Shown: one piece after another, positions 1 to 64,000 of the stretch
How positions within the stretch are numbered: the stretch's first letter is position 1
Layout: each line of letters opens with the position of its first letter
Assembly: GCA_965240325.2 (NCBI GenBank)
Contig: OZ251242.1
Span: 124,001 to 188,000 of the forward strand
Direction: 5' to 3'
DNA length: 64,000 nt
Source of the DNA: Rebecca billardiae RCC1528
Taxonomy: Eukaryota > Protista > Haptophyta
Notes under the pieces: model-generated
Told to the model about the DNA's origin: nothing
The model's input: the letters and a program-made list of their open reading frames with translations, nothing else
Databases searched by the model: none
Translations under genes and position numbers: made by a program

Positions 1-570
1 GGTGCGCTCGCGCGCGCGCGCGCCAGTCACGGCGGCGGCGCGCCTCGTGGGACGGGCGGCGTGTCCTGCGGGCAGCAGGGGGCGCGGGCCAGCGCGTGAG
101 GCGGCTGCCTCGCACAGGCGTCGCAGTGGCGCGCCGCACGTGGCCTCGGTCGACGCTGCCATCACGTGCCACACACGCGGCCCGTAAGGCGCTGCCGCGC
201 GGCCGCAGGGTGCCGGCGTCCGGGCGGCTGCCGGCGCGCGATTCCGAGCCGCTGGTCGTGCGCTGCTGAGGCACGTGCTGTCAGTACAGCCCCTCGCGCG
301 CGTGGTCGGCATTGACGACCGCCTCACCACTACGTGTTTATATAGACTGCTAGCACGCCACCGTCGTGCGACGCCCCTGGCCCCATTTAGGTTCATCAGG
401 TTGGCCGCCATCGCATAATTCGCTTTCGGCTTTGGGTTCCACTGGACGACTTTCGGTGCACCAAATCTGACGAGATCGGGCTGCGGCCGCGCGGCTTGCG
501 AGCGCGTCCGCGTCGCCCAGGCGCCGTCGCCGGCCGAAATTTCGCAATCGGCTGCTGGACGGCGGTAGTG

Positions 571-1627
571 ATGGCCGCAGTGTCGCCGCCCGAGGCGGCC
601 TCGACGCTCTTCGCGTGGCACGGCGTGCTCGGCGCGAACCGGCCGATCTCGGAGGTGGCCCTCCGCGTCACCCAGGCCGGCCTCCTCGGGATGGCCGCGC
701 TCGGCGTCCTCGACGTCGCGCTCGCGCGCTTCACGCGCGCGCGCTGGTTCTTCCTGCACGTGTGGGCAAACGTGTGGATCAGCCTGCTCTGCCTGCCCGA
801 CGTGTACTTCGTGCTCACCGACCCGCTGCGCGCGCTCGCCTCGCGCGAGACCGTGCACTGGCCCATGGCCATCGTCTTCTCCGTGCACGTGTACCACGTG
901 CTCTTCTTCAAATCGCTTCACTGGATCGACTGGCTGCACCACGTGCTGATGGTGGCGGTGGGCGCGCCGCTGCTGATCACGGGCGAGGTGGGCCCGCTGA
1001 TGAACTTCAACAACTTCTTCATGTGCGGCCTCCCCGGCGGGATCGACTACGTCATGCTCTTCGCCGTCAAGTCCGGCTGGATGCGGCCGCTCGCCGAGAA
1101 GCGCTTCAACGCGATCATCAACGTGTGGCTGCGCGCGCCCTTCCTCGTGTGCACCGGCACGCTGGTCTTCTTGCAAGGGTTCGTGCAGGAGCTCGACGAC
1201 GTGCCCAAGTACGTCAAGTACACGCGCATGTTCCTCATGTTCCTCGCCTGCTGGTGCGCGCCGCCCACGCGCGGCGCGCCGGCCGGCGCGCGCGCGCGCG
1301 CGCGCCGACGCGCGCGCTCACGCGCGCGCGCGCCCTCTGCGCGCCGGCAGGAACGCGCTCTTCTTCATGGAGCGCGTGGTGGGCAACTACCACGTGAACG
1401 AGTACAAGGAGAAGCAGCGACGAAAGGCCGCGGCCGCCGCGCAGCGCCTCTCGCCCACCTCCGCCGCCGCCTCTGTGCCCCCGCTCCTGCGGAGGGACAC
1501 AGAGGCCTCCTCGCAAGACCCGTACGAGACGCGCGAGCACGTCGGCGTCTCGCTCTTCATGTCCAAGGTGCTCTCGCACAAGGACCTGGCCGAGCTGGCG
1601 CACGTGCAGGAGAAGAAGGACGACTGA
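571..1627 (+). CDS. TLC (TRAM/LAG1/CLN8)-like multi-pass membrane protein; exons 571-1253 and 1351-1627
   Basis: Several hydrophobic helices, DWLHH and MCGLPGGIDY motifs. GT..CAG intron 1254-1350 joins ...FLACW|NALFFMERVV in frame. Family assignment is from motif resemblance only. Confidence 0.7.
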
Positions 1628-2640
1628 GGCCGCGCGGCGGGCGCCTCCGAACGGACCGGACCGGCACGGCGCCTGATGTGCCACTTCAATTCGTAGGGAG
1701 GTGGCGGGCCAAGTCTTGATCTGTCGGTAAGCGCGACCGGCCGATGGCGATGGTATGTATTGGTGCTGGCAGAGTGCCGGTCGCCGCGGCCCGGGCGCGG
1801 ACGGCTCGCAGCCCCGCTCACGCTGCGCACTGCTGAGTGCTGACTCGACCGCCCAGCGGCGCCCACTCGCCCGAGGTGCTATACTCCTAGCAATATATTT
1901 ATTTAATTATAATATATATATATATATCAGCAGGTCGTTAACGGTCTAACTGATGAATAATATTAATAATATATATAACGAACGGGCGCAGCCTGGTCAC
2001 TCATCACGCGGTCTCACCGCTCACGCCCACGGGCACGGGCACGGGCGGTGCCGGTGGCGCCCAAGCCCCAACCAAAGGACCATCCAACCGAGCAACTCGC
2101 CCCGATGCAGTCTACTCCGAGTGAGTGCGAGTGACAGTGACTAGTGAGTAGTGACTAGTGTGCCAGTCTGAGTACTCGGCTCAGACGGAAATTTGAGTAC
2201 AGCTTACTATAGTTATAATATAGCTTAGCAGCTGTTAGCAGCAATGGTATAATATCTTACTGCTTTGCTGACGAACACCGTTACGACTAGGTGAACAACT
2301 GGTACAGATGCGGGGCGAAAACCGCGGCGCGACTGAATCGCCATTCGGCCGAATCGGCTGCGCGCGATCGGCGGCCGCGCCGCGGCCGGTGCACTCTGCA
2401 CTGCAACGCCGGTCACCGTTCGGAGCTGGTCAGGCCGCGGGCAGGGCACGGCTGCGGCCCTGCCCGCACCGCTCGGAGCCGCGGCCATACCCCCCACGGG
2501 GCATCGCCACGGGGCTGCGGGCGGTGCTGTCGCGGGCGCGGCTGCAGCCAGCGCGGCGCGAGCGGCCCGCAGGGGGCCACCCCGCGCTGCGCGCCGGCGC
2601 GCGCGCACACGGACGCTAGGGCGTGCGCGGCTCGGGCGGC

Positions 2641-3529
2641 TTAGAGGAGCTCGGTCTCCTGCACGCCCTCCTCGGCGGTGGGTCGGCGACCGCGCACCAC
2701 CGCCGCGGCGACGAGCAGCGCCGTGCCCAGCGCGAGGCAGCCGTACGCGGCGATCCGCAGCGGGCTGCGGGCGCCGCCACGCGCGGACGCGCCGCGCGCC
2801 GCCGGTCCCTCGGCCTTCTCGAACATGAGCTGGTCGGCGACGTCGCGCACGGACTCGAGCGAGTCGTTGATCGTGTGCATGAAGTCCTCGATGTCGCGCG
2901 CGATCGTGCCCGCCGACGCGCCCGAGCCGCAGTCCGCCTCGAGCTTGTTGTACTTTGCGACCGCGCCCGTTTCGCTGAACTTGGTCGCGATCGCCTGCGC
3001 ACGCGCGCGCGCGGTGACGGGCGGCGGGTGCGGCGCGCGCGGCGGGCGGGGTTGTGCGTGAGCGCGGCGGCGCGGTGGCGCCGGCTAGCCCGGCGCGGCG
3101 GCGGACGCGTGCGCGCGCGCGCCCTCGGGCCGCGGCGCGCACCTTCCACTTGTCCATGCAGCCGGCGGCCCCGCTGCACGTGGCCTTCATCGCGCCGGCG
3201 CCGGTGATCTGCGTGGCGGGGTGCGCGTCGCCGAGGTAGGTGACGCCGTCGCGGATCGAGTCGAGGCAGCTGTCGCACAGGAAGCCCGCCGCGCTCTTCG
3301 CCTGCCGGAACTTGTTCGCGTCCGCCGGCTCGGACGCCATCTCTGCGAGCACGTCGAGCAGCCCCGGGATGCCCGAGCAGTCGACCTCGTCGTCGCGCCT
3401 GCACACGTCCTTGAGGATGCGGCTCATCGGCCAGTCCGACTCCAGCTCCATCACGGGCGGGCAGTACCCCTCCTGCGCCGCCGCGCCCGCCAGCACCGCC
3501 GAGATGAGAGCGAGGGAGCGCGTCACCAT
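2641..3529 (-). CDS. Uncharacterised Cys-containing protein with signal peptide and C-terminal TM helix; exons 3529-3143 and 2994-2641
   Basis: N-terminal MVTRSLALISAVLAGAAAQ signal peptide. GT..CAG intron 3142-2995 joins MDKWK|AIATKF. Hydrophobic IAAYGCLALGTALLVAAAVV followed by RGRR. Confidence 0.7.
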
Positions 3530-4117
3530 GTTGCCGCCGGCGTGTCTCGAGCGTTAGCAGCGGCCGACTGCACGCTGCCGGCACGCACGCACGGCGGCGG
3601 CGGGAGTCGCGCAGCCGGAGCTTGCTTTTGGAGGCGGCTCCAAGCACGCGCCGGATGTTCATACGATCCCGGGTATTTGAACATTGCGTCATCAGTAGAT
3701 CCCGAATGATGAGAGAATGGCGCATGCGCGGCCGCGGGATCTCGCGAATATGACGTTTCTCGACCGTTGGATATTTCGCTGCAAGTTGGGACTTTTCCGG
3801 TGTCACACTGTCCGGTGGCCTCCGCCCGACCACCCCGATGATGGAAAATACCCGCGCTTGTGGAAAAGGAATTTCGGCTGAACACGGAGCGACGGAAGGA
3901 ATTCAAATCGCGCCTGCTTTACCCGCGCACGCCATCAACGCCAGCCGTTTGCCCCGGCTTCGTCGCCCGCAGCCGTCAAACGGTGGCGCAAAACGAGGCT
4001 TCGTCGGGCGCAGCAGGGCAAAGGCCGGGGCCAACACACGCAGGGCTGGCCCTCGCGCACGGGCGGCCGCGCTGAACCGCGCGCACGGACGCGCTCCGCG
4101 GCGCGCGTGCGTGCCAC

Positions 4118-7100
4118 ATGGTGAGCCTCACCCCATCCGAGCCCGCCGGGCTCATGCCCCCCGTCGCCTCGACGCCCGGCCGCTGGGCGCGCGCCAAGGG
4201 GCTTGCGCGCGGCCTGCCGGCGGCGGGCGGCGGGCCGCGCGCGCCGCTGCAGGCGCAGTCGCTGCCGCAGACGCCGGCGGAGGCGCGCGACGCGCGCGGC
4301 GAGATGTCCATCGCGCCGACCCACCGCCGCCCGCCCGCCCCCACCGGCATCGACTCGGCCGGCTCGGCGCGCTCGCCGCCGGCGCGGCGCGCGCGCACGC
4401 GCGTGTCGGGCGCCGAGCCGCCGCCGCCCAGGACGCCGAGCCCGGCGCGGGCGGCCACGCCGCCCGGCGCGCGGGGTGACGCGTCGCAGTTCGCGCCGCG
4501 CAGCTCGATCACCCCGCCCGCGCTCGCGATGCAGCACGCCACGCCCGAAGCCGCCGACTCGGAGATGCGCGGCGCCGCCGGCTCGGCCGCGGCGCACGCG
4601 AGCGCCGGCCGCGCGTCGGCGAGCGACAGCGTCTCGCCGCCGTCGACGCCGCGCGGCTCGGGCGCGAGCGCGCTCGGGCTCGACCGCCTCCCGCCGGACA
4701 CGCCCGCCGGCTCCGGCTCGTGGCGCGTCAGCCTCGGCCTCGGCCGCCGCACGCCGTGGGAGCGGGGCGAGGGCGAGGGTGAGGAGGAGGAGGCGGACGG
4801 GCGGCCATGCTGGCTGGCGCTCGAGGAGCGCGGCACGCCCGCGGCGGCGCGCGGCGCGCTGGCGAGCGGCGAGGGCATGCGCGCGATGCGGATGAGCGGC
4901 GCGAGCGACGGCAGCGCAGACGAGCAGGCCATGCTCCACGTGCGCGCCGTGCTGCACTTTGGGGACGACGGCGGCGCGCAGCAGCAGCCGCAGCAGCCGC
5001 AGCAGCCGCAGCAGCCGCAGCAGCCGCAGCAGCCGCAGCAGCCGCAGCAGCCGCAGCAGCCGCAGCAGCCGCAGCAGCAGCAGCAGCAGCTGCTGCAGCA
5101 CGCGGCGCGGCGCATGTCGGGCGGGAGCGGCCGCGGCGCGGGCAGCAGCCGCGCGGGCAGCGCCGCGCACTCGCCCGCGGGTGCGCGCTCGCCGTTCGGC
5201 CGGAAGCTCTCGCTCGGCTCCTCGCCGCTCGGCGCGGGCCGCAAGCTCTCCCTGGGGGCACTCTCGATGGACGACGGCAGCACGGACGTGGACGACGACG
5301 ACAGCGGCAGCGAGCGCGGCGGCGGGGTCGGCGGCGGCTCGGAGGACTGGGAGAACGTCGCGCCGGGCGGCGGCGGCGGCCGGGCGCACGTGGGCGGCGT
5401 GACGCCGCGCGCCGCGCGCGCGCGCGCCGCGCGGCTCTCTGCGCGCCGCGCGCTGCCCCCCGCGGCCGCGGCGATGACGCCGCACGTGCCGTCCGCGCTG
5501 GGCCGGCCGCCGCCGCCGCCGCTGCCGTGGTCGGCCGAGCAGGACGCGCCGCGCCCGCGCCCGCTGCAGGTGACGCGGCTGGCGGGCGGCGACGGCTGGG
5601 ACGAGGGCGGCGGCAGCGGCAGCGACGGCGACGCTGACGGCGGCCGCTCGCGCTCAGCGCCGCAGCGCCGCGACGACGCGCGCGCGCGCGCGCGCCCGAG
5701 CGCCGAGCAGCCTGCCGCGCCCGTGCGGCTGCGCCGGCCGCGGCACTCGGGCGACGGCGGCGGCGGCGGCTTCGGCTTCGGCTCGGCCGCCGCGTCGCCG
5801 CTCGCCGAGCAGCAGCAGCTGGGGGGCTACCAAGACTCACTCGACACACTCTCGCCGCTCGCGGCCGACGGCGCCGCGCGCGCCGCGCGCTGCGCGCGCG
5901 CGACGCCGCCGCCGCCCGTGCCGCCGCGCGCAGCCAAGCCGGCGCCGCCGCTGCTGCCGATGAACTCGCTCACCGACACCAAGGTGCTGTTCACCGTGCT
6001 GCACCAGCAGCTGGACGCGTGCGGCGCGCGCGGCGGCGGCAGGCCGTCGGCGCTCGGCGGCGGCGGCGCCGCCGGCCTCGGCGGCAGCCGAGGCGGAGGC
6101 GGCGCCGAGTGGGCGCAGCCGCCGCCGCCGTGCGCGGGCGGCGGCGGCGGTGGCGCGCCGCGCGACGGCGCCGCGGCGCTCGACGACGACTTCCGCGCGG
6201 CCGAGGCGGCGGGGCGCGGCGCAGGCGCGGGCGCAGGCGGCGACGGATCGCGCGCGCTCGTCCGACCCGCCGCTGCCGAGGGCCGGCTGCTGCCGCCGCA
6301 CCCGCCCGTCGCGCGCGCGCCGGGCGGCGCGCCGGGCGCGCACGGCGACGTGACTCCGCCGACGGAGCCGGCGGCCGCCGACGGCGGCGGCGCAGACGCG
6401 GGCGCGCGGCCGCACTCGGCGCCGTGCGCGACGGACGCGGCCGCGCGCGCCGACTCGTGCGGCGGCGCGGGCGGCGGCGCGGGCAGCTTCCAATTTGACG
6501 AGCAATTCGAGTATTTGGAGCTGCTGGGGATGGGCTCCTTCTCCAAGGTGCGTCCGGCTGCGGCGCGCTGGCGGGCGGGGGCGTGCGGATGGGCGGAGGA
6601 GGCGCGCGCGGCAGGCGCGCCGCGCCGCGCGCCGCACACCGCGCCCCGCGCTCGTCTGCCAGGCGCACGGGCAGCGCACACACCGCCGCGCGCCGCGGAG
6701 GGGAAGGGCGCGAGGGCGCGCGCTGCGCAGAGGCGGGCGCAGTGCGGAGGCGCGCCGCCCCTCGGGAGCGACGAGCGCGCGCGCGCGCGCACGCCGCCAC
6801 GCGCCGACCGCCCCACGCACGCACCCCGCCGCGCCACCCGCCGCCGCGCGCGCGCCCGCACGCGCAGGTGTACCGCGTGCGCAACCGCGCGGACGGCGCA
6901 GAGTTTGCTGTCAAGGCGTCGCGCAAGACGTTCCGCACGCGCAGGGAGCGCGCGCTGCTGCTGCGCGAGGTGCACTGCTCGTCCGCGCTCGGGCCGCACG
7001 AGCACATCGTGCGCTACTACATGGCGTGGCAGGACCAGCGCTACCTGTACCTCCAGCTCGAGCTGTGTGCGCTCGGCACGCTGCGCGCGCACGTGGCGCG

Positions 7101-8658
7101 GCTGCGCGAGGCGGCGGGCGGCGCGCCGCTCGCCGAGGGGTCGGTGTGGGGCGCGACGCGGCAGCTGGCGTCCGCGCTCGCGCACATCCACGCGCACCGG
7201 CTGCTGCACCTCGACATCAAGCCGGAGAACATCTTCGTGCACGGCAGCGGGGTGCTCAAGGTGGGCGACCTCGGGCTGGCCGTGAGCGCGCACGAGTGGA
7301 GTGACGAGGTGAGCGCACCGCGTGCCATTGGCACGGCACCGCGCGGCAGGGCACGGCACAGCGCACAGCGCAGCACCGCACAGCGCACAGCGCACAGCGC
7401 GGCACGGCACCGCACAGCGCAGCACCGCACAGCGCACAGCGCACAGCGCGGCACCGCACAGCGCAGCACCGCACAGCGCACAGCACCGCACGGCACAGCG
7501 CACAGCGCACAGCGCAGCACCGCAAAGCGCACAGCACCGCACGGCACAGCGCACAGCGCACAGCGCGGCACCGCACAGCGCACAGCGCACCGCACCGCAC
7601 GCGGGGCGCACGAAGCACGGCGCACGGCGCGCAGGGCGCAGGGCGCGAGCGCAGCAGCCGGGCGCGCGGGTGGGCGGGCGAGGGGAGCGAGGGAGAGTGC
7701 GCGCGGGCCCCGGCCGGCCGCCCGACTGAGCGCCCGCGCTGCCGCCCGCGCCGCGCCGCCCGCTCCGCCCCCCACGCGCGCGCGCGCGCCCCTCGCAGGA
7801 GGGCGACGCGGTGTACATCGCCCCCGAGCTGCTGCAGGGTGTCGCCGCGCCCGCAGCGGACGTGTTCAGCCTCGGCCTCACCTTGTACGAGCTGGGCGCG
7901 TGCGTGCACCTGCCCAGCCACGCGCCCGCAGGCTCGGCGCAGTGGCACCGGCTGCGCGGCGGCGAGCTGCCCTTCAGCCAGCAGCTCGGGCGCTCGGCGC
8001 TGCTGCAGGTGTGTGTGCGCGCGCGCGCGCGCGCACGCACCGGCGCGGCCGGCCGGGTGGCCGCGCGCGCGAGGCACACAGCGCGCGCGCGGACGCTCAG
8101 CCGCGCCGCCGCCCCCGCCCCGCCGCCGCCGCCGCCGCCCCGCAGGCCACAATGCGCGCGGCCGCGGCGCCGAGCTCGGCGGAGCGGCCGAGCGCTGCGG
8201 CGCTGCACGCCCTCGCGTGCGCGCAGTGCGCCGCGCGGCCGGACGCGGAGCTGCCGAGGCTGCCGCCGCACGGCGCGCGCCGTGAAGACGATGCCGCCGC
8301 CGCCGCCATGCAGCCGCCGCCGCCGCCACACGCCGCGGCCCCGCGCCAAGGCGCGGCGGCCGGCGTGCTCGGCGGCGCCGCGCCCGACGACGCGCGCATG
8401 CGCGACAACTCGAGCGATCGCACTGCTGCGGACTCGGGCTGCTCGGACGACGACGACGACGACGACGACGAGCTGCCCATGTCGGTGGACCCAGCGTCGG
8501 CGTTTGACACCGCGCCGCCCGCACGCATGGCCGCGCCCGAGCACGCCCCGATGCCGCCCGTCGCGCACGTCGGCGCGGCGTGCGGCGCGGGCGGCGCGGA
8601 CGACGACGACGACGACGACGCTGAGATGACCACGGTCGCGTCGCCGCGCATCGACTGA
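4118..8658 (+). CDS. WEE1: Wee1/Myt1-family protein kinase with long disordered N-terminus; exons 4118-6547, 6868-7308, 7799-8008, 8146-8658
   Basis: LGMGSFSK|VY G-loop, FAVK, HLDIKPEN, KVGDLG, the Wee1 signature EGDAVYIAPE, ADVFSLG and RPSA. All three introns are GT..CAG and restore the frame. Confidence 0.88.
4979..5090 (+). repeat. Coding (CAGCAGCCG)n tandem repeat encoding (QQP)n then polyQ in the Wee1 N-terminus
   Basis: Directly visible 9-bp tandem units followed by a CAG run. Confidence 0.95.
7330..7630 (+). repeat. Intronic satellite of GCACA/GCACC/GCACG-type short units in Wee1 intron 2
   Basis: Visible tandem gcacagc/gcaccgc units within intron 7309-7798. Confidence 0.9.
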
Positions 8659-9385
8659 GCTGAGTCGCTGAGCGCGGCGGCGCGGCGCCGCCGAGCTCGA
8701 GTCACTCAGACTGAGTCAGTTGTGCGCGCGGCTCGCGACCTGCCGCGAGCCGCTGCTGCCCTGTCGCACGCCGTGCCGGCGCGCCGCGCGCGCAGCGCGC
8801 GGCTGTGGGGCTGTGGGCCCGAAGCAGCCAGCCGCGCGGGCGGCGTGGCGCCGCGTGTCTGCCCCGCCTCCATCCAGCCAGCAGCCGTCCTGTGAGTGAG
8901 TGCGGACATGCAGTCCCGGGGACCGCGGTAGCCGCGGCCCACCGTACATACACGGTCACGCGGTACGACCGTATCGTATACTCTACTACTACTGCTGCTG
9001 ACTACTACGACTGAGTGACTGACGGCGGCCCGCGGCCGCGGGTCCCGGATTATTCTGCTGCGCATCAACTGGCCCGTGATGACGAACTCATCAGCAGTCG
9101 TCAGCGCGCGTTACAGTCAGTCGTCACGCGTATGACCGACGATGACGACTACGTCGGCGCCAGCCCAACCCCGCGCACGCTCGCGTCAGCGTACACGTGG
9201 CGAATGCACCGGATCGGATGATTCGCAGCTCGCCCATCACTCCGATCAGGCATCAATCACGCATTCACGCTGACGCGGCCCGGCGTGACTCAGCGGCAGG
9301 ACTCCGAGGCTGCCGCTGCCGAACCGGATGCGACGGACACGCCACGCGCCGTTTTCGTGCGTGCCGCGCGCGGGCGGGCGGCGCG

Positions 9386-10454
9386 TCAGGCCATGAGCTC
9401 GGCCACGCGCGGCTCCAGGCCCTGCCCCGGCGGGTACGCATCCTCGCCCCAGCGCGAGATCTCGATCTCGGCGCACACGCGCTGCAGCATGGCCGCCGAG
9501 AGCGCAGCGCACACGTGCCGCTGCCACGCGGCCCACTCGCGCTCGGAGCTGGCGACGGCGGCGAGCGCGTGCACGAACGCGCGCGCGTGCGTGTCGTGCG
9601 GGTGGTGCCGCTCCAGCTTGGCCAGCGCGTAACCGATGAAGAAGCCCATCTCGGACTCGGGCACCGCTGCGGCCCGCCGCGCGGCCGCCGCGCGCGCGCG
9701 CGTGCCAGCGTGGGAAGAATGAGGTGTGGCGTTGCGCGCGCGCGCGTGGCGGGGCCGACGGGCCGGAGCGACGCGGGCGCGCAGCAGCCGGCGTACCGCG
9801 CGCGCGAGCCCCGCCCCCGCCCGGCACCGCGCCGCGCCGCGCCGCCGCGCGCGCACCAGGCAAGATGTGCGCCTGCATCTCCTGGCGAAGCTCGACGCCG
9901 CGCGCCGGCAGCTGGCGCAGCGCCGGGCCTGCGAGCTTCTCCTCGAGGGCGAGGTGCTGCTCATCCTTGGCCTGGTACGCGTCCCACGCGGCGCGGAGCC
10001 TGGGCGCCGAGCGCGCGCGCACCGCGTCCGCCACCCGCCGCTCGAGCTTCTCCACCTGCGCATGCAGATTCCGGAAGCCGGACTTGGCGGCGAGGTCGTC
10101 GAATTGCACGTCCAGGATGGCCCACAGCCCGCCGGCGACGAGCTTGGCGCGCTTGTCGTGCACGCCGTCCTCCATGCGCGCGTGCAGCGCCTGGAAGCGC
10201 TTGTACGCCGACCACTCCGCCTCGAACGCGCCCATCGCCCCCGCGGCCTCCGGCGCCGCCGCCGCCGCGCCGCGCACGTCCGCAAACGCGCCCTCGGCCG
10301 CGGGCGGCAGCGCGTCGTGCAGGTCGGCGAGCGCGCCGCGCAGCACGGCGTGCGAGTGGCGCATGATGGCGAAGACGCTCGGGCGCAGCGGCGCGGCGGG
10401 TGGCGCCGGCGCCGGCGCCGGCGCCGGCACGCCACTCGCGCTCGACGCGCTCAT
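9386..10454 (-). CDS. Hemerythrin-like (HHE cation-binding) protein; exons 10454-9857 and 9666-9386
   Basis: Ligand pattern H (RHSHAVLR), HxxxE (LHARMED), H (NLHAQVE), HxxxE (QHLALEE) in helical context. GT..CAG intron 9856-9667 joins HILP|AVPESE. Confidence 0.72.
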
Positions 10455-10927
10455 CGGCGGCTCGTCCGCCGGCCGGCTCGGGCGGCCCACGGCCGGCCGC
10501 GAGCTCGATCGAAGCGTCGTCTCGTTTGTTGCGCCCCTTTGCTCCTTCTCATCACGGTCGTGGTCGTCGTCGTCGTCTGGCCTGGCCGCCAGCGCAATCT
10601 CAGCCAAATCTCAGGGCGAGAATCGACGAAGCCAGAGCTTGCTCAGAGTCGGGACAGCCTTGTCGTCGAAGAAAGTCGTGCTGATGCGTCTGCACGATGG
10701 CCGCTTCGGACGGCAATGCCCCATGCGGCGCGGCGGGGCGACTGCTACGATTGCCATCACACCACCACCATCACCGCCGACCGCCGTGACAGTGGCGTCG
10801 TCATCAACTCCATGCACTCTTCGTGCAGAGCAGCACGCGGTGCCTTCGGTCCGAGCGCGCGCTTCAGACTGTGCGCCCCGTCCGGAGCGGCAGCTAACGG
10901 CTCGTCGCCGCCCACCGCCGCCAGCCA

Positions 10928-11645
10928 TCACGACAGCAGGCAGTCTCTCGAGCGGCGCTCCGTCCGCCCGCCCGTCAGCGGCGCGTTCGCCGAGCCCGCA
11001 CGCGCCACAGCCGCGTCGTCGTCGCCGCCGCCGGCGGGCGCGGTGGCGACGGCCGCGAGCGCCGCGCGCGCGCACGCGCGCACGGCGCCGTGCGGTGCGC
11101 GCTCGGCCTCGTGCGCGAGCAGCGCAGCGCACGCGCGCGCCGAGCCGTCGCGGAGCAGCCCGGCGCACAGCACGGCAAGCGCGCGCTCCGCCCACGCGCG
11201 CGGCGCGCCGGGGGGCAGCGCGCTGCCCTCGCCGCCGCCGCCGTCGCCGTCCGCCGCCGCGAGCAGCAGCGGCGCCGCGCGCGCGAGCCACGGCCGCGCG
11301 CCCTCGCGCGAGCCGCCGCCGCCGCCGCGCCGCGCAAGCACGAGGAGCGCCGCGCGCGTGAGCTCGCGCTCAGCGAGGCGCGCGCCGCGGGCCGGCGGCT
11401 CGGTCGCCGCGCCGCCCGCGCGCGGCGGCGGGCGTGGCAGCGCCGCCGCAGCGTCCAGCGCCTCCGCCAGCGCTCGCGCCAGCCGCGCGTCCGCCGCCGC
11501 CGCACGCGACACAGCGAGGTCCGCGCGCGCGCGGCCGCAGCAGTGCGCGCGCACCCACCGTGCCGCTTCGGCGAGCGAGCGCGCGGCCGCGGCGGCGGCT
11601 GCGTCGACGTCGGCGAGCGCGGGCGCGCGGCCACCCGCCGCGGCC

Positions 11646-11677
<32 letters not shown>

Positions 11678-12921
11678 CATGCTGGGTGGCTCGAGCGCCA
11701 CCGCCGCCGCCGCCACGTGCTGGCCCCAGCTGCGCCGGTCGGCGGCGGCGGAGTCGCGCGCGCGCTCGCTCGCGCGCCGCAGCGCCCAGCTGCCCAGCGC
11801 CGCGCGCCGCCGCGCCTCGGCCTCCGCGGCCGCGGCGGCGGCGCGCGCGCCGTCGGCGCGCGGCGGCGGCGCGCACAGTGCGGGCGCGCTCAGCACGGCG
11901 CGCTCGACGGCGGCCATCGTGTCCGCCGCGTCGGCGCGCGCCGCCTCCGCCTCCGCCGCCGCCTCGGCGCCGCCGCCGCCGCGCGGCGTCGGTGCGCGCC
12001 CGTCCGATCGCGCGCCGCCGTCGGCCGCCGCGCGCGCGGCCGCGCGCAGCAGCGCGCGCAGCGACGCGGCGCTGAGCAGCGTCTGCAGCGCGGCGCACGC
12101 GCACGCGCGGCCCGACGCGCCGCGCGCCGCCGCCGCGCACTCGCGCGCCGCGTACGCCGAGCCGTGCACGGCGGCGCGCGCGCGCGCGGCCGCGCCGAGC
12201 GCGCGCAGCTGCGCGCGCGCGCACAGCGCACCGCCGCCGCCGCCCGCCGCGCCCGCCGCGCCCGCCGCGCCCGTCTCGGCGGCGGCCGCGCGCGCGCACA
12301 GCGCGACGACCGTGTCCTCGGCCGCGCGCGCGCACTCGCAGAGCGCGCCCCAGTGCGCGCCCAGCTGCACCGCCGCCGCCGCCGGCGCGCGGCCGCGCCA
12401 GCCGCGCCCGCCGCCGCCGCCGTCCGCGCGCGCGCCGCCGCCGCCGCCGCCGCGCGCGGCCGTGCGCAGCAGCGGCAGCAGCACGCTCAGCGCCTCGGCC
12501 GCGTGCGCGAGCGCGCGCGGCGCGGCCTCGGGCGGGAGCGCGGCCGCGGCGGCGAGCAGCGCGCGCACCGTCGGCAGCAGCCCTCGCTGTCGCACGAGCG
12601 CCACCGCGCACTCGGAGTCCGCCGCCAGCGCCGCCACCGTCGCGACGAGGTGCGCGCGCGTGCGCAGCTCGGTGGCCACGCCGCCCGCGGCGTGCGCGGC
12701 GGCGGCGTGCGCGGCCGGCGGCGGCGAGCGGCGCGGCTCGGCCGTGGCGGCGGTGCCGGCGGCGCCCGCCGCGCCGCCGAGCGGCGAGACGAGCGCGTCG
12801 AGCAGCGCCTCGGCGGCGTGCCGCGCGAGAAAGACAGTGCGCAGCCCCGCGCCGTCCGCCCCCGCCTCCGCCCCCGCCGCCGCCTCCGCCGCCGCCCCCA
12901 CCTCCGCCGCCGCCTCCGCCT

Positions 12922-12964
<43 letters not shown>

Positions 12965-14571
12965 CGCGTCGCGCGCGCCCGCGCGCAGCACGCGCCGCGC
13001 GTACCACGCGCGCTGCGCGCCCGCGGCCGCGCCCTTGCCGTGGCACATGTGCAGGAAGAAGGGAAGCTCGCTCAGCTGCAGCCACGGCGCCAGCAGCAGC
13101 TGCCGGCACAGCGTCGGGTAGAGCGGGTGCGCCGGGCGGCAGAGCACGGTCGAGGCGGCCGCGGCGAGGGCGGCGTGCGGCCGCGGCAGGCGCTGCGCGG
13201 GCGGCGGGGCCACGATGGCGTTGGCCACGGCGCGCAGCAGCAGGCACAGCTGCTCGCGGCAGCGCACGTCGCGCGGCGCGTCGAGCAGCCGCGCGTGCGC
13301 GTAGCCCAGCGCGCTGTAAGCCGCCGCGCGCACGGGCGGCGCGCGCGCGCTCAGCGCGGCGAGGCACAGCGCGAGCCAGCCGCGCTCGGCGGCGGCGGTG
13401 ACGTCGTGCGCGCCGTCGGCGAGCAGGGCGCGCGCGCACAGCAGCAGGACACCCGCGTCGAGGCAGCGCGCGACCTCCTCCTCCGCCGCGCCGCCGGCGC
13501 CACCGCCGCCACCGTCACCGCCGCCCTCCTCGTCCCCGCCGCCGCCGGCGCCGCCGGCGCCGCCGCCGGCGCCGCGCCCGACGCCGCCGCCGAGGCATGC
13601 GGGCGTGTGCGCACTCTCCAGCCCCTCGGCCAGGGCGCACAGCGCGCGCGCGGGCAGCAGGCTGAGCGCGCAGCGCGGCGCGTCGCGCGTCCCGGCCGCG
13701 TCCGCGCCCGCGGCCGCGAGCCCGCCGCCGCCCGCCGCGGCGCTCGCCACCTCGAGGCCGCGCGCGACGACGGCGACGGTGCGGCGCGCGCGGCCGTGCG
13801 GCGGCAGTGCCGCTCCGATGCACGCGTCCAACTCGAGCGCAGCGCACGCCGCACCGTCGGCAGCGGCGTCGGGCGCGGGCGCGGCCCCGTCGGCGCGGCG
13901 CGCGCGCTTGCGCGCCGTGCCGCCATCGACGCCCGCCGCGACGGCCAAAGGCGCCGCCGCCGCCGCCGCCCAGATCGCCGAGGCGAGGCGGCGCGCGTGC
14001 GCGCGCGTGCGCGCGTGCGGCGCGCAGCACGCGGCGTGCACACTCGGCGCGTCCAGGGCGCGCGCCAGCCGCGCCCACGCAGGCTGCTCGGCGGCGGCGG
14101 CCGCGCGCGCCGCCGCGGCGGCCGCGCCGTCCGCCGCGTCGCAAGCGCACGCGCCGCCCGCCGCGCGCGCCAGCGCCACCGTCGCGCCGAGCAGCTCGCA
14201 CCGAGCGCGCTGCAGGCAGCGCGCGCGCGCTGCGCCGAGCGGCGCGCCGCCGCCGCGCGCCGCCGCCGCCTCCGCCGCGTCCGCGGCGGCGTCCGCGGCC
14301 GCCGCTTCGGCCGCGCCGTCCGCGCCCGCCGGCGGCGCCGCCAGCGCCGCCGGCAGCCCGGCCACCGCCGCCGCCGCCTCGGCGCTGCGCGCGCTCAGAG
14401 CGCACACCGCCGCCGCGTGCGGGTCGGCCGCCCAGCGCGCCGCGGTCGCCACCGCCCACTCCGCCAGCCGACGGCCGGGGGCGGGGCCGGCCGCGGGCGC
14501 GGCCGCGGCGCACGCGGCCGCGGCGAGGCGCACCAGGGGCGCCGCGGCTTGCAGCACGCCGCCGCCGCCGC

Positions 14572-14604
<33 letters not shown>

Positions 14605-17600
14605 CGCCGCCACCGCCCGCCGCCGGCGCGGCGGAGATGGCAACCTCGCCGCGCGCGGCGGCGGAGAGCGCGCGGCCGCCGATCGCGTCGACAGCGCGGC
14701 GCGCGCGCTCGGCGGCGCGCAGCAGCGCGCCGACGTCGCCGTCGCCGCCGTCCGCAGCGCCCGCGTCAGCGCGCGCCGAGGCTGCCGCGCTTTCCGCGGG
14801 CGGCAGCGGCGAGATTGCAATCTCCGCCGCTCGAGGCGGCAGCGGCGCGGCCGCCTCGAGCGCCGCCGCCACCGCCTCGGCGGCGCGCGCGCGCGCGGCG
14901 GCGCACGCGGCGGCGGCGCGCGCGGCCGAGCGCGCGCGCGCGCCGCCGCTCGCATCGGCGGCGCGCCGCGCCGCCGCCGCCACCGCCGCCTCGCCGCCGC
15001 CGCCGCCGCCGCCGCCACCGCCGCCGCCATCGTCGTCGTCCGAGCCGGCCGCCGCGCCCCCCGCGCCCTCCGCCACCGCCGCCGCGCCGCCGCGCCGCGG
15101 GGCGGGCGCGGCGGCCGCCGCCGCCGCCGCCGCCGACGCGCCGACGCCGACGGCCACCCAGCCGCCGAGCGCGCCGAGCGCGCCGAGCGCGCTCGCGTGC
15201 CACTCGCGCGCCCCGCCGGCCGCGCCCTCCGCCCCCGCCTCCGCCGCCGCCTCCATCGCCGCGCCCGCCGCGCGCGCGCTCGCCGCCAGCGCGTGCGCCA
15301 GCGCCGCGCACCGCGCCGCGTCCTCGACGTCGGCGGCGAGCGCGAGCGCCGCCGCGGGCGCGGCGACGGAGGCAGCGGCGCCGCCGCCGCGCGCGCCAGC
15401 CGCCGCGCCCTCCTCCGCGCCGCCGCCGCGCGCCACCGCTCGCTCGTGCGCGGCCGCGCGCGCGCGCAGCGCCGCCGCGGCCGCGCGCAGCCGCGCCGCG
15501 CGCAGCGGCCGCGCGCGCGCCAGCGTGAGCGCCAGGCTCAGCAGCGGCGGCGGGAGGCGCGCGCCGAGACGGCCATCTCCGCCGAGATTGCAATCTCCGC
15601 CGAGATTGCAATCTCCGCCGTGGGCGAGCGCGTCGAAGAGCTCGGAGCCGACGCACGCCCACAGCGCGGCGGCGGCCGCGGCGTGCACGTCAGCGCCACC
15701 GCCGCCGCCGCCGCCGCCGTCGTCGCCGCCGCCGCCGCCATCGCCGCCGTCAGCCCAGGGCGAGCACTCGCGCGCGGCGCGCACACACGGGCCAAGCGCG
15801 AGCGCGCGCGCGAGCTCGAGCGCGTCCGCGCCGGCGGCCGGCGCGGCCGCGCCGGCCGCCGGCGTAGACGCGCTGCCGTCGGCGTCGGCGCGCGCCTCGC
15901 GCGTGAGCACACGCAGCGCCGCCGCCCAGCGCGCCGCCGCGGCCGCGCTCGCCGCCGCCGCTTCGGCGGGCGAGCGCGCGGCCGCCGCGGCGTCGGCGGC
16001 GTCGGCGGCGGCGAGCGCGGCGCCGCCGTCGCCGTCCGCGCCGTGCGCCGTCGCGACGAGCCGCGAGACCGCCAGTGCGTGCGCCTCCGACGCCGCCGCG
16101 AGCGTGCGCAGCAGCGAGCGCCGCCGCCACAGCGCGGCGCCGTCGCGCGCCGCCGCCGCGTCCGCCGCCGCGTCCGCCGTCGCGCCGCGGCCCGCCCGCC
16201 CGCCCGCCGCCGCGCGCCGCCGCGCGCTGTGCTGCTGCTGCGGCCCCTTGGCGCGCGCCGAGATTGCAATCTCGGCGTGCGCCGAGATTGCAATCTCGGC
16301 GTGCGCCACGCAGAGCAGCCGCGCCCAGCGCCCGTCGCTCACGTGCGGCACCGCCGCCTCGCCGCCGCCGGCACGGCCGCCGCCGCCGCCGCGCCGCAGC
16401 AGCAGAGCGCTGAGTGCGCGCGTCAGCGGAGATTGCAATCTCGGCGCGCGCGGCGGCGGAGATTGCAATCTCGGCGCGCGCGGCATCGGCACAGCCGGCC
16501 GGCCGCGCGCCGCCGGCGGTGGCGCCGCCGACGCCTCCTCGAGGGCGAGCAGCCGCTCCAGCACGGCGTCCAGCGCGCCGCCCGCCGCGCCGGGGGCGGC
16601 CGACAGCGGCGCCGCGGCCGCGAGCGCGCCCACGCCCACGCCGCGCCGAGCTAGCAGCCGCAGCAACGGCGGCAGCAGGGACCACGGCTCAGGCGGCGGC
16701 GCGGCGTCGGCGTCGGCGCGGCGCAGCACGGCGCACGCGCGCTCGGCGCACGCGCTGCCGGCGAGGGCGGCGCCGAGCGCGGCCGCGTCCGAGCTGCGCA
16801 CGAGCGGCAGCAGCGCCGCCAGCAGCGCCACCGCGCACAGCGGCGCGCGCGCCCGCGCACACGCGTCTGCGCCTGCGTCTGCGCCTGCGTCTGCGGCAGC
16901 GTCTGCGCCTGCGCCTGCGTCTGCGGCGGCGGCGGCGGCGGCGTCTGCGGCAGCGGCCGTTGCCGCTGCGGCTGCTGCGCCGCCGGTGGGCGGCGGGGGC
17001 GCAGGCAGCCGCCGGGTCCACTCGGCCAGCGCGCGCGCCGCCGCGCGCGCGCACGGCGACGCACACGCGACCACCGCCGCCGCGAGCGCCGCCGGCGGCG
17101 GCGGCGGCAGCGCGCGCCGGGCGCTGCCGCGCCGAGCGGGCTGGCCGCTTCGCGCCGCGCCGCCGCACGCCTCGCAGAAATGGCGAAGCAGCGCGCGCGC
17201 GCCGCCCGCGCGGCCCTCCGCCGCGCCCTCGTCCTCGCTGCCGCTGCCGCCGCCCGCGTCCTCCTCCTCGCTCGAGAGGGCCAGCGCGGCCGCGGCGCCC
17301 AGCTGGAGGCGCGCGCAGGGCGGCGGCGCCGGCCGCGCGCCGGCCGCGCCGCCGACGCCGCCCGCCGCGGCGGCGGCGAGAACGTCGAGCACGGCGCACG
17401 CCGCCGCGTGGCCCACGCGCGCCTCGAGCGCGCCCTCCGCACCGCCCGCCGCGCCGCCGCCCTCGGCCGACACCGCCTCGAGCGCCAGGCGCCGCAGCGG
17501 CGCGCTGGCTCCGAGCAGTGCGCGCACGGCCGCGGAAGCGTCCTCGCCGCCGCCGACCGTGGGTGGCTCCGCCGCCGCCGCGCCGGGCGCGGGCGCGGCG

Positions 17601-20210
17601 TGCGCGTCGGCGTGCGCGCCGCGCGCCGCGCAGCGCACCGCCGTCGCCGCGAGCTGCCCGAGCGCGCCGATGGCGGCGCACCCGTGGCCGACCGCGGCGG
17701 CGCGCGCGTCCGCGTCCGCGCCGCGCCCGCGCGCCGCCGCCGCCGCCGCCGCGCGCCGCAACGTCGCCGCGGCGACGAGCTCGAGCGAGGCGCTGAGCTG
17801 CGTGACGGCGGCGGGCACGCTGAGCGCGCCGACGTTGCCGCGCGCCGCCTCGCCGCCCACGCCGCTCGGCGGCGCGAGCGCGCGCTCCAGCGCGCAGCAC
17901 AGCGTGCCGACGGCGGCGGCGCTCGGCAGCGGCGGCGGCGCCGCTGCCGCCGCGCCGCCGCCGCCGCCGTCGCCGCCGCCGCCGCCGATGAGCGCGCACG
18001 AGCGCGCGACGCGCGCGGCGAGCGCGTCGCCCCAGGCCACCGCGCCGCACAGCACGTCGGCGTCGCTCGCCTCGGCCGCCGCCGCCGCCGCGCCCTCCTC
18101 CGCCTCCGCCTCCGCCTCCAACGCCACCGCCACCGCGGCCGCCGCGGCCGCGCCGCTGCCGCCAGCTGTGCCGCCCTCGCCGCCGCCGCCGTGCCGCGGC
18201 GGCGCCGCCGCCGCGCACAGCAGACCCGACGCCGCGCGCACGAGCGCGTCCTCGCGCGCGTCGGCGCGCGGCGCGGCGCGCGCGCCCGCCGCCGGCGCGC
18301 GCGTCCGCGGCGCCGCCGCCGCGGCCGCCGCCGCTCCGAGCAGCGCGGTGCGCAGTGCGGCCGCGTGCGCTGCCTCCGCGCGAGTGCTGACGCCGAGCGC
18401 GGCGCGCGCGCGCGGCGGCGGCGCGCACGGCACGAGCAGCGCGCCGAGATGGCAGCGCAGCGGCAGCAGCACCGCCGCCGCTGGCACCGCCGCCGGCACG
18501 GCCGCGTCGCCGTCGTCGCCGCCGCCGCCGCCGTCGCCGCCGCCGCCGTCGCCACCGCCACCGCCGCCGCCGCCCTCCGCCTCGGCGAGCGCCGCGGCCA
18601 GCGCGATCGGCCCCGCCATGTGCGCGTGCGCGACGCGCGCCAGCGCCACGCTCACGTACGCCAGCGCGAGCAAGGCCGCGCGGCGCTCGGCGGCAGACGC
18701 GGCGGCCGCGGCGCCGGCGGCCGCGCCGCCGGCCTGCGCGCGCGCCGGCCGCGCGCCGCCGCCGTCGGCGCCGCCGCCGCCCGCCGCGTCCGCCCCCGGC
18801 GGCGCGGGTGCGTGCGCGCAGAAGCGCGCGTGCAGCGCGCGCGCGTGCACCAGCGCCGCCATCGTGACCGTCGAGACCGGCGGCGGCGGCGCGTCGTCAC
18901 ACGCGCCCGCGTCCGCGCCGCGCGCGCCGCCGCGGCGACCGGCGCGCGCCAGCTCGGCGCGCCACGCGTGCGCGCCCGCCGCCGCCGCGCGCGCGCTCGC
19001 ACTCAGCGCCTCCGCATGCTCGGCGGCGCAGGCGACGAGCCAGCGCAGCACCGGCACGGCCGCGGGGACGAGGCAGCCCAGCCAGATTGCAATCTCGCCC
19101 TCCGCGCTCGGCACCAGCCGCCAGGTTGCAATCTGGGCGCGCGCGCCCACACTCGCGCCGCCGCCGCGCGCGCCGCCCTCGCCCCCACCGTCGGCGTCGG
19201 CGTCGTCGTCGGTGTCCGCGTCGGCGTCGTCGGCGCCGGCGTCGGTAGTATCGTCGTCCTCGTCGGCACTCGCCGCGCCGCTGCCGCCGCCCTCGACGCC
19301 GCCCGCGGCCGGTGGCGCGCGCGCGCGCGCGCCGCGCCGCGCGCCGAGATCGCAATCTGGGCGCGGGCGCGCGTGCACGCAGCCTGAGCCGTCCCAGAGT
19401 CCGGTGGAGCGGAGGAGTCCGGCGGCGAGGGCGCTGGCGACGGGGACGACGTGCGCGTGCGGCGCGCCGCGCCCCGCGTCGGCGCCCGCGCCGCCGAGCA
19501 GCGCGAACACCGCGCCCAGCGCCGACGCCTGCCGCCGCGCCGGCGCCGCGCCCGCGCCGCCGCCGCCGCCGCCGTCGGCTCGCGCCGAGATCGCAATCTC
19601 ATCGTCGCGCTGAGCGCTGTGCCCGAACCAGCGGCGGTCGATGGTGGTCGCCACGACGGGCGCGCCCTCGCTGGGGCGCGCCACGCTCGCGCCGAGCACG
19701 AGGCGCAGCGCCGCGTGCTGCTCCAGCCCCGACAGCTCGACGAGTGAGCCGGCGTCGGCGCGCGCGCCGCCGCCGCCGCCGGTGCCGCCGCCGCCGCCGC
19801 CGCCATCGCCGCCGCCGGGCCGCTGCTGCTGCTGCGCGGCGGCGGCCCCGCCCTCGCCGCCGAGCAGCAGGCGGCGCGTGTCGAGCCCGCCGTCCGCGAA
19901 CGCGTGCGGCAGCAGCGCGCGATACGCGCAGAGCAGCGACAGCGCGCGCGCGTGCCCCAGCGCGGCCAGCGGCGCGCGCGACGCGGCGGCCGCGCCCGCG
20001 CCGCCCGGCGCCGCGGCGCCGCGCGCGGCCGCGCACAGCGCCGCCATGCGCTGCCGCGCGGCGATCGCGACTTGGACGTCGGGGAGCAGCCGCGTCGCGA
20101 GGGCGCGCGCGCTCGTCGACAGGGCCGAGTCGGGCGCCGCCGCCGCGTGCGCGACGCCGCCGCCACTGTGGCCGCCGCTGCCGCCGGCCGCCGCCGCCGC
20201 CGCCGCCGCC

Positions 20211-20242
<32 letters not shown>

Positions 20243-20427
20243 ATTGCCGCCGCCGTGCTCGGCGGCCAGCGCGTCGGCGAGGGCGGCGCTGACGAGGGCG
20301 AGCGCGTTGAGCGCGGGCAGCACGACGAGCAGCCGCGCGTGCTGCAGCGCGCGCGACCACACCGCGCGGCGCAGCCCGGCCTCGAGCGCGCAGCCCGCCG
20401 CCGCCACCAGCCGATCGCTGCGCGACT

Positions 20428-20467
<40 letters not shown>

Positions 20468-21243
20468 GCCGCCGCCGAGTCCGCCGGCAATGTCGCCGGC
20501 CTCGGCGGCGGCGGGCGCGTCGGCGGCGATGGCGCTGACGAGGCGCGTGACGAACGCCAGGTTCGCCAGCCACTGCACCGACGGCCGCGGCTCGAGCGAG
20601 AGCGGCGTAACCGAAAAGTAACGGCCGGCCAGCCCGGGCTCGGCGCTCAGCGCGGCGCACACGAGCGCGCGGTGCGGCGCGCGGCCCGCCGGGGTGAGAC
20701 TGCCGAGAAAGGCGAGGAGCGTGCGCAGCGGGCCGCCGCGGAGCGTGCCGCCGAACGAGGCGAGCTGCGCGCGGTCCGCCGCCTGCTTCGCCGCCGCGCG
20801 CGCCAGCAGCCGCGTGTACGCCAGGAGCAGGGCGTGCGCGGCGCGCACGGCGCGCGCGGGCGCGCCGACGGCGCCGGCCGCGCCGCCGCCGCCGCCGCCC
20901 GTGCTGCCCGTGCCGCCCGCGGCCGGCGGCGCGCGCGCGGGCTCGAGCGCGTCGTCGGCGCCCGGCCGGTCGTACACGCTCGCCAGCGCGCCGAGCACCT
21001 GCGCGTTGAGCAGCCCAAGCTTCGCCTTCACCCCCACCGAGCGCGCGCCCACCACCGCCGCGGCCACGGCCGCGCAGAGCCCGCCGAGCGCGCGCGCGCC
21101 CTGCTGCGGCGCGCCGAGCAGCGCGCGTTGGCACAGCGGGCGGAGGCGCTCGGAGAGGAGCTCGAGCGTGGCGGACGGGTCGGGCGCGTCGAGCAGCGCG
21201 CTCACCAGCCCCGCGAGCGCGTCGTGCGCGCCGTCGCCAGCGA

Positions 21244-21274
<31 letters not shown>

Positions 21275-22021
21275 AGTCGCGCCGCCGCCAGCGCCAGCGC
21301 GCGCGCCCGCCTCAGCGGCTGGCGCGGCGGCGCCGCGCTTGGCGCGCTTGCCCGGCGCGTCGGCACGCTCGGCGCCCTCCGCGCGCGCCGCCGTCTCGCC
21401 GCCGCCCGCCGCCGCCGCGGCGCGCGCGCGCTTGGCGCGGCCGCCGCCGCCCACGTGCATGCGCTTTGGATCGAGCGCGCGCGCAATGGCTGCCGCCGAC
21501 GGCGGGTGCGCGCGCACGATGGCGGCGGTGAGGATGAGCGCGGGCACCGCGAGCGTGGCGCGACCCGTCGCCATGTGCTCGAGCAGCGACGCGCCCCGAG
21601 CCTTCCACAGCCGGCGCGCGCGCGCCGCGCCGCCGCCGCCCGCGCCCTCGCCCGCGCCGCCCGCGCCGCCTTGCGCGCGCTCGCACTCGACGAGGGCGGC
21701 CAGGAGCCGCACGGTGGCGCCGAGGCCGCGGCGGTGGTCCGCGCGCGCGAACGCGTCCCACGCGTCGTGCACCTCCAGCCACTCCGGCGAGCCCGCCGTG
21801 TACTCGCGCGCGAGCGCGGCGGCGCCGCCGCCGCCGCCCGCGCCGCCGTCGCCGCCGCCGCGCGCCGCCGTCACGCGCCGGCGGAAGGCGTCGACGCCAT
21901 CGTGCAGCGCGTCGAGCGCGTCGGGCCCGAGGTCGAGCAGGTGGCGCAGGTCCGCGCCGACGATCGCCTCCGGGTTGATCGGGCCCATCAGCGCGCGCAG
22001 CGCCTCCGTCGGGCGCGCCAT
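10928..22021 (-). CDS. URB1: Nucleolar pre-ribosomal-associated protein 1 (URB1/Npa1)-like, 3697 aa, Ala/Gly-expanded
   Basis: Npa1-like N-terminal motif LEPRPSVQWLANLAFV. NopRA1-like C-terminal block LAALSARAPPVRAAAYSALG...REQLCLLLRAVANAI...RLP...RPAHPLYPTLCRQLL...LPFF...QRAWY. Single 11-kb open frame; in-frame introns cannot be excluded. Confidence 0.75.
14634..19600. repeat. Dispersed 14-bp palindrome GAGATTGCAATCTC inside the URB1 ORF (7 perfect and about 6 degenerate copies)
   Basis: Perfect copies at 14811, 15584, 15602, 16260, 16284, 16429, 16459. Degenerate copies at 14634, 15566, 19083, 19122, 19346, 19587. Confidence 0.92.
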
Positions 22022-24943
22022 GGCGCCGGACGTGAGGCGTGAGCGCGCGGCCGTCGACCACGTGCAGCGGTGCAGCTGCTTTCGGTCGGGCCTCGCCGCG
22101 GTCCGGAGCCCGACCGGGACGCACGGCCGGACTGACGCGAGCTAGCTCCGGCTGAATGAAGCCTCAAGCCAGCCACTTGCCACTTGTTCAGTCAGCATGG
22201 CTGACCCGTGCCCACGAGGTGCGCCCGGCCTAGCAATGCTGTGAGACTGTGGATTCCCCACGCGCAGAGCGAGCCAGTTGCGCATCGGCCAGCCCCATGC
22301 GCATCCCTGCCGCGCGTGCGGGTGGTCTGCGCTCGAGCTCGGCTCCAAACACGACAAGGCTGTTCGTTCGATCGTTCATTGTTCGGGCCACCAGGTCCGC
22401 AAGAGCCAGAGGTGGCTGACCTGCCGCCGGTCGCCCCGGGCCGGCGCGCCTCCCGGGGTCTGCTGCCGCGCCAGGCTGAGCCGGGCGGGGCCCATGCCGG
22501 TGGCCGGCGCCCGGCTCCCGCCGCTGCAGGGGTGGCCGCAATGACGGTCCGCGTACGGGTAGTGACTGCGTGCGCATGCGAGAATGGCCGCGCGCACCGG
22601 CGCCTGATCACGGATCAGCCAGCTGGACTGCCGCTGGCGCGGGGGCGGATCGATGACGCGACTACTCGTGCGTGCGGAGCGGGCTGACGGTCATCCTGGC
22701 GCGTGCACAGGCTTATGGCGGCGGCGCTGCTGTGAGTGTAGTAGCAGCCATATCATCAGCAGGACAGGTTGCACAGGAAACTGTCCTTGGTGTTACATTT
22801 CTCAGCGACGGCGCCTCTGAAGGATGGCGCCCGCCCACTCGCCGCTCGTGGGTGGCGCGCGCCTCGCGTGTCGATGCAGCCCCGCATGATGACTAGCTGA
22901 ATGCGCGTGTCGTCAGGACTTGTCCGCGTGCGCTACATCCCTTGAGCTAGCACAGCCGGGACACCCTCGCCGTCGGCAGTGACTGTCATCATCCCAGCAC
23001 ACGTCGCGTGATGAGACGGCAAAGCCACAGCAGCATCACCCTCTCGTCCAGGATCATCAGGCAGCTGGAGACAGTCCTCCCTTCGACGCGTCTCGGAGCG
23101 AGCGCACACGCCCGGCTCTATCTGCTTCACACCGCCCGCGCCATCCGCCTCGAGCCCGCCAACGCCCGTCACCACGCGCAGTATGGCAAACCGTCATGAT
23201 CGGACCGAGCTCGTCGACGAGTGCAGCCTTCGCCAGCAGTGCCGCGCGCGAGCATTCGAGTTCGACAGTAAGTCGTCAGCGACTTGTGGGCCGGCGGGGA
23301 GATCCACGCGTGGCATGATAGCATGTAGGTCGACAGCTCCTGCTCGGTGTACGCACGCGCTCTGCATCTGAACACTCGATAGAAGCTTTCGATCATCACC
23401 ATCGAGCTGTTTACGCGAGCCTGTGCCGTGTGCGGCGACCGTCTGCGCCAACACCTCGCGCCTCACCCTTGATGCTGCGCTCACGCGAGACAAAGAAGGC
23501 TATGTGGGGCTGATTAACCATTCGTACAGTAAGAGCGTCCTTGCCGCAGCGAGTGACAGCTTCCTTCGTCCGCTTCTAAGCACTCGCCCTGCTGTTCTTG
23601 GGCGTGAGTGAGGCGTGGTGCCTCGTCAGCCTGCTGAGCGGTTCTTGTCGATGCGTGTCACAGTGCGGAAGCAGGTGTGCGTTCGCGAGGCGTCGTGCGT
23701 GGATGCCGTTCTTCATGCTGACGACATAGATGGACTGCGTAGCGGCCGTCTCCTCATCCAAGAGCCTCGAGCATGCCACGACTCTGACACTTCAGCGCTC
23801 CGGCCGGCGCGCATGCACCATCAAGTGCAACCGAGCGATTGAGAGGTAGCCGCCGCCAGCTTTTCGATTCTCACCAACACGCGCTGGATGAACATTGCAA
23901 GGTTGTCGCATTATATGAGTGTCGCGTGTCTCCTCCCGCGATTGCTGCTGCGCAACGTGATGTGCAAGACCAGTCGCGCGCGCGCTCCATCCAATGCACG
24001 CACAGCTGATGCATGGACGTGGCCGAGCGCAAGCACGCACGCGCGAGTCGTAGGCTGCGAACGTCGTGCGCGGCCAGACTGCGACGTGCATGGCACGTAT
24101 CCACCTTGCATTGCTACCTCTCTTCACACCGGGCCTGGAACTCTTCCAGGCTTAGACGGCCTGCTCTGCTGCCCTCTGCGACTCAGATGCCACGTGAACG
24201 TGCCGCGCGGCTGCGCGATGTCGCGATTGGAGCTCATCAAGGGTGGTTGACTTTCGGTACATGCTACTCAAGCAGGAAGAGGCCGATCGAGGCGCGGAGT
24301 GGCGCGCTGCACCCGCAACAGCGGGCATCGTGCAGCGCGCGAGAGCGCGCGCCGCTTCCGAGCGCACGGCGACGGCGCCATGTACCGAAAGACGGGTGGA
24401 CAGGTCGCGTCCACTGGGAATGTAACATGTGTCAGTCATCGCGGGCGGTCATTTTTCCGTGCAACCTGTCGTCGCGCAGTGATTATCATGGCACAGTGCT
24501 GCCCGTGACGACGACAGTTACCCGGTCAGATCGAGTCACGGTCGTCTCACGGTAAATGACGCGCAGGCGGGCACTATACTGCGCGCCTGAGTCGTAGTAA
24601 TGCGATATGCATCGTCGATGATCTGCCGCGACGACAACGATCTGCTGCGCTCGCGCTGCGCGGCCGGTCGTCTGGCGTCGTCGCTTTGCGGGACAGAATC
24701 AGGCGGCAGCGCACGCGCAGTCGCGGGGCGTCTTCCGCCCCATGACGACGCTGCCGCCAAAAGAAAGCGCGGCGGATGCGAGCAGCTGCCGATCTGGTGG
24801 CGGCGCTCGGCTGCACCGAGTGCCGAGTGAGCACTGCGCGCCGCCGCTCGCGCGGCGCAAAGAATCAGCGCAGCGCATATGATTACGACGACGCTGATTC
24901 GGTCGGTCGCCCGCCCGCCGCCGAGGCATGCCTACGCCCCGGC

Positions 24944-27900
24944 CTAGCGGACGGCGCGCCGCCCTTGCCGCCCGGCAGCCTTCGGCTTGGAGTTGGAACG
25001 CTCGCCGTTCGCGCCGTCGGCGGCGCGGCTCTTGCGCCGCGCGCTGCCCGCACTCGGCGAGCCGTCGGCAGCGGCGGCGGCGGCGGCGGCGGCGGCTGCG
25101 CCGCGGCGTGCGCGCGGCGTGCGCGCACCGCCGTTGGCAGCGGCCGCGTTGCGCGCCGCGCCGCCCACCCCGTCAGCCGGCGCATCGCGCCGCTTGCGCC
25201 CCCGCCGCCCGCCCTCCTCCTCCTCCTCCTCGTCCTGGTCGGCAGCGGCCCGCTCAGCCGCGCGGACGGGCGGCTCCGCACGCCGCGCGGCGCCGAGCGC
25301 GCCGGTGGGCTCCGCTGGCGCGGCCGCGTCCGTGCCGGCGGGGAGGGTGGGCGGCGCAGCGGCAGCCGCCGGGCGCTGCAGTCGGATCGGCTCGACGGCC
25401 GGCCTCGGCCGCTTGGGCGCGCGCGCGCCCCGGGCGCCGCCGTCCGCCGCGCCGCGCAGCCGTGCCTGCAGAAGCCCAGCGGGCGCCGCCTCTGCCGCCG
25501 CCGCCGCCGCCGCGCCCTCACCCGCGCCCGCGCCAACCTCCGCCACGGCCGCCCCGCCGCCCGCCAGCTGCGCGGGCGCTCCCAGCGCGTTCATCGCGTG
25601 CAGCGTCAGCCCGAGGAAGGAGGTGCTCTGCAGCAGCCTGTGGACCGCACGCGCACACCGCGCACGCGCGGGCGCGCGGGCGCCGCGCGGCGCGTCAGCG
25701 CAGCGCCGTGTGCGGAGGGGCGGGCTGGGCGCGCGGGCACGCGCGCTCGGGCGGGGCGCGGGTGGATAGGGTTAGGGTTAGGGGGTTAGGGTTAGGGGTA
25801 GGGTGAGGGCTGGGGCGCGCACCGATCGAGCCGCTCGTAGTGGCGCTGCGTGTACGGCAGCAAAGCCTCGAGCACCTTGCGCATGCCGCCCGGCGTGGCG
25901 GCGGCGGTGGCGGCGGTGGCGGCGGCGGAGGGCGCCACCGGGCCCGCGGCCGCGCCGCCGCCCGCCGCCGCCGCGCCCTCGGCGGCGCCGGCGGCGGGCG
26001 CGGTGCGCAGGAAGAGCGCGCGCACGTCGGCGCGCGCGAGCAGCGTCGTCAGCACGCGCTGCGCGGCGAGCGAGCGGTGCGCCGTCGTGTTCCACTCCGC
26101 AGCGCACGCCAGCCACGCGGCGGCACTCGGCGCGTCCGCGTCCGCGAGCGCGGCCGCGAGCGCCGCCTCGCCGCCCGGCTTGGCCAGCACGCTCTGCACG
26201 GTGGAGAGCGCGGTGCGCGGGCGGTTCAGCTTGATGGCTAGCGCGAGCGCACCCGCATACTCTTCGTCCGCGAGGAGATTGGAGAGCGACTGCTCCGCCG
26301 CCATCGCCTCGCGGCCGGCGGCGCGCGCCGCGGCCGCCACCTCCACAGTCGAGTCCCGCCACACCAAGAGCCTACCGTCCGCGCCGGCTGAGAGGAGGTG
26401 CTGCGAGGGGCGCGCGGAGGCGGCGGGGAGTGCTGCGCCGGCCGGCGGCGGCAGGGTTGCCCCGGCTGCCGGCTCGCCCACGCCGCCGCCCGGCCCCTTC
26501 GCACCCGCACCCGCACCCGCACCGCCGCTCGCCCCCGCCCCCGCCCGCGCCTGCGCGGCCGGCGCGTGTGCGTGCGGCTGCGCGGGCGGCAGGTGTTCAA
26601 GCGCCCACACGCGCTGCTCGTGGCCCTCCAGGCTGAGGGTGCACTCGCCGCTCTGAACCACGCGGAGGGAGGGGACGCGCGTGTGTACGCGCGCGGGGGG
26701 GAGGGCGGAGGCAGGCAGCCGGGGGCCGAGTGAGCCGCGTGTCGAGCGGGCGCGCGCGCGGCGCGCTCGGCGCGCGCTCGGCGCGGGGCCGGCGGGCGCG
26801 CCATGCGCTTTCGTGCCGCCGCACCTTGGCGGTCCAGAGCTTGAGCAGGCCGTCCGCACCGGCGGAGGCGAGCTGCACGCCGCCCTGCAGCCAGCGCACG
26901 CGCACCACCGGGCCCGCGTGCCCCTCGAGCGTGCGCACGCACGCGCAGTCCGCGAGCGACCACAGCCGCACGGTGCAGTCCGCGCCCGCGCTCGCAGCCA
27001 CGCGCTCGACCGGTGAGAGCGCCACCGCCCACACGCCGCGCCGGTGGCCGCTGAGCGTGCCGGTGTGGCGCAGCTCGCCGCCCGCCTCGACCGAGTACAC
27101 GCGCAGGCTCTTGTCCAGCGACGCGCTCACCAGCACGCTGCCGGGCGGCGAGAGCGCGATGTCGTTGATCTCCTTGGCGTGCGCGACGACGGACGCGCTC
27201 GCGCGCAGCTGCAGCAGCGGCGGCGGCGGTGGCGCGGCCGCGGCGGCGGCGGCGGCGCGCTCGGCGGCGCCGGGCGCGGAGTCGCGCCGGCGGCGCTGCT
27301 TCGCGCGCGGCTGCTCGGACGCCGCCTCCGCGCCGCCGCCCGCCGCGCGCCACGCGCGCATCGCCGCGCCCGCGCCCCACGCCTTGAGCGTGCGGTCCTT
27401 GGAGCCACTGAACAAGGTGCCGGTGTGCGAGCACAGTGCGAGCGCGGCGCACGGCTCGGTGTGGCCGACGCCGACGGCGACGGCGGAGGCGGTGGGCGCG
27501 TGCCACAGCCGCACCGTCGCGTCCTTGCTCGCGCTCGCCAGCCACTCGCCGTCCGCCGACGCCGCCACCGCCAGCACCACGTCCGAGTGCCCGCGCAGCG
27601 CCACGCACCGCCCACTCGCCGGCGCCAGCAGCCGCACGGCCGCGGAGTTGGTTGCCAGGGCGACGAGCGGAAGCGAGGCGGCGGCGGCCGCGGCGGCGTC
27701 GTCGGCCGCCGCCGAGCCGGCGGGCTCGGCGGGCGCGGGCGGCAGCGGCGGCGGCGCGGCGCTCGCGCCCGGAGCCCCCGCCGCCGCCTCCAGCCGGCCC
27801 GACTCGATCTCGCGGCGCGAGATTGGCAGCGTGGCGAGATCGACTATCTCGCCCAGATTGGGCGCGAGATATGAGCTGGGCGCTCCGCGGTGCAGCCAGC

Positions 27901-27995
27901 CGTAGGGCGCGGGGCTCGGCGGCGCGGAGAGCGCGCCGAGGGAGACCTCGCACACGCGCAGCGAGAGCTCCGCGTCCCAGCTCACGCACCGCACC

Positions 27996-28063
<68 letters not shown>

Positions 28064-28253
28064 GCCCGCCGCCGCCGCGGGCGCGGGCGCGGGCAGGAGC
28101 GCGAGGCCGCCCAGGGCGGGCGGGCGCTCGGCGGCGGGGAGCTCGGCGCTGGCGCCCGCGCCGGCGCCCGCCACGCACTTGCCCGTCTCGATCGCCCACA
28201 GCCGCAGCGCGCCCGCCTCGCCCGCGCTCAGCGCGCACAGCTGCGACCGAGCT

Positions 28254-28295
<42 letters not shown>

Positions 28296-29011
28296 AGCTC
28301 GACCACGGCGACGCCCTCGACGGCCTCGCGCGTGGGGATGGTGCGCGTGGGCGTGCCCGCCTGCGCGTCCCACACGATCAGCACGCGGTCGCGCCCGCCC
28401 GTCACCAGCGTCCGCCCGTCCGGCGAGAAGGCCATGCAGCTTGGTGCCGACATGTGGCCGCTCAGCCGCGCGCGCACGCGCGAGGTCCGGAGGTCCCAGC
28501 TGAGGAGGGCGCCGTCGGCGGAGGCGGAGTAGAGCTGCAGCACGGCCGGGTCGGGGTGGAACGCCACGCGCACCACCGGCGCGCCGTGCCCGCGCAGCGC
28601 GTGCGTCGCGTACCCGCGCTCCGCGTCGAACACGAACACTGCCTTGTCGGCGGCGGCGCTCGCCACCAGGGTGCCGGTCGGGTCGTAGGCGAGGTGGGCG
28701 ACGGGGGCGCGGTGCGCGGCCTTCCACGCGCGCACGGGCTCGGGCGCCGCCCCGCCCAGCGCCCACGCGCGCAGCGTCATCGAGCGCCCCGCCGTCACCA
28801 GCGCCGCACCCGTCGGGTGCACCGCAAACGCGCAGTACGTGTCCCCCTCAGCGGGCACGCGCGCGCGCACGCGGCCGGTGGCGAGGTCGAGCACGGCGAG
28901 CGCGTCGTCGCAGAGGCACACGACGGCGCGGCCGTCCGCCGTCGGCTCGACGGGGCCGCCCGTGTACGCGGGCTCGAGGCGGAGCACCTCGGCGAAGGCC
29001 TGCGCCGCCAT
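24944..29011 (-). CDS. TBL3: Transducin beta-like 3 / U3 snoRNA-associated protein 13 (WD40 repeats plus Utp13 C-terminal domain); exons 29011-26825, 26652-25823, 25637-24944
   Basis: N-terminal EPAYTGG, many GH..W[D/S] WD40 repeats, AHAKEIND, GHRRGVW. Utp13 domain EWNTT...AQRVL...LLPYTQRHYERLDR|LLQSTSFL. Two GT..CAG introns (26824-26653, 25822-25638) restore the frame. Confidence 0.9.
25766..25810 (+). repeat. Interstitial telomere-like (TTAGGG)n array in TBL3 intron 2 (CCCTAA on the sense strand)
   Basis: gatagggttagggttagggggttagggttaggggtagggtgaggg. Confidence 0.9.
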
Positions 29012-29204
29012 GGTGGGCACGTGATGCGCGCAAGCTCGCCACCAAGCGCGTGCCCTGCCGCTGCGCCCGCCCGCCGCTCGGCCAACTCGCGCCCGGCCAA
29101 GGGCCGTGGCCCGGCCTCGATCGAGTGCTTGTGCAGGGAGGAGTCCGGACGCGCGTGACGGCCTGACGGGCGCAGTCCGGCGACGGTTTGAAAACGCCAG
29201 CAGC

Positions 29205-30038
29205 ATGGCTGGGGGCGCTTGCCAGCCGGTGCAGATGGCCTTCGCGGCGGCACAGGCGCCGTCGATGCAGGCGGTGGCCGCGGCGGCGCGCGCCAAGCCG
29301 GCGCGCGCCGAAGTGTCCGCCCACGCCACCCCACGCCCCGCCGACGCGTCCGGCTACGCGTCCGGCGGCGGGTACGCCCGGCAGCACGGCGCGGCCGCGG
29401 GCGCGGCCGCGGCGAGCGCCGACGAGCGGCACGCGATGCTGCGGCGTGAGACGGAGGCGCGCCGCCGCCGGATCATGCAGGTGCAGTCGGTCTTCACCGA
29501 GGCGGTCGAGCGCGAGCGCCGCGACGCGCTCGCCGCGCACCGCGCCCGGCTGCGCTCGCAGATCGACAGCAACTTGCGCGCGGGCGGCGCACAGGCCAAC
29601 GAGCTCCCGCCAAACGTCTTCGCGCGGCTGCCGCTGACGCCGCGCGGCGCGCAGCCGGAGCCGGCGCGCGTGGGCGACGCGGCGCAGTACGCCACGCCCG
29701 AGGCGCACGAGCCCCAGCGCCGCGCGCTCAAGCAGTGCCTGCCGGCTGCGCGCGAGCGCGAGGCTCCCGCGCCGCAGCCGCCGCCGCAGCAGCAGCAGCA
29801 GCAGCAGCGGCCGCTGGCGCCTGCCGGCGACGACAGCCCAGCGCGTGAGTGGCACAGCCAGCCGCGCGTGCAGCTGGCGCACGCCGTCGGGGACGACGCG
29901 TCGGCCGTGCGCCACAACGCGCGCTACGGCGGCGCGGCGCAGCAGCCGCCGCCACAGCCGCAGCCAAGGCAGCAGTGGCAGCAGCAGCAGCAGCAGCCGC
30001 AGCAGCAGTCGCCGCCACAGCCGCAGCCAAGGCAGCAG

Positions 30039-30072
<34 letters not shown>

Positions 30073-32147
30073 CGCCGCCACAGCCGCAGCCAAGGCAGCA
30101 GTGGCAGCAGCAGCAGCAGCAGCAGCAGCAGTCGCCGCCACAGCCGCAGCCAAGGCAGCAGCAGCAGCAGCCGTTGGCGATCGCGCCACCGCGCGACGAC
30201 GCGGACAGCGCGACGGACGCGCGCATCCAGGAGCTGCTGCGCACGCTCGACCTCGAGGCGGGCTGCGCGGCGGACGCGGCGCGGCCCGCGGCGGTGCTGG
30301 CCGCGCGCTACCAGCGCGCAGTGGCATGCGCGGCCGCGGCGCCGCCGCCGGGCGCGCCGGGCGCGCCGGGCGCGCCGGGCGCGCAGGGCGGCGGGCGCGA
30401 CGCGCCGTCCTCGTCCGAGTCCTTCTCCTCCGACACCGACACCGACTCCGACTCCGAGCCGTCAGAGCCCTCCTCCTCCGAGGAAGACGACGCCGACGCC
30501 GACGCCGGCGATGGCGCGCAGTGGCACCGGCCGCGCGCGCCGCGCCGCGCGCTCCGCGCCGCGCGCGCCGAGCAAGCGGGCGCGCGCGCGGGCGCGGATC
30601 ATCAGAGCATCGGCTCGGACTCGCTGCGCTCGCTGGACGCGGCGGACGAGGCGCGGCGCGTGGACCAGCTCGACGGGGCGCTGCACGCGCTGCGGCCGCG
30701 CCGCCGCGCCGCCGCGCCGGCCGACGCCGCCGCCGCCGCCGCGCCGCGCGCGGCGGCCGCAGCGCCCGCGGCTGGCGCGGCCGCGCGCGCCGTGCGCTCG
30801 CCCGGCCGATCGACGCGCCACTTCCTGCTCGCCGAGGCGCTCGCCGAGCGCAGCAGCGTGAGCGCCTCGCAGCTGCTCACCCTTGTCAGCGAGGGCGCCG
30901 GACGCGCGCCAGAGGGCGGCGCGCCCGCCGCGCCCGCGCGCGGCGGCGCCGCCTCCGACGAGCCGCGCGCGCGCGCTGAGCCCGCGGCGGCGGCGCGGCG
31001 CGGCGCGCGCGGCGGCGGCGCGCGGCCGACGGTCGACGTGCTCCGCTCGCTCGCCGGCGCGGAGGCGGAGGAGGTGCGGCTCGCCAACTCGCTGGCGCGT
31101 CTCGAGCGCCTGCTCGCCGCGCGCGAGCGTCGCACGGAGCGCTCCGCGGGCGGCACCGACGACGCGGCCTCGGAGGCGGACGGCGCGGCCGGCGCGGCGG
31201 GCGGCGGCGCGGCGGTGCGGCCGGCGCGCGGGGGCGACGCCAGCAGCGGCTGCGCGGTGGACGCGCCAGCTGCGCCGCCGCAGCCGCGGCAGCCCGCCCG
31301 CGGCCGTGCGCTGCAGCCGCCGCCGCCGCCCGCCGCAGCGGCGCCGCAGCCCTTCAGCAGCATGGCTGCCGCGCCGGCGCCAAGCCGCGCGGCGGCGGCG
31401 CCCGAGCCGACGGGTGCGGCCGCGGGGGAGCGGCGCAGGGCGGTCCGGCCGATCAGCGGCGGCTGTGCGTGCGCGGTGCAGCTGCCCGACGCGTCCGCCC
31501 CGGCGGTGCCGGGCGCGCCGGCCGGCTCTGCCGCGCGCGCGATCGCCGCCGCGCGCGCTGCGTCGGCTGGCGCGCTCCGCGCCGCCGCCGCCGGCCCATC
31601 CGCTGGCGCAGGCGCCGGGCGCGGCGCATCGGGCGCGCGCTCGGCGCGGCTCGTGCCTCGCAGCGCGCCCCTCGTGCACGCCGCAGCGCCGGAGGTCGTC
31701 CACGCGGACGCGCCGCGCGCGCGCATCGTCCCGCGCACGCGCCACGCCGCGCCGCCGCCGCCCTTCCTCCCCATCCCGCCGGGCTCGGCGGCATCCTCCG
31801 TCGCGTCCGCGCCCGCGGCGGGCGCGCGGCTGCCGCCGCTCGCGCCGCGCGCAGGCGGGAGCGCGCGTGCGCGCGCGAGCGCGTACGGTTGCGCCGAGCC
31901 GCCGCCGACAGCGGCGTCCTCGGTCTGCTCGGCGCCGGCGCACTGCGCGGCCGAGCTCTCGGCGGCCGAGTGGCGCGGGCCCGGCGGCGCGGCGCGGCGC
32001 GGCGCGGGCGCGGGAACGTCGCTCAACCGAACGCACCGCACGGGGTACGCCGCGGCCGCGGCCGCGGCGCGCGCCGCCGCGCGACTCGAGGTGCCGGACA
32101 CGAGCGCTGGCGCCGAGCTGCCCGGCCGGCGGCGCCGGCGGTGGTGA
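29205..32147 (+). CDS. Uncharacterised low-complexity protein with coiled-coil segments and Q/P repeats
   Basis: Long ORF with natural-looking helical segments (ERHAMLRRETEARRRRIMQVQSVF; EAEEVRLANSLARLERLL) and an acidic S/D/E tract. Divergent from TBL3. Start codon uncertain (29205 or 29235). Confidence 0.6.
29940..30170 (+). repeat. Coding minisatellite, 4 copies of about 60 bp encoding (S/P)PPQPQPRQQWQn
   Basis: Repeated ccgccacagccgcagccaaggcagcag(tgg) followed by variable CAG runs. Confidence 0.9.
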
Positions 32148-33009
32148 TTACGAGCGGCGCACTCGGGCCGACTCGGTGCGGCAGAGTTCGACCCGGTGCC
32201 CGCCCGTCTGTCGGACCCGCGCGGAGTCCCGGTCGGCCACCGTGCCGACGGCGACCGGGTCGGCGCCGAGTGCGACCGGTCAGACGACAGACTGCTCAGA
32301 TTGTAGAGGCTGCCAGTCCGAGTTCAGGTCGGCGGTAGGCCGATGCAGCCCTGGCTAGTCCAGTGGCACCCGTCGACACGGGAGAGTGCGCGTCCGCAGA
32401 TGTGAGCGCCGGCGGGTGCCGCCGGTACCGTGCCGCCATGCTGTCATTCATTCATTGCACTGAGTTGCGCTCGTCGCTCCGAGTGGAAAGAATGCAAGCC
32501 GAATTCTTTCTCGGGGCGAATCCTGGACCGCCGGCACGAGCCACCGAACCTTTGAGGAAGTATGACTACTCGGGCTGTGGTTCGGCCAGACATGCGCGCA
32601 TCGAATCCTGGACCTTCGCTTGCGCCAATCGCGCGCACGCGCGCGCTCGATCGACGGAACCTCGATTAGGCGAGCTTTTGTGCTTGATTGGCGCGCTGTC
32701 CGAATGAGTTGGCTCTTGAAGCGGACTGTGGTGCAAAATGACAGGCGCCGACCAAACCCGCCGCGCACCGACCAATCGCGCTTGAGCTGGGCCGATCAAA
32801 CTCGATCTGGCGACTTATGCGACGAAATACGCCTGTACTAATCAGAAGCTCAACATCCCCGTTCGACGAATTGCGAGGGTACGAGGTTTGAGCCACGGCG
32901 AACATCCGTCTCGCTCGCCCCTTCTCGCCCATTGGCTCGGCCTGGGCCCACCCTCGCCGCGGGCGTTTGTCGCCCGCGCTCTTCACCTCCTGCACGGCTC
33001 GCCGTGCGC

Positions 33010-35445
33010 ATGGCGCTCGACCTGCTCGCGGCGGCCGCGTGCGACCAGCCCTCCGAGGCGCCGCCGCCCGTCCTCGCCGCGCCGCGCCCCCGCGACGACG
33101 AGCACGCGGGCGCGCCCGCGCGCAGCGTGCGGCGCAAGCTTGCCGCTGACGGCGCGCACGCGGGCGCGAGCAGCGCGCAGCGGGCGGCGCCAACGGGCAG
33201 GCCGACGGCCGCGTCACCTCGGCCCGCGAGCGCCGAGAAGCCGCGCGCCGACACGCCCACGCCGTGCGCCCGGCCGCCGCCCAAGGCGCTCGGGCTGGGC
33301 GCGTGGTGTGCGCACAGCAGACACACCTCGATCGCTCCGGCGCCGGCGGCGCAGCCCGCGCCGGCGCAGGTGAGCGTGAGCGTGGCGCCGGCGGGGGCGT
33401 CGCGCGGCGAGTACGCCGTGCCGACCCCCACCGCCTCGGCCCACGCCGCACAGCCCGCGTGGGGCGGGGCCGCGCGGCCGTGCGCACCGCTTTGCCTCCC
33501 TGGCCTCGCGGCGGGCGCTGTGCTCATGCGGCCCTCTGAGTCCGGGAGCGCTCCCGGACTGCAGCTCATGCGGCTGCCGCTGCAGCAGCCGCAGAGGCGC
33601 GGCGCGGCGCAGCTGCCCTCGGCGAGGGCGCACGCGGGGCAGCCGCACGCGGCGCAGCCGCGCCAGCAGCCCGTCCGGCTGCTGCCTCAGCCCGCCGCGC
33701 CGGCGCAGCCGCCATTGCAGCCGTGCCACGCTCCAGCGCGCCCGGGCGGCGCGGCCGCTACGGCGCACGCGCCGCCGCATGGCGGCGGCGCCGGCGCACA
33801 TGCCGGCGCGCTTCCGGGCCCGCGCGTGCTTATGGGCGCGCCGCCGCCCGTCGACGCGCAGCGCCACGCGCCGCGCGTGCACGCGCCGCGCGCGGGCTCG
33901 GCGGGCGGCGGCGCGGGCGGCGGCGCGGGCGGCGGCGCGGGCGGCGGCGCGGGCGGCGGCGCGGGCGGCGGCTTCCGGCTGTTGCTGCCGGCGCCCGTGG
34001 CGCAGCGGACGTCGGCGGCGGCGGCGGCGCACGGCACGGCGCAGCACACGCGGCCCGTTGCGTTGGGCGTGAGCATGCCGGTGCACCCGCACCCGCCGAT
34101 CAGGCTGCAGCCCACCTGCGCCTCAACCGCCGCCGCCGCGGCCGCCGCCGCCGCCGCTGCCTCCGCCTCGTCGAACGCGCTGTGCGCGGCCGCGCCGCAC
34201 TGCGCGGCCGCGCGGCGAGCGCAGCCGGCGCAGCTGCGGCAGCTGCAGCAATGGCAGCAGCTGCAGCTACTGCTCGCGTCGCAGCAGCAGGGGCAGCAGG
34301 GGCAAGGCCCGCTGCTGCTCCCGCAGCTGCCGCCGCCGCCGCCGGCGCAGCCGCCGGCCGGCGCAGCGCGGAGGCAGCAGCTTGCGGCCGCCGGGCCACC
34401 GCCACCGCCGCCAACTTCCAGATCGCTCGCGGCTGCGGCCGCGCTGCCCCCCGCTGGGGCGTGGCTCTCACCGCCCGCGCCGCCGAGCGCGGGGCAGCTC
34501 TCGCCGCCGCCACCCGTCACTCTTGCCTTGCCGCCCCCGGCCGGCGCGCCCGCCGCCGCCGCGCCCGCGTGGCCCACCCGGCACGGCGCGCCGCGCGCGC
34601 CTACTGCCCCCGCGCCCTGCGGCAGCCCGGCTGCAGAGGGTGCGTACCTCTCGGACTCGTCGACGGGCGCGCCGGAGGCGGCGGCGTGCTGGCCCCGGGC
34701 GCGGTGCGCGGGCGCGGCGGCGCCCGCAGCCGCGGGCGTGCCGTGCGCCGCGCCGGCGGCCGCGCCTGTGCTGCTGCTCGCGCGCGCGCGGGACGCGGGC
34801 GCGCCCGCGGCCGCCGCGCCGCCGCCGCCACCTCCGCTCTCTCTTGCAGCGATGCCGCCGCCGCTGCCGCCGCCGCCGCGCCCCGCGCCGGCCAGGCTGG
34901 GCCCGGACCTGGGCGGGCGGATGGGCACCGAGTGCGAGTCCGAGCTCGAGGCCCCGTGCCCCGGCTCGCCCGTGCACGCCGCCTCCGCCGCCGCGCCGGG
35001 CGGCGGCGTGCACACCGCTCGCAAGATCAGGACGACGCGCCAGCCCAAGTCTGCGTTTGTCGGCGTCTCCTCGCGCTCCGACGGCAAGTACAAGGCGGTG
35101 GTGGTGTTCCAGGGGCAGTCGATCTTCATCGGCGCGTTCGGCTCCGAGGGCGAGGCCGCGCTGCACTACGACGCCGTCGCCGCGCCCCTCGGCAAGCGCG
35201 TGAACGACGACGAGCGCGCGCGCACGCTGTGCGAGCGCTTTGACGAGGAGACGCGCGCGATCGCGGCCGCGGTGCGCGACGTGGACCACGCGCTCGTGCG
35301 CACGCTGGCCAAGGTGGTGTGCGCCCGGGTCGCGGCGGAGGCGCGGCCGACGCCGCCGCTGCCCATGCCACCGCCGCAGGCCGCGGGTGCGGCGGACGCC
35401 ACGACGCCGCCGCCCACGGCCGCGCCCGCCGCAGCAGCTCGATAG
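33010..35445 (+). CDS. AP2/ERF-domain transcription factor-like protein (AP2 domain near the C-terminus, about 35045-35195)
   Basis: SAFVGVSSRSDGKYKAVVVFQGQSIFIGAFGSEGEAALHYDAVA matches the AP2 consensus (S.FRGV....GKW.A.I......YLG.F.SEEEAA.AYD). Pro/Gln-rich activation-like region. Confidence 0.78.
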   Translation: MALDLLAAAACDQPSEAPPPVLAAPRPRDDEHAGAPARSVRRKLAADGAHAGASSAQRAAPTGRPTAASPRPASAEKPRADTPTPCARPPPKALGLGAWCAHSRHTSIAPAPAAQPAPAQVSVSVAPAGASRGEYAVPTPTASAHAAQPAWGGAARPCAPLCLPGLAAGAVLMRPSESGSAPGLQLMRLPLQQPQRRGAAQLPSARAHAGQPHAAQPRQQPVRLLPQPAAPAQPPLQPCHAPARPGGAAATAHAPPHGGGAGAHAGALPGPRVLMGAPPPVDAQRHAPRVHAPRAGSAGGGAGGGAGGGAGGGAGGGAGGGFRLLLPAPVAQRTSAAAAAHGTAQHTRPVALGVSMPVHPHPPIRLQPTCASTAAAAAAAAAAASASSNALCAAAPHCAAARRAQPAQLRQLQQWQQLQLLLASQQQGQQGQGPLLLPQLPPPPPAQPPAGAARRQQLAAAGPPPPPPTSRSLAAAAALPPAGAWLSPPAPPSAGQLSPPPPVTLALPPPAGAPAAAAPAWPTRHGAPRAPTAPAPCGSPAAEGAYLSDSSTGAPEAAACWPRARCAGAAAPAAAGVPCAAPAAAPVLLLARARDAGAPAAAAPPPPPPLSLAAMPPPLPPPPRPAPARLGPDLGGRMGTECESELEAPCPGSPVHAASAAAPGGGVHTARKIRTTRQPKSAFVGVSSRSDGKYKAVVVFQGQSIFIGAFGSEGEAALHYDAVAAPLGKRVNDDERARTLCERFDEETRAIAAAVRDVDHALVRTLAKVVCARVAAEARPTPPLPMPPPQAAGAADATTPPPTAAPAAAAR

Positions 35446-36693
35446 CCGCCGGCCGCGCGTCGGCGTCGCGCGCGCTGACGTCATCGGCTGATCGCGTCCG
35501 AGCCCGAGGCTAGAAGGCGCGTGCGCGCATATGTATCAGCATACTGCATCACCAGTAGTGTCAGCATCGATGTATGATCACGTCCGCGAGCGGTCGCGGC
35601 AGATCCGAGATCGAGCGGCCACAGCATCACGGTGACTGTCGTCTGACTGACTACGGCACGACTCGTCGACTACAGCTGCGTGCCCGTTACAGCGCGCGTC
35701 GCCCGGTCGCCGCGCTACTGCCGCTGCGACTCGGACTCTGCATCACCGTCTGCGCCTGCGGACTCGGTCCGTGCGGCCCGTGACCGCGTGACCCGGTCGC
35801 CTCCGTCGGTCTCGGAGTCGGAAGGAAGTAGTATAGCATCAGTAGTCCGCGCAGAATGGCGGGCGGTGTCCGGTCGTCGTCGTCATGCACTCATTCTATG
35901 ATTTAACGACACAGGTAGGACGACGCGGGTCTCCTGATTCGTCGGCGGCAGTGCCCGATCGTCGACACGAAGTCGGCGTTGGTGGCAGAGCATAGCCTGC
36001 ACCGCGATCGTAAAGCTTGAGCGCGGCCTTGAGCTGCTGGAGCGCGATCCACCTGCGCTGCGCGGCTCGCATGGCCCTGCTGTGCCCCGAGCGAGGGCGA
36101 TGGTGCAGGTCCGGATGTCAGCTGGCAGTCTCAGCCGCTGGTAGCAGCTGGTCGAGCCTGCCCCGTGCTCCCCGAGCGGTCGCGTACGCGCCTGCCGCTC
36201 GAGCCAGCTGGCTGGCTGGCGGCGGCTGGCGCTGCGGCGTCGTCCAGGGTGCGCCTTCGTCCGGCCGCTGCTGCGGCAGCTCCTCGTCGTCCAAGTCGTC
36301 GCCCGGGGGCGAGTCTCGGTCCTCGTGGAGCGGGCACTATATGTCGTCGACCGAAGGCTAACATATTACATAAACAGTGAACACTCTCTGTCACGACTCA
36401 ACTCGCGGGGCCGCGGCATAAGACGCGGCGGAGTTCCCGCGCGAGGCTGAGTGATATATATGCTGCTGCCGCCACACTGACTGGGTGGAGCCTGCGCAGC
36501 TCGCTGAGCTCAAGCTGGACCAGCTGGTGCCAGACCGTGCTGTCAGCAGGCGACAGCGGGCGCGGCGCGGCTGCTGCACGGAAAGCTGACCGTCCGCGCG
36601 CCGGTCGACGACGGTCGCGGCCCCCTGCCGGTCACGGATGGCCGAGGTGTGCGCGTTCATCGTTGGCTTGAACCACGCGGAAGCCGAGGCGGA

Positions 36694-37161
36694 CTACTCT
36701 GGGAGCGAGCACTCGCACCCGCGCCACGAAGGCACGTGGACCGTCCCGACGCCGCTCTCGTACCGGCAGGCGAGGTAGAGCAGCGTCGTCTCGTCCTGGA
36801 TGCCTGTGCCCGTCGGGTCGTCGCACGTGCATGCCACGCGGCACTGCGGGGCCGAGCTCCCCGCGGGGCTGGTGCACCACGTGCAGTCCGGGTCCGTTTC
36901 GCACTGCGTCATGGAGAGCGAGGGGCACTTGCGGAAGACGTCTTCGGCCGGGCAAACCGTGCACGGGCCCTCCCACAAGCCGCCGTCGTCGTCGTCGTCG
37001 TCGCCGCCGGACCCATCGTCGTTGGGACTAGATGGAGACAGATTGGGCGTCGGCATGGGCGTCGGAGTAGGCGTAGCGGGCTCGGGGTTGTGGTGGAAGT
37101 GGCCGAATGCGCTTGCTCGTGCGCACAGCGCCAGCGCGATCGCGAATATGAAGGCCTTCAT
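36694..37161 (-). CDS. Small secreted cysteine-rich protein (155 aa)
   Basis: Signal peptide MKAFIFAIALALCARASA, a PT/acidic linker, then 12 Cys in the C-terminal ~90 aa. Confidence 0.72.
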   Translation of the reverse strand: MKAFIFAIALALCARASAFGHFHHNPEPATPTPTPMPTPNLSPSSPNDDGSGGDDDDDDGGLWEGPCTVCPAEDVFRKCPSLSMTQCETDPDCTWCTSPAGSSAPQCRVACTCDDPTGTGIQDETTLLYLACRYESGVGTVHVPSWRGCECSLPE

Positions 37162-37566
37162 GTCGCCTGGCTGAGGGTGGGCGGGTGGCCGGCCCGGGCG
37201 GGCGCCTCTCGGCTCTCCGCCACCGGCGGCCGGACGGTCCGGTGGGTTCCAGAATCTGAAATCCAGAAACAGGCCAAACGGGTTCGAAGCCGCGCCAGGC
37301 TGGCCGACGATTTTCATGACACGGCGGGGACCTGGACGCGCGTGGACCCATCAAGGGCCGGCCGGGCTCTCGCCAGCGGCGCGTATATGCTGGCGCACGC
37401 CGTTGAAGAGCATGGCGAGATTCCGCCATCCCGGCGTATGCGAGGACAGCCGACAGAGAGCAGGGCGGCCGATGAGCGCCAAGCTTGCCGCGTGGCCCCG
37501 CCTCAGCGAGTAGTGCGGAGTGGCCAGTGGCGGCGGAGTGCGCCTCGGGATCAGTGCCGACGGCCG

Positions 37567-38115
37567 TCATGCGCCACCGTCCTCGTCGTCCACCGCATCG
37601 TCCGCCGCGCCCGCCGGTGCGCCCGTCGCCGTCGTGGCCTGCTTCTTGGCCTCTCGCTCCGCCTTCCGCGCCGCTGCCGCCGCCTTCTTCTCCTCCTTGC
37701 TCAACTTCTTGGCGAACAGGGGCTGCACCTCGGCGGCGGGCGGCGCGGGCGCCGCGTCCGCGGGCTGGTCGAGGCGCGGGCGGCTGGCGGGCGGCGGGTC
37801 TCCCGGGGCGAAGGAGCCCGGCACGAGCGCCGCGGTGCCGGCGCCACCGCCCACCCAGCCCAGCATCGGCGCGTCGCACAGCATGCCCTCGCTCGGCACG
37901 CCGCGGATCGTCGCCTTGGTGACCGCCTCGCCACGCACGACCGCGCCGACCTGCGCGACGACGACGCGCTTGTCGGCCTGCACGTTGGGCGCGTTGGTGA
38001 CGATCTGCAGCGTCCGCTCGCCACCGACGTCCACGGACAGCCGCTTCAGGCTGTCCGACACCGCCTCGCACTCGAGCACGAGCCCGACGACGACGCGCTC
38101 GTCGAGGTCCGCCAT
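37567..38115 (-). CDS. Stand-alone tRNA-binding OB-fold protein (PheRS-beta B2/Trbp111/Myf-like) with basic C-terminal tail
   Basis: VVVGLVLECE...LKRLSVDVG...LQIVTNAPNV...VVVAQVG...IRGVPSEGMLC matches the tRNA_bind motif. Confidence 0.85.
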   Translation of the reverse strand: MADLDERVVVGLVLECEAVSDSLKRLSVDVGGERTLQIVTNAPNVQADKRVVVAQVGAVVRGEAVTKATIRGVPSEGMLCDAPMLGWVGGGAGTAALVPGSFAPGDPPPASRPRLDQPADAAPAPPAAEVQPLFAKKLSKEEKKAAAAARKAEREAKKQATTATGAPAGAADDAVDDEDGGA

Positions 38116-38310
38116 CCTGCCGACGCCCGCCGTGCGGTTTCGCACCGGACGCGCCCAACGGCCAAATGCCGCGGAAGCCGCGACTGGTCCTGCTCGCGAG
38201 GTCCTGCCGTCCTGGCCGCAGGCGCAGGACCGGGCAGCACGGCAGCGCGCGTCCGCCCCTCGGCGCTTTTCGAGCAGCGCGGCGCCCCGCCCGCACGCGC
38301 GCAGGCCGGC

Positions 38311-39695
38311 ATGGATCTGCACGACCTGCGGGGCGTGGTGGAGGACGTGGTCACTCGCGCCCTCTCCCTCGTCCGCCCCTCCGCCCCGGAAGCCGCCGCG
38401 CCCGCCGCGCCGCCATCGTCCGAGCTCCCGGACGACGAGCACGTCGCGGCGCTGCTGCGGCGCGCGGAGAAGGTGATCGTGATGGTGGGCGCCGGGCTGT
38501 CGACGGCGGCGGGGATCCCGGACTTCCGCACGCCGGGCACGGGGCTGTACTACCAGCTCGAGAAGTACGAGCTGCCCAGCCCGCAGGCCATTTTCTCGAT
38601 CGATTATTTCCGCGCGCGGCCGGAGCCGTTCCACCTGCTGGCGCGCGAGATGTGGCCGGGCAACTTCGCGCCGACGGAGGCGCACGCGTTCCTCCGGCTG
38701 CTCGCGGAGAAGGGCAAGCTGCTCCGCGTGTACACGCAGAACATCGACGGCCTCGAGCGCCTCGCCGGCGTGCCGCCCGACCGGCTCGTCGAGTGCCACG
38801 GCACGTTTGCGAGCGCGCACTCGATTGGGCCCGAGCCGAAGCAGTTTGACATCGGCTGGTACAAGGCGCAGCTCGACGCGGGGAGCACGGAGATCCGCTG
38901 CCCCGACACCGGCGCGCTCGTCAAGCCGGTCCGCGCCCGCGCGCGCCGCACGCGCCCGCGGCCACGCGCCCGCCGCGCGCGTGCCGTGTGCGCGCGTGCG
39001 CGCCTCGCCGCACCCTCACCCAACCCTATACCCTAACCCTAACCCTAACCCTCACCCTCACCCAACCCTATACCCTATACCCTAACCCTAACCCTCACCC
39101 AACCCTATACCCTAACCCTAACCCCCCTAACCCTAACCACCGGTTGGGTGGTTGGCCTCAGGACATCGTCTTCTTCGGCGAGTCGCTGCCCGCGCACTTC
39201 GGCCCGAGCGTCGCGGCGGACTTCCCGCAGTGCGACCTGCTGCTCATCATCGGCACGAGCCTCACCGTGATGCCCTTCGCCGGACTCGTCTCCAGAGTCC
39301 GGGAGTCGGTGCCCAGAGTCCTGGTGAACATGACGATGGCGGGCGAGGGCCGGCTGCGGCTGCGAGGGCAGCAGGAGCAGGAGCCGGCGGCGGAGGAGGA
39401 GGAGGGGGCGGAGGGGGCGGGCGGTTTCGACCCGTTCGCCGCGGCGCTCGTCGAGGACCGACGCCCGCACAACGACGTCGCCCTGCTCGGCGACTGCCAG
39501 GCCAGCGCGCGCCGGCTCGCCGAGCTGGCTGGGTGGGGCCCTGAGCTGCGCGCGCTGGCAGCCAAGCAGGCGAAGGCGCACGGCGCGCGCGCGGCGGGCG
39601 GCGGGGCGCCCGCGGCGGCGGGCGGCGGCGCGGCGGCGGCCGCGTCGAGCGCGGATGCGCTCGCGGGCGCGATGAGCAGGCTGGGCGTCGAATGA
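38311..39695 (+). CDS. SIRT2: NAD-dependent deacylase, class I sirtuin (SIRT2/Hst2-like); exons 38311-38928 and 39162-39695
   Basis: GAGLSTAAGIPDFRTPGTGLY, YTQNIDGLE, catalytic CHG, VKP|DIVFFGE, IIGTSLTVMPFA, PRVLVN, GDC. GT..CAG intron 38929-39161. Confidence 0.9.
39012..39137 (+). repeat. Interstitial telomere-like (CCCTAA)n array with CCCTCA/CCCTATA variants in the sirtuin intron
   Basis: About 20 short units visible, ending 24 nt before the intron 3' end. Confidence 0.95.
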
Positions 39696-40385
39696 CGTGC
39701 CGCGGCTGCCGCGGCTGCCATCGCCGCCCCCGCCCGCCCGTGCGCAGCGCCGGCCCGTGCGCCGCGCCCGCTCGTGCGCCGCGGCCGACTGACTGCGGCC
39801 GCGCCGTCGCTGCTCCGGGCGAGCCGCTACCTGTCAGCCTGTCCGTGGCAGGGGTGGACGAGCGGACACCCCGCCTAGGCCGGGCCGTACCGGGCGCGAG
39901 GCGCCCCGCGCCCACGCCCGGCGCCCAGCCGCGCTGCGCGGGCGTGCGGACGGACAGTCAGTCGCGCGGGCGACGAGGCTTCGGCCGTCGTGTGGCGCGC
40001 GTGGCTGTGGCGCGCGGGCCCCGCCTCAGCCGATGGCGATGGCTCCGCGGCGCCGCCTTTTTGATGCGGCAGGCGGCCAGGTCACAGGTCGCGTGGCTGC
40101 GACGGCGCTCTGGCACCGTGCCGTGCACGGCGTATACGCTCGGTGCCGCGGTGGAGGGGAGCGGCAAGTGCTGCCGGCGTCGTCGGCATCAGTCGAGCTC
40201 GCCTCCGCCTGAGAGCCAGCCGGGGCCGAAGCTGGGAGAGCCGGGTGGCGAGAACTGCTATGCTGCGCACGCTCGTTGTTTTGATGCGCTTTTATTATCC
40301 GGCGCGGCGCGTGCGCGTGGGGATGCCGAAAAGAAGAAAACTAGGGTCAACTGCCGAGCGGAACCCGACGCCTTTCGCACGAGCG

Positions 40386-42221
40386 ATGCTGGCGGAAGTG
40401 CGCGCCGACGAGCCGGCGGCGACGCCGTGGCAGCGCTGCGTGCGGCTCGGCGTGCCGCTGGCGACGGCCGCGCTGATCGGCGCGCTCATGTACGCCTCCG
40501 CGACCCACGGGCCCGGACTCGCCACGCTCGTGCCCCTCGAGAACGTCCGGCTCGAGACGGCGGTCCGGCGCGGCGTGCGGTTCGCGCCTGCGAGCATCGA
40601 GCCGCGCAGCGTGCGGTGCGAGCCGTTCGCGATGGACGCGAACGCGAGCGTGCGTGAGCGGATGCACCAGCGCATTCTCACCGCCGGCGTGGCACGCGCC
40701 ATGCCCGGCGCCGCCGCGCCGCCGGCGCCGCGCGCGCGCACGCGCTGCTCAATGCGAGCGTGCGACGGCGCGGGCACGCGGCACGTCCTGAGCGCGCAGG
40801 ACGCGTGCTGGTTCAACCGCACGCTGTACCTGCTTTCCGACCGCGATGCACCGCCCGCGCTCATCCACACCCGGCCGATCGGCCCGCCGGCCAAGTCCGG
40901 CTCGCGCGCGCGCCGCCGCATCCGCTACTCGGTTGCGGAGGTGGCGGGCGGGGCAGAGGCGGTGCCCGCTGCCGCGCGCGTCTGGCTGCCGGGCACGTGG
41001 GTGCTGCTCACGCCCGAGTTCAAGTTCGGGCAGCGCAACATGTTCCACGCCATCCTCGAGGACCTCGCGATGCTCACGCACGTCCTCCAGTGCGCGCGCG
41101 CCGCGCCACGCGGCGCCGAGACGAATTATTTATTGCTCGAGTCCCGGAAAATGCTCTCGAACAACACGGTGGGTCGGCTGTGGGAGCTGGCGACGGACGG
41201 CGGGCGCAGCTGGTACGTGCCCACGGCGGAGGGCGAGCGCACGGCGTTCTGCTTCCGCCGCGCGCACGTCGACGCGTGGGTCTCCGCCGCCGACCTCCCC
41301 AGCGGCGACGTGGCGCGCGCCGAGGCGGCCTGCGAGCGCTCGCGCCGCGCGGACGCGGACTCGGCGCGCGGCGGCGGCGGCGGCGGCAGCGGCGGCGGCG
41401 GCGCGGAGGGCGGCGGCGCGGGCGCGCACTCGTGGGAGGGCTGGCCCGCGCCCGAGGCCTCGCGCTTCCGCGGGCTCGACGACGTGGTCGCCACCGCGCG
41501 CCGCCGGCTGCGCGTGCCGCCGCGCCCAGACCTCGTCGCGTCCGCGCGCTGGGCCGCGCCGCGCGTCACTGTGGTCCACCGGCTGTCCAACCGGCGGATT
41601 CTCAACGTGGACCTCCTGGCGGAGGCGCTGGCGGGCGAGGGGATGGCGGTGACGGTGGCGTCGCTCGAGTGCCTGCCGCTCGAGGCGCAGCTCGCGCTCG
41701 TCTCCAACTCGTCCACCCTCCTCGGCATCCACGGCGCGGGCCTCTCCCTCGGGCACACGCTCCCGGCCGACGCGGCCGTGCTCGAGCTGCGCACGGCGCC
41801 GTGCGCGGAGGAGGCGCGCGGCGTGCCGTACCAGATGCGCAGGGCGGCGCGGATCGTGCCCGCGCCGCGCGAGGCGGTGATGCCCACGCGCGACTGCCCG
41901 CCGCCGTGGAAGTACAACTCGCGCGAGCGCGACGGCATCGCCGACATCGCCGCCGTACTGGACGCCATCTATGAGCTCGACCCAGTCGCCTCGCAGGCGC
42001 CGCAGTGGGCGGCCAACCGCACGCGCTGGCTGGGCGGCCGCGGCCGCGGCGCGCGCGGCGGCGGCGTGGCGCGGCGCGCGCTGCGAGGGGCCGGGGCACC
42101 GCGGCGCGCAGCTGCCTCTGCCTCGTCGGGTGTTCACCCCGGCGGCCATCAGCCGACGCGCGCCCGCCGCGACGCGTGGCGCCGGGCCGACGAGGGCGGC
42201 GATCACGAGCAGCTGGTGTAG
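40386..42221 (+). CDS. Glycosyltransferase family 61 (DUF563; EOGT/xylosyltransferase-like), type II membrane protein
   Basis: N-terminal TM helix, NMFHAILED, RRILN, QLALVSNSSTLLGIHGAGL...AVLEL. Start could instead be 40323 or 40260. Confidence 0.8.
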   Translation: MLAEVRADEPAATPWQRCVRLGVPLATAALIGALMYASATHGPGLATLVPLENVRLETAVRRGVRFAPASIEPRSVRCEPFAMDANASVRERMHQRILTAGVARAMPGAAAPPAPRARTRCSMRACDGAGTRHVLSAQDACWFNRTLYLLSDRDAPPALIHTRPIGPPAKSGSRARRRIRYSVAEVAGGAEAVPAAARVWLPGTWVLLTPEFKFGQRNMFHAILEDLAMLTHVLQCARAAPRGAETNYLLLESRKMLSNNTVGRLWELATDGGRSWYVPTAEGERTAFCFRRAHVDAWVSAADLPSGDVARAEAACERSRRADADSARGGGGGGSGGGGAEGGGAGAHSWEGWPAPEASRFRGLDDVVATARRRLRVPPRPDLVASARWAAPRVTVVHRLSNRRILNVDLLAEALAGEGMAVTVASLECLPLEAQLALVSNSSTLLGIHGAGLSLGHTLPADAAVLELRTAPCAEEARGVPYQMRRAARIVPAPREAVMPTRDCPPPWKYNSRERDGIADIAAVLDAIYELDPVASQAPQWAANRTRWLGGRGRGARGGGVARRALRGAGAPRRAAASASSGVHPGGHQPTRARRDAWRRADEGGDHEQLV

Positions 42222-43518
42222 CGCGAGCGACTCACTCGTGCTCTGTGCTCATTCAGACTCAGTGCTTCTGATTCGTCTATATTCGCAGTGCGGTGTGGCA
42301 TCGTAGTAGTGTGCGCGCACGCGGGCGCCGAGCCGCCCCGTGCCGGGCGCGTGCGGCGCCGTGGCGGCCTGTCGCTCGTAACTCCCGCCTCCCGGTACCG
42401 GGACTCCGTACGGTCCGTGCTGGGCTATAATAATAATAACCTGATATGACTCGGCCTCACTCGTATGAGATTCTAACTCGTCGGGGCCGGGCCGACCCCC
42501 CGGCCGACGGGCCGGCGGCCGGGCGACGGCGTCACGGCGACGACGGTCCGACGGCGCGACGAAGGACTGAAGGGCCGTCGGGCCGCGGCCGCGCCGGCGG
42601 CCGCGCGGCGTGCGGGCCGCCTTTATTACTGCTGCGCTTCGTCATCAGAATCGTCGTCAGTGCTGTCTGAAACACCGCGTGCTGGTGGTCGTCATCTTCT
42701 GAGCTCATCATCATCATCATTTCATCAACAGCTGAGGCCGGCCGAGCGCCGCCGCGCCGCGGGCGAGCGCCGCCTCCGCCGCGGCGCCGCAAGTGGCGGC
42801 GGCAGCGCACAGTCCGGGACGGCCGCGGGCCGATCCCGGCCATGCGGCCGCAGGCCATGCGGTTGGCCGGGCCGGGGCCCGGCGCGCTCGCGCCGGCCTC
42901 ATCACAATCTTCGGCTGACGGGCGGCCAAGCCGCGCCGTCGGGGGCGGCGGGGAAGTTGCGCCGGCGAGCGGGGCAGTGGCGCCCCGCGCCGGCGCCGCG
43001 CGCCCGCCCCCTTAACTCTCCGTGCGTCTTCGTGCTCCGTTCGTGCGTCTTGTGCGAGCGGGCCGGCGTCAGCGGCCACGCTCGCCCCTCACCTCCCTCC
43101 CCATCCAACCCTCCGTGCCCCCGAGCCTCGCCGGCTCGGACGCCACCGCCAGGCACGACGCCAGCCGGCGGTCCGGCCGCGCCGTGCCGAGCGGCGGCGC
43201 GGGCCGCGCGCCGCGCGCCGCGCGCGGAGGCGCGGGCGCGCATGCACACGGGGCGTGGCAGCCGCCGGCGCGGAGCCGAGCGGCGGCGCGCGAAGAGCGC
43301 GCCACCCGGCCGCTTGAGACAACGTCGCGGCCACCCTCGCATGCAAAACGGGCGGCCGGGCGCGAGCGCGCCGCGCCGCGCGCCGCGGCGCGGCGCGGCC
43401 GCCGGCCGCGCGCGCGCCGCGCCGCGCGCCGCGGCCCACTCCCCCGGTGCCCTCCTCCCCCATCTTCGACCTCGGCGCGGCGTGGGCGCGGTGTGGCGCG
43501 CCACCGTGGCCGTCCTTC

Positions 43519-43773
43519 TCACTCGGCCTGCGTCGACGGGTTGGGGCAGTCGCGCCCGATGTGGCCGTACTGGCCGCAGCGGTAGCACTTGGGGCCAGCA
43601 TCCTTGTACGCGCACTCCGAGGCAATGTGGCCTGTCTCGCCGCAGTTGAAGCAGCGCTGGCCGCGCGGGGGCTTGCGCGCCGCGCGGCGGCCCTCGGCCT
43701 CGGCGCCCTCGGCCGGCGGCTCGGGGCAGTCGCGCGAGAGGTGGTCCGTGGCGCCGCAGTTCCAGCAGGGCTT

Positions 43774-43851
<78 letters not shown>

Positions 43852-44283
43852 AGCGGCGCGGTTCTGCGTGCGGGTGCGCGGCGCGCGGGCCTGGCCGGGG
43901 GCGGCGGTGCCACCCGCGCGCGGCTTGGAGAGCAGCCGCTCGAGGCTCTCCACCGAGTGGTACCCCGACGCGCGCCACGACTGGCCCTGGTCCGCGGACG
44001 CCTTGATCGAGCGCTCGCCGTACAGAACGTCGATGACGACGCCGGTGGCGGAGTTCATGAAGTAGAGCGAGGCGAGCTCGGTGTTGCCCGGCTGGCGCTC
44101 CTCCAGCCCGGCGTTCATCGCCACGGAGTAGATGAACGTCGGGTCCGTCAGCTGCGGGTCGGCGACCTGGTTGGGGCAGTCGCGCGACACGTGACCGACT
44201 TGGCCGCAGCCGTAGCACGTGGGCGCCTCATTGGCGCACTCGCGCGCGATGTGGCCCGTCTCGCCGCAGTTGTAGCACCGCAT
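43519..44283 (-). CDS. CCHC zinc-knuckle (CNBP/Gis2-like) protein: 2 knuckles, globular insert, poly-Gly, 3 knuckles
   Basis: Five CX2CX4HX4C motifs (CYNCGETGHIAREC, CYGCGQVGHVSRDC, CWNCGATDHLSRDC, CFNCGETGHIASEC, CYRCGQYGHIGRDC). Confidence 0.9.
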
Positions 44284-44759
44284 CGCCACCCGCGAGGAGC
44301 GCCCCTCCTGCCTAAGCCGCTCCGACGACGGACGCGCCTGCCGCCCGGAGGTGGCTGGGTTTGGACTGCCGACGAGCGAGGCTCTGGGCACGCAATCTTT
44401 CGCTTTGCTGTTGCGGGCCTGGGCCGAAGCCGCCGACGTCGTCATCAAGCCGACGAGCGGCCGCGGCGACGAGCCGCGATCTCCGATCAGTTGGAGATCG
44501 GAGCGAGGTCGCCGTGATTGGCCGAGGCCAGCGCTCAAAATAGAAACGGCAGTTTCCCAATCCGGGACACCGATTTTCCGGACTCACGGTCATCAAGGAT
44601 CGAAGGGCTTCTCAGCCCAGGACCGTGGAGAGCTGCGCGAAGTTCGCGCCGCCTGTTCGGTGCATGCGACCGCCCGGGCGGGCACACGATGGCCGCCGCG
44701 CGGCGAGCGCGCCTGCAAAGTGGGAGCAAGTGGCCAGTCGGCGGGAGGGGAGCACCCCG

Positions 44760-46052
44760 TCACGGGTCGTCGTGCCGCCGCACCGCCTCCAGCGCGCCCG
44801 CGAGGTCTGCCTCGCTGATCGCCTGCCCCTCGCCGCGCCGCAGCGCGCGCAGCGCCGCCTCGTTCACGAGCGCGGCGAGCTGCGCGCCCGAGAGCCCTCG
44901 CGTGCGCAGCGCGAGCGCGCGCATGTCGTACTCGGGCGGCGCGGGCAGCTGCGCGGCGTACAGCTTGAGGATCTTCTCGCGCGCGCGCGTGTTCGGCAGC
45001 CGCACGTGCACCACGCGGTCGAACCGCCCCGGCCGCGTCAGCGCGCGGTCGAGCGCCTCGTACCGGTTGGTGGCGGCGAGCACGAGCACGCGGCACCCCG
45101 CCGCGCCGCCCGCGCCGGCGCGCGGCGGCGCGGCGAGCGCGCCGTCCATGCACGCGAGCAGCTGCGTCAGCGTCGCGTCGTACTCGCGGTGCGACTGCCC
45201 CGCCAGCGCCGAGCCGCCGCGCGACGCGCCGAGCGCGTCGAGCTCGTCGAGGAAGACGATAGCAGGCGTGCGCGCGCGGCCGTCGCGCGCCTTTGCGAAG
45301 AGGTCGCGCACGGCGCGCGCGCCCTCGCCGATGTACGGTGCGTGGAATTCGGAGGCGGCGCGCGCGTAGAAGCGCACGCCCGCCTCCGCCGCGAGCGCGC
45401 GCGCGAGCAGCGTCTTCCCCGTGCCCGGAGGCCCCACCAGCAGAACGCCGCGCACCGGCCGCAGCCCGAGCGCGGCGTATTTCTCGGGACGAATCAGCAT
45501 GTCGACGACCTCGCGCAGCTCGCGCACGGCGTGCTCGAGGCCGGCGACGGTGGCGAAGCCGTCCGCCGCGGGCACCAGCGCGCCGCCCTCCCCGCCCGCC
45601 GCGTGCTGCCCCGCCGCCGCGCGCCGCGCTCGCAGCACCTCCCCCGCGCCCAGCGCGCCGAGCAGCACCGCCGGCAGCAGCCCGAGCAGCGCGGCCCAGA
45701 GCTGCGCGGCGGCGCCGCCGGCGCTGGGCGGCGGCGGCTCGGCGGAGACGCGCACCTTGCACGCGTGCAGCCGCTCCACCAGCGCGTGCGGCACCTCCGG
45801 CGGCGGCGCCACGCACTCGCGCCGCTCGCCGCCGACCGTGTACGACACGATGCCGTCGCGCCCAAACCTCGCGCTCACGTCGGAGCCGCGCGCGGACGCG
45901 GCGTCGAGCAGCTCGGAGAAGCTGGTGCGCCGCGCGGGCGGCGTGGGCGGGCGCAGGAAGGGCAGCCGCGCGCCGCGCCGCGCGTCCTCCTCCTCCGCCG
46001 CCGCCGCCGCCGCCGCGGCCGCCGCGAGCACAAGAAGCCGCGTCGTCGCCAT
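44760..46052 (-). CDS. FtsH-like membrane AAA+ ATPase lacking the M41 protease domain
   Basis: Hydrophobic leader, TSFSELL (FtsH_ext-like), TM helix, FATVAG, Walker A GPPGTGKT, Walker B IVFLDELD, SRH ATNR..LDRALTRPGRFDR, lid GLSGAQLAALVNEAAL, then stop. No HExGH. Confidence 0.85.
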   Translation of the reverse strand: MATTRLLVLAAAAAAAAAAEEEDARRGARLPFLRPPTPPARRTSFSELLDAASARGSDVSARFGRDGIVSYTVGGERRECVAPPPEVPHALVERLHACKVRVSAEPPPPSAGGAAAQLWAALLGLLPAVLLGALGAGEVLRARRAAAGQHAAGGEGGALVPAADGFATVAGLEHAVRELREVVDMLIRPEKYAALGLRPVRGVLLVGPPGTGKTLLARALAAEAGVRFYARAASEFHAPYIGEGARAVRDLFAKARDGRARTPAIVFLDELDALGASRGGSALAGQSHREYDATLTQLLACMDGALAAPPRAGAGGAAGCRVLVLAATNRYEALDRALTRPGRFDRVVHVRLPNTRAREKILKLYAAQLPAPPEYDMRALALRTRGLSGAQLAALVNEAALRALRRGEGQAISEADLAGALEAVRRHDDP

Positions 46053-46155
46053 CGTGCGACCGTTCCGCGGTGACTCGGTGAGGCCGCTCACGATCAGCAG
46101 GGCGGCGGGACGCGGGGCGTTGCTCGCGTGGAGCGGCAGCGCCCGCTGTGCGCGC

Positions 46156-47273
46156 ATGTGGCGCGCGGAGGCCTCGTCGGAGGCGCAGCGCGGCGCGAGC
46201 GCCTCGTCGCGCACCAGCTACCGCTCCGCGCGCACCTCCACCGCCTCCGCCTTCGCCAAGCGCCTCGCGGACGAGGGCAATTATTATATCGACCCGATGC
46301 GCATGGACGCAACGGCGGGCGAGGCCGAGCTGCTCGCGCGGCCCACGCCGCTCGACGCGGACGGCGGCAGCGCACCGCGCGCTCCGCCGCGGCACGTGAC
46401 GACCAACAAGGTCATGTCCCTCTCGGGCAACTACTTCATCACCGCCGACGTCCCTGAGCTCGAGCGCGGCTCCGGGCTGCTGCCTGACGGAAGCGGCGGC
46501 GGCGGCGGCGGCGGCGCGGACGGGAGCGAGGAGGAGGAGGACGAGGAGGACACGGACCGCGCGCTCGCGGCGGAGCGCGGGCTGCTCCCGCTCGACATCG
46601 CGTGGTTCCTCCGCGTCTTCAACCGCTTCGACCGCGACCGCTCCGCCACGATCTCGGTGACCGAGCTCGGCGACGTCCTCCGTTTCCTCGGGCAGAACCC
46701 GCTTGGGTTCGAAGTCGACCAAATGGTGGCGGCGGTGGACGCGTCGCGGGACGGGGCGATCTCGTTCTGCGAGTTCCTGCACCTGATGGAGCAGCTCCCC
46801 GCCTCGGGCAACGTCATCGAGGAGTGCTTCCGCGTCTTCGACGCCGACGGCACCGGTACCATCTCGAGATCGGAGCTGCGCGACGTCCTCACCGCCGAGG
46901 GCGAGGCGCTGAGCGAGGCAGAGTTCGAGGCGATGATGGGCGTGGCGGACACGAACGGGGACGGGCAGATCGACTACCGCGAGTTCGCCGCGCTGCTCAC
47001 CGGCTCGAGCGCGCAGGTCACCCGCGAGATGTGCCGCATCACCGACTTCGAGATCGTGATGGCCGTGCAGGAGGCGCGCGCGCACGGCTACGAGCGCATC
47101 AAAAAGGCGGTCGGAAAAGGTGGCTTCCGCGCGACCGAGTACATCACGCCGTCGATGGCGCGCGGCGCGGAGGAGGGGCAGCGCGCGAGCGGCGGCGCGG
47201 GCGAGGACGCCGCGCCCGCGGCCGCCGCCGCCGCCAGCACGCCGCGCACCTCCGCCGTCACCTTCAGCTGCGA

Positions 47274-47350
<77 letters not shown>

Positions 47351-47836
47351 GCGGCAATGCGGCCGACGCGGTGGGCACGGGCGGCGCGCCGCCCGTGCCG
47401 GCGGGCGCGGCGCTCGGCGCGCGGCGCGGCGGCGGCGGCGGCGGCGAGCGCGCGCCGGTGTACGGCGCGCTGGCCTCGCCACCCGGCGCGCGCGCGCTCG
47501 ACCCAACCCTCGGCGGTGGCGCCACCGCCGCCGCCTTCTTCCGCCCGCCGCCCGTGGTGACGCCGGCAGACGGCGGCTGGCCCGAGCCCCGCGCGCGCGG
47601 CACGCCGGATCGGCCGGCGCGCGCCGCCGATGCCGCCGACGCCGCCGACGCCGCTGACGCAGGGGCGACGGTGGGGCGGCCAGCGCGCGCGCCGAGCCGG
47701 CGTCCGCGCATCGGCGCCGCGCGGCCGCCCGTCGGCGCGCGCGGCCCGCGGCTGCCGCCGCTGCAGCGCGTGCCGCAGCCCAGAGTGCTCCACGCGCACT
47801 CGCTCGCAGCGCCGCCGGCCGCGCCGTGGGCCGCGA

Positions 47837-47867
<31 letters not shown>

Positions 47868-47946
47868 GGCGCCGCAGCGGGCCGCGACGTCCGCGGCCGC
47901 ACGGGGGGGCGAGGCGGACGGGCCTTTGGAATTCAGCGTGCGATGA
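46156..47946 (+). CDS. Calmodulin-like protein with four EF-hands and long N- and C-terminal extensions
   Basis: EF loops DRDRSATISVTE, DASRDGAISFCE, DADGTGTISRSE, DTNGDGQIDYRE. CaM-like LGQNP linker. Confidence 0.85.
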
Positions 47947-48318
47947 CTCGGACGTCGGCCGCACGTCGACTGCGGCGGGCAAACTGATTACTGGCAGCTC
48001 GGCCGGGCACGGCCGCACAGGCTACGCGGCCCCGGGGCCCGCGCCGCCAACTGAGCGGCTAGCTGGCGCGCAGCATTTGCAGGGCGCCGCCGCCGCGCCG
48101 TCACGTCGAGTCACTTTATTTACGAGTACTGCTAGCTAGTCGGCACCGCGTAGTACAGTTTACTAAGAATAAGAGACGCACACAGCTCAGGCAGGCGAGA
48201 TACAACTCAGAGTAGTAATTAGTTCAAGTACTCCGATTCCGAAGTCGGAGTTCGGAGAGTACGAGTACCGCCGCCCGGGACCGGATGACGATGATGCCAC
48301 TACCCCGTACCCGGTGCG

Positions 48319-48730
48319 CCCGCCGCGCGCCGGCGCGGGCGGCGGGCGGCGCCGGGGTGCCGCGAATGCTCGTGGCCGCGTGCTCGCCGCCACCAACCGG
48401 TCCGGACGACGAGGCGCGCGCTCGACCGCGCGCTGACGCGGCCGGGGCGGTAGCCTAGTGCAGCGGACCGCGTGCTGCGGTGCACGTGCTGACGGCTGCC
48501 GAACTCACGCGTGACTCAGTACCCGCGGCGCGAGCCAACTCGCCGATTCTGACGGTGAATAAATCGTCACATCACTGAAGTAGAAGCGCTGTACCGAGTG
48601 CCGCGCAGCCGTGGGACCCGCACCGCCCGAGTACGACATGCGCACGCTCGCGCTGCGCACGCGAGGGCTCTCGGGCGGATCGGGCGCGCAGCTCGCCGCG
48701 CTGTCGTCGGAACGAGGCGGCGGCGGCTGC
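48319..48730 (+). pseudogene. Inverted, insertion-riddled partial duplicate of the FtsH-like AAA gene (source about 45128-44849)
   Basis: Exact shared blocks such as ctcgccgccaccaaccggt, ctcgaccgcgcgctgacgcggccggggcggt, ccgcccgagtacgacatgcgc and cgctcgcgctgcgcacgcgagggctctcgggcg occur in the same order, separated by short insertions. Confidence 0.92.
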
Positions 48731-48869
48731 TGATGAGCATGTCGAGTGACATCCAGCCAGCCCGCGGGCCCCGGCCGCTCGCGCGCGGCTCTGACACGGC
48801 GAAAAGTGATGGCGGCACTATGACGACGACCGCACCGGGGCCGGACGAGGCCGGCTTTATTGAATATAC

Positions 48870-51331
48870 TCACACAGCAGGCTGGCAAGAGTCCTGGGCA
48901 ATCGTGCTGGCCATGCCATCGTGATGAATAACGGGCGTGTCCTTGGAAATGCCAATGGCCAGCGCGGTAGACTCAGGCAGGCGGCGGCGGCAAGCAGCGA
49001 CCGGGACCAGCGCTGCGAGGACGAGCGCGGCGCCCAGTGCGCCGGCGACGAGCAGTGCCGCCGTACCCAGGGCGGCCTCGTCATCTGACGCCAGCGCGAG
49101 GAAGCGGGAAGAGGGCTTGGATGCGTGCACGCCGGCCGGACAGTCGTTCAGGAGGAGGCAAAGCACCCGCTTGGTGACAGAGGGCAGAGTGGCTGCCAGC
49201 TGCGCGCGCAGTCGGCCGCGTGGGCAGCGCGGCAGACAGACGTCGCGGTGAATGAGGTGGGCGGCGGCTGAGCGCGCACGCGCGGAGCGGCTGCAGGCGG
49301 CCCGCAGTCGGTCCGGCTCGTTGGGCGGGAGCAAGCACGAGCGCGTGTCTGAAGGGCACAGGCACGACCCTGGGTATCCCGCGCTAGCGGTGCACATGGG
49401 CGCGCGCACACGGCTGGGCGCGGCGCATGCGCGCACACCATGAAGAAGCACACGGGGCCACACGCAGCTGCCGGCGGTGGCGATGGCGGCGGTGGCGGCG
49501 GCAATGGCGGCGGCGGCGGTGGCGGAGCCGGTGGCGGCGGCGATGGCGGCGGCGATGGCGGCGGCGATGACGGTGGTGGTGATGGCGATGGCGGTGGTGG
49601 TGGCGATGGCGGCGGTGACGTATCCGGCGGCGGCGGCGATGGCGGCGGCGATGGTTGTGGTGATGGTGGTGGTGGCGATGGCGGCGGCGATGGTTGTGGG
49701 GACGGCGGTGGCGATGGCGGCGGTGATGGCGGCGGCGGCGGTGGCGGGGCTGGCGGCGGTGGCGACGGTGGCGGAGCCGGCGAGGTGACATATCGGACAA
49801 AATCGTCATTGTCCGCGTCGACGTAGTCATTGGGGTCGGCGTAGATCTTGTCGTATTGGCCATCGGCCGCGTAGATCTTGTCGTACTCACCATCGGCCGC
49901 CTTCACCGTGGTGAAGTATCCGCTTGAGACGTGCCCCTCGCCAGTTGCAAAGAATGTGTCATAGCCAGCGCCCCCTGCGGCCGGGGGTGGGCAGGCGCAG
50001 GCGCGGGCGCGCGCGCACCGGGGCTTAGAGCGATAGCAGCACGCAGCGCACATGCATGCGCGCGGCGCATCCATCAATCACGGCAGCATCCACTTCTTCA
50101 CCACCAGCGCATGCTGCGTGCGCTTACCTGTAAGGACGTTTATGGAGTACTTCCCTGCATTGAGCAACTGAAAGACGTCGTCCCCGTTTCCGCCTGTGCA
50201 GGGCGCGGGGCGTGCGGATGGCAGGCGCGAAGGCTCGGATGAGCAAGCTGCAGCAGTAGCCGTGCGCGGCGCTGCCCCGGGCTCGACGCTGACAGACTGC
50301 ATGAGCCAGGCACTGGGCAGGCCGATCGACCAATCATCATCAAAGGCCACGCGGGCACGCGCGCGCACCGTAGAAATTGTTGTACGTCTTGCCATCACCC
50401 CCTGAGTTCGCCACAAGGTAGTCGCCGCCATCCTGCCCGTAGAAATTGTTGTAGGCAATACCTCCGAGAGACCCAGATGCGCCGACACCTCCATAAAATT
50501 TGTCGTCACCTGCAGCGCCCTGCAAGTGCACGCGCCGCGCGTGTGTGCACGTGTGCGCAGCGCGCGCGCGAGGGAGACGGCAACAGCACAGGATCGGCCG
50601 TGTGCGCAGCCAGGGAACGCCGGAACGGGCGTGCGCCGATGGCAAGCGGGTGCGTGTGTGTGCTGCCGGCGGGCAGGGACGCGGCTGTCAGCCAGTCCGC
50701 GTGGACTGAGTAGCACCCCATGGCATGGCGTGGGTGCGGCGCGTGCCAGTCTGAGTCTCCGACTGCGCGCAGGGGTAAAGACAGCGCCGCAGGGAGTGGC
50801 TGCGTCTCACGCACATAGACGTTGTTCACGGCGTTACCACCGCGATTAGAACCGCTATAGTCTCCGCCGTTGCCTCCGGTGAAGACGTCGTCGCTAGATT
50901 TCCCGGCGTAAGTGTTCACGTAAGAGTCGCCGCTCTTGCCGCTGGTGGCGTCCGCGCCGTCCTTGCCCGTCCAGATGAGAAGTGCGCGGCCGCGGCTGCG
51001 CAGCGCATGCAAGGCGAGGACCCGCGGGCGTAGCACCACCGGGGGGCTCATGCTGAGTGAAGCGGGCCCGTGTGGCGTGAGCTGGCCGCGTAGCGTGGCG
51101 TGAGCTGGCCGCGTCATAGGCGTAGCATGCGCCTGCTGCGCATCGCAGGGCGACGGCTCGGCGCAGCGCGTACTCGTGGTACCACGTGCTCAGTGCAGCC
51201 ACCCCCGTGGGGCTTGTCGGGCGGGGATGCCCCGCATGGCCTGGAGACGTCGCGGCGCGCTCGGCGATCGCGAGCGGCAGCATGCCACTCGCGAGGAGGA
51301 AGAGCGCGTGCCGCACGGCGCCGAGCCGCAT
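48870..51331 (-). CDS. Cell-surface protein: signal peptide, RTX/hemolysin-type Ca2+-binding GGxGxD repeats, Ser-Pro extensin-like stalk, C-terminal TM; exons include ?-50815, 50519-50369, 50193-50128, 49974-49439, 49199-48870 (first intron unresolved)
   Basis: Spliced product contains GKDGAD, GKSSDDVFT, GGNGGDYS, GAAGDDKFY, GQDGGDYLV, GGNGDDVFQ, GGAGYDTFF, then (SPPP)n, then a hydrophobic helix followed by RRR. Four GT..CAG introns restore the frame. Confidence 0.72.
49470..49790 (-). repeat. Coding (Ser-Pro-Pro-Pro)n extensin-like repeat
   Basis: Tandem GGCGGCGGCGAT-type units on the + strand. Confidence 0.9.
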
Positions 51332-52089
51332 GGTGGCTTCGGGAGGCTGACGAGGCTCGGCAGCGGAGCTCAGAGCTATTCGTGATCATCATTCAGGTCC
51401 GCCTGATTATTCGTAGTTGGCGGCGTGCCCGTTCGTCGACAAGCGGGCGGTGACCAAGTTTTGCTGGCGGCATATTTTCGGCGAATGGCAGCCGCGGAGC
51501 CTGTAACGGCCTGCGCTCGCTGCGCTCGCGCGGGACAGCAGTCCTTGGGACAGCGGCCATTACGGGCTGATATATCGAAATAGTGTGAAGGGGCGCGATG
51601 ATTCGACTCGAAGGCACGTACAAGACGATGTCAAAGGCTCGAATACCGCCGCCAGTAATAAACGATGATATCTAGATAGTGATATAGTGTCATCAATATG
51701 ACGACTGATTAGATCAAATTAGCTTGCGTAACGGCCTGCTCGCTGCGCTATTATAAATCGATGACTGTGATGATAGGGCGGCGGCCTATTTTTGATCATC
51801 ATTGATGACCACCGCCAGGCGTAAGTGTATGATACTACTCATCATCTTTACGCGACATTACAGTTATTCCCGCGCTTGATCCCCCGGGTCGACGAAAGGA
51901 AGGGGCGGAGCGCAACGCGATTGGCCTGCTGAGCGCCCGACCGGCCTGCGCCGCGCGGCGCGCGCCCCGCGCCTCCGGAGAATCGCGGAGCCTGCCTCTG
52001 GGCCGGTCATACGGACCGGCGCAGATGTGTCATTCGCGTCGAGTGCGGACGAGTCAATGACCTAGCCTGTCCTAGGCCGGTCGGCGCCC

Positions 52090-53057
52090 TCAGCCGCCCA
52101 TCGCCTTGCGCTGCTGCCGGCGCGCGGTGAGCGTGAACTCCGTGTAGCCGTTGGGCGCGTCGCGCCCGCCGAACACGAGGTCGAGCGCGGCGTGCCACTC
52201 CGGCCCGTCAAAGTCCGGCGCCATCGGCTTGTAGTCCGGGTCGGCCGCGTTCTGCTCGTCGACGAGGCGCGCCATCCGCGTGAGCGACTCGAGCACCTCG
52301 TCCTCGGAGACGACGGCGTGGCGCAGCCAGTTGGCGATGTGCTGGCTCGAGATGCGCAGCGTCGCGCGGTCCTCCATCAGCGCCACGCCGTGCAGGTCCT
52401 TCACCTTCGAGCAGCCCACGCCCTGCCCGACCCAGCGCGAGACGTAGCCGAGAATGCCCTGCGCGTTGTTGTCCAGCTCGGCGTGCACGTGCGCGCGCGA
52501 GTGGCCAAAGTGCGCGGCGTCCTCGACCGGGATGGTGAGCAGCTTGGGCCGCGCGCTCAGCGAGTCCCGCCCGCGCAGCGCCGCCAGCTTCGCCTGCACC
52601 GCCGGCACGCTCGTCTCGAGGTAGTGCAGCGCGTGCAGCGTCGCGGCGGTCGGGTTTGGCACCCACGCGCACGACGCGCCCGCGTGCAGGTGGCCCACCT
52701 TCTCCTTGAGCATCTTGGCCATGGCGTCGGGCGCGGCCCACATGCCTGCGCACCCACGCGCAGCACGCGCGGCCGAGGGCGCTCAGCCGCCGGGGCGCGC
52801 GCGCGCGCGCGCGCGGGCGGCCGAGCAGCGCGGAGGGCGCAGCGGTGGGCGGCGCGCGCCGCACGCCGCGCGCGCCGCACCCTTGCCAATCTGGCCGCGG
52901 CCGACGAGGCCGGCGGCGAGGCCGGTGGCGACGTTGGCCTCCTCGTACGCCGGGTACCACGCCGTCGCCTTGAGCTCGGCCTTGGGCGGCATCGGCCCCG
53001 CCTCCATCGACGTGTGGATCTCATCGCCCGTGCGGTCGAGGCTGCGGGCGCAACGGC

Positions 53058-53108
<51 letters not shown>

Positions 53109-54865
53109 CGCGGCGGGGCGGGCGCGGGCGCGGCGCGCGGTCAGCGCGCGCGCGCACGGGCGGCGTGTGCCGGCCTGGGCGCGTCGCGCCGGCGGTCGCC
53201 CCAGCGCCGCCGCCCAGCGCCGCGCGCACGCCGCGCCGCGCACAATCCGGTGTTGATGAAGACGAGCCGGTGCTTGGCCGCGCGGATCATCTCGGGAAGG
53301 TTCACGGAAGCGCGCCGCTCCTCGTCCATCACGCCCAGCTTGACCGTGTGCTGGCCCAGGCCGAGGAGCGCCTCGACGCGGCCGAAGAGCTCGTCGACGA
53401 GCGCCACCTCCGCGCTCGAGTGCATCTTCGGCTTCACCACGTACACCGAGCCCGCGCGCGAGTTGACGAAGCGCCCGGTCCGGAGCAGGTCGTGCTTGGC
53501 GGCGAGCACGGTGATCGCGGCGTCCAGGAAGTGCTCGGGGATGTCCACCGGACTTCCCCCGGACCCGGGGCCGGAGTGCGGGCCGGACTCGAGCTGCGCG
53601 ATGTCGGTGTACATGTGCAGCCCGACGTTGCGGCAGAGCAGCACCGCCCGCCCCGGCACCGTCACCTCGCCGCGCCCGTCCGCGCGCGTCCACGTCCGGT
53701 CGGGCGCGAGCGCGCGCGTGCCGCCCGCCTTGCCGTCGGCGCCGCCCGCCATCTCGACGGCGAGATCGCCCTTCATCAGCCCGGCCCAGTTGGCGTAGAC
53801 GCGCATCTTGTCCTCCGCGTCGACGGTGCACGCCGAGTCCTCCGCGTCGGCGATCGTCGTCAGCGCCGACTCGAGCCGCACGTCGCGCAGCCCCGCCGCG
53901 TGCGCCGCCCCCACCGGGTGGCGCCGGTCAACGACCAGCTCGACGTGCAGCCCGTGCCGCTTGAAGAGAAGCGCTTTCGGATCGGTGGCCGGCCCGGTGT
54001 ACCCGACGAAGTCGGCGGGGTGCGCGAGCGCGGCGGCCCCGCCGTCGAGCCGCGCGCGCACGTGCCCCGAGCCCGTCACCGACAGCCCCGTCACGCCGCC
54101 CCACGAGCCGCCCACCAGCGGCAGCACGTGATCGAGCCGGCGGTGGACCTCCTCAAACACGGCCGCGCCGCGCTGTGGGTCGTACGCGCCGCCGCGCGCG
54201 CCGGGCAGCGCGTCGGTGCCGTAGAGCGCGTCGAGGAGGGAGCCCCAGCGCGCGTTGCACGCGTTGAGGATGAACCGCGCGTTGTCCACCGGGCACACCA
54301 GCTGCGGCCCCGCCACGCTCGCCAGCTCCGCGTCGACGTTCTCCGTGAGCACGGCGACAGGCTCGGCTGAGGCGGGAGGCTCGACGTAGCCGATCTCGGC
54401 GAGGAAGGACGCGTACGCCTCGGCGTCGGGCGGGACGGCGGGGTGCGTGCGGTGCCACACGTCGATCTGCGCCTGCAGCTTGTCGCGCGTGCGCAGCAGC
54501 GCCGCGTTGCGCGGCGCGAGCTCCCGGACCATCGCCGCAAATCCGGACCAGAACGCGCCCGGCTCGACGCCCGTGCCGGGCATGATGGTGGCGTCGACGA
54601 GGTTCTTGAGCGCGGCGTCGACGCGCAGGCCGTCGACGGTCTCGTACGCCCGCGTGCGCGACGCCGTCGACGGCGGCGCCGGCTTGCGCTCGAGCAGGGC
54701 CGCGCGCGCGGACGGCGCGCGCGCCGTGGCCGCCGCGGCCGCGGCCGCGCCCGGCGGCGGCATTGCCGCGTGCGCGGCGGTGGAGGGCGCGGTGGAGAGC
54801 GAGATGGCGGAGCGCTTGAGCCCGCGCGCCACCGCACGCGTCGCCGCGACGAAGGTGCGCCCCAT
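52090..54865 (-). CDS. glcB: Malate synthase G; exons 54865-53244, 53041-52881, 52745-52090
   Basis: MSG motifs [79 protein letters not shown]|[17 protein letters not shown]|[33 protein letters not shown]. Two GT..CAG introns. Confidence 0.95.
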
Positions 54866-55395
54866 GACGGCGCGCGGCGTGCGTGCGATGGGCGGCGGAG
54901 TCGTGTGCGCGCGCGGACGGACGGCGCTGGCAGGGCCGACGGCCGGTCGGGCAGATGAGGGCCGGGAGCCGCCGGCTTAGCGAAATCCATAATCAGCGCG
55001 CGCACCACTCGTCGAAGCGGTGCGCAACCGCCGAAGAACCAGACCCGCAAAAGCGCACTCAGCGATGTCTTCTGCGCGAATGCGCCAATTCGTTTCGTCG
55101 GTTTTGGAGCGCACCGAGACCAAAGTCGACCAAAGTTCGCTGGCGACGGCGACGAGCGGCGGCGACGCGGCCTCACGGGGCATTCGATGGGCCCGAAACT
55201 CGTGTGCATTCGGACGAAATCGGCCGATGCATTTCCTCGCGAAAAGTTGGCTCGCAGCTCTGGTTGCCGTTCGCGCCGTGCTGCCGTCCACACCGCGCAT
55301 CCGGCCGCCCCTCGCCCCGCCGCTCCTCCCGGAGGCGCTCGCCCGTCCCGCTCGACCCGCACCCCGACACCACACGCGCACACCGAGCCGAGACC
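54866..55395. promoter_or_regulatory. Putative bidirectional promoter shared by malate synthase G and isocitrate lyase
   Basis: 530-bp lower-GC spacer between divergent start codons. No specific site identified. Confidence 0.55.
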
Positions 55396-57954
55396 ATGCT
55401 GCCCACGGGACCGACGAGCACCTTCGCCAAGCCCGCCGCGATCAGCACGCTGCGCGCGCTCTCCTCGGCGGGCGCGATGCCGCGGATGCCGCCGCCGCGC
55501 CGCGACGTCGCCGCCGAGGCCAAGGCGATCGAGGAGTGGTGGGCGACGCCGCGCTGGCAGGGCGTGAGCCGGCCGTACGGCGCGAAGGACGTCGTCGCGC
55601 TCCGCGGCTCGCTCGAGCAGTCCTACCCCTCCGAGCCGATGGCGCAGAAGCTGCACGCAACACTCGTCGAGTGCCAGCGGACGGGCGGCCACTCGCGCAC
55701 GTTCGGCGCGCTGGACCCGGTGCAGGCGGTGACGATGGCGCCCAAGCTCACCTCGATCTACGTCTCCGGCTGGCAGTCCTCCTCCACCGCCTCCTCCTCC
55801 AACGAGCCCGGCCCGGACTTTGCCGACTACCCGAAGGACACGGTGCCCAACAAGGTCGACCAGCTCTTCCGCGCGCTGCAGCACCACGACCGCCGCACGT
55901 GCGCGCGCGCGCACGGGGGCGCGGGGGCGCGCGTGCGGGGCGGCGGGGGACCAGGGGGGGTCCGGGGGCGGGCGGGGTGCGAGGCGCACCGCGAGCGCGG
56001 GGGGCGGGCGAGAGCGCCGCGCGCGCGCGCGCCCCCCGCCTGGGCCGCGCATGCGCGCGCGCGCGCGCGCGCGCCCCCCGCCCCCTGACGCTCGCCCGCC
56101 CGCCCGCCGCCGCTCGGCGCTCGGCTCCGCGGCGTGGCGCAGGTGGGAGGCGGCGATGCGCGACGGCGAGCTCGACGCGCGCCCCGACTTCCTCACCCCC
56201 ATCGTCGCCGACGGCGACACGGGCCACGGCGGCATCACCGCCACGATGAAGCTGATGAAGATGATGGTCGAGCGCGGCGCGGCCGGCGTCCACTTTGAGG
56301 ACCAGGCGCATGGCACCAAGAAGTGTGGGCACATGGGCGGCAAGGGTGCGCGGCGCGCGTGCGTGCACCCCGGGCGCGGGCGCGCCGAGCGCCGAGCGCC
56401 GCGTGTCTCTCGCGCGGAGACGCGCGCGAGGCGGCGCGGCGCGCGCCACACGCGCTCACCGCGCGCCCACTGCGGCACCGCGCCCACTGCGGCACCGCGC
56501 CCACCGCGGCACCGCGCCCACCGCGACACCCGCCCACCTCCAGTGCTGGTGCCGGCGCAGGAGCACGCGGACCGGCTGGTGGCGGCGCGGCTGCAGGCGG
56601 ACGTGATGGGCACGAGCACGCTCGTGATCGCGCGCACCGACGCCGAGGCCGCCACCCTCCTCTCCTCCAACATCGACGCGCGCGACCAGCCGTACATCCT
56701 CGGCGCGACCGAGCGGCGCCCGCTGGACGGCACAGCGCTCGACGGCGCGCGCACGCTCAACGACGCGCTCGCGGCCGCGAGCAAGATGGGGCTGAGCCCG
56801 GCGGACGTGGGCGCGTTCTCGGAGGGGTGGGTGGAGGCGGCCAAGCTCAAGACGTTCCCCGAGGCGGTGCGCGACGTCCTCGCCACCGCCGACGCCGACG
56901 GCTCGCGCCGCGCCGCGTTCGACTCTGGCCTCGCAGACAACTGGCAGACCGGCACGCCGCTGGCCGACATGCGCAAGCTGGCGGCCGACGTGCTCGGCGG
57001 CGACGCGTCCAAGGTGCCGCACTTCGACTGGGAGGCGCCGCGCGCGCGCGAGGGGTACTACCGCATCCGCGGCGGCACGGAGTACGCGATCGAGCGCGCC
57101 AAGGCCTACGCGCCGTACTGCGACCTGGTGAGTGCGCAGCGCGCAGCGCGCCGCGCGCCGCGCGCCGCGCGCCGCCCAGCGCGCACGCCGCGCCGCGCCG
57201 CGCCGCGCGCGCGCGCTGCTCACGCCGGCGCGCGCGCGCGCTCGCGCTTGCTCCCGCGGCGCAGCTGTGGATGGAGACGGCGAAGCCGATCCTGTCGCAG
57301 GCGGAGCAGTTCGCCGAGGGCGTGCACGCCGCGTTCCCCGGCAAGATGCTCGCGTACAACCTCTCGCCCTCGTTCAACTGGGACGCAGCCGGCATGTCGG
57401 ACGAGCAGATTGAGTCCTTCACGGGCGACCTGGGCGCGCGCGGCTTCGTGTGGCAGTTCATCACGCTGGCGGGGTTCCACTCGAACGGGCTGATCTCGCA
57501 CGAGTTCGTGAACGGGTACGCGGAGCGCGGGATGGGCGCGTACGTCGAGATGATCCAGAGGCGCGAGCGCGCCGCCGGCGTCGAGCTGCTGAAGCACCAG
57601 CAGTGGTCGGGCGCCGCTCTGATGGATTCGCAGGTCTCGACTGCGACGGGCGGCAAGACCTCGACCGCCTCGATGGGCGCGGGGGTGACGGAGTCGCAGT
57701 TCGGCGCGAAGGAGGGCGAGGTGCGCGCGCGCGCGCGCGCAAGCAGCGCCGCGAGCGGCCCTCGCTGCATGCCGCACGCCCACCACCTCACAACCCTCCG
57801 CCGCCGCTTTTGCGCCCGCCGCCGCCGCTGCGCCGCGTGTGGACCACAGCCGGCAAAGCCGATCGCGCAGGCCATTAAGGAGTTCGCCTTCGAGTTCAAG
57901 AACCAGAAGGCGCTCGAGCCGCGCTTCCTGCGCTCGAGCCTCGACACGCCATAG
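55396..57954 (+). CDS. ICL1: Isocitrate lyase, long plant/fungal type; exons 55396-55898, 56143-56345, 56544-57127, 57265-57720, 57850-57954
   Basis: [28 protein letters not shown], catalytic KKCGHMGGK|VLVP, ARTD, ~100-aa domain II insert ending [46 protein letters not shown]. Four GT..CAG introns. Confidence 0.95.
56457..56535 (+). repeat. Short tandem repeat (about 17 bp, caccgcgcccactgcgg) in ICL intron 2
   Basis: Three to four visible imperfect copies. Confidence 0.75.

Positions 57955-64000: not shown

What the first reader, a model, noticed from the sequence alone, without database searches (positions are those of the whole stretch)
48319..48730. Gene fragment decayed almost purely by dense short insertions: candidate insertion-peppering mutational or anti-duplicate system
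Seen: this segment is an inverted copy of about 280 bp of the neighbouring AAA gene (45128-44849) that has grown to about 410 bp. My manual alignment gives roughly 20 insertions, mostly 2-12 nt plus one ~50-nt AT-rich block. I see no clear deletions and only about two substitutions, both CpG G>A. Several inserts copy adjacent sequence (gccgcgtg; gatcgggcg after tcgggcg; ccggacg after ccggt). Established: ordinary pseudogene decay is dominated by substitutions and deletions, and templated short insertions are a hallmark of Pol-theta/PolX end-joining. Inference: this genome has a strongly insertion-biased process acting on unconstrained or duplicated DNA, possibly functionally analogous to RIP but working through indels.
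Basis: partly seen in the sequence, partly recalled or inferred. Interest (0 to 1): 0.82.

Follow-up and report, generated by a model that had tools for sequence, protein, structure and literature searches.

The report
Insertion-riddled dead copy of gene fragment
A 276-base piece of a neighbouring AAA-ATPase gene sits upside-down 3.2 kb away, swollen to 403 bases by about 20 short insertions with almost no other change. This is real in the assembly and unusual, but it does not show a genome defence against duplicates.

Summary
Window 48320-48722 (+) is an inverted copy of 45128-44853, the 3' part of an intact FtsH-like AAA gene of a pavlovophyte alga.

- **Differences between the two.** There are 18 merged (27 raw) insertions totalling 127 nt, and two substitutions, both G>A at CpG. 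No unambiguous deletion lies inside the core.
- **Polarity.** The gene version aligns without gaps to orthologues in the copied stretch, so the extra bases are true insertions.
- **Templating.** Only about 3 of 18 inserts are clear local duplications (junction test p=0.004, carried by those three). The rest, including a 53-nt AT-rich block, have no source in the window.
- **RIP-like reading.** It is not supported. The parent copy is untouched, and unique intergenic DNA also carries an excess of "repeat + short spacer + repeat" micro-duplications, five of them just left of the fragment.
- **My best reading (0.4).** The fragment is a dead duplicate made or scarred in one or a few clustered break-repair episodes by an insertion-prone end-joining polymerase.
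- **Main rival (0.3).** A steady genome-wide insertion-biased decay. Fourteen unverified first-reader notes from other pieces of this genome point that way.
- **Limits.** No sequencing run was listed and two metagenome scans were blank, so an assembly artefact (about 0.07) could not be excluded by reads.

The parts
48320..48722 (+). Inverted, non-coding copy of the AAA gene segment. It has 403 nt against 276 nt in the parent, with stop codons in all three frames.
   Evidence: Alignment and block list; translation; BLAST E=4.5e-32 for the left half.
44853..45128 (-). Parent segment inside the AAA gene. It encodes ...RVLVLAATNRYEALDRALTRPGRFDR...GAQLAALVNEAA (end of the AAA domain plus the lid).
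   Evidence: It aligns without gaps to Diacronema and Pavlovales orthologues from the conserved RVLV motif to the end of the copied stretch.
44763..46055 (-). Intact FtsH-like AAA ATPase gene without a peptidase domain (431 aa, single ORF).
   Evidence: Pfam AAA 2.6e-34 and AAA_lid_3 2.8e-10. Best relatives are Diacronema lutheri (57%) and Pavlovales sp. CCMP2436 (68%).
48535..48587 (+). A 53-nt, 47% GC block standing in place of 11 gene bases. It holds one of only ten AATAAA/TTTATT hexamers in the window (48558).
   Evidence: No source was found anywhere in the window.
48671..48679 (+). The clearest 'duplication plus filler' insert: TCGGGCG-GA-TCGGGCG.
   Evidence: shiftability 7.
48622..48644 (+). 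Interval bounded by the only two substitutions (48622 and 48644). Both are gene G to copy A within CpG.
   Evidence: Codon context comes: one change is synonymous GCG/GCA, the other Ala to Thr against a residue kept as Ala in two of three orthologues.
48232..48312 (+). Run of five back-to-back micro-duplications in the unique left flank: TCCGAtTCCGA, TCGGAGtTCGGAG, GAGTACGAGTAC, GATGAcGATGA and TACCCcgTACCC. It ends 8 nt before the copy.
   Evidence: The flank 47950-48319 holds 7 such repeats against 1.8 expected.
47947..48869 (.). A 923-nt spacer between convergent 3' ends. On the left is the plus-strand ORF with EF-hand domains, ending at 47946. On the right is an unnamed minus-strand ORF ending at 48870. 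The copy fills 44% of the spacer.
   Evidence: ORF list; Pfam EF-hand hits; sequence reading; spacer length.

Best explanation
The segment is a young, dead, inverted partial duplicate of the neighbouring AAA gene, lodged in the spacer between two convergent genes.

I read its extra 127 bases as the product of an insertion-prone DNA-synthesis step of break repair. The likely enzyme is an end-joining polymerase with terminal-transferase and primer-realignment behaviour, Pol-theta-like or PolX-like. I think it acted in one or a few clustered episodes.

In this scheme a break in the spacer was patched by copying the gene 3.2 kb away in fold-back or template-switch orientation. The nascent strand stayed annealed while its 3' end was repeatedly extended without template, or after slipping back. 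That yields collinear perfect blocks of 1-34 nt separated by short inserts, with no net loss of template. Later events at the same break-prone spot may have added more inserts.

**Shown:** the copy, its polarity, its indel and substitution spectrum, its position, and the lack of coding capacity.

**Inferred:** the enzyme class and the single or clustered timing.
For: - **Sequence pattern.** Collinear exact blocks are interrupted by 18-27 inserts, with no internal deletion and only 2 substitutions in 276 nt.
- **Rate argument.** Non-CpG divergence is 0 of about 146 sites, while insertion events are 6.5-10% per site. That ratio is hard to reach by ordinary gradual decay.
- **Geometry.** The arrangement is inverted and close by (3.2 kb), as expected for fold-back or template-switch repair.
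- **Nature of the inserts.** Most are untemplated. A minority are slip-back duplications with filler.
- **Neighbouring stutter run.** A run of five stutter-like micro-duplications ends 8 nt from the copy.
- **General intergenic DNA.** Imperfect micro-duplications there are at least as frequent as perfect ones. This argues weakly against a general regime in which insertions outrun substitutions tenfold.
- **A relative's repeats.** Repeat pairs in Pavlovales sp. CCMP2436 show ordinary substitution loads, 34-38 mismatches against 14-27 indel events.
- **Assembly quality.** The neighbouring ORFs are intact, so the assembly is not indel-noisy.
Against: - I know of no documented filler or template-switch product with about 19 collinear blocks from a single template and an insert every 11-15 nt. 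Known polymerases are far less insertion-prone per base.
- Junction microhomology at the two ends of the copy is not demonstrable.
- Both substitutions are CpG transitions, which suggests some elapsed time.
- Fourteen first-reader notes on other pieces of this genome report micro-insertion-dominated differences between repeat copies. If true, this favours an ongoing genome-wide process.
- Clusters of micro-duplications also occur in spacers with no gene fragment, for example 2000-2170.
Confidence: 0.4

Rival explanations
1. Steady, genome-wide insertion-biased decay. In this alga, short insertions (micro-duplications plus untemplated filler) arise in all unconstrained DNA far more often than substitutions or deletions. 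The fragment is simply a young neutral sequence that recorded about 20 independent events, while selection kept the gene clean.
For: - Low-GC non-coding DNA of the window has 86 observed against 34 expected 5-mer repeats at spacers of 0-5 nt, falling to baseline at spacers of 20-30 nt.
- Many clean 'X + filler + X' examples occur in several spacers.
- The scarcity of deletions is expected if the copy is very young.
- Fourteen unverified notes from other windows of the same genome describe the same signature between repeat copies.
Against: - It requires an insertion-to-substitution ratio of about 10:1, roughly 100-fold above known genomes. Small spacers of about 0.5-1 kb would then need compensating large deletions.
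- Only about 3 of 18 inserts in the fragment are of the duplication type that marks the intergenic signature.
- In unique intergenic DNA, imperfect micro-duplications are at least as common as perfect ones.
- A comparable, weaker short-spacer repeat excess is present in two other Pavlovales. In one of them repeat pairs carry many substitutions.
- Only one polarisable pair exists in this window.
Confidence: 0.3
2. Assembly artefact. A noisy long-read piece or mis-join was built into the consensus, and the inserts are sequencing errors.
For: - Insertions far above deletions, and deletions above mismatches, qualitatively recalls raw PacBio CLR error.
- No reads could be consulted.
- No independent contig carries the sequence.
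Against: - Mean insert size is about 4.7 nt, with inserts of 8-18 nt and a 53-nt block, separated by perfect blocks of up to 34 nt. This is unlike random 1-2-nt read error.
- The copy is not part of a fold-back palindrome. 3.2 kb of unique, gene-bearing sequence separates the arms, and normal sequence continues on both sides.
- Adjacent ORFs are free of frameshifts.
Confidence: 0.07
3. Duplicate-targeted genome defence that works through indels (functionally RIP-like). Repeated DNA is recognised and peppered with insertions.
For: The affected sequence is a duplicate, and the damage is dense and confined to about 403 nt.
Against: - The other member of the pair is completely untouched, although RIP-type systems mutate both copies.
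- Unique flanking and other intergenic DNA also carries micro-insertion signatures.
- There is no second example in the window.
- No candidate machinery could be examined.
Confidence: 0.05
4. Functional element shaped by selection. One possibility is a bulged antisense or decoy segment against the AAA mRNA, carried in the read-through transcript of the minus-strand neighbour. Another is a spacer element supplying a poly(A) signal.
For: - The copy lies just beyond the 3' end of a minus-strand ORF, and a minus-strand transcript through it would be antisense to the AAA mRNA.
- The AT-rich block holds a rare AATAAA.
Against: - There is no Rfam match.
- The fold is no better than shuffles, z=-1.3.
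- Selection cannot by itself create an insertion-only spectrum.
- No expression data could be obtained.
Confidence: 0.03

Closest known systems
Filler DNA / patchwork insertions at repaired double-strand breaks (SDSA-like template switching in plants; Pol-theta-mediated end joining)
   Same: A stretch copied from a nearby template, here in inverted orientation, sits in non-coding DNA. Templated runs are interrupted by short untemplated or slip-back additions.
   Different: From my own knowledge, known fillers have a few patches, often scrambled in order and strand and usually with flanking deletions. Here about 19 blocks are strictly collinear from one template, and the template shows no loss. 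Most inserts are not demonstrably templated.
Replicative template-switch rearrangements (FoSTeS / MMBIR) and error-prone break-induced replication
   Same: Both give a nearby inverted duplication of a few hundred bases with small mutations clustered in the newly synthesised tract.
   Different: Reported error densities are orders of magnitude lower than one insert per 11-15 nt (my own knowledge). Junction microhomology was not demonstrable here.
Tandem micro-duplications from staggered nicks or unprocessed flaps (patch-mediated repair in plants; rad27/FEN1-type duplications, cf. PMC13493898; HELQ-dependent tandem duplications, PMC8654963)
   Same: The outcomes are insertion-only and of the form X(+filler)X. 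They are seen in the left flank, in other spacers, and in about 3 inserts of the copy.
   Different: This does not explain the majority of inserts, which are not duplications, nor the 53-nt block.
Repeat-induced point mutation (RIP) and related duplicate-silencing systems
   Same: Both involve dense damage confined to a duplicated stretch.
   Different: RIP gives C-to-T transitions in both copies. Here the changes are insertions, only one copy is hit, and unique DNA shows related marks.
Cut-and-paste transposon excision footprints (target-site duplication plus a few end or P-nucleotides)
   Same: Each gives a net short insertion of the form duplication + spacer.
   Different: There is no constant duplication length. 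Sizes run from 1 to 18 nt and most inserts lack any duplication.

Membership tests
RIP-like duplicate-targeted mutagenesis | Both copies of the duplication are mutated | tested here: not met
   The parent gene segment is an intact ORF and aligns without gaps to orthologues in the copied stretch. All changes are in the copy.
RIP-like duplicate-targeted mutagenesis | The signature is confined to repeated DNA and absent from single-copy DNA | tested here: not met
   Unique low-GC DNA shows a 2.5-fold excess of short-spacer direct repeats. The unique left flank has 7 against 1.8 expected.
Pol-theta-mediated end joining (templated insertions) | Inserts are copied from sequence within tens of bases of the junction, on either strand | tested here: inconclusive
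   Longest common substring with the +-20-nt flanks gives p=0.05 direct and p=0.07 inverted. K-mer reuse within 1 kb is not significant. Long inserts have no source in the window.
Pol-theta-mediated end joining (templated insertions) | Microhomology or duplication at insertion junctions | tested here: inconclusive
   Total shiftability is 24 against 12.8+-3.6 (p=0.004), but 15 of the 24 come from 3 of 18 events.
Pol-theta-mediated end joining (templated insertions) | Insertions usually accompanied by deletion of flanking bases | tested here: not met
   There is no unambiguous deletion inside the core. At most three events could be small replacements.
Filler DNA / template-switch duplication | Donor template lies nearby on the same chromosome | tested here: met
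   The donor is 3.2 kb away in inverted orientation.
Filler DNA / template-switch duplication | Microhomology at the outer junctions of the inserted tract | tested here: inconclusive
   The ends are ambiguous within GC-rich low-complexity sequence (CGC / GCG). Extension beyond the ends is not above controls.
Processed (retro)pseudogene | Reaches the mRNA 3' end with a poly(A) tract and target-site duplication | tested here: not met
   The copy stops 91 nt before the stop codon. No poly(A) tract and no flanking direct repeat are present.
Transposon excision footprints | Duplication of a fixed, family-specific length around a short filler | tested here: not met
   Insert sizes run from 1 to 18 nt (a 53-nt block after merging), and the duplicated part is 0-7 nt.
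Long-read assembly error | Reads disagree with the consensus at the site | not testable with these tools
   No run was listed for 47900-49100 or for the AAA gene. Two metagenome scans were blank.
Long-read assembly error | Indel noise also present in neighbouring sequence | tested here: not met
   The AAA ORF (431 aa) and the ORF holding the EF-hand domains are open, and the AAA protein aligns to its orthologues over the whole shared region.

The most novel reading that the evidence does not exclude
This pavlovophyte runs a genome-wide mutational regime in which short, mostly untemplated insertions outnumber substitutions about tenfold and swamp deletions in unconstrained DNA. That would reverse the near-universal deletion bias, and much of its intergenic DNA would literally be written by repair-polymerase additions. 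The AAA fragment would be the first polarised read-out of that process.
Probability: 0.27. Interest if true: 0.85.

Novelty: new variant of a known kind. Interest (0 to 1): 0.55.

Why it matters
Small-indel spectra are deletion-biased in essentially every genome studied, and that bias underlies models of genome-size evolution. A natural sequence with a known ancestral state that gained about 20 insertions while taking 2 substitutions and no clear deletion points to one of two things. Either it is a rare fossil of an extraordinarily insertion-prone repair synthesis, or it is the first sign of an insertion-dominated neutral regime in a very GC-rich alga.

Both readings can be tested directly with reads, sister strains and a genome-wide polarised comparison. 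The finding does not support a new genome-defence system.

Tried and rejected
- **Longer homology.** Extending the homology beyond 48320-48722 did not beat shuffles or natural controls.
- **Source of the long inserts.** No exact match of 11 nt or more exists in the window apart from the gene blocks and chance GC-rich hits.
- **Other duplicate pairs in the window.** Self-BLAST and a seed-chaining scan found only coding or tandem arrays, so no second polarised case was available.
- **Read support.** Two run searches listed nothing, so read laying was never used.
- **Independent contigs.** Two metagenome pattern scans were blank (one search failed because the machine was busy).
- **Structured or known RNA.** No Rfam family matched and the fold was no better than shuffles.
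- **Insertion-biased gene conversion as the sole cause.** I rejected this by argument. A drive strong enough to fix about 20 insertions should also have fixed AT-to-GC changes at the 58 AT sites, and none is seen.
- **Missed-adapter or fold-back read artefact.** I rejected this because the arms are separated by 3.2 kb of unique genic DNA.
- **Retrocopy.** Rejected: there is no poly(A) tract and the copy is an internal fragment.
- **Single-family transposon footprints.** Rejected: there is no constant duplication length.
- **Comparator loci.** Diacronema lutheri and Pavlovales sp. CCMP2436 showed a weaker version of the short-spacer repeat excess. That statistic is therefore not specific to this genome.
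- **Literature.** My searches found no report of an insertion-dominated spectrum in Pavlovales or other haptophytes.

Full report
**What is there.** The window is very GC-rich, 64-87% in 2-kb bins. It comes from a pavlovophyte haptophyte. The best relatives of the protein encoded on the minus strand at 44763-46055 are Diacronema lutheri (57% identity) and Pavlovales sp. CCMP2436 (68%). That protein is an FtsH-like AAA ATPase without a peptidase domain, with Pfam AAA at 2.6e-34 and AAA_lid_3 at 2.8e-10.

The finding's segment, 48320-48722 on the plus strand, is an inverted copy of 45128-44853, the last third of that gene. Self-BLAST scores the left half alone at E=4.5e-32. Homology does not extend significantly past either end.

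**Checking the numbers.** I aligned the two under four scoring schemes.
- Matches were 280-286 and mismatches 2-10.
- Insertion events in the copy numbered 19-27 and totalled 127-129 nt.
- Small deletions numbered 2-3, and the block-by-block listing places them all at the ambiguous ends.
- Merging inserts separated by 2 or fewer matched bases gives 18 events of 1-53 nt.
- The two clean substitutions, at 48622 and 48644, are both G to A within CpG. The parent segment holds 65 CpGs.
- The copy has stop codons in all three frames.
- The gene version aligns to three orthologues without gaps across the conserved part of the copied stretch. It is therefore the ancestral state, and the extra bases are true insertions.

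Three merged events may be replacements rather than pure insertions, notably the 53-nt, 47% GC block that stands in place of 11 gene bases. The idea that inserts copy their neighbours holds for only a minority of them.

**Are the inserts templated?**
- No insert of 12 nt or more has a source anywhere in the 64-kb window.
- Similarity of the inserts to their +-20-nt flanks is marginal, p=0.05 direct and p=0.07 inverted.
- Reuse of 6-8-mers within 1 kb is not significant.
- Junction 'shiftability', meaning duplication or microhomology at the insert edge, totals 24 against 12.8+-3.6 (p=0.004). Fifteen of the 24 come from three events: CGTGGCCG, GCGC and TCGGGCGGA.

About one sixth of the events are therefore slip-back duplications, one of them with a 2-nt filler. 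The rest look untemplated. They are 65% GC against 78% in the matched blocks.

**Context.** The copy fills 44% of a 923-nt spacer between two convergent 3' ends. One is the plus-strand ORF holding EF-hand domains, which ends at 47946. The other is an unnamed minus-strand ORF ending at 48870. No known RNA family matches, and the fold is no better than shuffles.

The unique left flank holds five back-to-back micro-duplications at 48232-48312. They are TCCGAtTCCGA, TCGGAGtTCGGAG, GAGTACGAGTAC, GATGAcGATGA and TACCCcgTACCC, and the run ends 8 nt before the copy. The flank as a whole has 7 such repeats against 1.8 expected.

Across 7 kb of low-GC non-coding DNA in the window, 5-mers repeated after a spacer of 0-5 nt number 86 against 34 expected. 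The count returns to expectation at spacers of 20-30 nt. Clean 'X + filler + X' examples occur in several spacers. Unconstrained single-copy DNA here therefore also bears an insertion-type signature.

**Is that signature special, and is it fast?** Intergenic DNA around the orthologous gene shows the same kind of excess more weakly in two relatives. It is 1.6-fold in Diacronema lutheri and 1.9-fold in Pavlovales sp. CCMP2436, against 2.5-fold here. Two dispersed repeat pairs in the CCMP2436 locus differ by 38 and 34 mismatches against 14 and 27 indel events. These pairs are rich in indels, but the indels fall in both copies and substitutions are plentiful.

In this window's own intergenic DNA, micro-duplications of 8-9 nt with one mismatch are at least as common above expectation as perfect ones. 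For 8-nt units the excess is 10.1 against 5.3. For 9-nt units it is about 6 against 2.8, with most mismatches internal. The numbers are small, and some copies may be born imperfect. Still, this is not what a steady regime with insertions tenfold above substitutions would leave.

**Weighing the explanations.** The RIP-like reading fails on two tested points. The parent copy is untouched, and single-copy DNA also carries insertion-type marks.

An assembly artefact is unlikely for three reasons.
- Inserts average 4.7 nt and reach 18 nt (53 nt after merging), between perfect blocks of up to 34 nt.
- The arms are separated by 3.2 kb of unique genic sequence.
- Neighbouring ORFs carry no frameshifts.

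It could not be excluded with reads, however. No run was listed and two metagenome scans were blank.

Two serious readings remain. In the first, the copy was born, or soon after scarred, in one or a few clustered break-repair episodes. An insertion-prone end-joining polymerase would have kept the nascent strand annealed to the gene while adding bases at its 3' end. This accounts for strict collinearity, the lack of template loss, the near absence of substitutions, the inverted nearby donor and the adjoining stutter run. It has no precedent at this density.

In the second, this genome continuously adds short insertions to all unconstrained DNA at a rate far above substitution. This accounts for the intergenic signature and for fourteen unverified first-reader notes of micro-insertion-dominated repeat divergence on other pieces of the genome. 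It requires an unprecedented rate ratio and sits poorly.

I put the first at 0.40 and the second at 0.30. Artefact gets 0.07, duplicate-targeted defence 0.05 and a selected functional element 0.03. The remainder is unassigned.

**Novelty and value.** In kind this belongs with filler DNA, template-switch duplications and end-joining insertions. In degree it is an extreme and unusually clean example, because the ancestral state is known base by base. I rate it a new variant of a known kind. The step that decides between a one-off fossil and a genome-wide regime is a polarised genome-wide count and read confirmation. Neither was possible with this window alone.

Noticed in passing
window 48115, 48558, 48856 (also 1898, 40291, 41129, 42622, 51657, 59570, 63504): AATAAA/TTTATT hexamers are rare, ten in 64 kb, and three lie in this one convergent spacer. 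One of them is inside the AT-rich insert of the fragment, and one is 9 nt past the stop of the minus-strand ORF. They may mark poly(A) sites. The AAA gene has none near its stop.
   Followed up: partly
window 2000-2250: An intergenic stretch is packed with stutter-like micro-duplications: CTCACcgCTCAC, CACGGGCACGGGCACGG, CGGTGcCGGTG, a degenerate CGAGTGA/TAGTGA array and TTAGCAGCtgTTAGCAGC. It resembles the run left of the fragment, but no gene fragment is nearby.
   Followed up: partly
window 39011-39138: A degenerate telomere-like array has CCCTAA units mixed with CCCTCA, CCCAA and CCCTATA variants. An earlier first-reader note places it inside an intron. The units differ by 1-2-nt indels as well as substitutions.
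   Followed up: no
window 43539-44283: Four diverged copies of a 48-55-nt unit (GGGCAGTCGCGC...GGCCGCAGC..GTAGCAC) lie next to a long GCC tract. From the pattern alone this looks like a repeated cysteine-rich (zinc-knuckle-like) coding unit on the minus strand. I did not verify it.
   Followed up: no
window 49440-49790 and 49800-49960: The minus-strand neighbour carries a 350-nt GGC/GAT-type coding repeat, followed by a 30-nt unit repeated 2.1 times. I read that unit by eye as ...DGEYDKIYAADGQYDKIYADP... No Pfam family matched any ORF here.
   Followed up: partly
L002 (Pavlovales sp. CCMP2436) 2162-2492 vs 13107-13431 and 12485-12834 vs 15588-15960: Two dispersed non-coding repeat pairs in a relative differ by 38 and 34 mismatches and by 14 and 27 indel events. 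That is an indel-to-substitution ratio of 0.4-0.8, high by usual standards but with gaps in both copies.
   Followed up: partly
L001 (Diacronema lutheri) 1-384 vs 9584-9967: A 384-nt exact direct repeat lies 9.6 kb apart, flanking the region upstream of the orthologous AAA gene.
   Followed up: no
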